Part shown: piece by piece, positions 1 to 64,000 of the stretch
How positions within the stretch are numbered: the first letter of the stretch is position 1
Layout: each line of letters begins with the position of its first letter
Source of the DNA: Lama glama
Lineage: Eukaryota
DNA length: 64,000 nucleotides
Assembly: GCA_028534125.1 (NCBI GenBank)
Contig: CM052838.1
Span: 65,968,001-66,032,000 of the forward strand
Direction of reading: 5' to 3'
Notes under the pieces: model-generated
What the model was told of the DNA's origin: nothing
The model's database searches: none
What the model saw: only the letters and a program-made list of their open reading frames with translations
Translations under genes and position numbers: made by a program

Positions 1-142
1 ATCTTTGTCACCAGTCTCCCAGAACGAGGTCCCTTTCCAAAGATCCCAGGGGTTGTGGTCCTCACTGTATTTACAAGGGGGTGCTTGTCTGACTTGCCCT
101 GGTTCACTGCTGTCTCTAATAATACCCAGCACATCTGTATGT

Positions 143-338
143 CCAGAGCACCACCAGGCAGAACTCACTGGGATGATGGGAATGTTCCCGAAGGCACTGT
201 CCAGTCTGACAGCCACCAGCCACGTGTGGGCACTGAGCTGTTAAAACGTGGCCAGTGCGACTGAAGAACTGAATTTTTTTCACCTAAATTAACTTAAATC
301 ACCACATATGCCTGGGAGTTCCACGTCCTCACATACAG
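143..338 (+). mobile_element. MER3-like hAT-Charlie DNA transposon (MITE), degraded
   Basis: GATGATGGGAATGTTC...CTGTCCA...AGCCACCAGCCACGTGTGG...GTGGCCAGTGCGACTGAAGAACTGAATTTTT follows the MER3 consensus as I recall it; boundaries approximate. Confidence 0.75.
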
Positions 339-1199
339 TTGTTTTATTTTAGTATCACTGGCTTCAGCTTCCTATCTTCAGAATCTCACCTTTAAATTTA
401 TGTTTAATTCAATCCCAAAATCCCATTCCTTTCACCAAAGTCAAAGACCTGGAGTCAGACCTTCCAGGCGAGGTCCGGTCCAGGGTCACCAGAGAGCCCC
501 TTTCCAAGCTGCTCAGTCTCACTGAGGACTTACCAAATGCAGCAAAGGGTCACCCAGGTGACTCTTCAACCCATCTGAACCAGCCTTGACCCCGAATCCC
601 TCCCACCCTGTCTCTCAGGGGCACAGCTGCAAGGCCACAGGGCCTGGCCACGGGTGGTGACTCGGTCCACTTTCTTTCTGACGAACTTACCTGCATGAGG
701 TCATCCCAGCGTGGCCCAGCCCTGCCAGCCAGAGGCCCTCCTCGGCCTGGAGGATAGAGGGCCCCCGCCTGCAGAAGGAGATGTGCCCTTGGCTGGGCAG
801 AGGTGGTGGGAATTACCTTGAGCCGGGACAGCCTCAGAGCCCACTGACTGGAGCAGGGAAGGCCTGCACACCCACTCTGGACTGCACCAGCCTCAGGGCC
901 GTGGGCAGGAGGACCCCAAGTGAGGGCTGAGGAGTGGGAGGGGCCAGGGGAGCACCTGCCCCTGTTGGCCCACTCTGCCTGCCCTGCTGCATCCCCTGAG
1001 GGCGGAGGGAGGTGGACCCGGGAGGGAGGGAGGGCCACCGCTGAGGCTCCTCGAGGCAGCAGCAGACCTGGCCCCCTAGGAAAGAGGGGGTGTGAGGAAC
1101 GGGCCTACCCAGACAGACCCACCGCTTCCCAGGCCATGGGAGAGCGTGGGGCTCTCTGCCTCTTCACACCTGGGGCCTGGGACTCCAACACCGCCCACC

Positions 1200-1950
1200 G
1201 TGTACTCTTCCCAAACTACCGCCCGGCAGGCGTGGAACGTGCCCACCACGCCCCCACACTGACACCTCCGGTCTCTGCCAGAAGCACAAGCAAGCCGCCT
1301 GGGCTCCTTGGGAGGGCGGGGGGGGAGGAGCGTGAGGGGGCGTGGCGGCGGGGGAGGAGCCCACCCTGAGAGCGAGGGGCTGGGCTGAAGGGGCGGCCGT
1401 GGCGCCTGCTCTGCGAGAGCGTCCCGAGGCCACGCGGGCTGGAGAGATGGGACAGGAGGACAGCGATGCGGCCACCAGGGGTCAGCCTCACTTCTCACTC
1501 ACACCTCCCCGGCTCCGATATGTCTGAAGGAGGGGCGTGGACAGTGGTCTTCGGAGGGGCAGGGCCTCCCCTGGCCGTCGTCCCCGCTGTCGGTGGAGGT
1601 GGCCTAGACGAGTGGGGGCCGTGATGGCTAAAACCCGGCGGGTCTCAGGACTTAAGCAGCTGGACCCCCGGAACCAAGTGCCAGACGCAGGGCTGGGGCC
1701 GCCGGAAGAGCCCGTTCAGGAGGAGGGAGTTGGCTCCGGTCGCGTGTCGGGGCGGGGCTGCAGGGCCACCCACTGCAGACGGACCGGAGAGCGCGGGTCT
1801 CCCACTCCCGCTGGCCTCCACCCAGCCCGCTGCCCTCTGCAGGCGGGACGCGACTCTTCGGGCGCGCAGGTGCGGGTTCGGTGGGAAACCCCGCCTGCGC
1901 CGAATCATCCGGAGTCCTAGGAAGGCAGTAGAAGGGCAGCAAACCTGGTG
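1200..1950. promoter_or_regulatory. CpG-rich island upstream of VENTX
   Basis: Visibly high GC and CpG density; boundaries by eye. Confidence 0.5.
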
Positions 1951-2458
1951 GCCGGTCCCTAGCAGCTCCGGAGGCTGCTCTGAAGCCAAGTGAGGAAGCT
2001 GAGGCCAAACGTGGGTTACACAGCTTTTACCCGGCCAGGTGTAGAGGGAGGGAAGGGGGACCCCAGTGGACACGGGCGAGCCTGAGCCCCTCGCAGCCTG
2101 GCGGAAATGACCGCTGGGAAGAGGCGCCAACCTAGGCAGCGCCTGCATCTGGAGGGGAGGGCTCAGAGGGTGGGGCCATCTGACCTGCTGAGGGGAGGTC
2201 ACCTTAGGACCCTGGAGGGGGAGGTTCAGATAGGGGCTGGGGAAGTGGAGGTGGGAGGGCCATTAGAGGAGGGTCCCGGAACAGGGAGGGAGCCGCCCAG
2301 TAGAGCTGGGGGATGGCTGCCAAGGATGGTTCCTGTGTGGGGCCAAGAGGCCAAGGGACCGGCCCTGAAAGGTTAGAAAGGAGGACACGCTAAAACTAGG
2401 TTTTGAAAGGCATGGTCCGTGTTAAAACCTGCCATTTCATAAATTAATGCTTTTAGCC

Positions 2459-2571
2459 GGGAGCGTACAGCTCAGTGGTAGAGATGCACCAGGTCCTGGG
2501 TTCAATTCCCAGTACCTCCATTAAAAAATACAAATAAAAACCTAAGTACCCCCCCCAATTTTTTTAACTTG
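2459..2571 (+). mobile_element. Camelid tRNA-derived SINE (Vic-1 type) with internal deletion
   Basis: A box AGCTCAGTGG, B box GGTTCAATTCC, tail ATTAAAAAATACAAATAAAAACCTAAGTACCCCCCC; flanking TSD-like repeats TAAATTAATGCTTTT (2440-2454) and TAAATTAGTGCTTTT (2572-2586). Confidence 0.85.
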
Positions 2572-2699
2572 TAAATTAGTGCTTTTGAGCACATGATGAA
2601 GTAGTGTGCACCTTGAGCAGTCGTGGGGGGGGTATTTATCCCCCAGGCCTCCACTGCTGTCCCTCCCGGAGGGCCTCCACGCAGCACCCTCTCCCAGCT

Positions 2700-3550
2700 C
2701 AGACGCTTTCGCCCGATTCTGAAACAGACACTGTCGCTGCGGAGCTGGAAGCATGCGCGCGGGCGTCCCTGGAGCAGCCCTGTGGCCGTACGACTTCCAG
2801 GACACCCTGCAGCCTCCCAGTAGACACCCCAGCTACACACAAGTGATTTTAGTCCCCGGCCTCACCCCGCCGGGTCCGGTGACAGAACTGAGCCGGCCCA
2901 AGGGCCAGAGGAAGAGCTGCGGTCAGGGCCTGCCGGTTCCCTGCTGTGTCAGGCTCCCGCATCACCAGCCCCGCCGCCCTGCCCCTCGGGCTCGAAGGCG
3001 GCGTTGGGGTGATAATTCGGAGGCGAAGCCCGCGGGGCCTTTGATGTCCGCGCGGCGGGGCGGGCGCGGAGGCGGCTTGGTGCTCCGCCTAGGCTGGCGC
3101 CGGCGCCCCCGGGAGTCGACGGTGCTGACTCCACCCGTCCCCTCGGAAACCCTGCGGCGGGCTGGGGGCCGACTCCGGCCGCCGGGGGCTCAGCGCGGAC
3201 CCAGAGCCCGCGCTCCGGGGGATGCGGCTTCTGCCGGTTGGGTCCTCGCGGACTGCCCTGCAGTCACGTAGGACGCACCACGTGTCCGTCTGCCGGGTAG
3301 CACCGAGGAGACAGACGCGGTCCGGCCAAGGTCGAGGGAGAGGTCCTGCCCAGCCCTCCGCCTCCCCGCGGAGCACCGGCGTCCCAGGCCTAGTCGAGCC
3401 CTTCCCCGAGGCCAGTGGGGCGCCCGGGACGCGGACGCGGCCGAAGAGGAGTGAAGCGACCGCGGCGCCAAGGGCAGGGACCGGTGACCGTCCCCAGGCC
3501 GTCACCCCCTGCAGCTCCTATGGCACCAGAGTGAAACCCAGCAGAGAGAT
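2700..3550. promoter_or_regulatory. CpG island upstream of VENTX
   Basis: Very dense CpG and GC boxes 0.7-1.5 kb before the VENTX start codon. Confidence 0.7.
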
Positions 3551-4004
3551 TGGGGGCGGCGAGGGAGAAGGGCCCACGGAGCCGGAGGGACCCTCTCTGA
3601 CCAGCCCCTCCCACCCTGTCTGGCTCGTTGCCAGCCCTACATTCCTACGCAGCGGGGCCACCGGGTTGCAGCAGACAGGGCACTGGCCAAGTCCACGCTG
3701 TCCTGGGAGTGGCCATGGGGACCTCCAGCTCCCTCAGGTGTGCACATCCGTCACTGCAGACCCACGGGGACAAGGTGGCGAGCCAACCTGGAGAGAGGAG
3801 ATAGCTCGGCACCCCATAGGACAAGCCCCCAGCTGGGGTGCTGGGTGGGAGGAGGCCACCCTAACCTTCCCACAGCGCAGGCCAGCGGGTGGGGGTGGGG
3901 GAGATGAAGGGATGTAGCAAGTCCCGGGTTACCACCTCTCCCCCGACTGTGGACCACAGCCCCGCCCTTCCCTCAGACATCTTGGAGCCGGGGAGGTGTG
4001 AATG

Positions 4005-4125
4005 GCCTCCTTTGTGCTTCTGAATTGAAGGCAATTAGGTGCTACTTATCTAGAGGGGTAGAAATTTGGGCCATCTACGAAAACCCGCCTCCACCCACCC
4101 ACCTCCTCCTGAGCTTATAAGTGCA
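4005..4125 (+). promoter_or_regulatory. VENTX proximal promoter with TATA-like element
   Basis: TATAA 4116-4120; CCTTTGTG 4009-4016 (SOX/TCF-type); CAATTAG 4032-4038 (homeodomain); CTTATCT 4045-4051 (GATA). Confidence 0.5.
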
Positions 4126-4276
4126 GCCCAGCCCTGCCAAACCTGAGGCAGACCCTATGCTCAGCTTGGCCCTGCCCCACCTGACAGACTGCGGACCCTG
4201 TTCCCAGCCCCCATCATCTGTCTTGCAGAGGATTCCGGCCAGGCCCCCACCATCTGTCCAGAGGAACTACCCAGCC

Positions 4277-6255
4277 ATGCCTCCATCCTCCGCCCTACCT
4301 GGTGGCTGCAAGCGGACCTCCAGCTTTGGCTCAGTGGACTGGCTCTCCCAGAGCAGCCACACAGGGCCGGCGCACACCTCCAGGCCTGCCGAAGTCTCCT
4401 GGGGGAGCCTGTCTGCCTCAGCCCAGGTGTACTGCAGAGGGGAGCCCCACCAGACTGTGGACATGGAGGAGGTGAAGCTCTCAGAAGTGTCTGCACCGGG
4501 GACGCCCGCAGCTGGTAGGTGTGGGGATGGGAGTCCGGGAGGGGGGTCAGAAAGAGGGTCACACCCCGGCCACATCCGTGTACCCTGGTCATCAGAGGGA
4601 CATTCTTGCCAAGGCTGAGGCTTAGGGTGGAGTCTGACACCTCCTGCAAGTGAACGCTTCCCCTGGGAAGCAAAGGCTACAACGGGGGCCTTCCTTGCTC
4701 AGCCCCCGGGCCTCCTGGGGCCGGCCCACCGGCGCAGTGAGCCACTGCGCCTACACTAGCACTTGGTGCCTGTGACTCAGGCTCTGAGATGAGCCCGTGG
4801 GGTGCACCTCTGCAAGAGGGCCGTGGGGAAGTGCGTCTCACCAGCTCATTCAGAGGGGTCTTGGGCCCTGCCTGCGAAGCTGGCGCCCTCCTTTGCCATC
4901 TAGACTGCGGCCGGTTCACCGGCTGATGGGGGGCCTGCAGGCTTGCTTAAGGGCAGCCACGGCCTGGATGCCATTTGCTCTCCTGTGGTTTCCAGACTCG
5001 ATGGAACCCTTTGTCGTTGGCTAAGACGTTCTTAGTCTGTCTTTCAGTCCTTGTGAGTTAATGGCTGTTTTTAGGTTTCAAGTGGCCAAAAGTGGGGTTG
5101 ATATTATCTGTAAGTTTTTATTTTAAGAAAAAGTTTAAATGATGACCATGGGGACTTCGTCGCCTCCTGGGGGGCGCTAGTGCTCCCTGCATGTCCTGAC
5201 TGAGCTATTAGGAGAACAGGCCTGCCTGAGACACACGGCTGGTGGTGACAGAGCCTGGGTCTCAGGGACGGGTACACCCGAGGCAGAACTCGTGAGAAGG
5301 CTTTCCGAGGATTTTGGGCCTCTGCCTGGGGTGGGCTTCGGCCCCCATGGCCACCCACCCCACCCAGCGAGTGGGAGTTCCTTGTCTGCAGGCAAAACAC
5401 ACTGCTTTCTGGAAGGGACTGCGCATCCCAGGCAGAGGGTGAGGGGCCGGCGTCAGAATTGCTGTCCGCTCTGTTGTCTTCTTGCCAACGTCCACGTTTC
5501 TGGGCCCCATTCCACACTTGAGCTGGAGGGGGAGTGGCTCTCCTTGACCCAGCAGGACGGCGGAGCAGGATGGGCTGTTCTCCGGAGAGAGGCGGGGGCG
5601 GGGGGGCTGCTCTCCCCGAGGCCCCAGCTACCATCCACAAGCACGAAGCCTGTCCCCACTTCTCCCACCGGGCAGCACTTCCAGCCAAATGGATTGGGTG
5701 CCCTTCTGTCCCCCTCAGGGCCGAGCAAGGAGGCGGACGGCACGCGGGCTCCCCGCATGCGCACGGCCTTCACGGTGGAGCAGGTCAGCGCCCTGGAGAG
5801 CTCCTTCCAGCACCGCCGCTACCTGGGGCCCCTGGAGCGCCGGCGGCTGGCCCAGGAGATGCAGCTCTCCGAAGTGCAGGTGAGGTGGCCGGCAGGCAGG
5901 GTGGTGGACTGTGGCCGCCCCCTCTCTGATCTCACTTTCCCCACAGGTAAAGACCTGGTTTCAGAACCGCCGAATGAAGCACAAGCGCCAGCTGCAGGAC
6001 TCCCAGCTGAGTCCACCCTTCTCCGCACCCCTCCACCCACCCCCTGCCCTGCACAGCCGCCTGCAGCTGCTTTGCCCTTGGGCCTCCTTGCCTGGGCCCC
6101 CAGCTCTGGTCCAGCCTCTGGGCTCTTTCTGGTGTCCCCGAGGGGTGAAACCAGCCTCCCTGGCTTCAGTGTGGGCCTCATGCAGCAGGCAGCCTCCAGT
6201 GTGCTGCCTCCGGTGTGCTGCCTCCCGGACACTGGGGGCTGGGTGCACACACTGA
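4277..6255 (+). CDS. VENTX: VENT homeobox protein; exon 3 frameshifted near the C-terminus (235 aa as read)
   Basis: Exons 4277-4514, 5719-5879, 5947-6255 with GT-AG introns in frame. N-terminal SSFGSVDWLSQSS motif; homeodomain APRMRTAFTVEQVSALESSFQHRRYLGPLERRRLAQEMQLSEVQ|VKTWFQNRRMKHKRQ. The ancestral-type tail ...GLCAPPATGDAF* (stop at 6320) lies in another frame. Confidence 0.93.
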
Positions 6256-6624
6256 GCCCAGCTTTGTCCAGGGGAGCCTGGGGCCTGTGCGCCCCACCAG
6301 CGACTGGGGATGCCTTTTGAGGAAGGGAGGCAGCTGACGCCCAGGGCTGCGGTGTATCAGATGTGCTGGGTGTGCGCAGCGGTACCTGGCATCTGCCTGG
6401 AGAGACAGCCTGGTCTGTATTTACACCACTGTGATGTCCTGGCGTGGGCCTGTGCCCCCCCAGCGGTGGGGCCTGCAATTGGCCCCGCCTAAGACTGGGG
6501 ATTTATAGCTGAAGACATTCTGAAGCCTATTCCCCTCTGAAAAGTGCTGAAGGGTTGGCGTGGAAAATGTTGGGTCGGCGAACAGTCGGAAGCCAAGCGC
6601 GCTGTGCCGCGTTGGGCTCCCACA

Positions 6625-6860
6625 CAACAAAGGGTAACTTACTCAGCTCAAGGGGCTGGAAAACTGGCTTTCCAGTTGGAAAAAATAAAGGTGGAGTCTG
6701 TCTTACGCTATATGCTTATAGGCTTTGTGTATGAAAATGAAACCTGACAGGACTGGGGGGAGCACTGAAGGCATCTGGGGTTTGAGTTCCGTGTTAACAA
6801 TGACCCCGAAGCTAGAAACCAGAAAGGGACAGAGATGATCAGTTTGCCTCTGAGAAGCTA
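6625..6860 (+). mobile_element. Old LINE-1 ORF2 3'-region fragment containing AATAAA (6684-6689), candidate VENTX poly(A) signal
   Basis: GGGGCTGGAAAACTGGCTTTCCAGTTGGAAAAAATAAAG and TTAACAATGACCCCGAAGCTAGAAACCAGAAAG resemble L1 ORF2 segments; highly diverged. Confidence 0.45.
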
Positions 6861-7599
6861 CACCCCGGTGGTGACGGTCACCTCCCCGTTTCTCCGGAGC
6901 ACATGCGAGCCAGGGGCTGCATCCCGTCCATGCTGTCTTGCCCCCTCCCTTGGTGAAGAAAGGCTCGGGGAGCCGGGAACCCCCCACACCCCGAGCTGTC
7001 CTCACCTGCAGGGCAGAGCCTCTGTGCCTGCCTCGGTGCAGCAGCCCCAGCAGAGAGCAGGAGGCTCCGGCATCAAGTCCGCAAATGCCCAGGAGCGGGA
7101 GAGAGTGGGCCCCTCCCTGAGGCTCCCCGAGGCAGTGCCGTCGTCACCGGAAGGAGGAGGCCCACCAGTGCAAACCTGTTGGAGGGTTCCGATGGTGCGC
7201 ACCGAGTTCAGATGCCCACCGTCATCCACGGCATCCCAAGGGCGTCTGTGCCACGTGGGTGACTGGTGAGCAGGGTGGGGGTGCTGGGGGACCCACCGCA
7301 AAAGGCCAGTTCAGAGAACCCAGGTGTGCGGATAGGAAGCACGCTTTGCAGGGAAGAGCAGGTGGGTTGAGGACGGAGGCAGGTGGCGGGGAAGGGGCTG
7401 TGACAGGGAAACTTGGGGCACAGCTGGGGAGGGTGTGTGCCCTGAGGCCTGTCAGGGAGGAGGGGCACCCTGAAGGCTCCCTCCCGCCCACTGTGGAGGG
7501 AGGGTTCTACGCAGAAATTCTCCATCCGAGGAGCAGAGTCTGGGTGTCTGAGAACAGAGCCAGAGGCAGGGCAGGGGCTGGTTTGAAGCTTTCGAATTT

Positions 7600-7719
7600 G
7601 GGGGGACGGAAGCAACTAGATTTACTGATTTTGTTTTTACTGAACAGAGGTGCTGGGGATTGAACCCATGACCTTATGCATGGTAAGCATGCGCCCTACC
7701 ACTGAGCTATACCCTCCCC
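7600..7719 (-). mobile_element. Camelid tRNA-derived SINE (Vic-1 type)
   Basis: Reverse complement GGGGAGGGTATAGCTCAGTGGTAGGGCGCATGCTTACCATGCATAAGGTCATGGGTTCAATCCCCAGCACCTC plus A-rich tail; flanks AGCTTTCGAATTT / AGCTTTTGAATTT look like a TSD. Confidence 0.9.
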
Positions 7720-9886
7720 ACCACCACCTCAGAGCTTTTGAATTTTGGCCACGTTCCCAGCACGTCGTGTGGGGTTGTTGACCTATCACTGCTGCAGGTT
7801 ATGTGAGAGAGATGGGGCTTTTACAGTCCTGTTGAGCCATTTATTCAGGATTTCTTGTGAGCTCAGGATTTGCTTAAACACATACTGTTCAGGCTTGTGT
7901 GGCTTCATCTATTGTAACCTTAAAACAAAACTGGATTTTCTCTGCCCCTAAAAACTTGAGCAAATGTCAGATTGTCCCATTACTTACAAATTGCCCAGGG
8001 GTTCGGGGGATTCTCTGAGTGTGCGGTCACCCTCACTCCCGGGAACCGGCCCCCCAGGGACTTTGGGCATCACTTGTCGGCAGCCTCTGCCCACTTCTGG
8101 GAAACTCAGCCCAGGGCGTCCTTCCCTCCTGCTGCCCAGACAGGCTGGGGGCATGGGGTCCCCTGAGCCTGACTGGCGCGGTAGAGCCAGCTTCACCTCA
8201 TAGCACGGACAGGGTGGAACAGAATCACCTATGAAAATCTTGCCAAAAGCCTAAATCCCAGTTTACAGGAACTAGGCACTTAGCGTGGACGCCGGCTGGG
8301 GCCTGCCCTGGTGGACCTTGAGGAGGAACCTGATGGGAAAATAGCTGCGAAGCCTGGGGTGGGCAGGCTAGGAGGGGCAGTTAGGGGGGTGAGGTCCAAG
8401 GGCTCTGCCTGGTGGCGCTGGGGTGCTCGCCTGCCTTTGTGTGGGAACAGGACCCACAGTCTGCTGGGCCTCGTGCCTGAAACATTCAGAAGGCTCAAGA
8501 TCAGCACAGTGCAGCACGCGCTGCAGAATGCGGGCGGCTGAACCAGCCGGGGGCTTACGGGGTGCCTGCTGGACTTCCCACCTTTCTGTCTGAAATCATC
8601 AGACGAAGTGGCTGCACGGGACGGCTGGGATGCTGGCCCCGCCCCTTCCCAGGGCCAAGCATGTGAGCCACCCAGTCCTTGGCACCCTGGCTATGAGCCC
8701 CAAGGTGTGGGTCAGGGACCCACCCTCACAGCCAGGCCGCCCCCGCCAGCCCCACAAGCAGAGTGGAAATTGTGGACTTGCTGAAGAGATGCAGCCCCCC
8801 AAGCCTCTCTTAGGGGCGTGGGAAAGACCCAGCCCCACAACCCCAACCCAAGACAATAAAAATCTGACACTCTCCACCCTCAGCCCAGCTCAGCAGCACC
8901 CGGTGGCAAAGGGCCTGCCGCCCCCAGGACCACATCCAGGAGCCAGGACCGGGAGGACGAGGGCACACGAGGCTGGGGCTGCACGCAGGCGCCCCACCAC
9001 CCAGGCCTCCGAAGCTGGAAGGCTGGGCCTCATCCCTCTCCCAGGCCATTAAGGCCCCCGCTCCCAGTCTGGCAGTTGCTGAAAGTGGCAAGGGGGCAGG
9101 TGGAGGGAGATCCCTCCCCAGGGAGGCCACGGTGAGGCTTGAGGGACAGGCTTGTTCACCTGGAGCCCCTGGAATCCCACCCCACCATCAGTGGGTCAAA
9201 GGTCCCCCCCAGGACTGATGGCCTGTAGGGGTGTCACCTGGCATTTCCAAGGGCCTCCCAGCCCCAATCCTGGCGCCGGGCTGCCTCTTCCTGCCCCTCA
9301 GCTGAGCCAGAGCTGACACAGGATGCACAGGACTTCTCTGCCCAACCTCCCAGGCCTATCTCCCTGCCTGGGAGCTGCCCACAAGGGACCCTGCCCCTGT
9401 GGCGAGGACATGTCCAGAACCCAGGGAGGACACGCCCCAGCCAGGTGGCAGTGACCCTGAGGGGTTTCCCTCTCTGGGCCCAGGAACCATGCCCTGCAGC
9501 TGCCAACAGAAAGATAATGGTACAGAGCAAGGCAGATCCATTGGCTCCCTGGATCCAGCCGTGCCTGCAACCCACCTGTCTCCCCACCACAGGGAACACA
9601 AGTGTCTGGATCAGTGCTGCTGTTGCTCGTACACTGAGGGTGTTGTGACAGCTGCTTCTTTTCAGTTCTTTCCGGGGTCCCATGGGGAGCCTCACCAGCA
9701 GAGCTAGCCCCCAGCGCCCTTCTGGCATTGCAGGCGTGGGCGGCTGCCTGAGCAGGGAGGGCCTCGGGGGCTGCCCACCCTGCTTGCCGTGCCTGCTGCA
9801 GGCCCAACCCCCTTCCGTCACCTTCCGCAGGAGCTGCGGCTCTCTGGAGGAGGTGCAGCCCGGCCTGGGGCTGCCGCTGCTAAAAG

Positions 9887-9912
9887 GACCTGTCGACCTG
9901 TCGACCTGTCGA
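9887..9912. repeat. (GACCTGTC)x3 tandem repeat
   Basis: Read directly. Confidence 0.9.
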
Positions 9913-10834
9913 AGATCTGCTTGCTGGGCGAAGAGCCTGACAACCGCTGTTCAAGCTCCCAGTTCCCAGGGCTCCCTCTGGCCCTTTTCCTACAGCAGGG
10001 AGTTAGGACCCACAGGCTCCGGGCCAAGGTGCTCCCACCCAGAGCAGCAGGCCAGGCCCCAGGCAGTGCTGCTGGGCGGGCTGTGTTGGGCACTGTCATG
10101 CCCTGGGCGTGTCCTGGTCCCCTGACCCTGGTCATCAGAAAGGTCATCAGAAAGCCCCCCGCCGGCCCCCCAGCTGTTGTGTTGTTTCATTCCCTCATGT
10201 GTACGTGTTTTTTATTAAGTCCCCTCAAGACCACCGGTGTGACCCCCAAGCAGCCCAGACGAGCTGCAGCACACATGGTGGAGGCGCCAGCTGTAAGGTT
10301 TCCACGCTGCGGTTCACACAGAATCAGCTTTATTGGTTTTTCTGATCAGAAAATCCACTCAGACTCATCATCACAAGTGCAGTGACGCTGTCGGAAGCAG
10401 CTCCCCCCCAACCCCTGACAGTCGCTCCTCCCCCAGCTTTTCGGCACATCAGACCCTCATGGCTCCACATCCAGACTCAGACCCACCCCCACCCCACCCC
10501 TGCTCCACGGTGGCCCCAGGGGACTGTCCCAGCTCCTGTTCTGGCACCTTCTGTAACTCTTCAGGGCGTCCCCAGCGAGAGTCACCACAGAGCTGGGATC
10601 TGCACAGCACCCCCCACCACGTGGGGGCGCAGACCAGCCGGTGGGTGGGGCTGGACCACGCTGTCCACTGCTCCAGGCCACACACAGAAACAAAGATTAC
10701 CCACTCCCCCAACCCTGGCCAGAGAAGGAGGGCCAGGACCCCCTTGCCTCGGGGTCCCGGATCCTACGTGAGGGATGTGGAGGCAGGTCCAGACACAGGT
10801 TGGCGGCCGGAGCAGGCTCTGCGGGCGGGAGGAC

Positions 10835-10918
10835 CTCGCCGCCCCGTTTTCCCATGCCCTACACCTCTTTAGGCCCGACCCTCAAAGAAGTATATGCATA
10901 GGAAAAAGGAACAGCGAG
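10835..10918 (-). ncRNA. MIR202: microRNA miR-202 hairpin
   Basis: 5p arm UUCCUAUGCAUAUACUUCUUUG (reverse complement of 10883-10904); 3p arm AGAGGUGUAGGGCAUGGGAA (reverse complement of 10849-10868); basal stem CUCGC...GCGAG; syntenic position between VENTX and ADAM8. Confidence 0.96.
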
Positions 10919-11060
10919 CAGCGTGCTGCAGGTCCCGGGAGGGTCCGTGCGGGGTCCGCGGGGTCCGTGGGGACGGGCTGTGGGAACAGAGGCCTGTGGG
11001 TGTGAGCAGGGCAGGCCGAGCCGGCCTGAGGAAGAGGCAGGGAGGGCGCCTGGCCTCTGC

Positions 11061-11360
11061 CTTACCTGGTCAGCCTCGGTGTCCGGGTTCTCAGGGGCTT
11101 GTGGGGCGAGCGGAGCCTGGGAGCGCAGAGGAGAGTCCGAGTGCAGGTCCCGGAGCTCTGCCGCAGCCGGCCGTGCGCCGCATTTATGCCACACAGAGGC
11201 CTTGGCGGGCGGCGCACAGAGCAGCGGCTGTCACATGTGGTCCAGGGCCACGCTGTGCCAAGGACCCCGCCACCCCCGCACCTGCAAGATTGGGGCACAA
11301 AGAGCTGCTGTGAGCAGGGTGCTGGGCCTCAGCCCTGGGGCAGGCTGGCAGCAAGGCCCT
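11061..11360 (-). promoter_or_regulatory. Candidate promoter and first exon of the miR-202 host transcript
   Basis: Minus-strand CATAAAT (11182-11188), strong donor CAG|GTAAGG with exon ending at 11066, several NR5A1-like CAAGG motifs, CCAAT, ACAAAG; minus-strand AATAAA at 10329-10334 and 10211-10216 downstream of the hairpin. Confidence 0.5.
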
Positions 11361-12165
11361 GGGGCCTGGGGGCTGCAGGCCGAGACCTGGGACCAGGCCA
11401 GCGCTGGCCGCAGCCTCCTCCAAGCTTATCTCCCAGTGCGCTCCTGCTGCGTCATGGCCCAGAAGGCACACGCGGGGGCAGAAGCAGCATCGGGGGCCGC
11501 ATCTCTCCCCTCCCAGCCCGCCTCCCAGCTGGGGGATGGCAGGGCCTCCAGCCTGTAGCCCAGGCACGGAGCCCCAGGACCCCTGCCCCAGGGAGGCTGC
11601 CTGGGCCTAGGGCTGCCCAGGAGTCCAGAGGATCTGGTGTGAGAGCCCTTCCGGGCCTACACTGCCTGATGTGGGTTCAGCTCTGCTCCCAGGGCCCTGC
11701 TGGGAAGACTGCAGGACAGGCGGGGGAGACAGCCGTGGGGACCGGTGATCAAAGACCCAGGGCTTCCCAGAGAGACACACACAGACACTCTCCCGCTCAG
11801 GTGCCCCAGGCCCAGGGGTCCCAGGCAGGACAGCTCAGCTCCATGCCCATGTGTGGAAACTGGTGCCCAGTCAGTACCTGCTGGATACCAAACAGCTGGG
11901 TCCATGTGGACGTGCCCACCACTCTGTTCACAGAAATTCCTGACCTGTGGGGAACGGCAGAGGTGGTGGCCTGAGTCTGAAACGGATCGACCATCAGGTC
12001 CCCCACCTGTCCCCTGGGTCCCAGGGGGCCCTCCCATGCAGCACCCACAGCCCTCTGCCCTCCTCCACTCCAGGGGTGGCCTGCACCTCGCCCTTCTTGA
12101 CTGGGGAGTCCAGAGAGTCCACTGGCTCTCCCTCCCTTTGCCCTGTAGCCGGCTCTGAGGTGCAC

Positions 12166-12227
12166 GTGTATGTGTCTGTGTGTCTGTGTGTCTGGGTGTC
12201 TCTGTGTGTGTCTGTGTGTGGTGTGTG
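12166..12227. repeat. Imperfect (TG)n / (TGTGTC)n microsatellite
   Basis: Read directly. Confidence 0.85.
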
Positions 12228-13487
12228 CAGCGGCCCCTCGGGCTCTCACCCCACCTGTGTGTGGTTGGGGGCTGTTGTATCAAACCTCCACCGAGGGGTG
12301 GGCTCCTGGACGGACAAAGGCTGGGGAGGGTACAGGAGGACGTGTGAGGGAAGCGAGATGAGAGAGACCACCCGTCCCATGGACACACCAGGGACCCTGC
12401 TGGCCTGGCCCAGTCCTCCTGACACACCCCCACCATGGCTGAGCCCACTGGGGCCAAGGGTATGACTGAGAAGCTGCAGATCCCGGGTTGGGCGGACCAT
12501 GGCCAAGACCCCTGCTCCTGCCAGGAGCTCATCCTCCAGTGATGGGTGCGGGGCCATGAAGACCCCAGTGGGCAGCTTCTCGGGGCTCTCCTGGACAAGC
12601 AGGAGGGGCTGGAGCAACCTCTGGGCTGGATGCCCCCTGAAGGGGCTGTCAGACCCCAACCTCAGCTGAGGAGGGTCAGGGTGGGACCCTCAGTGGAAAA
12701 GGAGCCCCTGGAGAGCTCAGAGGCCCTGGGGGGCCACCTGCTGAGTCTCAGGCTGGTGAGGGAGGCCCCCCACTCCAGTGGCAACTCCAGGACCGTCTCC
12801 TCGGGCCTCTGGTCTCTGAAGAACCACTCAGGGTCCTGCTTCCCACAACCCGGGCCCCATCCTGAGCCTCCATCTCCATCAATGCTGCCTCCCTCGGCTT
12901 TTGGGAAACAAACTTGTGCGCTTGACCTCGGGCCGCTCGAGTGGGTGGTGGGTAGCGGGCAGGAAGGAGCAGATGGACAAAGACAGGAAATGATGGGAAT
13001 GATGCGGACGTCCTAGACGGCGCTGACCTTTGGGTTCTCTGCTTGTTCTTCTTAACCATCTCTTCCTGATTATTACATCAATGCCTGCTAGTTAAAATCC
13101 ACTTTTAAAATCCAGAAAGGCATAGAGAGACCATGACAGGCAGGGGTGGAAGCTGAGCCTTTCTGGCCCGGCCCCTGGGTCTCCCATGTGTTCTGCATGC
13201 CACCACCTGAATCCTCTGCCTCCAGCTTCCTCCCCAGTGTTGGAGGCCAAAGAGCTCCTGGCGGGTGGGCAGCCGGGGCCCTGCCAGCTGAGCCTGGGGG
13301 TTTGTATGGGAGGTCGGCTATGGGGAGGGGGCTGGACTGAAGGCCACAGGGAGCCAGGCTCTGGCATGGCAGAGTCTGTGTCCGGGTAGAGCTAGTCAGA
13401 GGGAGGAGGAGGCTGAGGGGCTGGGCCCTCAGTGGAGGTTCCCCCCCGGCCAGAGCCCCTGGAGTGCCCACACCCTCAGGTTGCAGT

Positions 13488-13519
13488 CCCTCAGCCCCCT
13501 CAGCCCCCTCAGCCCCCTC
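13488..13519. repeat. (CCCTCAGCC)x3.5 tandem repeat
   Basis: Read directly. Confidence 0.9.
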
Positions 13520-14794
13520 GGAGGCTTGGACTGCAGATCCGGATGCGAACTCAGGGCCAGATTCCACCAGGAGCTTCCTCCCCTAGGAGGGCCCCAGCCG
13601 GTGGACTCGAGGCCCGCTTGCTGCCCGGCAGGTGCACCTCAAGTGACTGCCTTGCCCGAGCTGCCGCACCGCCCCTCGGCGCTTTGAGCAGACCCCAACC
13701 CCAGAGCAGGATCTCAGGCCCCAGGGCAGCCCCACCCTGCACACTGGCCGCAATGCCCACGCCCAGCTGCCCAGGGGACCCTGGTGGACTTCTCTAGGAG
13801 CTGACTGGACAGGACAGGCTGGGTGCAACCACCACCCCAGGCAGTGAGGATGGTCCCCACTGGGCAGACAGAGGCTGGATGCCAGAGAGGTGGATGAGGG
13901 GCCAGGCTCCCATGGAGTCCTGACCACCACTCCGGGGCCGCCAGTCAGACCCCCACCCGGGGAACCCTTCCCACCTGCCAATGTTTGGGAGTCCACATGG
14001 GCCCGGGCACTGTGTCCTGATCCCTGTCACCTGGGGCAGGGCCCCCTGCGGGGTCCAGCCAAACCCTGGGCACCAAAGACCCCAAGAGTGGCCCCCAGAA
14101 CACAAAACTGACTGGGCCTGGCCCTCCCTCGCCCACGAGACAGAAAGTATACTTGCTGGCCGGGAGGACGTGCTTGGCGCGGAGCTGACTGGTGATAAGG
14201 GGTGTCCTTCAGGACCGCGCCTCCTCCCTGCACTCCGTGCCTGGCGGGGCTGAGGGTGCCGCAGCTGTCCGCTCAGTTCAGGGTGCGGCTTGCTGCCCCT
14301 AGAAGGTGCCTGCCTTTAACCCTTGGTGGGTTCTGCCAGCCCACTCCAGAGAGGGCGGACTGTGGAACCAAGCCCTGTCTCTGCCCTGCTCCCACACTGC
14401 CTGCACCCCCGGGAGTCACCGCAGCTCCCTGGGTTATGATCCACTGACTCTCTCCACCCCAGGGGCAGGCAGGCTGGGTCAGTGGCCCCGACAGTGGCAC
14501 AGCTGAGGCCTGGTGGCAGCTCACCACAGCTGTGCTGTGTGAGTCCACCCCTGGCCTCAGTGTCCCTACCTGCCAACGGAGGCCTTGCAAATGGCCGTGC
14601 TCTCTGGAGGCGTCAGGTTAAAGCGGCGGTGGCCCTGCGACACGGCAGCTCTAGATGTCTGGCCGAGGGGGTGGAAGCACTGCCCCGATAGACTGGAAAC
14701 CTCTCCAAGGCCCCCGTGCAGAGAAGCAGGGGAAAACCCAGGTGGCCTGTCAGCCACGTAGACTGTAGCCAGGGGGACACGGCCATGGTACAAA

Positions 14795-14864
14795 TTGTGA
14801 AGTTTATCTGAAACTGGACTTTAACTGGGTGTCCTGAATTTTAATTTCTAAATCTGGTGTCCCT
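14795..14864. mobile_element. MER53-like hAT MITE terminal fragment
   Basis: GTTTATCTGAAACTGGACTTTAACTGGGTGTCCTGAATTTTAATTTCTAAATCTGG matches the MER53 terminus as recalled. Confidence 0.6.
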
Positions 14865-17800
14865 ACACCCTGTGTGTGGAGCGGGCATGGGCTTGAAGAG
14901 GCAGGTGACAGGACCCAGGTCCGGGCCAAGATCCCGGCGGGCGGCCCCTGGAGACTTCAGGGCACGGGGCTTCTGGAGTCCAGATCCTGAGCCGGGCAGG
15001 CTCGTGACCAGCGTGACGTGGGCAGAGGCCCCTGCAACCCTGGGCCCGTGGGAAGCTGGGTGGGTGCTGGGTCCCCAAGACGGGGCACAGGCTGGGCCGT
15101 GCAGGGAGTTAGCAGCTCTGAGGGTCTGGCGGGCCAGCGGGAGAGGCCGGAGGGGCAGCAAGGAGTTAAGCAGGGCCTGGGACCTTCCCTCTGCGTCAGA
15201 GTTTCAAGGCTGCGCCTCTGTGACTCCCTCGCCGGGGAGATAATCTTGGCTTATGATGTTTTCTTTCTCCTCTCCGGGTGTATCCGGGGCCCTCCCCCGC
15301 CAAGGGAACGTTCTTCCACCCTCCAAGGCCACGGCGTGGATGGCCCTTCCCAGGGCACCCCGACCCGAGGGAGGACTGTGGCCACCTTGTCCAGACTGCT
15401 GAGCTGGCATAGCACCTGGCCCAGAGCTGGGAATGCGTGCAAACACGTGCCCACTCCCCCTGGGTCAGACCCCAGGCTCAGCCCAGGTCCCCAGCCCCTG
15501 GCCTTGGCCCCAGCACGGTCACCACTGCCAACAACTTGGGGTGGAGGTCTCTTTCTCACTGAAGGCCCCAGTGAGGGCTGGGCCTTGGGTTTGGGGAGGG
15601 GCCAGTCACTCTCAGGCCTCTCCCCTCGGTAGCTGCCCCCGGCCCCATGGTCTTCTGCGTCCTCAGCCTGATGACCCCTGGGGAAGATGCCTCTCCTCAG
15701 GCCGGCTCAGCGTCCCTGACCCAAGGCCCCTGGGGGTCCCCGCAGCTTCCGGAGGACCCTCAGTAGAGACCTGGGTGGGGTCAGTCCAGGGTTGCGAGTG
15801 CTGAGGGGCACAGGTCACGTCCTGCCTCCACCAGCCTGGCCCCCACTTCGCTGAGGAGGAAACCAAGGCCCAGATCTACAGGGAGAGTCTCGCTGCCCAA
15901 GGACCTGGGCCGGCCAGGGCCAGAACCAACACCCTCTCAGCTCCAGGTGCCTCCCAGGGACCCCTTCCCACTCTCCTGGTTGACGGAGAAGCCGCATGGC
16001 CTGGCTGGGTGGGTGGGTGCTGTGGGGGCACAAGCAGCCCACGGGACTCACTGCCCCGACCTGGGGGAGGGCGGGGGAGGCTGAGTGGACCCTGAATCTG
16101 TGGACGGGCTGGGCTGGGGCTGACCTGTCGTGGCTGCCAGGGCGGAGGACCGTGTGGGAGGGAGGCCTGAGACCCTCCTTCTCCAGGCAGCCTTGGATCT
16201 CAGACGAGACCCAGGCCGGACAAAGTGGGAGCCCTGGGGGCTGAGTGTGCACGCATGTGTGTGTGTGAGGGCCTGCGGGTTTGGGGTGGCGGCCTTGCAG
16301 TGGTGAAGGGGGGGCAGGGGGCAGCGAGGGCCACTTGGTCTCTCCTGAGAGGGTGGGCTTTCCTCTGAGAGCCCAGGGAGGGCTGGGCACCCACTGGCCA
16401 GTGGCCCAGCCTGGCTGCACACAGGGCCAGGGTGCCCCAGGGCCAACGGTCCAGGTGATGACACTGTGGGGCTGCCCAGTCACGCCACAGCCTACCCTCA
16501 TCCTGCGTTTCCCCTGCCTGCCCTCCTTGGCCTCCCGGCTCGCTTGAGGGATGGAGTCGGGCCACAGAGAGCAGGTTCTACTTCATCTCACGTGTGGCCT
16601 GTTACACTGTGAGGGAGGGACAGGGACACACACAAACCCCCCGAACATGCAGTGGGTGGAGCACAGAGGGGTCTGGGCCTGGGGTCCCCACGCCTCCCCT
16701 GGGGTGAGGCCAGGGCTGCTCTGGCCTCTGACCCCCCACAACCCTCTCCTGGCTAGTGGTTCCACTTTTCCTGGTGGGTGAGGCACAGCTGGTGGCCAAG
16801 AGGGAGTCTCTCTTAACGAGTGTATCCTTTTCAGAGTCCACAACGGAGAAGGATTTCGAGGACACACGGGAACCAGCAGCAAGACTGCATCTCACAGGCA
16901 AGCGTGTTAGAACCACTATTCTCATTTTCCCCAATTACAGAACAGCACAGAGCGACTACAAGTGTGACGGCTCTGCCCCCAAAGGCGGTCACGTAGCTGT
17001 TTTCCACCTGCCTCTTTTCCGGGCATCTTTCTACTACTTTCTACATGTTAGCCACGTCCCTTCCACAAGCCCCGAGGCTGGTAGGCAGGCAGGGTTTGAG
17101 GCCGAGAGAGGTCCCGCCCTATGGTGGAGGGCAGGCAGCGGGCCCCGCCCAGGGGTGCTCCGAGGGCCCACCCGCCTCAGGGCGCGGTCACTGGAGGGAG
17201 AATCCTTGTCCAAGTGTGCTCCTGTGTCCTTTCCCGTGCATTCTTAGTGCTTTTAAATAATTTCAGTCAACTCACTCAAAGCTTTGAGCTAACAGGCTGT
17301 TCCACGTAAACCTTCAAGTCAGTTTTACAGAAGCAGGTGGTCTGGCCACCTGGCCACCAGCTCCTAATCTTTTGTCAGTCCACTTTTCACACCTCCTGTG
17401 CATCCAGGGTGTTTTCCCCTGAAAAATGTGTCTTGGGTGTTACAAAATATTGACCACACGAAGAAGATACTTTGACTGCCCAAGGAGCACACATTGGTGC
17501 CCCTTCCAGCTCAGAAACAGCCTCTGACAGCCCAGGGAGCTTGGCTGCTGGTTGGACACCCACCCGCCCTCTTTTCTGGAATTCTGAAGTGCTTCATCAG
17601 CCATGCCCAGGACGCCTGTTCGCTGGCTCTGCCTTCACAGTGTGCCCAGAACCCACTTCTCAGATCTGCTCTGCTCTGTCCCGGCCCTCGTCCCGCGAGG
17701 CTATGGGGGGCCTCCCTGTCGCCCGGTCCCCTCAGCACTGGGGCAAGGGTGACCTGCCCAGCCCCCTCCTTCTCCCCCAGGGGAAGCCCCTTGGTGACTC

Positions 17801-19121
17801 CCTAGCCCACCCGCAGTCCTGGGTGGGGAGCCCTCCACCCTGGCTCTCTGCCCAGAGCCTATGCACCGGCTGCTCCTCTGTCTGAACCACCAGCCCCTCA
17901 TATCTTCACACCTTTACTCCAGAGTCAGGCTTGGCGGGCTTCCGTGGCCCCCACTCTCAAACGTCAGGCTCCCACCCGGGCCCCGCGGCTCCCCTATTCA
18001 TCCTGCTCTCTGAGCTCCTGGCCGCTGGAGGGCCTGTGCTGCGCAGGACACGGAGCCGCCAGTGGGGGTGGTGCTTCCCCGCAGGTCAGCCTGGCCCCAC
18101 ACGGCCGGGCGGAAGGGACTTTCCTGCTGTAGCTGGAGTCACGTGGGAGTCCTGGGCCACCTCAGCCTGGAGCCCTTTGAGGCACGTCCACAGCAGCGCT
18201 GTGTCTGGCCCGGACGTGGTCAGTGCCTCCCCAGCCTCTCTCACTCACTCAAAACACAACACTCATGAAAACCAATGTGCAAAGACGAGCTGGCGAAGGG
18301 GTGGCAGTGGGGGCAGTGGTAGGGGGGCCGAGGGCTCCCACGGGGTGGAGACCGCGTGTGTTTCCGTGTTTGCTGCCTACACTGGGGCTCGCATCACAGC
18401 CAGAGCACTGCCTGCCCTCAGTCAGGTGGCTGGAGGCCTGGAAGGTTTCTGGCTGGCGTGGGAATTTGCGTGAAGCCCTCAAGTCCTTCTGGGGCAGAAA
18501 GGTCGCAAGGAAGGCCTTGCCAGACGCCAGGTAGTTAGTTATCAGCCTGCATCACTGTGGGTTGCCAATTTTTAAGGAGCAGGAGGTATGATTTCTGCCC
18601 TGGCCACGTGGGGGCACCCTTGGGCCAACCCGGTGGGGCTTCGAGGGTGGTGGCAGGGTGCCGCCGCCTGTGGGCACGTTTGCTTTCCCGTTTACTAAGG
18701 AGGAAGTGAGTAGTCCAGGCTCCCCACTGATCACAGCCCCCCGGCGAGCGGGTGGAGCTGGTGCACGAGGTGTGGGACCCGCCAGCCCCACACACTCACT
18801 TGCTGGCCCAGTGGGTTTCTAATCACCAGCTCACGTTCACACCTCTGTGCCTCCCAAGGTTTTCCCCTTAAAAATGTTTTTAAATTGTTACGAAATATTT
18901 ACCATGTGCAGGAGGATCTGCCACACGAACCCCCGGCTGGAGACCCAAATGAGCGTCGCGTCTGCTTCCTGGACCGGGGAGGGCAGGCTGACGCTTCTTA
19001 AACCCTGTTCATTCCCAGGGGACTGTTTCTTTGCCGCATGGTTTACAGCAGGAGGACGCTGGAGTGACCTGACCGAAAACCAGACACTAACTGGAGCCCG
19101 ATGCCAGCAACGGGGAGGGGC

Positions 19122-19747
19122 TGGTGGCGAGTGACAAGAATGGGTCGGGGTGGCCTCAGGCTCTCCTGGAGGCTGACTCCTGAGGAAGAGCCTTGAGCTG
19201 CAAGAGAAAGGAATCCTGGCCCTCAGTGAGACCGGAGGGAAGGGGGCAGGGCGCAGCCATTCAAGGAATGACAGCAATTAACACCAAAATGGTGGAAGGT
19301 TCAACCCCCAGTAGGCCTTGAGGATTGAGATGGCGGGAGGTTTGACTTCCAGGAGACCTTGAGCTTCATTACACGCTCATTGTAGTGTATTAACATGGCA
19401 AATGACGCTCCCACAGGTGCCATGACAGCGGCGAGGCTGACCATAAAGTGTCGAGGAGCGGGCGGTGGCGCAATTCCTGGGAAGCTAGCCCCTTCCCCAG
19501 GGCAGACAGAATGGTCCCCCCACTCGCTGGCATGTTAGCCTGAGCACCCAACCCCCACACCTCGTGGCCTTTCTAAAACAGCCTGCACTCTGTGCAGTAC
19601 GTACCTCTAAATAAATCTGCTTTTGGCTCCCTCTTCAATTCTTTCCTGCGTGAAGCCAAGGACCCACACTTGGTGGGGCACGTCCCAGGGACCCAGCCCA
19701 GCCCTGAGACACAGCCCTCCTCTGGCCCCACGTGTTTTCCTGCATCA
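19122..19747 (+). mobile_element. Solo ERV1 LTR, MER41-like
   Basis: TG...CA termini with 4-bp TSD GGGC (19118-19121 and 19748-19751); MER41-type blocks AGATGGCG...TTCATTACACGCTCATTG...GACGCTCCCACAGGTGCCATGACAG and AATTCTTTCCTGCGTGAAGCCAAGGACCC; AATAAA 19610-19615; imperfect 41-nt internal tandem repeat (ATGG at 19289 and 19330). Confidence 0.82.
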
Positions 19748-22700
19748 GGGCTTCTGCACTCAGACCCGCCTGGAGCCCCTTGCTCTGCCTTCACCTCTGG
19801 ACGCAGGGACCCCTCTCGTGGCCGCTCACGTGGTTCAGCACTTTCCATGTCAGAGGCGGTGGCCTGGGGAGTCTGATGGGCTCCCAGGGGCTCTGAGCCT
19901 GGGCGTCCTCTGCGTCCGGCCACCTCAGGAAAAGGCAGACACTTAAGCAGAGCACATGGTTCCGGGGCATGGGACGCGCTGGCCTGGCCCCTCGTCTGTC
20001 CCCCCTGAGCCTCCAGGCCTGGTCTCCCCCTCAGTAGAGTCATGGCCACGTCAGCATGGCTTCTCAGAACTGCAGCTGACAGAACGTCTCCTAATGTCCT
20101 TGTCCTGGCAGGGTTGGAGACCCAGGCCTGAGCCCACTGCCCAGGGGTGCAGGGGAGCCACGTGCCTTCACCCTCAGTAGTGGGGCCCTCCTGTGGCTGG
20201 GGCCTGTTGGGCCCTTCAGTCCGCCCAGAAGCCTGCAGGCAGTGAGCACCCCCAGGGCCTGGAGTGCAGGGTCTAAGACCCAGTGAGTCTGTCCCCAGGG
20301 GAGCACCCTGTGGCCTGCACTGTGCGGGGGTCCTCCCTCCTTAGAGAAGGATCCAGAAGCCTTTTGGGTCTGAGGTAGTGCTGGCCTGATCAAGAGGTCA
20401 GGAAAACCTGGGCGGGGTGGGGACCCCCATGGCTGCACCCCCACGGTCCACTTGTCACGTGTGTACAGGCCCCAAGGGCACCCCAGCTCTGCAGCCCGGG
20501 GCACACACTGCCCCGAGCACCCCCACAGCCTCCACTGACACCCCAAGATGCCACACCCGGAGGGGGAGGGCCTGAGCAGGCTCAGGTGGCCTGCTCTCCC
20601 TGGGCGGCTCCAGTGTGCGCCCCCTCCCCCTCCCCACAGGCCTGGAGTCCCACAGGGGGCGCCCTGGACAGCTCCTGGGCTTGGCTCTCAGCCCCCAGCC
20701 CCACGGAGGGGATGTAGCCTGCGTGTGGGATGTCATGGGCCTCCAGGGTCACTGGCAGAGGGAGCCCCCAAGGAACCCTCCTTGAGGTCCAGCCTTGGGT
20801 CCCTGCTGGCCAAGGGCAAGCCTGGGCATGGGCGGGGAGAAGCCTCCTCCCCCCACGGATCCCAGGGTCCAACACCGTCCGGAGGGGCACGGCCGGCCAC
20901 CAGTCCTGCTTCCTGCTTCTCCCCAGGGTCCCAGGCCTGAGTCAGCTCTGTCCACAGCCCAGCAGGATTCAAAACCCACCAGACCCGCCGTGCAGGGTGG
21001 GGGCCGCATCTAGGGCCACTGACTCAGGCCCTCCGGAGAGCCGGCCTGATGCCCGCGCATCCCTGCCCCTGCTGGTGGCACAGAGCTTCCAGCTGGGGAG
21101 GGGTGGGGTGGGGTGGGGGTTGGTCACAGCCCCTCCTGAGGTCTCCCTGCCTTGGGGCCCTGGCCTCAGGTCAGCCCCTGCCCCCAGCCCCCAGCTGAAG
21201 CCCCTCAAAGCTGGAGTAGGGCCAAGGGCTCATCCCCAGGCCAGCGAGCAGGGGTCTGCATCTGGGGTGTGTTCAGGTCTGGTGCCCATTACCTGGGAGC
21301 GGCCCCTGCCTCCGGGCACCTGAGGCTCAGCACGTGTTCCCGTGTCCCTGTAGGGAGCAGATCCCTACCAGGGCGGCAACTGCCCCTGGCTGCATTTCCC
21401 AAGCTCTATTCTGTCTCCACTCCAACGCCCAGCCTCTGGGGCCAGACCCACGGCCACCTCCACTGGTAAGCACACACGCGGGCATGCCATGCACACGGGC
21501 AGGCATGCACACACTCACGTGCGCACACACGCACAGCAGCCTCCTTCTTCAAGGAAGGACCAAGCAGCCTCACACGTGTGCGTGTCGGGCCCTGGAGCGC
21601 CAGTGCTGCACCTCCGAGGTAGAGGGAGGCCACAAGAGCCCCCCACCACACCCTGGTGGCTCAGGCAGCTCTGCTGGGCAGGGCCAGGTCTGGGGTCTGA
21701 AGCTGCCAGGCCTGTCCTGGCTCGGGCTCTGGGCCAGGCCCTTCCCCAGCTATGGGACACCATGAGCTCTGGGCTGTGGGAGCCCACCTCTGGGTGGGTC
21801 TTCCCGTGCCTGACACCAGGAGCCAGCTGGGGCTGCTTGTAGCCCAGATTCCCACAGCTGGCAGAGTCTGGACGCCCCTCCCCGACACCCACGCCGCGGG
21901 TCCTGCGGCTCCTGGCTCCAGGGGCAGGTACATACCCGCCTCCCATCCCTGGGGATGCGCTGCCCTCCAGGAGGCAGTGCACAGGGACCTCAGAGACAGC
22001 CCCTTCCAGGCCCACGGAAGGCAGCTGAGGGCTCTCCTGGGACCCGCTCCCCTCCTGGACGCCACCCCTGCCCTCTCAGCGCTTGGAGCCTTCTTGATCA
22101 ATGAGTTGAAACGTGTCTCCTGGCCAGGAGAGCAGATCCTCTGCCTCGGTCATGTTTCTAAGGCACCTCAATCCCAATTCTCTCCAAAAGGGCTCAGACC
22201 CCGCCCTGCCCTGAGTCTTACAGCCCCGACCTGTGCTGTGGGGGTGCAGGGGCAGGAGCCCCGACCGCGTGTCTGACTCAGGGAGGACGTGGGCTGACTC
22301 AGCTGCAGGCAGCTCTGAAACCCTGTCGCTGCTTCCTGAAAGCCTGCAGGGAGTCCGGGAACACAGGACTGGGTGGTGAGTCAGGGGGAGGGGGCGGTAG
22401 GACCAAGGCTCTGGGGGACCCCAGCCTCCCACTCTGGATGCAGGAGCAGGGAGGCCGGACGTCAGGAAACAGAAGCCAGCAGGACACACCCCCGGCCCTG
22501 CCCCGCCCACCTCAGCACCTGGGGCATCCTGACCACATCCACACCATGTGTGGGGCTCACTTGTAGGAGGAAAAAGTGAGAAGAGTGAGGGTCAGGTGGG
22601 GCGGACAGGGCCTGTCAGCCCGAGACGCGGCACAGCCGCCGGGCCCCCCGAGCCGCCTCCCTCGAGGACGGCCGCGCACCAGCCTTCCCTTGCTGGAGGC

Positions 22701-23198
22701 ACAGACCCAGCCACACTCCCGCAGGTGAGAAAAGAAAACAGCTTCGAAAAAGCTCCTCCTCTCCCAAACTGTGTGGTGGCCACACTCCACCTGAGGACAC
22801 AGCTCCCGCTGGCCGAGGCAGGGGTCAGCGTCTCAGCAGATGACCCCTCCGTGAACCCTGGGTGGCGGGGATCTGCTCAACCCAGCGAGCCACCACCTCA
22901 CAGGGCCGTCCACACCACCCTTGGCCGGGCCGCACCCGTCCCCAGTGCCCTCTCCCGGGCGACGAGCTGAAGAGGGCAGGGGCGCCCCAAGGTGGCTCGC
23001 TGGGCAGGCGCTGGCCACTGGGGTGGACTTTCCGTTGACACAGATGGCTTTGGCCCCTGCACACCTAGGCCCCCGGGGTGTCTGCTTCACCTCACACCGT
23101 CTTACTTCAGTGACAGTCCTGGAAACGGCACTCAACTGCGTCACCACTTTAAACAGCAGATGAGCTGTTTTCCTCTCCGAGTTTCATAAAATAAAACA

Positions 23199-23372
23199 CA
23201 GCTGACCCTTGAACAACGAGGGGCAGGGGATGGGGAGGTCAGAGGCACCGACCCCACAACAGGCCGAAAGCCCGCCTGTAACCTCAGAGCCGGCCCTGGG
23301 CATCCGCAGATGGCGCAGTGCTGCGCGTAGTTACTGGACCCGCCCAGCCCAACCCTGCTGCTCAGGTCACTG
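23199..23372. mobile_element. Tigger (TcMar)-derived MITE
   Basis: 5' TIR CAGCTGACCCTTGAACAAC; degenerate 3' end GGACCCGCCCAGCCCAACCCTGCTGCTCAGGTCACTG. Confidence 0.7.
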
Positions 23373-24112
23373 CGGCCAAGACTCCCTCTATCGGCACAGG
23401 GGCCAGAGCTTCGCCGTGGGTGTGAGGGGCTGCCGGGACCCTGCTGAGGCAGCAGCTCGCTGCCCGCTGCCCGTCAGCACTTCCTCCCCGCCGTCCCTCG
23501 GCAGATGCAAACCACACCATGACGCCACTTTCCTGCTTCCGCAGGAAAGCAGCGCAAGATCCGCACACCTCAGGAACCTCGCTGTCACCACAACTCCTGG
23601 CGGCTCTTTGACCCCAAGGCCCGACTGGGGTGGCCTGCACCCCCGCCCCCACCCCCACTGTCCTCAGCGCAGCTGGTGCTCCCGTGGGGGCTGGGGGAGC
23701 ACACGGTGGTCACTGAAAGGCACTGAAGGGAACTGAGCACACCCTGAACCCAGGAATGCTGGAGACCCCCGAGAAGGAGCAGAGGACCAGGCGTGCACCT
23801 TGGGGAGGGGCCTTCTGCTCCCTGACCTGGCCCCACGGCCCCTGGGCCTGGTGTCCAGCACATCTGGGTGCGAGTCTGCAGCCCCTGGAACGGGGCCCCA
23901 GGGCCTGGTAACTGGCGAGGTTGGATGGTTTGTAAGGGTTGGGGTCCACTACACTCGCTTCTGCTTCTAGGTGCCTTTAGAATATCCCACAGTTAAATTA
24001 CTTTCCAAACAATACGACTAGATGTGGGCTCTCCCTGGTCAGGGACGCCGCCTGCCACACCCACTGCCTCGCTGCGCATGAGTCCGAGCTGCCTGGGGGC
24101 CCAGGGCTGTAC

Positions 24113-27060
24113 CTTGACCATCTCCTGCAGAACGGCCAGTGCCTGCTCCTTTTCCTCCAGGAGCTGCTGCAGCTGAGGGTCCAGGTGCTGCCAGGGCTCA
24201 CCAGCTGGGCCCTGACTGAAAGGCAAACACTGGGCCCTCAGGCCAGCAGGCCAGCAGAGGCAGGGCTAGGATGGTAGGGTGTTTGAGATGGAGGCCCACC
24301 CGCCGCATGCACAGTGGCCCATCTTCTCCGGAGCCCTCTGACTCCAAAGGGTCTCTGCCCTGGAGGGTGCTGAGGGGCTCAGCAGGCCTGCAAGACACAT
24401 GGATACATCAGCTCAGAGCCTCTGGCGCCAGAAGGGCCTGGCCTGGCTGCAGCACACAGTGGGGCCTGTGGACAGGGCCGCAGGCCCCCATTTGTCCAGG
24501 GGGGCAGTCAGGGCTCTCTCTGAGCGAGGCCCTGCCCTCATGGGAGGCCTGCCCTCCCTTCAGGGGTCAGGATACTAACAGTGTGTGCAGGGGTGGTGAG
24601 TCCCACCCTGGGCCCATCAGCATCAGTGCTGGAGGGTCCTGGCTCCTGCGAAGGTTTCAAAAGTTGCACGGTAAGAGGCGGCCAAGGGGGGCTGACTCCC
24701 TGCTTGTAGCCATGCCTGCCCACGTCTCCCTGGGATGGACGAGGTTAGGGAGATGGTAAGCGGAGGATGCAGAGTGGGGAGCACTTCTGAAAAGGAGAGC
24801 AGGTGGGTCGGGCTGGGAAGGGACCCAGAACTGGGCTCGCAGGGGCACAGCCAAGGATTTTGCTGCAGTCTGGGCCCCAGGGGCTTCTTCCCCATTCATT
24901 TCCTGGTTTTACTCTCTCATGGGCAGGTAACAAGACCACGTCCAAACGCAGCGGGTTCCAAGGCTTCTGACTGCTGTCTCACGTCCAGCCAGGTCCGTGT
25001 GGTTGGGGGTGGCCTCCACCTTCTCCCTCAGGGCACACAGATGGGCTCAACGGCCCCAGGCGTGTTGGCCGCCACCTTTCGGATATCTTCCTCAGAGACT
25101 CAGACACGTAGCTTGTGGAAGACTTTCCTGCAGAGGAATCGGGGGTGCAGCCCTCAGAGCCTCTGTGGGGAGATGCTGGCCTGGGGGCCTCTGTGCCCGT
25201 CCCCATCAAGGCCCAGTGGCCATCTTGTTCCTGGCCACCCCACCAGGGATCACAGAACACAGGCGCCCAGTACCTTCAGGCCAAGCGAGTCCTAGCCTGG
25301 GCCACCACCTCCCTGACGCGTGTCCCAGGGACTCTGGGTAGAAAACTTCTCTTCCTGCCTGAGTCAGGCTCTGCTCTGTGAGGAAGTCCGGCTGATTCAC
25401 CTCCAAAGTGCAGGGGTCTGACCTCAGCACGTCTGCCTGCAGCTGCCACCCTCCCGCCTCTGGGGGTCAGAGCAGCTGCCTCCCCTGCCTCCACCTCCCC
25501 CAATCTCCTCTTCCCTGGCAGCTCTCCGAAGCGAGTCCCATCGGAACCTGCTGGGCCTGGACCCTGCCAAGCATGGTCCCCCCAGACACTGCCCTCTGAG
25601 GACCCTCAGTGGCTCTGAGTGCCCCTCTCTGCCCAGCCTCAGGGACTCAGGGTCTCCCTCCCCACCCTGTAGGTCACCCCCACCTCGCTGTGCTCACTGT
25701 CACTTCCTCACAGGTCCTGCCTTGTTGTCCTTCATGCTCCCTCACAACTGACACTGGGTCCACCTCCTGGTGGATTTGTCTTCCCCCTAGACTCACAGCT
25801 CCATGAAGGCCAGGGCCCACTTACTGCCATGTCTGCTGTGCCTGAGTAGAGTCTGCCACCCAGAGCTATGCATGAGTGAGTGGGTGGGAGCTGTGGTCAG
25901 CAGGGGCTGGACGCACAGTCAGAGGGCAGGACTGACGCCCTGGTGAGCAGGTCTCAAGCTCCTGGTGGGGCGCCCCGGAGCCCCAGGTTGATGGTGAAGT
26001 TCCAGTGAACAGGAACTGGACGAAGAGTCAGGGGAACCCACAGCAGAGGAGCAACCTGAGAACTTGTCCCAGAGGCTGGGAAGGGCTCGGGGAGGCTGCC
26101 CCAGGCCAGCCTTGAGGGGAAGGGGCCCCAGCGCGAGAAGTGGGGGCCCCCGCGGAAAAGGCAGGGAGCACAAAGCCTGCACGGCTCTGCGGGCAGCAGT
26201 CCGCCGGGCCCAGCCCTGCCTGCTGAGGACGCTCCAGCTGCTGAGCTTCTGGTCTGCGCTGCAGGTGGGGAAGTAGCTGTGCGGGTCCACGAGCCTATCC
26301 GGGGGTGGGGGGTGGAGGTGGGTGGCGGAAGAGCTTCACGATCCACGCCAGCATCGCTGGGGTGGAGCCGGCAGGGGCGCAGGTGAGCGGGGCCTGCGGA
26401 GCTAGGGCTCCTTGGCTTCCTCACAGGGGCGGATGAGCACCAGAGGAGTCCTGGGGACGACTGCTGGGGTGTGGGAGTCCCGGGGGCGACTGCTGGGGTG
26501 TGGGAGTCCCGGGGAGAGGGCTGTGCAGCTGCCGCCCCCCTCCCCCGTCTGCTGGAGGCCGGAACCCCGTGACGAGTTAGACGCACAACCGGCCCCTGGC
26601 CTTGGCCGCACTCCTCCTGGGGGGCCGTCAAGGCAGCACCCCACCTTTGCCCCACCCCGTTTCCCCGTCCTGCCCGCCCTCCAGGGCGCCCCGCACGCCC
26701 CCGCTCTGGGGTCTTCTGAACTTTGCATGGAGCTCGGGGAGGGGAGATCCTTCCCGGGGCACGGCCCTCGCCCGGGGCTCTCGCTGGCGGGAGGGATGGC
26801 GGCCGGGCTCCTCCCCTGAGCGGAGAGCGCCGGGACCCGGCGGCGGCCCTGCCCCCGCGGCGGGCCCCCGGCCCCCGGCCCGGCTGAAGTCCCGGGCCAG
26901 GTGGCGCTTGCGACGGCGGAGCGGGAGCGCGTCCAGCCAGGCGTAGAGGCCGCAGAGGGCGCCGGGCGGCCACGGCGGCGGGGCCAGGGGGCTCCCTGGC
27001 CGCTCGTCAGGCCGTTGCCGGGAGACGGGCCGGAAGGGCGGGGCCGTTGCCGGGAGACCG
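24113..27060 (-). pseudogene. SPEF1L: SPEF1-like (sperm flagellar 1-like; CH domain plus coiled coil) multi-exon pseudogene
   Basis: Exon remnants: 26957-26883 LCGLYAWLDALPLRRRKRHLARDFS; 26356-26220 MLAWIVKLF..RLVDPHSYFPTCSADQKLSSWSVLSR; 25127-~24983 KVFHKLRV*VSEEDIRKVAANTPGAVEPI/CALREKVEA; 24211-24113 GPAGEPWQHLDPQLQQLLEEKEQALAVLQEMVK. All match SPEF1-family motifs. Premature stops, frameshifts, a missing donor and no in-frame ATG. Confidence 0.85.
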
Positions 27061-27130
27061 GGGCGGGGCGCCGGCTGCCCTCCTCCGCGCCGGAGGGCCT
27101 GGCTGTTTACTTCGGGTTCGCGAGGGCTTA
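26080..27130. promoter_or_regulatory. CpG island over the SPEF1-like 5' end with two X-box-like motifs
   Basis: Dense CpG; GTTGCCGGGAGAC at 27014-27026 and 27046-27058; CCGGAAG and GC boxes. Confidence 0.65.
26445..26515. repeat. 29-bp tandem repeat x2.4
   Basis: GGAGTCCTGGGGACGACTGCTGGGGTGTG / GGAGTCCCGGGGGCGACTGCTGGGGTGTG / GGAGTCCCGGGGA. Confidence 0.9.
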
Positions 27131-27165
27131 CGATCAAGTTAAGAAAAGCAGGAGGAAAGTTTGAC

Positions 27166-27193
27166 TTTATTCATTTACAGTAGACGTTTTATT
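27166..27193 (-). terminator. ADAM8 polyadenylation signals (two AATAAA)
   Basis: TTTATT on + at 27188-27193 and 27166-27171, about 500 nt after the ADAM8 stop, within an AT-rich 3' UTR end. Confidence 0.7.
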
Positions 27194-27684
27194 TTAATAA
27201 GCGTTAGACCCTTCAATCTTATAAACTCCACATTGTTTCGCCGCACCATTTTTCACTGATCTAGTAAAAATCTCCCCTCATTTAGAACTTGATCAAGAAC
27301 TTAATCATAAAATACAAAAAAATTCAACGCTTTCAGCCCTGCTGAATGTGCACCTGAGGTTTCAAAGACCCAGACAAGACCCCAGTGGCTGTCTGGAGAC
27401 ACGTGGGTGAGGAGGGACTGGACTGACCCCAGGAAAGAGCATAGGTGACCCATTCCCGAGGCCAGGGGGAGAGGCCCTTGGCTGTGACCCTGGGATGCCG
27501 AAGAGTGACCCCGGCCACGAGGAGATGGCGCTTCTCTTAGGACTTCTCACAGTGGGCGCAAGAGCACAGAGAGCCTGGGGCCAGGGGGCTGCATCTGCCC
27601 TGCGGGTGGCAAGGTCCCGTGAACCACAGGCAACGTCCGGACTGGTACACAGATGCCCCCAGGGTGCTTTGAGCTTGGGCCCCA

Positions 27685-30600
27685 TCACCTCCTCTGGATG
27701 AGGGGTTTCAGAGCAACCTTTGGGCCAACAGCTCCCTTGGAGGAGGAAAAAAGAACTGATTTTAAAACCCACTTGCTACAAAGAGCCCAACTGAATCGAA
27801 CTTCCTTTCACTTTTTAAAAAATTCAGATCCTCAGTTCATCCCACACTGTGTGCACTCAGTGAGAGCTGTGATAGCCGTGATATTAGCAGCTGACACTTT
27901 ATAAAGAGTGGACCCCCCCCCCACTCCAGTGGAGCAAAAAGGCAAGTTCACAGCCAGTAGGACCAGCATCACTGACAGAAGGCAGCAGAGTTAACCCTCT
28001 TGGGCAGCGCAGGTGGACACTGCCCTGTGTGAAAGGCGCTCACCTGACTGGGTCCAAGCTTGGCCTCCCCCGCCCCAGGCTTGACGGGTGGCAACGGGGG
28101 CGTGCAAGTTGGCTTGACGACCTGGGAGGAGGTAGACACAGCTGATGGCCGGACATGCCAGGGCACCATCTTCCCAGCATCTTCTAGAAAGTTCCCTGGG
28201 TTCCCTGCTCTGCTCCTGACTGGCCTTCAGGCTTCTCTTTGCTAAGCCCGCTAAAGAAAAGCTCCCCCAACACCCTTCCCACCCATGGCTGTCCCCATCC
28301 CAGAACGAAACCCAAATGTGGCAGGGCTCCCGTTCCCGGGCCCATCAGCCCGTCACCAGCTGGCCCTCTTCCCTCATCTCGCCTCAAAACCCCTATCCAC
28401 CCCACGCAGTAAAGCTCTTAAGTTGCCAGAATGTGAGTCTTTGGAGTTCAAATTCGCATTTGTTTGCACTTCTGCTTTTCCAGAGCCACCTAGGCTCTGG
28501 GCTCCAGGGTGCAGGAGGAAGGCCTCAAGCTGCAGCCCAGCTCAGCCCAGGCCCACAGGAACCGGAACGGGAATGGAGGGAGGCCCACATACTCAGAATG
28601 GCCTGCTGAGCAGCTGGGGGAAGTCCTGTGCACGCCCTCCTCCAGCACAATCCGGGCGCACGGCTGCCACCAGAAATCTCTACCCACTCCCCCTCCCTGT
28701 TTGGCCTGTCAAGACCCCTTCTAAGACTTTTCTTAAAGACTATTTTTGTAACTTTAATGTAAGTCTAAAATTACTTCAAAGTAAAAAGTTAAAAAGGAAA
28801 GAGAAGTAGAGAATTTCTGTTAAGCAAACACCATAGTGTGGTCTTTTAATGGGGCAGGACCCCGCCGGAGGCTTCGTGGGTCAGTCTAAGGAGTGACAGG
28901 CTGGGCGTCTCTCTAAGTATGTCCAAGACACTAACCACAAAGGGAAGACGGGCCCTACAGTGATTTGATTCCCCACAGACACCACTGCAACCAAGCAGTG
29001 ACTTAACACCCCTGTGAGGACAGACTGACATGGGGCCCCACAGAGCGCCAGGTGGGCAGAGCCCTGTCCCAGGAGGGGGGCACTACCTGTTCCTCTGGGG
29101 GGCCTTCCTGCCCCCGCAGTCTTCCCCCCTCGCCTGCCAGGAGGTGAGTGTGTCTGTCCAGAGGCACCCGAGGGGCTCCCAGCCATGGAGGGGACCCTCC
29201 AGGGCCAGACTTTGTGAGAGTGCAAGGGGCATCCCCGGCGAGCCCAGTGGCGGAGGGCTGGCGGGGGGGCACCAGTGACGCGTATCTGGGAGAGAGCTTC
29301 CCCGAACCCCTGAAGCCTCAAACCAGAGGAAGCCTGATGATGAGCCCCCATAAGCCCCGCGTCCCAAAGGCCAAGTCCCCTTACCTGTTTGGGCTTCAGC
29401 GCTGGCAGGGGCTTGGCGGGAGGAGCAGGTCTGGGCTGGTGGGAGAGCAGAGCAGTCAGGACCCCCCGGTCCCCTAGGTCCAGTTCACGTCCTCACTGGG
29501 CCACAGGGCAGGTGGTCAGCCCCCGAGGGTGCAGCTGCCACTACCCTGGGGTCCCTGGCGAAATCCAGCCCCAGCCCCTCCACCTCCACAGCTTAGCTGT
29601 ACCCACATGGCTCACCTGGTCTGGGGCCTGCTGGGTGTACACAGGGACTGGGCAGAGTGGGCTGGACATGGCAGCTGGGCGCTGCAGGGAATGGGCATGA
29701 GCAGTGGTCTCACAGGGCGGCCACCAGCAGGGACCCCTGGCTTCAGAGCTGCCCTTCGCCCAGCTAAGGACCCCCCCCGAGGGAGAATAAAGCCCCATGT
29801 GCGCGTGGGGCCATGTCCTCCATCAGTCTGCTGTGGGCCTGCCCCCCAGACCTGTGGACGCACGGAGGAACTGGGCAGCAGTGAGGATGACGGATCTCGC
29901 AGAGGCCTTGGGCCTCAGATTCAATCCTGCCACCAGCTCACATGGGTCCTCAGATGGCTCATTCTGAAGCCTTGTTTCTCCTCTAAATAGGTGACAGTGG
30001 TGGCCACTCTAAGCCCCTGGGGACCGTACCCTGGCATGAGATTTGGGGGAGGCCTGGGGGGCCCGCTGGGGATGGCAGATGCTTACAGCAGGGGGAGGCC
30101 GTTTAGGGGTCACCACAGAGGCCGTGGGCCTGGGGGGTTGGCAGGGACGGGACGTGAGGATCGGTTCTGGGGGCCCCTTGGGGGGAGCTGTAACCCTGCC
30201 CTTCACTGGTGAGCTGTTCCTCTCATGGAAGAGAGGGTTGGAGAGCCCCACAGCCGTCTTGGGCGCCACATTCCTGGTGAGAAATAAGGTGAGTCAGTGC
30301 GTCCTGGCCTCAGGATTCAGTCCAGGACTTGGGGCTCCTCATGTAGGGTCCCCAGGCCTGGTCAGGGTCCTTTTCAGCTGCAGCTGCCCCTATGTGGTGC
30401 GCTGGTCACAGCCACTCGAGGAGGGGGAGGTAGCCTCATGTGTCCTGGGCCCCATCGGTTCTAGGGTCCAGTTGAGCTGGGCGGGAGGTGCTTGGAGGCC
30501 ACTGGGCAAGGGTGCCCTGCTGTGGCTGGCCTGGGGCTCGAGGTCCCCACAGAGCGGGTGTCAGGGACCCCCAGTGCAGGGAAGGCTCAGAGTGCCGTGT

Positions 30601-33600
30601 CCAAGGACGGCGGGTGGCCGGTGCCAACTGGGGTCAAGTGTGTGGGGGAGGAAAGGGCTTCTCTGAGCTTGCACATCACCAACCTGTCACCACTGCTTAC
30701 CACCTATTCAGCGAGAGGCAGGGGTCCCTCGTGAGAGGTTCCCTTCTCCAACAGTGCGAACAGGGGGCACGCTCTGCACACATGGGTGCCTTGCAACCCC
30801 AGAAAGCCCTCACCTCTTCCAGACTGGGCTCCAGCCCTTGCGATAGATGACCACTCCTGCCACGGTGAGTGCCAGAACCACCAGGAGCACCACAGGAACC
30901 AGCACGCCCATCTGGAAGCTGCTGGATGCTGTGGGGGCATAGGAGGCTGGGTGTCACCAGGGCCGGACCTGGCTCGGGGCAGCAGGGGCCCCAGGGGGTG
31001 CCTTCCTCACGCCCCTCCTTGGCCATGCCGACAACCCGGAGCCCTGGGTCCTCCCCTAAATCCCAGGGCCATCTAAGGACCCTTGGCCTTGAGACCCAGT
31101 GCATTGCACTGGTGCTCTGGGCTCTCCGATGACCGGTCGGAGGGCTTGGCAGTGGATGGCCCCAGGCCCACAGTGATATGGGTGGAGCCCAACCAGGTCT
31201 AGAGGCCGTGGTGCTATGGATGGCCACATGTCCAGTGGCCACTGCGGAGGAAGATACTTCAGAGGGTGGGGGGCCCTGAGGTCCCCGGGCCCAGGCTGGG
31301 GCCGACAGTCCCGCCAGAAGCTGGCGCTATCCTGTGCTGCTCCTGCTCCGCTCCACCCAGGCCGGCCCCCCGTCTCAGTAGGGCTGAGGTGGGGGCACAG
31401 GCTCCTGGGCCCTGCCCTGGACCCCAGGGGTCAGAATGTCTGGGGCTGCAAAGCCACGTCTTCAATATGCTGCTCACAGTTTAGGGGCACCTGGCTTGCC
31501 TCTCAGCCCTGCCCCAGTGGTCTGAGAAAAGACAGAACCCTGACCAGACCCCGGAGGTGGCGCGGGCCCTACCTGTGCGCACATCGGACAGCAGCTCTGC
31601 GCAGTAGGGTGGGGCCCAGCCAGGGTGGCAGTGGCACTGGTCCTTGTGATTGCACACCTGGGGGACAACCAGGCATCAGGGTCTCCAGACCCCCGCCACT
31701 GCACCGCCTGGTGCCCACCCAGGTGCCATCTACTCCCGAGTCAGCAGGCCCGGCCTCAGCCTGCAAGGGGCTCTGCCCCGGCTTCCGCTGATGGAGGACG
31801 GGCTGGGCGTCCAGGGCTGCCACCATCAACCCACAGCAGCCCCTCCCCTGGGTGATGGAGGAGGGCTCCGATCGACAAGGCTTTCTGAGCAAAGCAGGAC
31901 GCCGCAGGGCAGGCAGGGCAGCTTTGTGGTGGGCCGTCCTCCCCGAGACGGGGGCACAGAGGGCCCTGCCCTGGGGCTCTGACCTCCCCTACATCACAGT
32001 ACATGTTATTAGGAGCTCAGAACAGAACACTTCCAATCTGACCAGCCTGGCCTGTGTGTTCTCCAGCACTGTGAGCACCCTGGGATGCCCAGATCCACGC
32101 CAGTTCCAGGCCTGAGAGGCCCCCGTGGGCTCCTGGCACAGTCCCCGGGCGCGGGCCTCTGCCCTGTTTGCCTGGGCTGCCCCGAGCACAGCCTACACAT
32201 CTTTGAGTCCAAAGGGTTGGTGGCAGGCCGTCCCCTGGGCCCACGTACCCCGTGGTTGCTGCACCGGGCAGAGCAGTTTCTGGATCTGTAAACGTGAAAG
32301 TCCCGGCAGAGTCCTTTCCAGCAAACCTGGGGGGCAGCGGGGAACTCTTAGGTAGCCAGTCTAGAACCTGCTTGGGGAACTGCCCCCCCATCAGTCGAAG
32401 CCCACCTGAAACCTGCAGCTGTGCTTCGGACAGGGAGGGGTGTGCCACGGCCCCACACCCAGGACAGCCCCATCTGCAGCCCAGCCTAGGCCCCCAAGGC
32501 CACAGAGGAGCGCCCCACCCGTCCCCGGGGAACTTGCAGAACAGACAGCCTTCAAATCCCTCAGCTGAGAAGGGGCTACTCCCCCAACGCTGAGAGCCTC
32601 CCGAGTTTCTACCCAGAACAGAGGCTACTGCACAGCCCTCCTCCCGCCAGGCTTTGGGCCCCTCGAGCTAATCCTGGGGACCCAGCAGTCTGACCGCAGG
32701 CTGCATCCAGCCCTACCTTCTCCTCCCCGCACCTGGCGCCTTCAGGCACCGGCTCGTAGGCAGTGCTGTCGTCCTGGCGCAGAGCCTGGCAGGCGCCCAT
32801 GCGGGAGTAGATGGTGCAGGAACCTCGCTCCAGGGGCTTCTGCCCGCCCTCGCAGAGCAGAGTGCCGCACATGTTGACCCTGAGGGCAGAGGGGTGTGCC
32901 AGGAGCCAAGTCCACAGCGTCTCCTGCTGAGGGGACTAGGAGCCGTAGGCAAGGCCTAGGACCCTCGGATGGGCTTTGGGGTCCACCCACAGGTGTTCAC
33001 ACCCCCAGCCACAGTGACCCACCCTCCCACAAGGGCAGCAGGCCCGGGGGTCCTAGAAGGCAGGGCAGGCCCTGGGAGGTCCCCTGACTCAGCCTGCAGA
33101 CTCCTTGGTGGCCCCACCTATGGGGACATCCCACACCCTGGGCCCAGGGGAGCCAGGTCACAGATGGACTATTACCTGTCAGAGCCCAGGGGGATCCCGC
33201 TGCTGCAGCCTGAGGAGATGCTGTGGGTGTAGCACATCTCCGCGGCAACCTGAGTGCCTGTGGGGCCAGGAGCAGTGAGTCCTCCAGCTCAGGACTGGCA
33301 GCCACCTGGCAGGCCAGCAGGTCCCACACCCAGGGCTCCTGCCCGCCTCACCTGGCCCCCACAGGTCCCGGCAACTCTGGGCCAGTGTGGGGCACTTCCC
33401 GTTGTAGCAGTAGCCCCCAGGGCAGGGCGTGCCATTCTCCTGGAAGGCGTCCTCCGGACAGGCTGGCTGCTGGCCGTCACAGTACTCCCCGAGGTCACAT
33501 AAGTCCTTCTCGGGGCGGCAGGGCTCTCCAGCTGGCTTCACCTGGTCCAGCAGAGCAAAGCTCACCATGGGAATAGAGGACCCCAGCACCCACGCCTGCC

Positions 33601-36600
33601 CTGCGCCGTGTCACCAGCACCCCCGGGCCCGTGCTCACCCTGCACTCATGGCAGCAGGCGCCGTGGGCACACTCGGCCCCCTCGGCCAGCAGGCAGGTGG
33701 TGGCATTGCAGCAGTGGTTCTGGCAGTCCTAGGGGCAGGCGCAGGGGCAGCGGTCTGAGCCGACCCAGGGCCCCTCCCCCGGGAGGTCCGCTCACTCCCA
33801 CCCGTGACCCCTGCCAGTCCGGTCAGTGCCAGGGAGCAGCAGGTGCGGCTGTGGGCGTGCAGGGCACCTGGGAGGTCAGGAGTGGACGCCCTGACCTGGG
33901 GATGGGGACCCCGCACCCCTACGCTGGTGGAGAGCAGAGGGCAGCGGGATGCTCGGCCCTGTACCTGGGGCGAGCCACAGTCGCACTGCTCCCCGTGCTC
34001 CACAAACCGGTTCCCACACACAGGGCCGCCCACCAGCCGGCTGAGGTCCGGGGGGTTCACCAGGCAGGCCGTCCTCGGCTTCTCCACAAACGTCTCCAGG
34101 TCGGTCTGGCTGCACTGGCTGAACTTTCTGGGGAACTTGGAGCTAAGGGGAGGGCATCCCTGTCATGGTGGTGGGCAGGCCGCCAGCCCCCAGGGTGCCC
34201 CCAGGGTGGATGGGGCCGGGCCTCACCCAATGCTGGCCGCCATGATGCAGCCACCGTCGGACCGTGGCACGGGGCAGTAGCAGCCCTGCACATTCTCATC
34301 GTGGTCCATGCCCAGGTTGTGGCCCATCTCGTGGGCCATGGTGCTCGCCACGCCAATGGGGTTCGGGCTGTGGTCCTGCAGGCAGGGCTGTGCTGGCTGG
34401 GGCCGTTCACATGGCCCGTCCACCCTCCCGCCCTGGCTGCCCCAAGCAGGCTGAGGGCCTTGGTGGCACTTCCTGCCAACATCACTTCTTAAAACGTAAA
34501 AGCATCAGTGCCTCTTCCAAAAGAGGAAGCTGCTCAGGTGTCCAGACAATAGCGTGGGGGGACGAGCAGGTGGACCTGAGTCCTGAGGTCCCCCTCATAC
34601 ATCCGAGCTCCAGCTCTTGAGCCCTGCTCCCCACCCAGCGGCCAGCTCCAGCCTTTTTCCAGCAAAACCTAGGCCGGATCTCCACACCTGGTTCACAGCC
34701 CCCGAGCCCTGGAAGCACATGGCGGACACCTTGGCCAGTCCCACGGTGGTCCCGGTGAAGTCAATCCCTCTGGAAACGAGAGCAGTGTCTGCATGTGGAC
34801 ACCCCGGGACCACCCTGGTGCCGCTCTCCCAGCCCCATGTGTGGTCCTCTGCCCCCGCTCACGTGATGAGCTGCGCGTTGTCGTGGGGGCGGCGCCCTGC
34901 CAGTTCCCGAGCCTGCCAGGCCAGGAAGTTCTCCAGGGTGGCGTTGGCCTGGGAGCTGATGTGAATCTTGTCCCCACTGTTCCAGATCTCCAGGCCCACC
35001 AGCACCACACGGAAATTCAGTTCTTGATAAAGCTGGGAGAACAGGGGTCCCGAGGGTCAGGTTCAAGATGGTTAGGCCGGTGAGAGGGCCGGCGCCCCTC
35101 AGGCAGTGTCCATGCGATGGACTTGTCACCAGTACAGGGCCAAGTCCCAGCTCCCTCCTCTCCTGGCTCTACCTGCTGCCAGGCCCATCACAGCCAGCCC
35201 CTCCTCTCCTCTTCAGGTGCCGTCAAACCTCCACAATCAGGGTTTCTGTTGGGCTGGAGTCTGCCTGGTCCGGAATGGACCCGGATGTCCTGGAAGTCCC
35301 TGCTGGGAGGACCCCTAGCAGCCCCTAGAGGAGAACCCCCACCCCGGCAGAAGTGGCCCCTACCTTGTCCACGTGGTTCACCACCTCCAGCACCCGCCTG
35401 CGCACGGCTTCTCTGCTCCCCAGCTGTTGGAACTGGGGGACAGCGGACCCTCAGGTTACAGCCCGTCAGCCGTCTGGGTCCTGCCCCCTGTGCCCACCCC
35501 ACATACCTCTGTGCTGTCCGTGACCACGTACAGCTCCACGTAGCGGGTCTCTCGGGATAGTGGCCAGTTCTGAGGGGCAGTGGCAGGAAGCCGGTCAGCC
35601 ACAGCCACAGCCCTGCTGTCCTTAGACAGCCTTCACACACTGACCCCACACAGTGCTCGGGGAAGCCAGGACTGGGCCCACCCCAGTACAGGGCAGCAGG
35701 CAGCACCCCCACTTCGTTGAGCACACAGGAGTCTGGGGGCTGCAGGGGCCCAAGTGGATGGGGATGAAGTGAGTCAGGTCCCCCTCACCCGGGGCCTGAA
35801 GGCTGCCGAGATCCGCGGCCCCAAGGCGCTCTGCAGGCTGCTGTCGCTGACCCCACAGGTGCCAGCCTTCTGCCGCAGATGCCTTGCCTGGTACAGCGCG
35901 TGCTGCTCCTCCTCCCCGCCCACTTCCAGGGGCTCAATCAGGTGGAAAGCGGAGCCGGCCTGGAAGAAGCCCCTGGCAGAGGGAGCAGGTGGCTTGGGGT
36001 TAGTCAGTCCCCTGCCTGCCCCTCCAGGGAGGCACAGGCGGCCCTGGCCAGCGACATGCAGCAGGACAGTGCCTTCAGGGCCCTGCGGGGGCCTGTGACA
36101 TCTAACTGGGGCCCCGACACCCCAGTGCAGCAGGTGTCCCCAGGTCCCCCCTCTCTTCTGGGCCTCGGTTCACCTCCCTGGAGACGGAGGAGTGCGTCGG
36201 GCCCTGACACTGACATGCCTGGCCCAGGGCTGCAGCACCCACCTGAGACCAGCACAGGTGCTGAGGCTGGCGGCGGAGTGCTGGTACCCCTCCACGTGGC
36301 CCTGGTAGAAGCAGTGATCCTGCAGGAGGAGGGCATGAAGACCCTGCTCTAGTGCCCCAACTCCCAGCACCCCCACTGCCAGCCTGGAGAGGGCCACCCT
36401 GGGGCCCATACCTGCCTCTGCAGCTGCTCGGTCACCTGGGAGCCATTGTCAGCCACGTAGGTCTCCATGTAGCCTGAGCCCACCAGGTCCCTGGAAAAGA
36501 GCCCCTGTGGCACTCTGGGCCCCACTTGATTTCCCCTAGAAGCCACCTCTGGTGTGGAGGGGCTGGGCCAGGGGGGCAGGACGCCTGGGACACAGGAGTG

Positions 36601-38731
36601 CTGGGGGCAGGAGAGGGACCAGCCTGGGGACCGAGACCTGGGCAGGCTCAGACCCTGCTCACCTGTTCTTCCGAAGGTGCAGGGTGTAGTTGTGCCCTCG
36701 GGCCCCCAAGATATAGCTCACGCTCTCTGGGTACAGGCCCTGAGCCAGGGGAAAAGGGAGGAGTCCACGATGAAGGGCCCTGCCCCAGCCACGTTCACTT
36801 CAAAGCTGGGGGTGGCTGAGTCAGGCCAGTGGAAGGAGGTAGGGCCCAAGGCTGCACTGGAAGGGTCAAGGCAGCAGGGAGCTCCACCCAGAACCACACC
36901 GGGCCCCTCCAGGCTTACATCCCCCATATGTCCATGCAGGGAGAGTGACAACATCCTTTTTCCAGGAAGAAAGGGATGGGAGACAGCTTCTGACAGACAA
37001 CCCTAGAACCAAGGCAGCAGAGGTGTGGGGCGGGGCCGTCCCTCCTACAGCAGGTGAGCTTTCGACCTTGGGCCCAATTTGAGGGGCGCTCCTGCCAGCT
37101 GCTGGCCCCTTGGGACAGTGTGTGCCATGTCACAGGGTAGGCTGAGGGCCCAGGTGGCAGGCGGCTCTTCTGCACTGAGGTCAGGATGGGGNNNNNNNNN
37201 NNNNNNNNNNNNNNNNNNNNNNNNNNNNNNNNNNNNNNNNNNNNNNNNNNNNNNNNNNNNNNNNNNNNNNNNNNNNNNNNNNNNNNNNNNNNNNNNNNNN
37301 NNNNNNNNNNNNNNNNNNNNNNNNNNNNNNNNNNNNNNNNNNNNNNNNNTGCGCACTTGACGCAGGAATGCCCCCGGGCAGCCCCGGGGAATCCCCGCCC
37401 CAGATGTCCGAGAAAGGTGTAATGCTACACGCCCTGGGGAGCCACCCCCTCCCATCTAAGAGGAATCTGACTTATCGCTGGAGTGAAACTGAGGAGTGGC
37501 CCAACCAGCGTGGTTCCTGAAAGGAAGACAGGGCGGCTGCAGTGGGTGCCACCCCACGCAGGGTGTGCGTGAGGCCGAGGACGGAAGGTGAGGCCTGGGG
37601 GAAGGGGGTGGCTTGGACAGAGACCGCCCAAGTGGGCTGAGCCCCCTCCATGGTTTGCCCCAAATCCAGAAGTCCACCTGGCCCTCAGCACCAAAGGCCA
37701 CCCTCCACATCGGGCTGGGCTATCATCTCACTCTCAGAAGGAAACTGGCTCAGAGGGATGGGGTGAGCGAGGTGGGGAACCCCAGGCCAGCTTCCTGTCG
37801 AGACTTACCAAGTGGGAGGGCAGGGCTCGGCGGGTGCGGGTTCCTGGCAGGCGCCGGGGCTGCACCACCTCGTACTGCTCCACGTGGGGCAGAGCGGCCC
37901 TGGGGGCGACCACTGCGGGAGAGCCCCCGGCGTGAGCAGGCGCACGGGCACTCTCTGGCCCTGGGGCTCCCTCCCCACAAGGAATCGCCTGGAAACTCTG
38001 AGGTCTGAGGTCGAGCTCCCAAGCCCAAGTAGGAGCTCAGCATTAAAAAGACCATCGGACCCCCACCCTGGGTGAAGCCAGGCAGACTTGTGCCTGGCAG
38101 TGCCCAGGGATCCTGCCCGGCGCCAGCCCTTCCAGGGGCCCACCAGGCTGCCCCCGGTGCTCAGGGTGGCCCAGACATCTTGCTCAGGAACTGAGGATGC
38201 GCACTGGCCCCGGAGGGGGCGGGTCTGCCCACCCAGCACCTGTGGTTTATACTTCTCAACTAACCACAGAACTGCCTTGAGCTGGGACCTGGCAGCCCCC
38301 ACCCCTGCCTGCAGGCAGCTCACCTAGCCCAGACCTGGAAGTTGTCCCACAGCCCCAGGCCGTTGGTCCTCAGTCCTCTCTTCCCTGCCAGGCTGGGGGA
38401 TCCCAGTGAGGGTGGGCTATCTCCCCAGGGCCCCAGGATGGAGGGGAAGCGGCAGGGTCCTCCACCCTGCTGTGTCCCTGCCCCAGCCCCCACCTCCAGC
38501 GCAGGAAGTGCCAGGTGCCGGTTCTCAACAGTTCCCTTTTGAAGGTTCTGTGTCCGCTGCCCAGGGCCTCTCCGCTGAGTGACCACCTCTGCTCCTCCTG
38601 ATTCCCAGATATCAGCCCTGAGCCCCGTGGGGGACACAGAAGGCCAAGTGGCCGAACCAGCCAGAGTGGGATGCGCATCACTCACCCTGCAGCCACAGCA
38701 CACTGAGCAGCAGGAGCCCGAGGCCGTGCAT
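27685..38731 (-). CDS. ADAM8: ADAM metallopeptidase domain 8 (CD156a), 24 coding exons, 837 aa
   Basis: Exons: 38731-38686, 37912-37809, 36739-36663, 36490-36412, 36319-36243, 35972-35789, 35569-35507, 35432-35364, 35032-34863, 34769-34688, 34375-34227, 34142-33965, 33728-33639, 33541-33352, 33257-33176, 32879-32717, 32326-32249, 31657-31573, 30928-30814, 30273-30087, 29681-29616, 29435-29385, 28121-28044, 27735-27685; total 2514 nt, open frame. Signal peptide [15 protein letters not shown], zinc motif [12 protein letters not shown], Met-turn CIM, disintegrin [13 protein letters not shown]-like domain, TM helix, proline-rich tail ending [11 protein letters not shown]. Confidence 0.97.
28730..28800 (+). 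mobile_element. LINE-1 (L1M-type) 3' terminus fragment
   Basis: TATTTTTGTAACTTTAATGTAAGTCTAAAATTACTTCAAAGTAAAAAGTTAAAAA resembles an L1M 3' end. Confidence 0.6.
37192..37349. other. Assembly gap (158 N) in ADAM8 intron 2
   Basis: Run of N. Confidence 1.
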
Positions 38732-38859
38732 GATGGGGTGGTGGTGGGGGTAGTGCGGGCGATTGCCCAGGGGTCCGGGTTGGAAGTTCGGAGCTCCGGG
38801 GACACCGCGCGTGGGGAGACGCAGCTCCGTGTTCAGACTGAGTTTGGTCCTGCGCTCAG

Positions 38860-39080
38860 CTAGATTTATTCCCGCGCGCCCCGCCCAGCAACCAGACCCT
38901 GGCCCGCAGCCAATCAGCCCCTCAGAAGCCGGGAGGGGCGGGGCCTGGCCATGAGTGGGCGGGGCCAACACCCCTCCACAGGTCCTCTGGGGGCTCCTGG
39001 ACAGTGTCAGGTATCCAGTGTCCAGCACACGGAAGCTTCATACATCTGCTCTGAATGAACGCAGGGGGAAGTGGACAGAC
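38860..39080 (-). promoter_or_regulatory. ADAM8 proximal promoter
   Basis: Minus-strand AATAAAT TATA-like element near 38864-38870, GC boxes, CCAAT near 38910, PU.1/ETS-type GGGGAAGTG near 39065. Confidence 0.5.
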
Positions 39081-41016
39081 TAACCCGGGGCACTCCTGCA
39101 ACTCTGCATCCCCATGCAGGCGAGGAAACGGGCTGGGGTGCTGGCCCTGCTGGGGGAGGGGAGGAGCATAAGTGACAGAAAGATTGTGTGTGGGGGAGGA
39201 GCCTCTGCCAGGGAGCAAGGTTTGGGAGGTGCACCTTGACTTACGGGGAACAGAAAGCTCCAGCTGTCTGTGGCCAGCCCTATGGGGTGGGTGCCCCTCC
39301 AGGCCCTGGGTCCTGCCTGCAGGCTCCTGAGGCCTCACTGGGGAGACTGAGCAGGGGGAGCACACAGGTGGGGCTCCAGGCCAGGTGCTGGGCAGCTCTG
39401 GGTCCCTACGGGTCAAGGCCTGCAGCTCCTGGCACAGCAACTGGATGCAGCCTGCCCGCTGGTGCCTCCCCTCGTTCCTGCCAGCCCTGGGTGGATGGGA
39501 CTGCCCTACTCTGGCCAGGGACCTGGGACCCGGGCCTTCTGCGGCTGAGCCGGCCAGTGGCACCCAAACCTTATTCTGGACGTGTTCTCTGGGATGGACA
39601 GTGGAGCATGTCAAAGTGTCAGGTAAAATGGAGTGGCACCCACAGCTGGTACCAGACCAGAGGTCACAGCTCAGCAGACCGTCATCTCCCATGAAGTGAA
39701 TGGCGAAAGAAACAAGGCAGGAGGAGCTCGCGCACACACGGCGTGTCTGGGGCAGGGGACAGGCCCTGGGGCCAGAGCGAGCAGGGCACAGGCAGCACCT
39801 GTCCCCGAGCTCACGCAGCCGTACAACCAGGCACACAAGCCACCCAAAATCCCTGACAAGTTTATTTCTCTTCCTTGGTCACACACTGCACGTCATCTGA
39901 TAGCAGAAGTTCAAAGGCAGCATGTCCCTATTTGGGCAAAAACACCAGCCACTGGGACTGTGCACTGACCACAATGCGCAGCTAACTAACAGGGACTCGG
40001 CAATGGCAGCCAGGACCTCCCTCGTCACAAGGACCCCCCCACCCAGCCTCCAGGATGCGCCCCTCCGCCACCACCACCTGCAACTGGAGGTGTCTGGGGA
40101 CAGGGACCCCGGGGTCTGGGCCTCGGGGCTGGGCAGGAGGGCCAGCAGCTGGCTCTGGTCAGCCCCCGTGTTGCACAAGCCAGGACTGTGGCAACTGGGG
40201 TTGTAAACTTGTTTACGCACAGGTCATACTTGCCCACACTGTAGCTTAAAAGAGGAAGCAGCCTGTGGCAGGAGTCCAGCCACTCAGGGAGGGGTGCCCC
40301 CCTCCCTGGGAGAACCCCGTCATGCCACCTCATCTGCCCAGGGTCCACCTGGACAGAGCAGGGGTCAGAAGTGAATTTTGAAAATAACGTACGTGGAATT
40401 CAGCAGGAAGGGGCAGCTTGGCTGGGAGCGGAGCACATAGATGTTCAAGGCAGGTCACACTGGGACTGGCCATTCCCCCTACTGCCCGTCGAGGGGGCCG
40501 GACACGGCTGGGCCTAATGGACGGGGGCCTGGGCCTCAGCCGCAGCAGGGTAGCTCTTCCTCTGCTCTGCGGGCACCTGGGAGATGCACCCAGGCGGTTC
40601 CCGCTACAGGGCGTGGGCCATGCTGCCCTCTGCTGCCTGGTGCAAGCCAGCCGGCTGGAGGGGCCAGGCTGACCCCGGGAGCCCATCCCCCAGTCACACC
40701 GACAGGTGGGGACACAAGGCCCACACCTCCCCCACATGGCATCTTGGTGACTGTCCTGATGTTGCCCAAAAGCCATGTGTTTTTACTTTATCTTATTTGA
40801 GACCAACACACTCTTCAGGGTGACTTCAACTCAGGAGAGCACGCAGGAGAGCAGACCTCTGTCTGGGATTGTGAACCAAGAGATGGGAGCTGAGCGCAGG
40901 TGACTGCAGGCTTTATGTTTAAGCAGAACCCGGGGCACATGCGACCCAGGAACGTCTGGGGAAAACCTCCAAACCCATTCGCTCACGCCACTGGGGCTGT
41001 GGTGCTGCGGCTGGCC

Positions 41017-44000
41017 TCACTGCGCAGTGACCGCGATCCTGGGCGTTGGAGCCGGGGGCCCCCGTGGCAAGGGCGCTGCGGGGGCCGCCTTCTGGCTCCT
41101 CTCTGCGGACAGGCGCTCCAGCCGCTCGGTGTAGAAGCCGTTGAAGTCAAGCCTGTGGGGGAAAGCAGGCTGTGTCCCTGCAGACGCCCCCAGGTCGGGG
41201 TGGAGATTCCTCCCTCAGTGGCCCTGCAGGTGACCCTCCTTTCCCCACCACAGTGAAGGGCTGGCTCCGCCCTGGACAGGAGGGCGCTCAGTCACCAGCA
41301 CACAAACACGGCCCCAGGCTCCACACAGCCTTCACCTGCAACACGGAGACTGAACTTACACACTTGGGGAAACTAAAGGCAAGACAAACATCTCCAGCCC
41401 CTGGACGTCGGGGCTCCCTGAACCCTGGTGCCCAGGACATCGGGACGCCTGTGGGTGGAACAGGGCAGTCCCAATGTCTGGCTCTACCTAAGGCCACCCA
41501 ACAGGAGCCTTCCCAGGGAACGATCGCCCCCCGACCTCCACCCAGTGAGCAGGCCCATCACCTCCGCTCTGAGGAGCTGTGCACCCAGGGTCCTTGGGGC
41601 AACAGAAACCTGCCAGCCCCAGAACCATCAGCCGCACCGATCAGCCCGCTGATCACCACGCACCCGTCCTCACCACTTCTGCACAGCCCTACCCAGGGTT
41701 CCTCCCAGATTCCTCTGCCTCCTGCACACGGGCTGCCCCGGGCTCCCCAGATGTGTACCCCAGGACTGCAGCATCATGGCCCTTGAGGTGCTGGCCTGAG
41801 AGGTGTGGCCAGACCCCCACACCCAACATGGAAGGCTGAGTGAGCACTGCCCTGACCCTTACTGACCCTCCCAGCGATCTCCTGACCAGCCGACATCGGG
41901 AGGACAGCACCTCCCACTGTTCACCTAGCGAGGGTGATGGCCAGGGCTGGGGCCCAAGGGGCCTGGGCAGCATCCTGGGTCCTGGCTGGGGTGAGACACA
42001 CAAACTAGGGGTGCTGACGGGGTGGCCTGACTTGTACTGGTCAACACACACAGGACACACCTGTGAACACACACAGACTGTCTCTCCAGCGAATGACAAG
42101 TGACCAGCAGCAGCATGACAAAGCCAAGGACAGCATCCTTGGCAGAGTAGACACGGCCTCAGTCACACCTCAGTGATGGTGAGAGGACGTGGCGGGGCAG
42201 GGAGCAGACTTGGGCGTGGGCCCTGCGGTCACTGTGTGTGGTAGAAAGGGGGCCACCCTTTCCGCGGGGCTGGAGGCAGCGACACCCACCTGGAGATGAC
42301 GCTGGCCATGCCGTGCTCGCAGTCACTGGTGCTGTAGAGGCTCAGCTGGGCCAGGAGGTCCAGCAGATGGGCCGAGAAATTCTGGTCAAACTTACTGATG
42401 GTGGCCTCGAAGCTGGAGGCCAGCTGCGGCGTGTCCACATGCTCGGCCAGGCACTGCAAGACACAGAAGCCCTCCTGCTGCTCATCCTCCCTTCTTTTCT
42501 CTCTTTCTTTCAAATAGGAGAATATGTCTCGGGAAGTTTTCAGGTGACAAGAGATAGAGGATCAGGGCACCGTGAAAACTCGAGACAGCAGGATGCAGAG
42601 ACACAGTCCGGGCAGCAGGCCCGCGGATGTCTGTGGACGGCAAGTTTCTCCCTGTAGCTCAGATTCTCAAGCCGACGGTGTTGTCTCCTGGCCACCGCTC
42701 AGCACAGAGCACAGAGAAGGGAACCCAGAGTGCCTGCCTGGGCTCACCTCCCCACTCCCTGCTGACCACCTGACCCTCCTGGTTACGGAAAAACTCCAGT
42801 CACCGTGACTGCAGGGCCCGCAGCCCCGAGCCTCCGCAGGTGGCACCCTGGCTCAGCCCCACAGCACCACTCTGGTAACGTGGCCTCGCTCTGGGCATAG
42901 AGGACTGAGGTTTACATGAAGCGGTGGGGAGATACTCTGGTTTGTGTTTGGAACCTAATTTAAGATGATCTTTATTTTACTCAGAGGGAAGCCAGGAATG
43001 GAAGGATGGCAGTGGATCAGGTCTGAGTGCTGCGACCCTAATGGTGTCAGATCTGAGCGGGAACAGGAGGGTCTCCGAAACAAACTGAAAGGCCACTTAC
43101 CTTGCGGGCAAGCTCCCTGCGGGCGCGCTCCTCTGGGTGCTCAGCCTCCTCCACGGGCGGCCCCGGCACCGTGCTGCGCTCCAGCGCCAGGCCGCCCAGC
43201 TCACTGTCCACCTTCATGCTCTGCGTGAATCTCTTGGGGGTCAGGAAGAAATGTGCGCCAACTATGACCACTCAACTCCAAGGGAAACGCTGCCCCCGTG
43301 CGTCCGGGACAGGCTCTGCAGGACTCAGGTCACATGCTCATGGCCTGCCGCCGCCCACCCAACTGGAGCCCCCAAGGTCCCAAGCCCCGACCCCAGTGGG
43401 CGCACCTGCATGCAGTTGGTGAACATGACGCACACGGACATGAGCTTGGAGAAGGCCCTGAGCAGCGCGGGGGTGGTCAGCATGCAGTCCTTCAGACAGC
43501 TGTCCAGGAAGCCCGCGTGGTGCCCCAGCACATCGTCGATGTTGGAGGCCTGGGCAGCGGACACCGGCCTTTTCTCAGAATGACTGTGCCAGGCACAGCC
43601 CCGTGCACAAATCTTCCCAGGGTCTTTGCAGGAAGACTTCAAAATACCGCTAAGAGCACACACCAAATGTGCCCCCCAAAGCGCCAAGCTTTTTAAGAGA
43701 GAAAACACAGAAGTGCTCTGTGCCCTTCCCACTCCTAGAACTTGGGGCGTGAACCCTGTGGCTGGCAGCCCTGGACAGGAGCGTTGGCCCAGCTGTGAGG
43801 CCCCATGGGAACACACGTGCTCCTCCGGCAGCCGGACTCCTAGTGGCCCTAAACCCTGGTCACCCTGGAGGGAACCCCCCATGGCCACCTCTCCTGACGA
43901 TGCTCTGGTGGCGTCTCAGGAGCTGTGGGGTCAGCCCCTCCCTGGCACCTGACCTGCTCCCTGTCTGCAGACACTACTAAGTGCCATTATGAGGAGGCCA

Positions 44001-47000
44001 AACTCACGGACTTCAGGTTTTTCTCCAGGACGTGCCAGGTCGGCTCCATCACCTCGAACATCATGTAGTACTGGATGTTCTGGACGAAGTTGAGCATCCG
44101 CTGCCGCAGCGTGAAGGCACCAGCGAACCTGCGCGAGGGTGCAGGTCACAGACGCACAGCCGCAGCCCCTGTGCCTGAGGGTCCACCCCCGCCCCCCTGC
44201 CGAATATGCGACGCATCGTCAGGGACCACCCCGCCCTGTGTGTGCAGTGTCGTCAGGGACCACCCCCACTGAGTGGGGTGCGTTGTCAGGGTCCACCCCC
44301 TCCCCAACAGTTCCCACCACTGAGCGGCGGTGGCTCACAAGGGCTCGGCCACTCCACTAGCCAAGCACCCAGCCATCCTGTGCAGCAGGAAAGGTCCTAA
44401 ATTAGAAGCTGTGAACACGCATCCCCAGATCTCTGTCTTCAGGCTATGGAGAGGGTGCAGCTCTGCCCTGTGGGAACCCTGGGAGCAGACAGGACGTACC
44501 ACTTGGCAGAGTGCAGAGAGCATTGCTTGGCGGCTTTGTTGCTGATCCAAACGTTGCAGAGCTGCCGCTCCACGTGCTTGCAGTAGAACATGTGTCTGAA
44601 GAGCATCTGATAGCGCGTCAGGGCCTTCCTACCAGGAGGGAAAAGGCAGCGGCATCTGACTGACGCCGCTGGTCGTCGATGGTGCCAGACATCGTCTGAG
44701 AGGCTCACAGTATGGAGCATGCCCTAGGTGGCCAGTAACCCCGAGGGGCACAATCAGACGTGGAGACCCTGCCGCCCACCTGTTGATGATCAGAGACAGG
44801 GGCCACTTCACCACGTAGTCGAAGGAGAAGGCCTCCAGGCCGGTCAGCGAGAGCTCAGTGGGGTCGGCATGGACCATGGCCTTCTCCTGCTTGGTCTCGA
44901 TGGCCAGAACCCGCAGAAGCTGGGTGATGAGGTCATGAGGCATCAGGTCAATCTTGGGGACAGAGAAATGGAAAAGCATCAGGTCCTGACCCCTACCCAA
45001 CCCTGCATCACAAACTAGAAAAGCAGACTCTCAATCTTGGAGGCTGGTTTAAAACACCAAACATCTACTGATAAACCCTAATGAAGAAATTAAACCACCT
45101 CCCGCCGAAGTGGAAAAAGCAGAGCACAGAGGAATCACTCTGAAAACACCCCTGACGGTAAAGTGCGGCGCGAGGGATGGCTGGAAACCTTCCACCGCCA
45201 GCACACAGGCCCAGGCCATGGTGAGGGCGGTGCAGTTGTTCTCGGCAGGGCGCGCTGTCCACACGTCACTCTGTTCAAATACTCACGAGGGCCACTGACA
45301 CACCAGACAGCAGGATGATTCCCACAAACTGATGAAGAGCGAGAGGATGGAGGATGGCAGTTGACAGGAGAGGAAACAGAATCAGCAGGTGACACCCTCC
45401 CATCACATGCCACAGAAATGGACACCAAACAGCTGTGCCTCTCACGTCAGGCCCACCCAGTGGCAGCCCTGAGTGCCCGGGACCCAGTGCCAGTGCCGTC
45501 AGTCCAGCCATGCGCTGGCCAGGCGCATCCATCCGAGAACCTGGCCTCCAGGACTTTATCCTATGAAAACACGCTTTTGCCTCACCATAGGAAGCAAGGA
45601 CTGGCAGAACTGAGAGAGCTGAGCCTGACACCCCACTGTCCACACCACAGCCAGCCAACAGAAGAGGGAAGAGAGGACCCGAACATGGCGAGCCAGCACC
45701 ACGAGACCTGCCCCTCGTGCACAGAGCCCTCTCCAGGACGGGCCACAGAGCAAGGCCTTGGTGATGTTTACAAAGCTGAAACACGAAGTGCCCTCTGACT
45801 ACAGTGGGGTGACGTCAGAAATCAGTAACAGGGGAAAACAGAATATTCACGAATCGTGAAAGGTGGATGCTCTTAAAAACAAATGGGTCAAGGAAGAAAT
45901 CATAATGGAAACTGGAGGACACCTTGAGCCAGACGGAAATGGGAACACTGTCACCAAAACTGCCAGGCGCAGTAGATCAAAGCTCAGAGGGAAATTCACA
46001 GCAGCAGAAAGAATCACATCAAGCCGACAACCCAGCTTAACCATCCAGGAAACCGGAAAACGAGCAAATGACCCAAAGCAGAAGGAAGAAAACAACAATC
46101 AGAGCAGGAAGAAACCAGAGACGAGAGAAACAACACGGAAAACCGAGGAAACCATCAGGCTGGGTCTCTGCAAAACCAACCAAGCTGACAAGTTTTTAGG
46201 TGTATTCGTCTGCACAAGAAAGAAGACTCCAATGACTAAAATCAGAAATGGCAGTGCCAACCTTACAGAAACAGATGAGCTCACGAGAACTCATTCCTAC
46301 ACAAATTCCTGCAGACACTTAAGTCACCAAAACTGACTCAAGCAGAAGCAGAGATGGGAGCAGACCTGGAGCAGGGAGGAGACAGAGGAAACCACAGACC
46401 CTCTGGACAAGAAAAGCCTCGCTGGCGAGTTCTACCCAACACTCCAGGGAGAATTAACACCGATCCTCCTGAAACGTCAAAAGACCAAAGAGGAGGGAAC
46501 ATTTCAGCTCAGCCTATGAGGCCAGAGACCCCACAAAGGACTAAGGCCAACACGCCTGCGGGACCAGACCTCGGACACGGGTGGTCCCGCAGCACACGAA
46601 AGGCTCACACCCCACGAGGCCTGGCCCCCACTGTGCTTCTGGAGCGCGGTGGGCAGCCCACCTTGAGGTCATCTTTGAAGGGGTCAGTGTTGGCGGTGCT
46701 CATGCGCAGGGCCAGCTCCAGCAGCGCCTCCAGGCGGGTGGGCGTGATGTCGTCCACCGGCTTCTTCAACTCCTCCTCCGTCAGGTCCATGAAGTGTACG
46801 AAGAAGTCGCCTTGGTCCATCAGGAAGTAGCGCTTGATGGACCTGCGAGCGGGCGAAGGTGAGAGTCCGCACCAGCAGGGCCCTGAATGCGAGAACAGCC
46901 TGGACTCGCAGAGGCTTCCCGCAACTGGGATGCGGGGTGACGAGGTGGGGCCACGTGGGCCTGGGAGGAGTGCCGGTGCCCACACCCGCCGGTGCCTGAG

Positions 47001-50000
47001 CTGAGACGTCTACAGGGGCCGAGGTGAAGTGCTCTCTTAGGTGGAGGCACAGGATCACTGCGCCGGGCTGTGCAGGAGGTGCTGCCAGAAAGGTGCGGGT
47101 GCTGCAGGTGGGGCTCCAGGAGGGCAGGGGGCCGAGGAGGGGGCTGGTGGCTCCAGACAGGAAGCTATGCCACCGTGGACAGAGTGACACGGGCAGACCC
47201 TGCCCTCGCCAGCCTCCAGTAGGACATCTCTGGGATGGCGGGTGTGAGGCCCACAGGCCTCTTCGGGCTGGATGCAGCCTGGCATGCGGCCTTGTTTAAA
47301 GTGACAAGTGATCTGTTGCGTCGGCGCCCGACCGCGGGCAGGCACCCAGGGGGACACACACCTCAGGTGAGCTACGAGCTCCTTCTCCTCCATCAGGAAG
47401 TCCAGCAGCACCTTGCTGGCATAGTTGAAGGCCTTCTCGATCTGCTCCACATATGCCCGCTCCTTCAGCGTGTAGATGACCTCCTTGGCCACTGGGCAGG
47501 TGACATCGTGACCACACTCTCTGACCACATTTAGGTATTTTCCTGGAAAAAGGAAAGCAAGTTTACATTCTAGACGCTCACGGCTAGTCGCAGGCCTGGA
47601 CCTGAGACAGTGCAGCCCAAATGCCGGCCCGGGGACAGGCCCAGGACTGACTGGGCAAGAATGGTCCTGGAACCGCCCCCACCCCACCGCCAGGGCACAG
47701 CGGCACAGCTGCCCCCGTCACGGGCTGACGCGGTGCTGTGGCCTCCCAGTCCAACCAGGGATGCTCGCTTGCCTCTGAGGGCTGGGCTGGGCCAGGGTTG
47801 GGAGGGTTTAGTCTGGCTCCGGTGAGGCTTTCTGAAGTGACTGCTGGGCTCTTGATGCAAAAGACCCAGCTCTGACGAGTCATGGGAGGTCACAGCACTG
47901 ACTGCGTCAGCCCATGACAGGGGCAGCGGTGCCGCTGTGCCCTGGGTGGGGCCGGGCCCCGGATCCGCGGGGACAGAAGCGCCTGGGCTCGGACCCCCAG
48001 GTGTCACCGGGGGGCCTCTCCGTGGGCTCTTCACCTGTGCCCCTTACGGTGTCCTTCGTGGTAAAGCAGGCATCTGGTAAGTGCAGCGCCTCCCTGAGTT
48101 CTGGAGGTCGTCACAGCAAACACCGGGCCTGCGGAGGGGTCCCGGGAACCCCACTTGGGCCCACGCTGGACAGAAGTGCTGGCGGCCTGGGACCCGATAC
48201 TTGTGACCAGTGTCTGCAGTGGGGGCAGTCCGGGGGACCGAGCCCTCAACCTGTGGGGCCTGCGCTGACCTGGGGAGTTAGTGTCAGAACTGGGCATCCA
48301 CAGGGAACTGGAGAGCTGGCTGCTGGTGTAGAAAACCCACATGTCTGGGGTCAGAGGAGTTGGGGGCAGAAAAGTTTTCCTTTAAGTGGTAACAGTTTTA
48401 GAAATTAAGCCACACAGCAACCGTGAGACAACCAGGGGCAGGGAGCACGCGCCCGCGAGCGCCCCGCTCACCTGTGCTGAGGACCTTGCCCGCCATCTTC
48501 TGCAGGAAGGAGGGGATCTGGCGCTGCACCACAGTGTACCGCTGGTCCCAGTACTTGTCGTTGTAGTCCTCTTGGATCTTCTCCTTCTGCAGCTCGTGCT
48601 CTTCCACCATGAACTCGCTGCAGAGCACAGGGGCCTGCTGGCTGCGGGGCTGTGCACAGCCAAGCAGCACAGCAGAGGCCGCCGTCCAGCCCGGCCTCGG
48701 TGCGGGGATTTCTCTGCTGCAAGGGGAGGTGCTCCTGCCAACCTCACTGTGGCCGGACACCCACCAGCCCAGGTGAGAGGACTTGGGGTCTGCAGGGCTG
48801 GGGGGCCACCCCCCTCACCCTCACCCCCTCCCATGGGGCCTCACGTTTCCCTCCATCTCAAATGGAGGCAATGAGACACTCCAGTCGGGTACGCGAGCCT
48901 TCACGTCAGGGGTCAGACGCCATCCATCCGCGTCACGACCGTGAAAGGGATTCCTTGCTAGGCCCTCACACTTGAGTTTGCTAGCTCGACCATTAGTAAA
49001 CTATTTCTGGCCAACGAATTCATCTTTTAAATATTTTGACAAACACACATCAACGTGGAATTCTTCGTGCACTGACACGCGTCAGGGTGACGAGGGGCCG
49101 CGGACGCGCCCAGGTGCCCCCAGCCCCACCTGTACGGGTCATTGATGACACCTCGGTAGATCCACTTCTCCAGGATTTCAAAGTAGGGCACGCTGGCGGC
49201 CTTGGTGAGGTACAGACACAGCTCCTGCGCCTGGCTGTCGCCTGTGTAGCTGAAGCTCCGGTCATGCAGGAGGCTCAGGGTCGACCCCCCGACACACTCG
49301 CCTTTATCCACCGAGGTGGCTGCTCAGAGGAGGTGGCGCTCAGTGCCGAGGGCCCAGCAGTCACCATGGCAGACAGAAGCCCCTCAGCTCACCTCCCACC
49401 TCCTTACACAGACAGGCTTTCTTTTGGGGATAAACACGAAGCCGCACTGCCTCTGCCTCCCTAGAGCAAGGGGCGGAGGATGGACATCCTGGCCATGTTG
49501 CCCCCACTGCCCCAGGGCCCTGGCTCTCCTCTCACCCAGGGAGGCCAGGATGTCCACGGTGCGCATGGCTGGCTGGACATAGAACCAGAGCTTCTGAAGG
49601 GACAGGAGGCCCTGCCTCTGCAGCTGCTCCAGCTGCGTGACCAGGATCAGGTACTCCTTCACCAGTGTTCTCATGGCAGCCGCCAAGGCGTGGTTCACCT
49701 GCCCATACTCGAAGGAAGACTTCTCTTCAATGAATCTGTGGGGAAAGGAAATAGTGAGCACCCCTGAGAGGGTGGGAGCTCGTCTCAGGAGGGAAGGTGG
49801 ACGACCGAAGCCCCCCTTGCCATCCTCAGGGCACTGTGGACACCTGTCTCCCTCGTGTGGCTCAGCGAGGTAGAGACTCTCCTCAGAAGAGGGCTGAGTG
49901 ACCTTGACGGGCACCTCTGGCGAGCCTGGCACCAACCTTGTCACGGTGGAGTAACTGGCGGCCACTGGGAGGATCCTGTTCACCAGCTCCCTGATGGACA

Positions 50001-53000
50001 GGTCCAGGTTGGGGTCCACGAGGAAGGTGCGGCTCTGCCTCCCGGTGAGGGGCTGGGCGGTGATGTACCTGCCGTCCACGCCCACCAGCACATACAGCAG
50101 GTCTTCCACGACGGCTGACTCCTGGGAGGTCAGGGGCAGCGTGCCTGTGGGCACAGACATGGCTGGGGCTCACCTTCCACCAGACCCCCGCTCCCAGCAG
50201 GCTCTTTCCATTGGCTGCCCTCCGTGTAACTGCCTCTATTGCTCGTGAATATAGAAACCAAGTCCTTCACTCGACTCGACTGACACCTCTGAACACCAAA
50301 GGCTGAGGCCCCAAAACCACCACCAGGAAAGGCGCTGACCCGGCAGCAGGCCAGGAAGAGCCTCGGAGCACTGGGCAAACAGACACCTGCACACGCGAAT
50401 GAGCGTGCGACATCTAAGAGAACAGAACTAGGGCTTAAAAAGCACCTCTGACCGTATTGTACTCGCGATGCTCACTACAACCTAACAAACCTGGGATAAA
50501 AAGGCTTTCTCTGATCACTAAAACGCAGGTGGTTTCTATTGTATGCACAGTCTGAAATGGCTCCGTGACCCCAAAGGACTCAGGGCAATCAAGGCCATGG
50601 ACCAGGGCCGTCCCCCAAATGCTTCGTAACCTGGACCCCCCTGCCTCTAGGTTCTCGGTCCAGAACGATCCTCAGCGTCCTGCCCAACACCTGCTGGGCA
50701 CATGGTCACACTAGGACAGGGGCAGCACAGGAGAAAGGCGCCCCAGCCCCGGCTCCCTGCCGAGCCCCATGGGTGCTGTGTCAGCTCAGGGCACCCAAAA
50801 CCAAGGCCTGGCAGCTCGGATGGGGCTCACGGAAGCACTGCTGGCCCCACACGTCTGCAGGCAAGGGAGGCAGGGCAGGCTGGAGCCCAACAGCTGTCTG
50901 TCCAGGCACTGGTCACTCGGGGCTCAAAGCTGCTGTCTGAACCTGAGGCTGTTTTTCTCTACAGCTGTGGCGGCCTTCAGATTCCAGCCTCTGTGACCCC
51001 CAGAGGTGGGCACGACCGGCTGCCATTCCTTAGCGCAGGGCTACTAACCTAACCTCACACATTTCACCTCCAACCTCCACACTGCCCTCGCCAAGGCCCG
51101 CCTGAGGTTCACGGGGAGGAGTCTGCAGCAGTGGGGGAGGGTGCTGACCCAGGGTGGGGAGCTCAGGGTCCTGGGGCAGATGCTGGCCCGGCCTCCCCTG
51201 CCCCTGCGTGGAGAGGAGAACATCACAGCCTGTACGAATGGGAGACACAGCCAGCCTGCAGCTGAGCTCAAAGGGACATGGGACGCTCCAGGGTGAGGGG
51301 ACATCCCACAGAAGTTGGAACGGGAAGCCACACGGAGCCATCAGGATTTCACCGGGGTGCAGGGTCACTAGAGAGGCTTCGCAGGGCAGGCCTGACTCAG
51401 AGCCGCACTGGGATGACAGAGAGGGCTGCAGTGGGCAGGACGTGGGCTCAGATCTGCACCCTGACACATTGCCGCTGGCTCCCAAGGCCAAATGAAGGGA
51501 AACTAAAACTCGTTTCCCTGCAATGCCAGCCACTCGCTGCCCACCGGCCACAGATGGCTGGGGCACCGCACTGGGCAGAATGGATCTACAACATGCCTTC
51601 ATCATGCAAAATTCTGTGAAAGGTGCTGAGCCCTGAGTGGGGAAAGTGGACAGAGGCCCTCTCCTGCAGCTGGAGGGTGGGTGACAGCTGGGGGCTGGGG
51701 CCAGGCTAGTGCAGCAGAAGGGAAGCAGATACAGGTGATGCCAGTCACCACGCGGAGGGGAGGGGTGCCTGGGAAAGGTCAGGAGCCCGTTGTGGACACT
51801 CTTGGCAGACAGAGGGCCACACACAGGCAGGACTTCAGGAGAGCTGTGTAAGGGACAGAGAGCTGGGGCCCCACTGGGAGCTTCCAATTCCTTAAAACAG
51901 ACGGGTCACCTTAGGGGGGTAGAATCCATGAGACCCAGGAGCAAAGCGCAAGGACTCAAGATGAGGAAGAGGGAGAAGCAAAATGGAGGCCAGGAAGGGA
52001 CCACAGACCACCCAGTGTTGCCCGAACATTCAGGGAAATCGTGCTGTGTTACCAGATCTGAGCACAGGGCTCAGTGACCCAGCAAAGGCCGCTGCATGGG
52101 AGCCACCTGTGCCTGCGGCCTCGATGTCAAGGCCCTGGGTCAGGGCAGGACTTGTAAGGACGGCAGTTGCTACGCCATCTGGCCGTTGACAGGACGGCCT
52201 GGGCAAGCAGATGGAGCTGGAGACCTGTGTGTGGAGGAATGGCCCAGCGTGGATGGGGACCTGCCTCAGCTCTAAGAAGGGAATCGGATGGCAAGGTGAC
52301 CACAGGGAGGTGGGATGGGCACCACTCAGCCAGCGGGGGGACGTCTAGCATTGCCCACTCCTGGGGGTGAAGCTCTGCCAGGGGGAGGCCAAGGAAGGGC
52401 TGAGGACAGCCATGCCAACCACAGGAGTCTGAACGTGGACAGGGAAGCGGCCAGAGGGCTGTGGAGGATGCTGCGTCACAGCCTGCAGTCTGGGCCAGGG
52501 AGGGACAGGGTAAGAAGGTGACGCGGGCCCAGAGGACCAACACTAACCCCACCTCTGAAACCCGCATAGCGTGGCTGCTGGAGTGACATGGGATGGAACA
52601 CCTCGAGTTCTCCCAGGGAACGCTGTCATGCAACCGGCCTGGGGACCCCAACAGCGAGGCGCGCCCGTGGCCCGTGTGTGAAAGCATCTGCCTCAGTAGC
52701 ACAACAACTCCAAATGTAGAAAACTTCCTCGTCGGACACCCAAAGCATGGCCTGCCCTCAAGAGCCAGTGCCTGGGTTCCCCTCCCCGGCTGGGCCTCCC
52801 CAGAAGAGGTGGTGCCTCATGCGAGGCCTGGAACATTGACTCCTCTGACTGATCCAGACACACAAACATGGTGTCAGCAAAGTCCACAGCCACAGCAACG
52901 GACTCCCTCAGCAGCTCTTAAACTTCCTTGGCTCCTGCCAGGTGCGCAAGGGAGCCAGTGGCATCTCACCTGCCGGCTCCCCAGGCCGGCAACACGGGGC

Positions 53001-56000
53001 CTGCCCCACCCACCCTGCTCCCTGCCCTTGGAGAACCTGTGCAGCACAGGCTCCTGTGCCCACGCCTCTCACCTCCACACAGGCTGTGCTGGCGCCTCCC
53101 CACGGGCACCGCTCTGCGAGCACACACCATGACGTGTTTCCTCTCAAGTGTGCACCCTGAGCAGGAGGTGGGACACAGCTTCCCACCCAAAGAAGTGCTC
53201 GCCAGGTGGGAGGTGCGGGCAAGGTGCGCAAATACCACGTCCCCTCGGCTGTCTGGACCGGACACACGAAGGCCAGCGTGGCAAGCCTGGCACCGCTGTG
53301 GGAGAATCTGCAGTAACCATGCCTCGCTGTTTGGAAGGAGGACCCTGGTCATCCTATCGCCCCTAGTCTGCACAGAACCCGGGACGCAGGCTCTCCTAAA
53401 AGCCAGACAAGACCCAGCCCAGACGCTGGCAAGTCACCACCCACTGGTGACTGGGGATAGGGATGTGGAGGATGGCAAAAGGTGGGCATCGTGAGCTGCA
53501 GCATGACCAAGGGCAGGAAGGGCCTCAGGGGGCTGTAGCCCTCCCCACCACAGCATCACCAAGCAAACAGATGTGCCTCCAGGTCCCCACTGCCAGAGCT
53601 CCAGGCCTCACGCACCTATAGGCACAGCTGCATCTGTGCTCACACCCGAGCCCGCCAGGAAGTCCCCGAGAAGCGTGGGTCTCTCATACACCCAGGCCGG
53701 GAAGACTGGGAGGTGTTGGCCCAAATTCTTCCTGTTCTGCTTGTCTCGAAGCATCTTTCTTGTGAGTTCCAGAGACTGGGGAGAATGTTTTTTAAAAACA
53801 GGAAAGACACACATAATTTCAGTACAACCACTTAAAACTAACAGGTCTGCAGTATGAAAAGTGGGTCCCTAAGCACACGTGAGGGTCAACAAATACAAGT
53901 GGACGTGAGACAAACGTGTCCAAGCCCATCACAGTGCGAGGGGCTGGGGACAAGCCACACGGCCACCCCAAGGAGCCAGGACCGGACAGGAGTGTCTCCA
54001 CAGTCAGACCGGGCACCCACCCGGCTGTGGCAACGTGGTACCTGCTGCCACGTGGGGCCCGTGGCCACGCTGCCCAGCTGCTTCCTCAGCTCCTCCAGCT
54101 CCTGCATGGAGATCTTAGAGGCCGTGACTGGGGCATTGAAGTTGGTGGTGCCACTGGTGGCGGTGCTTGCTGCGAGCTCTGCCCTCTCCCTGGCATTCTG
54201 CTGTAAGTACTGCAGAGTCTGAAAGCACACAGCACCTGGAGTCCTACGGACCGGCGTGTTTGTGCCCTCCACCGGGCACTGCCAGTCCCTGAGCTGCAGC
54301 CCAGTCTCCCAGAGCTTTCTGCCATGAGGTACCACATCCCCAAATCTCAGGAGGACAGCATCCCAAACTCGTTCCCAACAGCCCATGACTGGCCTCCCTT
54401 GCTGCGAGAGACCAGTGGCCAGCGCTGGTGGCCACCCTGTGCCCAGCCGCACCCTCTCCCCAGACCCCAGGCGCATGAAGTGAGTGGAAGCACTGAACGC
54501 CCAGGCACCTCGGCACCTCTGCACTCTTCTGAGCATCGTAAGTAACACATGCTCACTTTAGAACAAAGACACAGCCCGGACCACAGAAACGGAAGTCCCT
54601 CCGCCCGAGGCAGCGTTAACCACCTTGCGTTTGTCACCAACACGAGTGACTTCCGTTCCGATGCACCTATATGGTGCACGGAGTCCTCTGTGACCTCAAC
54701 GCGCTACAGGTGCAAGGCCGGGAAAGCTCAAGGACAGGTGCCTGGGTCAGAGAGCAGAGGTCAGGTGGCCCCACGGCTGTCACCCCAACCGACAAGCTGC
54801 ACGGCCTAGCATGACCCCACAAGGACACACATCCATCCGTCTTTCTGAGACACAGAGAGGTCCTTCCAACCCAGCCGAGCCAGCACCCACCTCTCTGTCC
54901 TCCGTGAGCTTCGACAGCAGGTACACCAGGGGGTCAAGGTTCCTGGTGTTCTTTGATTTCAGTTCATCGTATTTCTTCAGGAAGTCCTCAGGAGTACGAG
55001 AAAACTCTGCTATTTTAACCTCAAAAGCATAGATAGAGGGACTCAGTGACAACAATCGGGAATCTTAAAAAATCTTGTAGAAAACTAAACCCAAAACAGC
55101 AATCAGAGTGACGTCAGGCAGATGGAACAGTCCTAAATCTCCAAAATAAAACTGAGCAAATGCACTGAAATTCCTTGTCGAACTCCGCACTCTCCTCTGA
55201 GGTTCCTCCCTCGTTTGCTTCCCCAGCCTGAGCTGCGACCTCCCAGCATTTGTCTACACATTTAACTCTGTTCCTCTGGAACTCATCACTACATACAGGT
55301 TCACGGTTACATTTTTCATTACCTAAAATACCCACTTATAATATGCTAGATGTCACTGTGTGTCCTAGACTCTCTAGTCTGCTCAGTAAATGTTCTGAAT
55401 TATCCCTGTGCTGTTATTAGACTATTTAAATAAATGAAGGTTCACAACGGGTTTCTAAAGTAGATTTCAAAGTCATCTTTTACTGAGGTATAATTCTGAA
55501 TTACATACTATTTCAATAAACAAAGAAAATCTACTTTAAAAGGATTTAAATGCAGTTAATGCCAGGAGCCTCCTTTTCACCCATGGGAATATCTCTGTGT
55601 CGAGATGTGAGCAGAAATCAGGACTATCTGTGTCTTCCTCCTCAGGGGGTACAGGGAGGCTGTGGTTCAGAGACTGAGTCTGAGGTCAGGCAGACAGCCC
55701 TGCGTCCTACCTGAGCCTCACTGCCTCGTCTGTACAACAGGCTGACTGACGGGGCCGCTGAGGAGTCAGCAGGAGTGCTGAGCAGAGCACACGTCCGCGA
55801 AAAGCATCTGTCAAGTGCTGCCTGCCACCAGCACTGGCACTGCTGAGGCTGCCCAACAGGGGTGTAAACTCCGGGACGCGCACTCACCTTGGCACTGTGT
55901 GCAGACACAGTGGTTGTGACATACGGGGTCCTGTTCTTCTGCAGCAGGTCGATGTAGACCTCGGCCCCATCACCCCCGCGGACCCGCAGCAGGCTGAGCA

Positions 56001-56037
56001 GCTCGTTGACGTCATGGTGAATCCGAAACTCACTCAT
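41017..56037 (-). CDS. TUBGCP2: Gamma-tubulin complex component 2 (GCP2), 17 coding exons, 906 aa
   Basis: Coding exons: 56037-55888, 55019-54891, 54218-54042, 53775-53616, 50144-49937, 49735-49536, 49319-49130, 48617-48472, 47542-47362, 46842-46662, 44952-44780, 44628-44500, 44128-44008, 43549-43406, 43232-43101, 42453-42290, 41152-41017; total 2721 nt, open frame. MSEFRIHHDVNELLSLL start, GRIP motifs (SIKRYFLMDQGDFF, RLDFNGFY), ends RIAVTAQ*. Non-coding exon 1 ends at a donor at 57766. Confidence 0.97.
44175..44332. repeat. Degenerate minisatellite (core TCAGGG(A/T)CCACCCC, ~33-nt period) in a TUBGCP2 intron
   Basis: Core recurs near 44176, 44217, 44250 and 44283. Confidence 0.7.
45760..46560 (+). 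mobile_element. Old LINE-1 ORF2 fragment, antisense in a TUBGCP2 intron
   Basis: A-rich; ORF 45863-46336 gives LKNKWVKEEI...LRGKFTA...TKIRN, homologous to L1 ORF2 just after the endonuclease domain. Confidence 0.85.
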
Positions 56038-57369
56038 AGTCTTGGCTCTGCGACAACATCACAATGTGTTCTCCTTAAAGTAAGAGGAAAGACACTTATA
56101 AAAATAAAACCCATAAATAAAAAACCTTTCAAGTAACTGAATCTGGCCAGTATCAGGTCTTTGGGAAGCCAAACTGTCACAGGGCCCAGCCTGGCCCACC
56201 AGTCCTCCATGACAGGGCCTGCCCACCCCCAGGCGGGGCTCATTCCTAGGGTGAGTCCTCCTTGCCCCCCAGGTGGCACCCGCTGGTGTGTTCTGTCATT
56301 TCTTATTGGAGGCTGCCTTCAGTGGGCAGCTCCTTGTGGGAGCCCAGAGTTTCCGCACCTGCTCCTCAGCTCAGGGAGCTGCTTGTGCAGCCAGTGAGAG
56401 TGTGGCCCCACCGGCCTGGGCCCCTTCCTCCTGGTGACTCCAACCTCACATGGCCCTGGGCCAGCAGGCAGCTGCTCCCTTGGTCAGCATACAGCACCTT
56501 CCTGTCCCTTCTCGCTCTAGCCATGCAGACACAGGGGTCCTGGCCCTCGGGGGTCCTGGTCTACACAGGTAGCTCCACACAGGCCTAAACCACTGCCCTG
56601 GCCAGGTTCCCGCCGTGACCCCGCATCTGCAGCTGCGTTCACCCTCCAGTTCTGTGTTTGCACTCCGGTGCCTCGGACGCTGCCTTTTCTGGCCCAGGCG
56701 TGGTTTTTGCTAAGATTGCGAAGCATCTCCTGCACACTTGAGCTGAGTGCTTCAGCCAGACCTGCCCTGTCCACTGGATGTCCACAGGACTCCCCATCGG
56801 ACGCACAGCCCACTGGGGTCAGGACTGTAACTGCAATCCCACCCGGCAGACAGTGGGGGACTGCCCAGGGACTTCTGTCTTCCCCTGGATGACCCGTCCA
56901 GTCAGCCATTATTGTGGTGGCACAGGCAATTAGCCAGAGATTCAAAAAATAAACACGAACAAACTTTACATACTTCACATAAACATTTCAGTGCATCTCC
57001 ACAGGGTTCATAATGTTGGTTCACCACCACCAAAAAAGACTCTTGGAAATGACAGGCAAAATCATTTCTGTCTGTGAGTTTTCTGAGAGGTCTTTCAACA
57101 GATAATCAAAGGCTCTGTGACCCAAAAAAGGTTAAGGACCACGGTGCCACCAGCTCCACTGAAGACGAGCCCCGCGTCAAACATCAGGCCAGGGAGGCTC
57201 AGTCCCCTCCCGCCGCACGAGTGTTGACCCCTAACTCTCCCATGAGACAGAGACTCTGACCCCGAGCGACGGAAAACAGGGTCTCGGTGTGCAAATCTGA
57301 GAGTCGCGGCACACAAACGTCAAACGCTGGCCAGAAGCAGGGCACCTCCAAACAGGACAGAATAGCGAG

Positions 57370-58260
57370 CGCGAGCCGCGCGGATGTCGCCAGCACGCGC
57401 GGGGTTAGAGCAGGGCACCGGCTGCGGCTCCCGGCCGGCCTCAACCCCGACCCGGTGCTCCCCGGCTGCAGGGCCCTGGGCAAGGGGCTTGTCCTCCCTA
57501 AGTTTCCTGAGAAACACCACCCGAGGGCTTCGCGCAAAGGAAGGTCACAACAAAACGCGAGTTTTCCAAAGACCCCTGGGCTCCAGTCCGGGGGCAGTTC
57601 TGGAGACAAGGTCGGTCCAGGGGCCGCGGCAGCCCCTCAGGTGGGAGACGGCGGCGGCGGCCGAGGGTGGGAGAGAGGGAGCCCGCACTGCTCGGGGCTG
57701 CGAGCCGCCCCGGGACCCCGACCAGCGCCCCCAGGCTCAGGCCCCGCCGCCCCCGCCCGACTCACCGCAGGCGCCGCGCCCGGGGCCAGCCCGCCAAGCC
57801 CGCCAAGCCCGCCGCGCAGCCTGCGTCGCCCGCGCCGGAAGTGGTGCGTGACGTCACATCCGGCCCCCGCCCGGCCGGCTTGCGGACGGTGGCCGACAGG
57901 CTGTGGCGGCGCCGGCGCGCGGGGCGATGCAGCTGCCGCCTGCACTACACGCCCGCCTGGCGGGGGCACCCGGGGAGGCCGAGCCGCTGCCCGTGGAGCG
58001 GGACCCCGCGGCCGGGACCACGCCCTTCCGCTTTGCGGCGCGCCAGGTCCGCTTCCCACGGGAGCACGAGTTCTTCGAGGTGCGTGAGCAGAGGGAGAGG
58101 GCAGTTGGGGCGGGGGCGGTGCCGGGGGCGGTGCCTGGGGCGGGGCTGGACGGGGCGGAAATAAGGCTAGGTGCGGGGCCTGGCTGGTCGGGACCGGAGG
58201 CCGGTGGGCGGGCCTGTGGGGGGCGGGGTTATGGCTCAGGGCGGGGCCCTGGACGGGGGC
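57370..58260. promoter_or_regulatory. Bidirectional CpG-island promoter TUBGCP2/ZNF511
   Basis: Head-to-head genes (TUBGCP2 exon-1 donor 57766, ZNF511 ATG 57927); CCGGAAGTG 57835-57843, TGACGTCA 57849-57856, ACATCCGG 57856-57863. Confidence 0.9.
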
Positions 58261-61145
58261 TCGATGGGGCGAGATCAGAACTGGGACAGCTTTGTCTCCT
58301 GCAGGACGGGGATGTGCAGCGGCACCTCTATCTCCAGGATGTGCTCACGCAGGTGGCTGGGGATCCCGAGAGGCCCAGGTGAGCGCTGTGACCCAGCGCG
58401 GGCCCCCTCCTTGTCTCCTCGCTCCTTCCTCCCTGCCCGCCCCTCTGGCTGGACCACCGTTTACGTCGTCGGTGTGACTGGCCTCCTCACTGCCTGCCTG
58501 GTCTGTGAAAATACAACTGTTAGAAAAATGGGAGTTGGGATTGCAAAAGAAAATCCGGAGCTTTATCAGACCACTTAAAGGGGTGTGGTAACAGGGAGTT
58601 CTGTCCTCCGTGGAATGGCATCCCCACCAGGCCACTTCCTCTGCCAGGGTGCCCGAGTTCACCTGTCAGGTAGCCGGGTGCTGCCAGGTGTTTGACGCCC
58701 TGGAGGACTACGAGCACCACTACCACACTCTGCACAGAAACGTCTGCTCCTTCTGCAAGCGGGCCTTTCCCTCGGGACACCTGCTGGACACCCACATCCT
58801 GGAGTGGCACGACTCCCTGTTCCAGATCCTGGCTGAGCGGCAGGACATGGTGGGTGACCGTCTCACCCAAGGGCCGAGGGCACATCATGAGGGTTTGTTC
58901 CCCCATTGCGTGCCTTGTGGTGCCAGAGCCGGGGGGCTGCCCAGGGGTCAGCGTGCAGTGACACTGTTTCTGTTTCAGTACCAGTGCTTGGTGGAGGGCT
59001 GCACAGAGAAGTTTAGGACCAGCAGAGACAGGAAGGAGCACCTGGTGACACGTCACCTCTACCCTGCGGACTTCCGCTTCGATAAACCAAGGAAGAGCAA
59101 AGGGTATGAAGCCACTTCCCAAGCGTAGAACTCCTCTGATACGGAGACTTTAAGGGTACCCCTGTCACTTAACGTCCTGCTTAGCTGCCAGTAACGGAAA
59201 CCCGGATAGGTCGGGAGTTATTAACCCAGAGGAATTAAACAGATAGGGCTGGTTTCACGTGTGGGACCCCTGCTGCAGGAGGACAGGAAGGGAGAACCTG
59301 GCTTCCCTGGTCTGTGCTGGGAATGACTGGGGTACCGTGGCGGGGTCTGCAGGGCCTGCAGAAAGAGCCCCACCCCCTGCACACTCAAGCTTCGCAGCTG
59401 TGCCTGCACCTCCACCCAGCCCGTCGCCTCCCCTCCATCGCTGATCAGGGCCTTTGGGAACCTGTCCCGGGCTGTGAGTCCCTCTGCTCATGTGGGGCCC
59501 TCTGGTTTTTCATTTGTCCTGTAGGTAGATGAACTTGACAAAGCCGAGTGCTACATGCTACTTCTCAAAATGTCCTATGGGGAGGTTCCTCTGGGTATAA
59601 TTTTTAAGTTTGTGTTATATTTGTTTGCCTCTTCATTAACTGATGTGTTCAGCTGAAACTTCACAATCACCTAAAAATTGTGTTGGTTGAAGTCTTTTTA
59701 GACTAAATTGTCCCCAGACAAGACTTCGCTGTTTAAAGTGAAATAATCAGGAGAATCCACTACAATGTGAGAGATTTTTCCAAAGCCCCTGGGGGTAAGA
59801 TAATTCTTTTCTTTTCAAGGACTCGTTTTAAGGGAGAAAACCCTACAACGTTGGATTGAGACATAGCATTATGGGAAAGACACTCAGTATCTTATGGCTG
59901 AGTTTAGTAACTTTCTCACTAATTGTTACAGAGAGATGTCTAGTATTCTTAGTAATCATTTACCACATGACACCATATAAATACTGGTTTTGAAAAGTAA
60001 AGTACGATCATTACGCCTAAATCCATAAATCGTGTCTTATATCACACAGACATTTCTCCTAGTTCCGGTAGCCAGGAAGTTACTTTTGACAAAATAGTTA
60101 TAAAACAGCTTTGTGAGTTCACTCCTGGGGGAAGCCCGGGGGCTATAGGAGCTCGCTCCTTCTTGTCTTCCCCAGCCCAGCCACGCCCGGGCCCGCCGTG
60201 CAGGTGTCCGCAGAAGCCCTGGGGGATGACCAGGTGCCATCAGAAGGAGACGCCATGGAAGTCTGCTTTGGACACACAGAGCTGCCCCCAGAATCTTCCG
60301 GAGAGAGGCGGACCTACGGCCACAGGTCAGTCCCGGGCGTCCTTCTGAAGCCGGCTCTGAGCCTGTGCGTTCCCTGGAAAATTCCAGGTTTGATGTTGGG
60401 CCGGCATCCTCCCCAAGAGGAGCTGCCACGGGGTTGGAGTGTTGGCTTCGGCAGGAGGTGAGAGCCCAACTCTACCCACTCCCCTCGAATGACCTGCTTC
60501 TCCTGCTGTTCAGCCTGGAGTGCACCTGCCCAGCCTGAGCTGGGGTGGAGAACCAGGTGTGACTGCTCGGGTTACAGCCTACGAGTCTGTCTTTCTAGTG
60601 CTAAATGTGCTATTCCTGAGTTGAAGTTGGTTTCAAATCTAATTTGGGGGGAAACACTGGAGAAATGGAAAAGATCACCAGCAAACCCAAACCGACAGGA
60701 AGGTGACCGGCGTCCCTCAGCTGCCCTCGAGCAGTGGCCCAGACTCTGGCATGAGCGTGAGCCCCAGGTTCCAGCGGGTGGGTTGGGTTTCGCCCGGATG
60801 GACCGAGGGCAACAGGAAGGCTGGGCCCGGGGGCGGGAGGCGGGGAGCCTCTCGTGCCTGGCGGCTGGAGAACACCCCCGCGCCCTCCGGGAAGCCGGTC
60901 TGGAGCAGGCTGGCTGGCTGGGCCCGGGGAGCCGTGGGCGAAGGGCCGCCCACAGCCTGAACATTCCGGGAAGAAGGAGGTTCCAGGCGCCAGACAGCGC
61001 CGTGGGTTGGGTTGTTTGCTGGCGAGAGATGTGGTTCAGCACGAACGATTTTTCCCTGCGTTTCAGAATTCCTTCTGCCGTCTGCTTCGGCCAAGGCTCA
61101 TCACGAGGATTTAAAAGCACCAAGAAAAGAAATGAGCACCAGTGA
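57927..61145 (+). CDS. ZNF511: Zinc finger protein 511, 6 exons, 260 aa
   Basis: Exons 57927-58079, 58305-58378, 58648-58849, 58979-59103, 60176-60325, 61067-61145; 783 nt, open frame. MQLPPALHARL start; three C2H2 fingers (CQVAGC..HYHTLH, CSFC..HILEWH, CLVEGC..HLVTRH); C-terminal IPSAVCFGQG. Confidence 0.96.
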
Positions 61146-62899
61146 CGCTGAGACCGAGAGGAAGAGCCACGAAGTCGAGCAGATCCTCGGCGGGAGACGG
61201 GCCCTCCGCAGAATGTGGTGTCACCGTAGGCTTTTCCTCGTGCCTTGCTGTGGCCACCCCAGGACCCTGGCCCTGCTGTCCTCGGAGTCTTGGTCCCTCG
61301 GTGAACCACCGAATGACGCGGGGAGCTGTGTTGGGAGCCGAGAGGGGCCCACGGATTCCAGGAGGGGCCCGACCCACGTGGCAGCTGGAGTGGGGAGGGC
61401 AGCCCTGCTCCTCACAGGGCCCACCCCCGGCCCCACAGCCAAGGGCGACCTCTGTAAATACGTGGAGAGAATATTTTTCACGACCGGTCTCATGTTGTCA
61501 TTCTGTGCTGGTTAACGGTGGGCATGTGAGCAGCAGTTACTGGTGAGCACTTTGTTTTCAGCACTCACTTCCTGGAAAAACTGATGACGTTTTAGGGCCT
61601 GAGTGCGGGGGTGATGAGGCCCGGACCATCCTGTCACCCACACTGAGCAGACCTGACTGAGACGGTGAGACCAGGGAGACTCCCCCAGGCCTCGGCAGGG
61701 GCTGTAGGTGCCGGGGGCGGAGTGCCCGCTGGGAGAGAGGCTGGGGGAGGGGCCCGGTTGTGCAGTCCTCTCCTCCTTTTGTATCTGGCTAAATGGAGTG
61801 CTCACCAGTGGAGCCAGGGCTGGGAAAGGCAGGGCAGTGGTGGGGCGGGTGCAGATAGAGGCAGACCTGCACAGAGAAGCAGCTGGATCAGGTGTACTGA
61901 TAAAATCAGTGCTCTCAGGGCCAGGCCTGTTAGAGTGGAGACCCACCAGCGGGCTCTCCCTCTGGGAGCCTGTGCCCACTGGGCGTGTGCCTGGGACTGT
62001 ACTTCTTCCAGGGGCTGTACCAGGCTGAGGGCCCTGGCTTAGCTGGCCGCGGGAGGATGGGCGCTCCCTGCCCCCACACCCGCCATCCTACTCTTGTTCT
62101 GGGCTCTGGGCTGGAGGCAGCGGGTGGTAATCTGGGACTCAGGGCACAGAGGCTATGCCCCAGCTCCTCCTGAGCCCACCCTCTGGTCTCCCCAGCCTAG
62201 GGCAGAGGGACAGTGACCTCACACCATCCACCTCATGCACCAAAAACCCTGAGGTGCCCAAGGAAAACATTTAAAACCTTAAGTCTGACGAGGCCTAGTA
62301 TCTTGATGCAGAGGGGCCAAATGTAGACTTTTCTTGGGGGAGCAATGACCAGCCTTGGCTGAGGGATGATGGCAGGGCTGCTAAGGGTCCTGTCTTTGGT
62401 TCTTGAAAAACACAACATAGGGAGAAATACTAACAGCAAATGTACCGTCAGCCGCCACATGGGACGGCGGTTCCTGGCCTGGGGACGGTTGGTCCTGGGT
62501 CCCCATCCCAGCTGCACCCTGCTGACAAAGCTCCTTGTTTAACCTGGCCCAGCTTTGCTTTTTCTTCTGAAAAACAGGGACTATAAAACTTTAGTCTGAT
62601 GAAAGTTACTGGTGGGGAGAAAACCGAAACAATAGCATAATTTATTCTGAGGGGCTACTTGTATCTCTGCTGCAAAATCTGAAAATCTGGGGGTGGTTTC
62701 CAGGTCCGTTTCCAGGGAGACACAGAGTTGGAAGCACAAGAAAACGGGCCGCTCGCTGGCAGGTGCAGGAAAGTCACTGCGTCAGATGCCGAGTGTTTAA
62801 GGTCACTGAGGTGGTAGTGGTGGCGGTGGGAACGTGACTGTCATCCCTCGGTTTACATGAAATGCACTGGGAGATGAGAAGCTGCTGGGATTACCCTGT

Positions 62900-63420
62900 T
62901 CTTTTTTTTTTTAACTGATGTATAGTTGATTTACATTGTATTAGTTTCAGACACACAAACATAGTGACTTGAGATTTTTATAAGTTGTTCTCCACTTGTA
63001 GGTACGGCGACACGTGGGCTGTGTCCCCTGTGCTGAGAGACATGCCCTTGTACACAGTGGCTTGTAGCTCTCGACCCCTCACCCCGGGCACTGCCAGTTT
63101 GTTCTCGTACCTGAGTCTGTTTCTCCTCTGTCACATCACTAGTTAGTTTCGTCCAAGGCCCACGTGTGAGTGACGCGGTACAGCACTTTCCCTGCCTGAC
63201 CTCACTCGGCGCGGTGCCCTCCAGTTCCCCCACGCTGTGGCCAGGCGCCCTCTTCTCTGGCAGGGGTATGAGGTGCTGGTCATTCAGGAGCCACGCTTGG
63301 GCCTGGGGGTCTGCATTCCTGCTTTTCTTCTGGGTGGAGTGAGCTTTTCTCATTCTGCTACTTGGAATTTAGGCGTCTGCGAGGCGTCATTTGAGCAGTT
63401 ACCCCCAAACTTTTCATAAA
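62900..63420 (-). mobile_element. LINE-1 3' end fragment
   Basis: Poly(T) followed by AACTGATGTATAGTTGATTTACATTGTATTAGTTTCAG, typical of a reverse-oriented L1MA-type 3' end; distal boundary uncertain. Confidence 0.7.
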
Positions 63421-63705
63421 CACTGAACGTGTTCGGATCTAAGATTAATCAGGATCTATCCCCTCCCCACAAACGGAGGACGAGCTGTGGACACTGAACC
63501 TTCACCTGCCGTGTCTGGAGAAGGGTAGGGCCGCACACTGCCGCCTAGTCTGTGCCCCTGCGACATCCCTGCCGCGGCCCACCCTGAGGCAGCGCTTCCT
63601 CTTCTGGGTCTCTGCTCCTGCCTCTCGGAGGCCCTGCACGGGACCCTCTCCTGCCAGACCAGCATTGTGGAAAGTCCTGTGGCAAGAGTCAGTAGTTACA
63701 AATGC

Positions 63706-63900
63706 TTTTCTTTTTTTTCTTTTTGAGTAAAGGTAGATTTATTCAGAGATACACATTCCGTAGGCAGCAGGCTGTCTGAGAAGGCCAGGGAATGGCCACG
63801 AGGTGCGGGGTCGGGTGCTCAGGTTAAAGGAAAAGCAGACACCTTCTGCAGTCGATGCAGGCGTCTCAGAAGGGAGAGGGCTCAGAAGGGAGAGGGCCAC
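63706..63900 (-). mobile_element. Short poly(A)-tailed retroposed element, LTR-like sequence
   Basis: Minus strand AATAAA (63738-63743), then TCTACCTTTACTC, then an A-tail; internal imperfect repeat and a 16-nt duplication CTCAGAAGGGAGAGGG. Confidence 0.55.
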
Positions 63901-63944
63901 ACGTGTTTTCAATTCTGTTTTCCTGAAAAAGCTTCTATGCTGTT

Positions 63945-64000
63945 CTTTTTTTTTTAATTGAAACTTTTTAAATTGAAGTATAGTTGATTTACAATTTTTA
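63945..64000 (-). mobile_element. LINE-1 3' end, truncated by the window edge
   Basis: T-rich run then AATTGAAGTATAGTTGATTTACAAT. Confidence 0.65.

What the first reader, a model, noticed from the sequence alone, without database searches (positions are those of the whole stretch)
6192..6320. 14-bp tandem duplication frameshifts VENTX and cuts off its conserved C-terminus
Seen: GCCTCCAGTGTGCT (6192-6205) is followed by a near-copy GCCTCCGGTGTGCT (6206-6219). The spliced frame therefore ends ...PPVCCLRCAASRTLGAGCTH* at 6255. Removing 14 nt restores one frame reading ...PPVCCLPDTGGWVHTLSPALSRGAWGLCAPPATGDAF* (stop at 6320, 252 aa). Recalled: human VENTX ends ...GPALSTGPRGLCAMPQTGDAF, and Ventx is absent in mouse. 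Inference: this lineage or allele makes VENTX with an intact homeodomain but a replaced tail, either early gene decay or a functional change. The stop is in the last exon, so NMD is not expected. One mismatch between the copies argues against a simple assembly stutter.
Basis: partly seen in the sequence, partly recalled or inferred. Interest (0 to 1): 0.75.

Follow-up and report, generated by a model that had tools for sequence, protein, structure and literature searches.

The report
Camelid VENTX lost its tail
An old 14-base duplication shared by camels cut the conserved last 31 residues off the developmental and immune regulator VENTX, while the available pig and whale versions of the gene look more badly broken.

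Summary
Confirmed. A period-14 repeat (6192-6225, 2.4 copies) shifts the frame in the last exon of VENTX: 31 ancestral residues become 14 new ones (235 aa instead of 252). It is neither an assembly error nor a private allele. NCBI models of Bactrian camel and dromedary end in the same tail. A second dromedary model, read in another frame, shows its two copies are identical, so the mismatch at 6198 is a later CpG change. The window is a camelid outside Camelus (inferred), so the lesion predates a split dated 11-25 Mya. N-terminal motif, homeodomain, splice sites and poly(A) signal are intact. Exon 3 shows modest purifying selection after the lesion (CpG hits 4 of 6 synonymous, 2 of 18 non-synonymous, p=0.018), but non-coding baselines cannot exclude neutrality. 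The wider pattern is new to my searches: none of 7 named cetartiodactyl models in the count keeps the ancestral end, pig and baleen-whale homeodomains are damaged, and no ruminant model was found. Best reading: a truncated, weakly constrained VENTX surviving in an order that is losing the gene.

The parts
4116..4120 (+). TATA-like element 160 nt upstream of the ATG
   Evidence: motif scan; function inferred
4277..4514 (+). VENTX coding exon 1 (ATG in a good Kozak context); conserved N-terminal motif at 4319-4357
   Evidence: motif 93% mean pairwise identity in 23 intact orthologs
5719..5879 (+). coding exon 2; homeodomain positions 1-44 at 5748-5879
5880..5946 (+). 67-nt intron 2 with strong donor and acceptor; 67+14=81 nt, so retaining it reads into the ancestral tail without homeodomain helix 3
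   Evidence: dromedary isoform X1 model P0080
5947..6255 (+). coding part of exon 3 as now read; homeodomain positions 45-60 at 5947-5994
6036..6037 (+). approximate site of a 21-nt in-frame deletion (7 residues) shared with both Camelus species, absent in hippo and whales
6192..6225 (+). 14-bp tandem duplication, 2.4 copies, bounded by the 6-bp microhomology GCCTCC; A at 6198 is a later CpG change
6211..6255 (+). new 14-residue tail and TGA stop; the stop needs the A at 6255, where the old frame has Ser and 34 of 39 intact tails have Gly
6225..6320 (+). ancestral 31-residue tail and its stop, still open in the old frame but out of frame in spliced mRNA
6684..6689 (+). AATAAA poly(A) signal
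   Evidence: use inferred

Best explanation
Shown: the window holds the three-exon VENTX gene of a camelid. A 14-bp tandem duplication in the last exon replaces the last 31 residues with 14 unrelated ones, and the same tail is in dromedary and Bactrian models. Inferred origin: strand slippage between two GCCTCC hexamers 14 nt apart made a perfect duplication on the camelid stem; one copy later lost a CpG in the window's lineage. Inferred consequence: the stop is in the last exon, so the mRNA should escape nonsense-mediated decay. The protein keeps the N-terminal motif, a normal homeodomain and 72 of about 110 ancestral post-homeodomain residues, and loses the terminal LPxTGDAF motif. The tail is probably a flexible partner-binding or turnover segment at the end of the region described as the repressor domain in frog and fish Vent proteins. 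The likeliest state is a DNA-binding hypomorph under weak purifying selection. The lesion was tolerated because selection on VENTX slackened across even-toed ungulates, with pig and baleen whales going further.
For: Same tail in two Camelus species at 96-97% identity over the whole exon. Dromedary copies identical, a 20-nt perfect run. Window groups with Camelus at 100/100 yet differs from them by 4-5 of 155 residues, against 1 of 155 between the two camels. Dromedary homeodomain (1 residue from the window's) scores 74.4 bits against 75.3 for rhino; the only change at 35 invariant positions is I45V. Window versus dromedary, exon 3: 6 synonymous changes in 66 sites, 4 non-synonymous in 196 (ratio 0.22, p=0.018); CpG-aware 4 of 6 against 2 of 18 (p=0.018). 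Of the named cetartiodactyl models counted, 7 of 7 lack the ancestral end. Pig homeodomain is below the Pfam cut-off (19.8 against 22.9 bits); gray and blue whale each change 7 of 35 invariant positions, including F8S, F20S and Y25C. Mouse and rat lack the gene (PMC3141429, passages).
Against: The selection signal rests on 10 changes in one exon of one species pair, inferred from two protein models rather than DNA. Against translated non-coding DNA the ratio is 0.64 (95% CI 0.24-1.55); by baseline it is 0.49 (intron 1, p=0.15), 0.55 (pooled, p=0.14) or 1.0 (upstream). Non-CpG changes alone are not significant (p=0.26). No expression or protein data were available. The pig, whale and hippo evidence is automated gene models, mostly one record per species, and may hold assembly errors. 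No function for the mammalian tail was found in the papers seen.
Confidence: 0.58

Rival explanations
1. Camelid VENTX is already a neutral, possibly transcribed pseudogene. The duplication and the 21-nt deletion are the first marks of decay, and the rest of the frame has survived by chance.
For: Coding and translated non-coding divergence are not significantly different, 8 of 234 against 18 of 338. Two indels lie in one exon. Relatives look worse.
Against: CpG-aware and synonymous comparisons favour constraint. No stop or frameshift lies before 6210 in the window or in the matching parts of the two camel models (exon 1 seen in dromedary only). Motif, homeodomain, splice sites, Kozak and poly(A) signal are intact. 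The camelid path on the tree (about 0.24) is shorter than pig, whale or hippo (about 0.38).
Confidence: 0.28
2. The truncation was selected. Removing a terminal repression or degradation motif changed VENTX output in camelid myeloid cells or embryos, and a G-to-A change at 6255 then trimmed the aberrant tail from 93 to 14 residues.
For: Fixed in three camelids. The stop depends on a base where 34 of 39 intact tails have Gly and none has Ser. Four other mammals have tails in the same shifted frame.
Against: Thirty single-base changes could have made a stop somewhere in that read-through, so chance suffices. Repeated tail loss fits dispensability as well. No phenotype or sweep data.
Confidence: 0.07
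3. The ancestral tail is still made. Retention of the 67-nt intron 2 offsets the 14-nt insertion, giving a second isoform with the tail but without the recognition helix, so DNA binding and tail function are split between isoforms.
For: The frame is open from exon 2 through intron 2 to 6320. A named dromedary isoform X1 has this structure, in a cluster of 4 members. The old-frame tail differs at 0 of 35 residues between window and dromedary.
Against: Intron 2 has strong splice sites (donor 8 of 9 consensus matches). Zero changes has probability 0.08-0.29 at the non-coding rates. The camelid old-frame tail departs from well conserved residues at 5-6 positions. A predictor could build this model just to reach the homologous tail.
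Confidence: 0.06
4. Assembly artefact or rare allele.
For: No raw reads were seen.
Against: The same tail occurs in independent assemblies of two other species.
Confidence: 0.01

Closest known systems
Mammalian VENTX (NKL/ANTP homeobox, Vent family; rhino, horse, carnivore, bat, primate orthologs)
   Same: N-terminal motif, homeodomain with Thr47, post-homeodomain region in frame up to 6210, neighbourhood with mir-202 and an ADAM gene.
   Different: Lacks the last 31 residues with the terminal LPxTGDAF motif, and a further 7 residues after the homeodomain.
VENTX models of dromedary and Bactrian camel (P0002, P0001, P0080)
   Same: Same shifted tail, stop and 7-residue deletion. The lesion is thus implicit in public annotation.
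   Different: Window differs by 8 of 234 residues from dromedary and has an imperfect repeat; NCBI models add N-terminal extensions or retain introns.
Loss of Ventx in mouse and rat (PMC3141429)
   Same: Shows that a mammal can do without the gene. The paper's table also scores cow and pig as absent.
   Different: Rodent loss is deletion of the gene; here a near-complete frame remains. That table also scores horse as absent, although horse has an intact model, so its absences are weak.
Damaged VENTX models of pig, baleen whales and hippo (P0066, P0059, P0061, P0073, P0042)
   Same: Same order; ancestral end missing from every model.
   Different: Pig and whale lesions hit the homeodomain; the camelid lesion spares it. 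Hippo keeps the homeodomain, but its model has no exon 1 and a foreign tail. No lesion is visibly shared among the lineages.
Last-exon frameshifts that escape nonsense-mediated decay (general class, recalled)
   Same: Stop in the final exon with a short new C-terminus.
   Different: Fixed across a family for millions of years rather than a rare disease allele.

Membership tests
VENTX ortholog | Complete 60-residue homeodomain with Thr at position 47 | tested here: met
   Thr47 as Vent/Bar mark from PMC8911082 passage
VENTX ortholog | Conserved N-terminal SSFGSVDWLSQSS motif | tested here: met
VENTX ortholog | Groups with named VENTX in species order | tested here: met
   sister to Camelus 100/100, within a cetartiodactyl clade 88/97 (25 rows, no paralogs included)
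VENTX ortholog | Syntenic position before MIR202 and ADAM8 | tested here: met
   mir-202 at 10839-10914, ADAM zinc motif near 34333; the expected gene order and the name ADAM8 are recalled
VENTX ortholog | Ancestral mammalian C-terminal motif (typical, not defining for orthology) | tested here: not met
   out of frame in the spliced mRNA
Unitary pseudogene | Lesion that destroys the main domain or triggers decay of the mRNA | tested here: not met
   homeodomain intact, stop in last exon
Unitary pseudogene | Lesion fixed and shared among related species | tested here: met
Unitary pseudogene | dN/dS near 1 after the lesion | tested here: inconclusive
   0.18-0.22 against exon-3 synonymous sites, 0.49-1.0 against non-coding proxies
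Unitary pseudogene | No functional transcript or protein | not testable with these tools
   no RNA or proteomic data
Processed VENTXP-type retrocopy | No introns, non-syntenic site | tested here: not met
   two GT-AG introns; mir-202 next door

The most novel reading that the evidence does not exclude
VENTX has been decaying independently across even-toed ungulates, and camelids keep the order's best preserved copy as a tail-less DNA-binding form still under selection. Retention of the 67-nt intron supplies the ancestral tail on a second isoform that cannot bind DNA. Pig and cattle would then resemble mouse, not human, in lacking this pluripotency- and macrophage-linked factor.
Probability: 0.12. 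Interest if true: 0.68.

Novelty: new variant of a known kind. Interest (0 to 1): 0.42.

Why it matters
Human VENTX is tied to macrophage differentiation, haematopoiesis and Wnt/LEF repression, and frog Ventx to pluripotency (PMC8911082, passages and part of section 4). Its absence is usually described for rodents. If VENTX is also broken in pig and whales, missing in ruminants and truncated in camelids, livestock models of human embryos and myeloid immunity share the mouse's gap. The camelid form is also a natural deletion mutant that points to an unstudied conserved terminal motif, which can be tested directly. A specialist would find this useful rather than startling: the gene is known to be dispensable, and last-exon frameshifts are a familiar class.

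Tried and rejected
Assembly error and private allele: rejected. Retrocopy: rejected. Rescue by a cryptic intron inside exon 3: 18 GT-AG pairs would restore the frame, but the best donor matches 5 of 9 consensus positions against 8 and 7 for the real introns (consensus recalled, crude score), so none is favoured. Folded domain in the tail: a model of rhino VENTX from a 10-row alignment is confident only in the homeodomain, with residues 205-256 nearly all under pLDDT 50, and the tail has no Pfam match; a shallow alignment cannot prove disorder. Dating the duplication from decay of the old tail failed: 67% identity to 13 laurasiatherian tails against 74% among them, 5-95% range 65-84. The upstream baseline is a CpG island and may not be neutral; its site count was 374 and 371 with corrected coordinates. 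Three exon-1 codon look-ups were mis-indexed and not used. No South American camelid, wild camel or ruminant was named. Which species stand behind the 2- and 4-member camel clusters stayed unchecked. Camelid DNA, reads and RNA were out of reach. Literature: nine VENTX searches listed no title or abstract on a camelid or artiodactyl lesion; one search was swamped by papers without VENTX. Term searches in the held supplements of three gene-loss screens found no VENTX, but their full tables may not be held. The camelid genome paper was not held.

Full report
Observation. The two 14-mers are at 6192-6205 and 6206-6219, and a third GCCTCC follows, so the array is 6192-6225 with 2.4 copies and 19 of 20 matches. 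None of 300 simulated pieces of like composition gave such a run. The gene has three coding exons (4277-4514, 5719-5879, 5947 onward) with GT-AG introns and encodes 235 residues ending at TGA 6253-6255. A TATA-like box (4116), a good Kozak context and an AATAAA (6684) are present. mir-202 lies at 10839-10914 and an ADAM zinc motif near 34333, as expected for the VENTX locus (gene order recalled).

It is real and old. A search with exon 3 returned 50 proteins from 1221 candidates. The top two are VENTX models of Camelus bactrianus and C. dromedarius at 97% and 96% over the whole query, and both end in the same 14-residue tail. A dromedary isoform X1 model (P0080) retains intron 2 and so reads exon 3 in a second frame. 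The two frames together fix the dromedary bases: it has G where the window has A at 6198, which makes the copies identical over a 20-nt run. The mismatch is therefore a later CpG transition. The window differs from the camels by 4-5 of 155 residues in exons 2-3, and they differ from each other by 1; it groups with them at 100/100. I infer a South American camelid, though no database row named one. The Old/New World split is put at 11-25 Mya and the dromedary/Bactrian split at 5-8 Mya (PMC4884201, passages); the latter is a floor that does not depend on my species inference.

Origin. The ancestral single copy already had GCCTCC twice, 14 nt apart. Slippage between these hexamers explains the duplication (inference). 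A second camelid lesion, a 7-residue in-frame deletion near 6036, is absent from hippo and whale models. The new stop depends on A at 6255, where 34 of 39 intact tails have Gly and none Ser. Without it the shifted frame would run 93 residues to 6492. Thirty single-base changes could have made some stop in that stretch, so this may be chance.

What was lost. I used 59 of the 82 proteins returned by three searches, leaving out 22 unnamed rows and isoform P0080. Of these, 39 have the ancestral end and 20 do not; the rows are 90% clusters and not independent. In 23 intact orthologs mean pairwise identity is 93% for the N-terminal motif, 83% for the homeodomain, 63% after it, 65% for the 31-residue tail and 53% for the N-terminal linker. 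The tail is thus moderately conserved, with a sharper terminal motif: L 34, P 36, G 33, D 34, A 39 and F 37 of 39 (the set was chosen by a pattern on the last four residues, so those counts are partly circular). A structure model of rhino VENTX shows no fold there. A review describes the C-terminal region of frog and fish Vent proteins as the repressor domain (PMC8911082, passages); I saw no mapping for the mammalian tail. The camelid protein keeps 72 of about 110 post-homeodomain residues.

Is the camelid gene still selected? The dromedary homeodomain scores 74.4 bits against 75.3 for rhino and 76.7 for human. Window and camels change only I45V among 35 positions invariant in 17 intact orthologs; Val also stands there in elephant seal and squirrel monkey models. 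Window against dromedary in exon 3 before the shift: 6 synonymous changes in 66 detectable sites and 4 non-synonymous in 196 (p=0.018). CpG transitions hit 4 of 6 synonymous and 2 of 18 non-synonymous opportunities (p=0.018). These changes postdate the duplication. Against this reading, non-coding DNA that the NCBI models happen to translate diverges by 18 of 338 residues and the coding exons by 8 of 234, ratio 0.64 with CI 0.24-1.55. By baseline the ratio runs from 0.49 to 1.0, none significant, and non-CpG changes alone give p=0.26. Weak constraint is favoured; neutrality is not excluded.

The wider pattern. A profile search gave 75 proteins at E<=1e-40 from 8000 scored, and an N-terminal search 17 from 163. 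All 7 cetartiodactyl models in the count lack the ancestral end. The pig model has insertions in the homeodomain and no recognisable helix 3, scoring 19.8 bits against a cut-off of 22.9. Gray and blue whale each change 7 of the 35 invariant positions. Gray whale shifts frame soon after the homeodomain, and blue whale is labelled low quality and stops at 136 residues. Hippo keeps the homeodomain, but its model has no exon 1 and a foreign tail. No ruminant was named in any search; that is weak evidence given the thresholds and the word-based candidate step. Outside the order, giant pangolin, West Indian manatee, black flying fox and northern elephant seal models end in the same shifted frame as the camelid. 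These are automated models without DNA checks, and some may be assembly errors.

An alternative route to the tail. Intron 2 (67 nt) plus the insertion (14 nt) is 81 nt, so retention keeps a frame open to 6320. P0080 has this form and its homeodomain match ends at profile position 45 of 57. The old tail is identical in window and dromedary (0 of 35), which has probability 0.08-0.29 at the non-coding rates. The intron's splice sites are strong, so I rate a functional isoform unlikely.

Literature. PMC3141429 (passages) reports loss in mouse and rat; its table scores cow, pig and also horse as absent, the last contradicted. PMC7190326 (passages) and PMC10047103 (one reference-list hit) added nothing on mammalian loss. 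Nine VENTX searches, seen as listings and abstract openings, and term searches in the held supplements of PMC7498332, PMC6760925 and PMC5865188 showed no report of the camelid lesion or of order-wide decay. Subscription papers, bioRxiv supplements and genome-alignment databases were not searched and may list it.

Verdict. A real, family-wide last-exon frameshift in an otherwise intact VENTX ortholog. It is most likely a tolerated partial loss in an order where the gene is eroding (0.58), less likely a neutral pseudogene (0.28), a selected change (0.07) or a two-isoform split (0.06). New variant of a known kind; interest 0.42.

Noticed in passing
window 5880-6320; P0080: Intron 2 (67 nt) and the 14-nt insertion sum to 81 nt; retention gives an open frame to the ancestral stop, annotated as dromedary isoform X1.
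   Followed up: partly
window about 6036-6037: Second camelid lesion: 21-nt in-frame deletion after the homeodomain, in a C-rich stretch.
   Followed up: partly
window 6253-6255 and 6490-6492: The new stop needs a camelid G-to-A change; without it the shifted tail would be 93 residues.
   Followed up: yes
P0055, P0056, P0058, P0060 against window 6040-6110: All 4 lemur-group models read a stretch after the homeodomain in a shifted frame and then return, which looks like a compensated double frameshift.
   Followed up: no
P0029, P0026, P0078, P0014: Pangolin, manatee, flying fox and elephant seal models end in the same shifted frame as the camelid gene.
   Followed up: partly
window 3001-3500 and 3222-3737: CpG island (o/e 0.95). 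The dromedary model P0002 places an upstream exon here, spliced over 3738-4228 to exon 1, which would add 187 residues; status unknown.
   Followed up: partly
window 6015, 6039, 6045, 6053, 6170, 6198: At all 6 CpG-type differences from dromedary in exon 3 it is the window that lacks the CpG.
   Followed up: no
window 10839-10914 (-): mir-202 precursor, 97.5 bits.
   Followed up: yes
window 33498-34504 (-): ADAM-type zinc-binding and disintegrin-like exons, presumably ADAM8 (name recalled).
   Followed up: no
window 2458-2530 (+) and 7645-7716 (-): tRNA-like short interspersed elements; the second passes the Rfam tRNA threshold at 36.7 bits.
   Followed up: no
window 37192-37349: Assembly gap of 158 N, far from the finding.
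   Followed up: no
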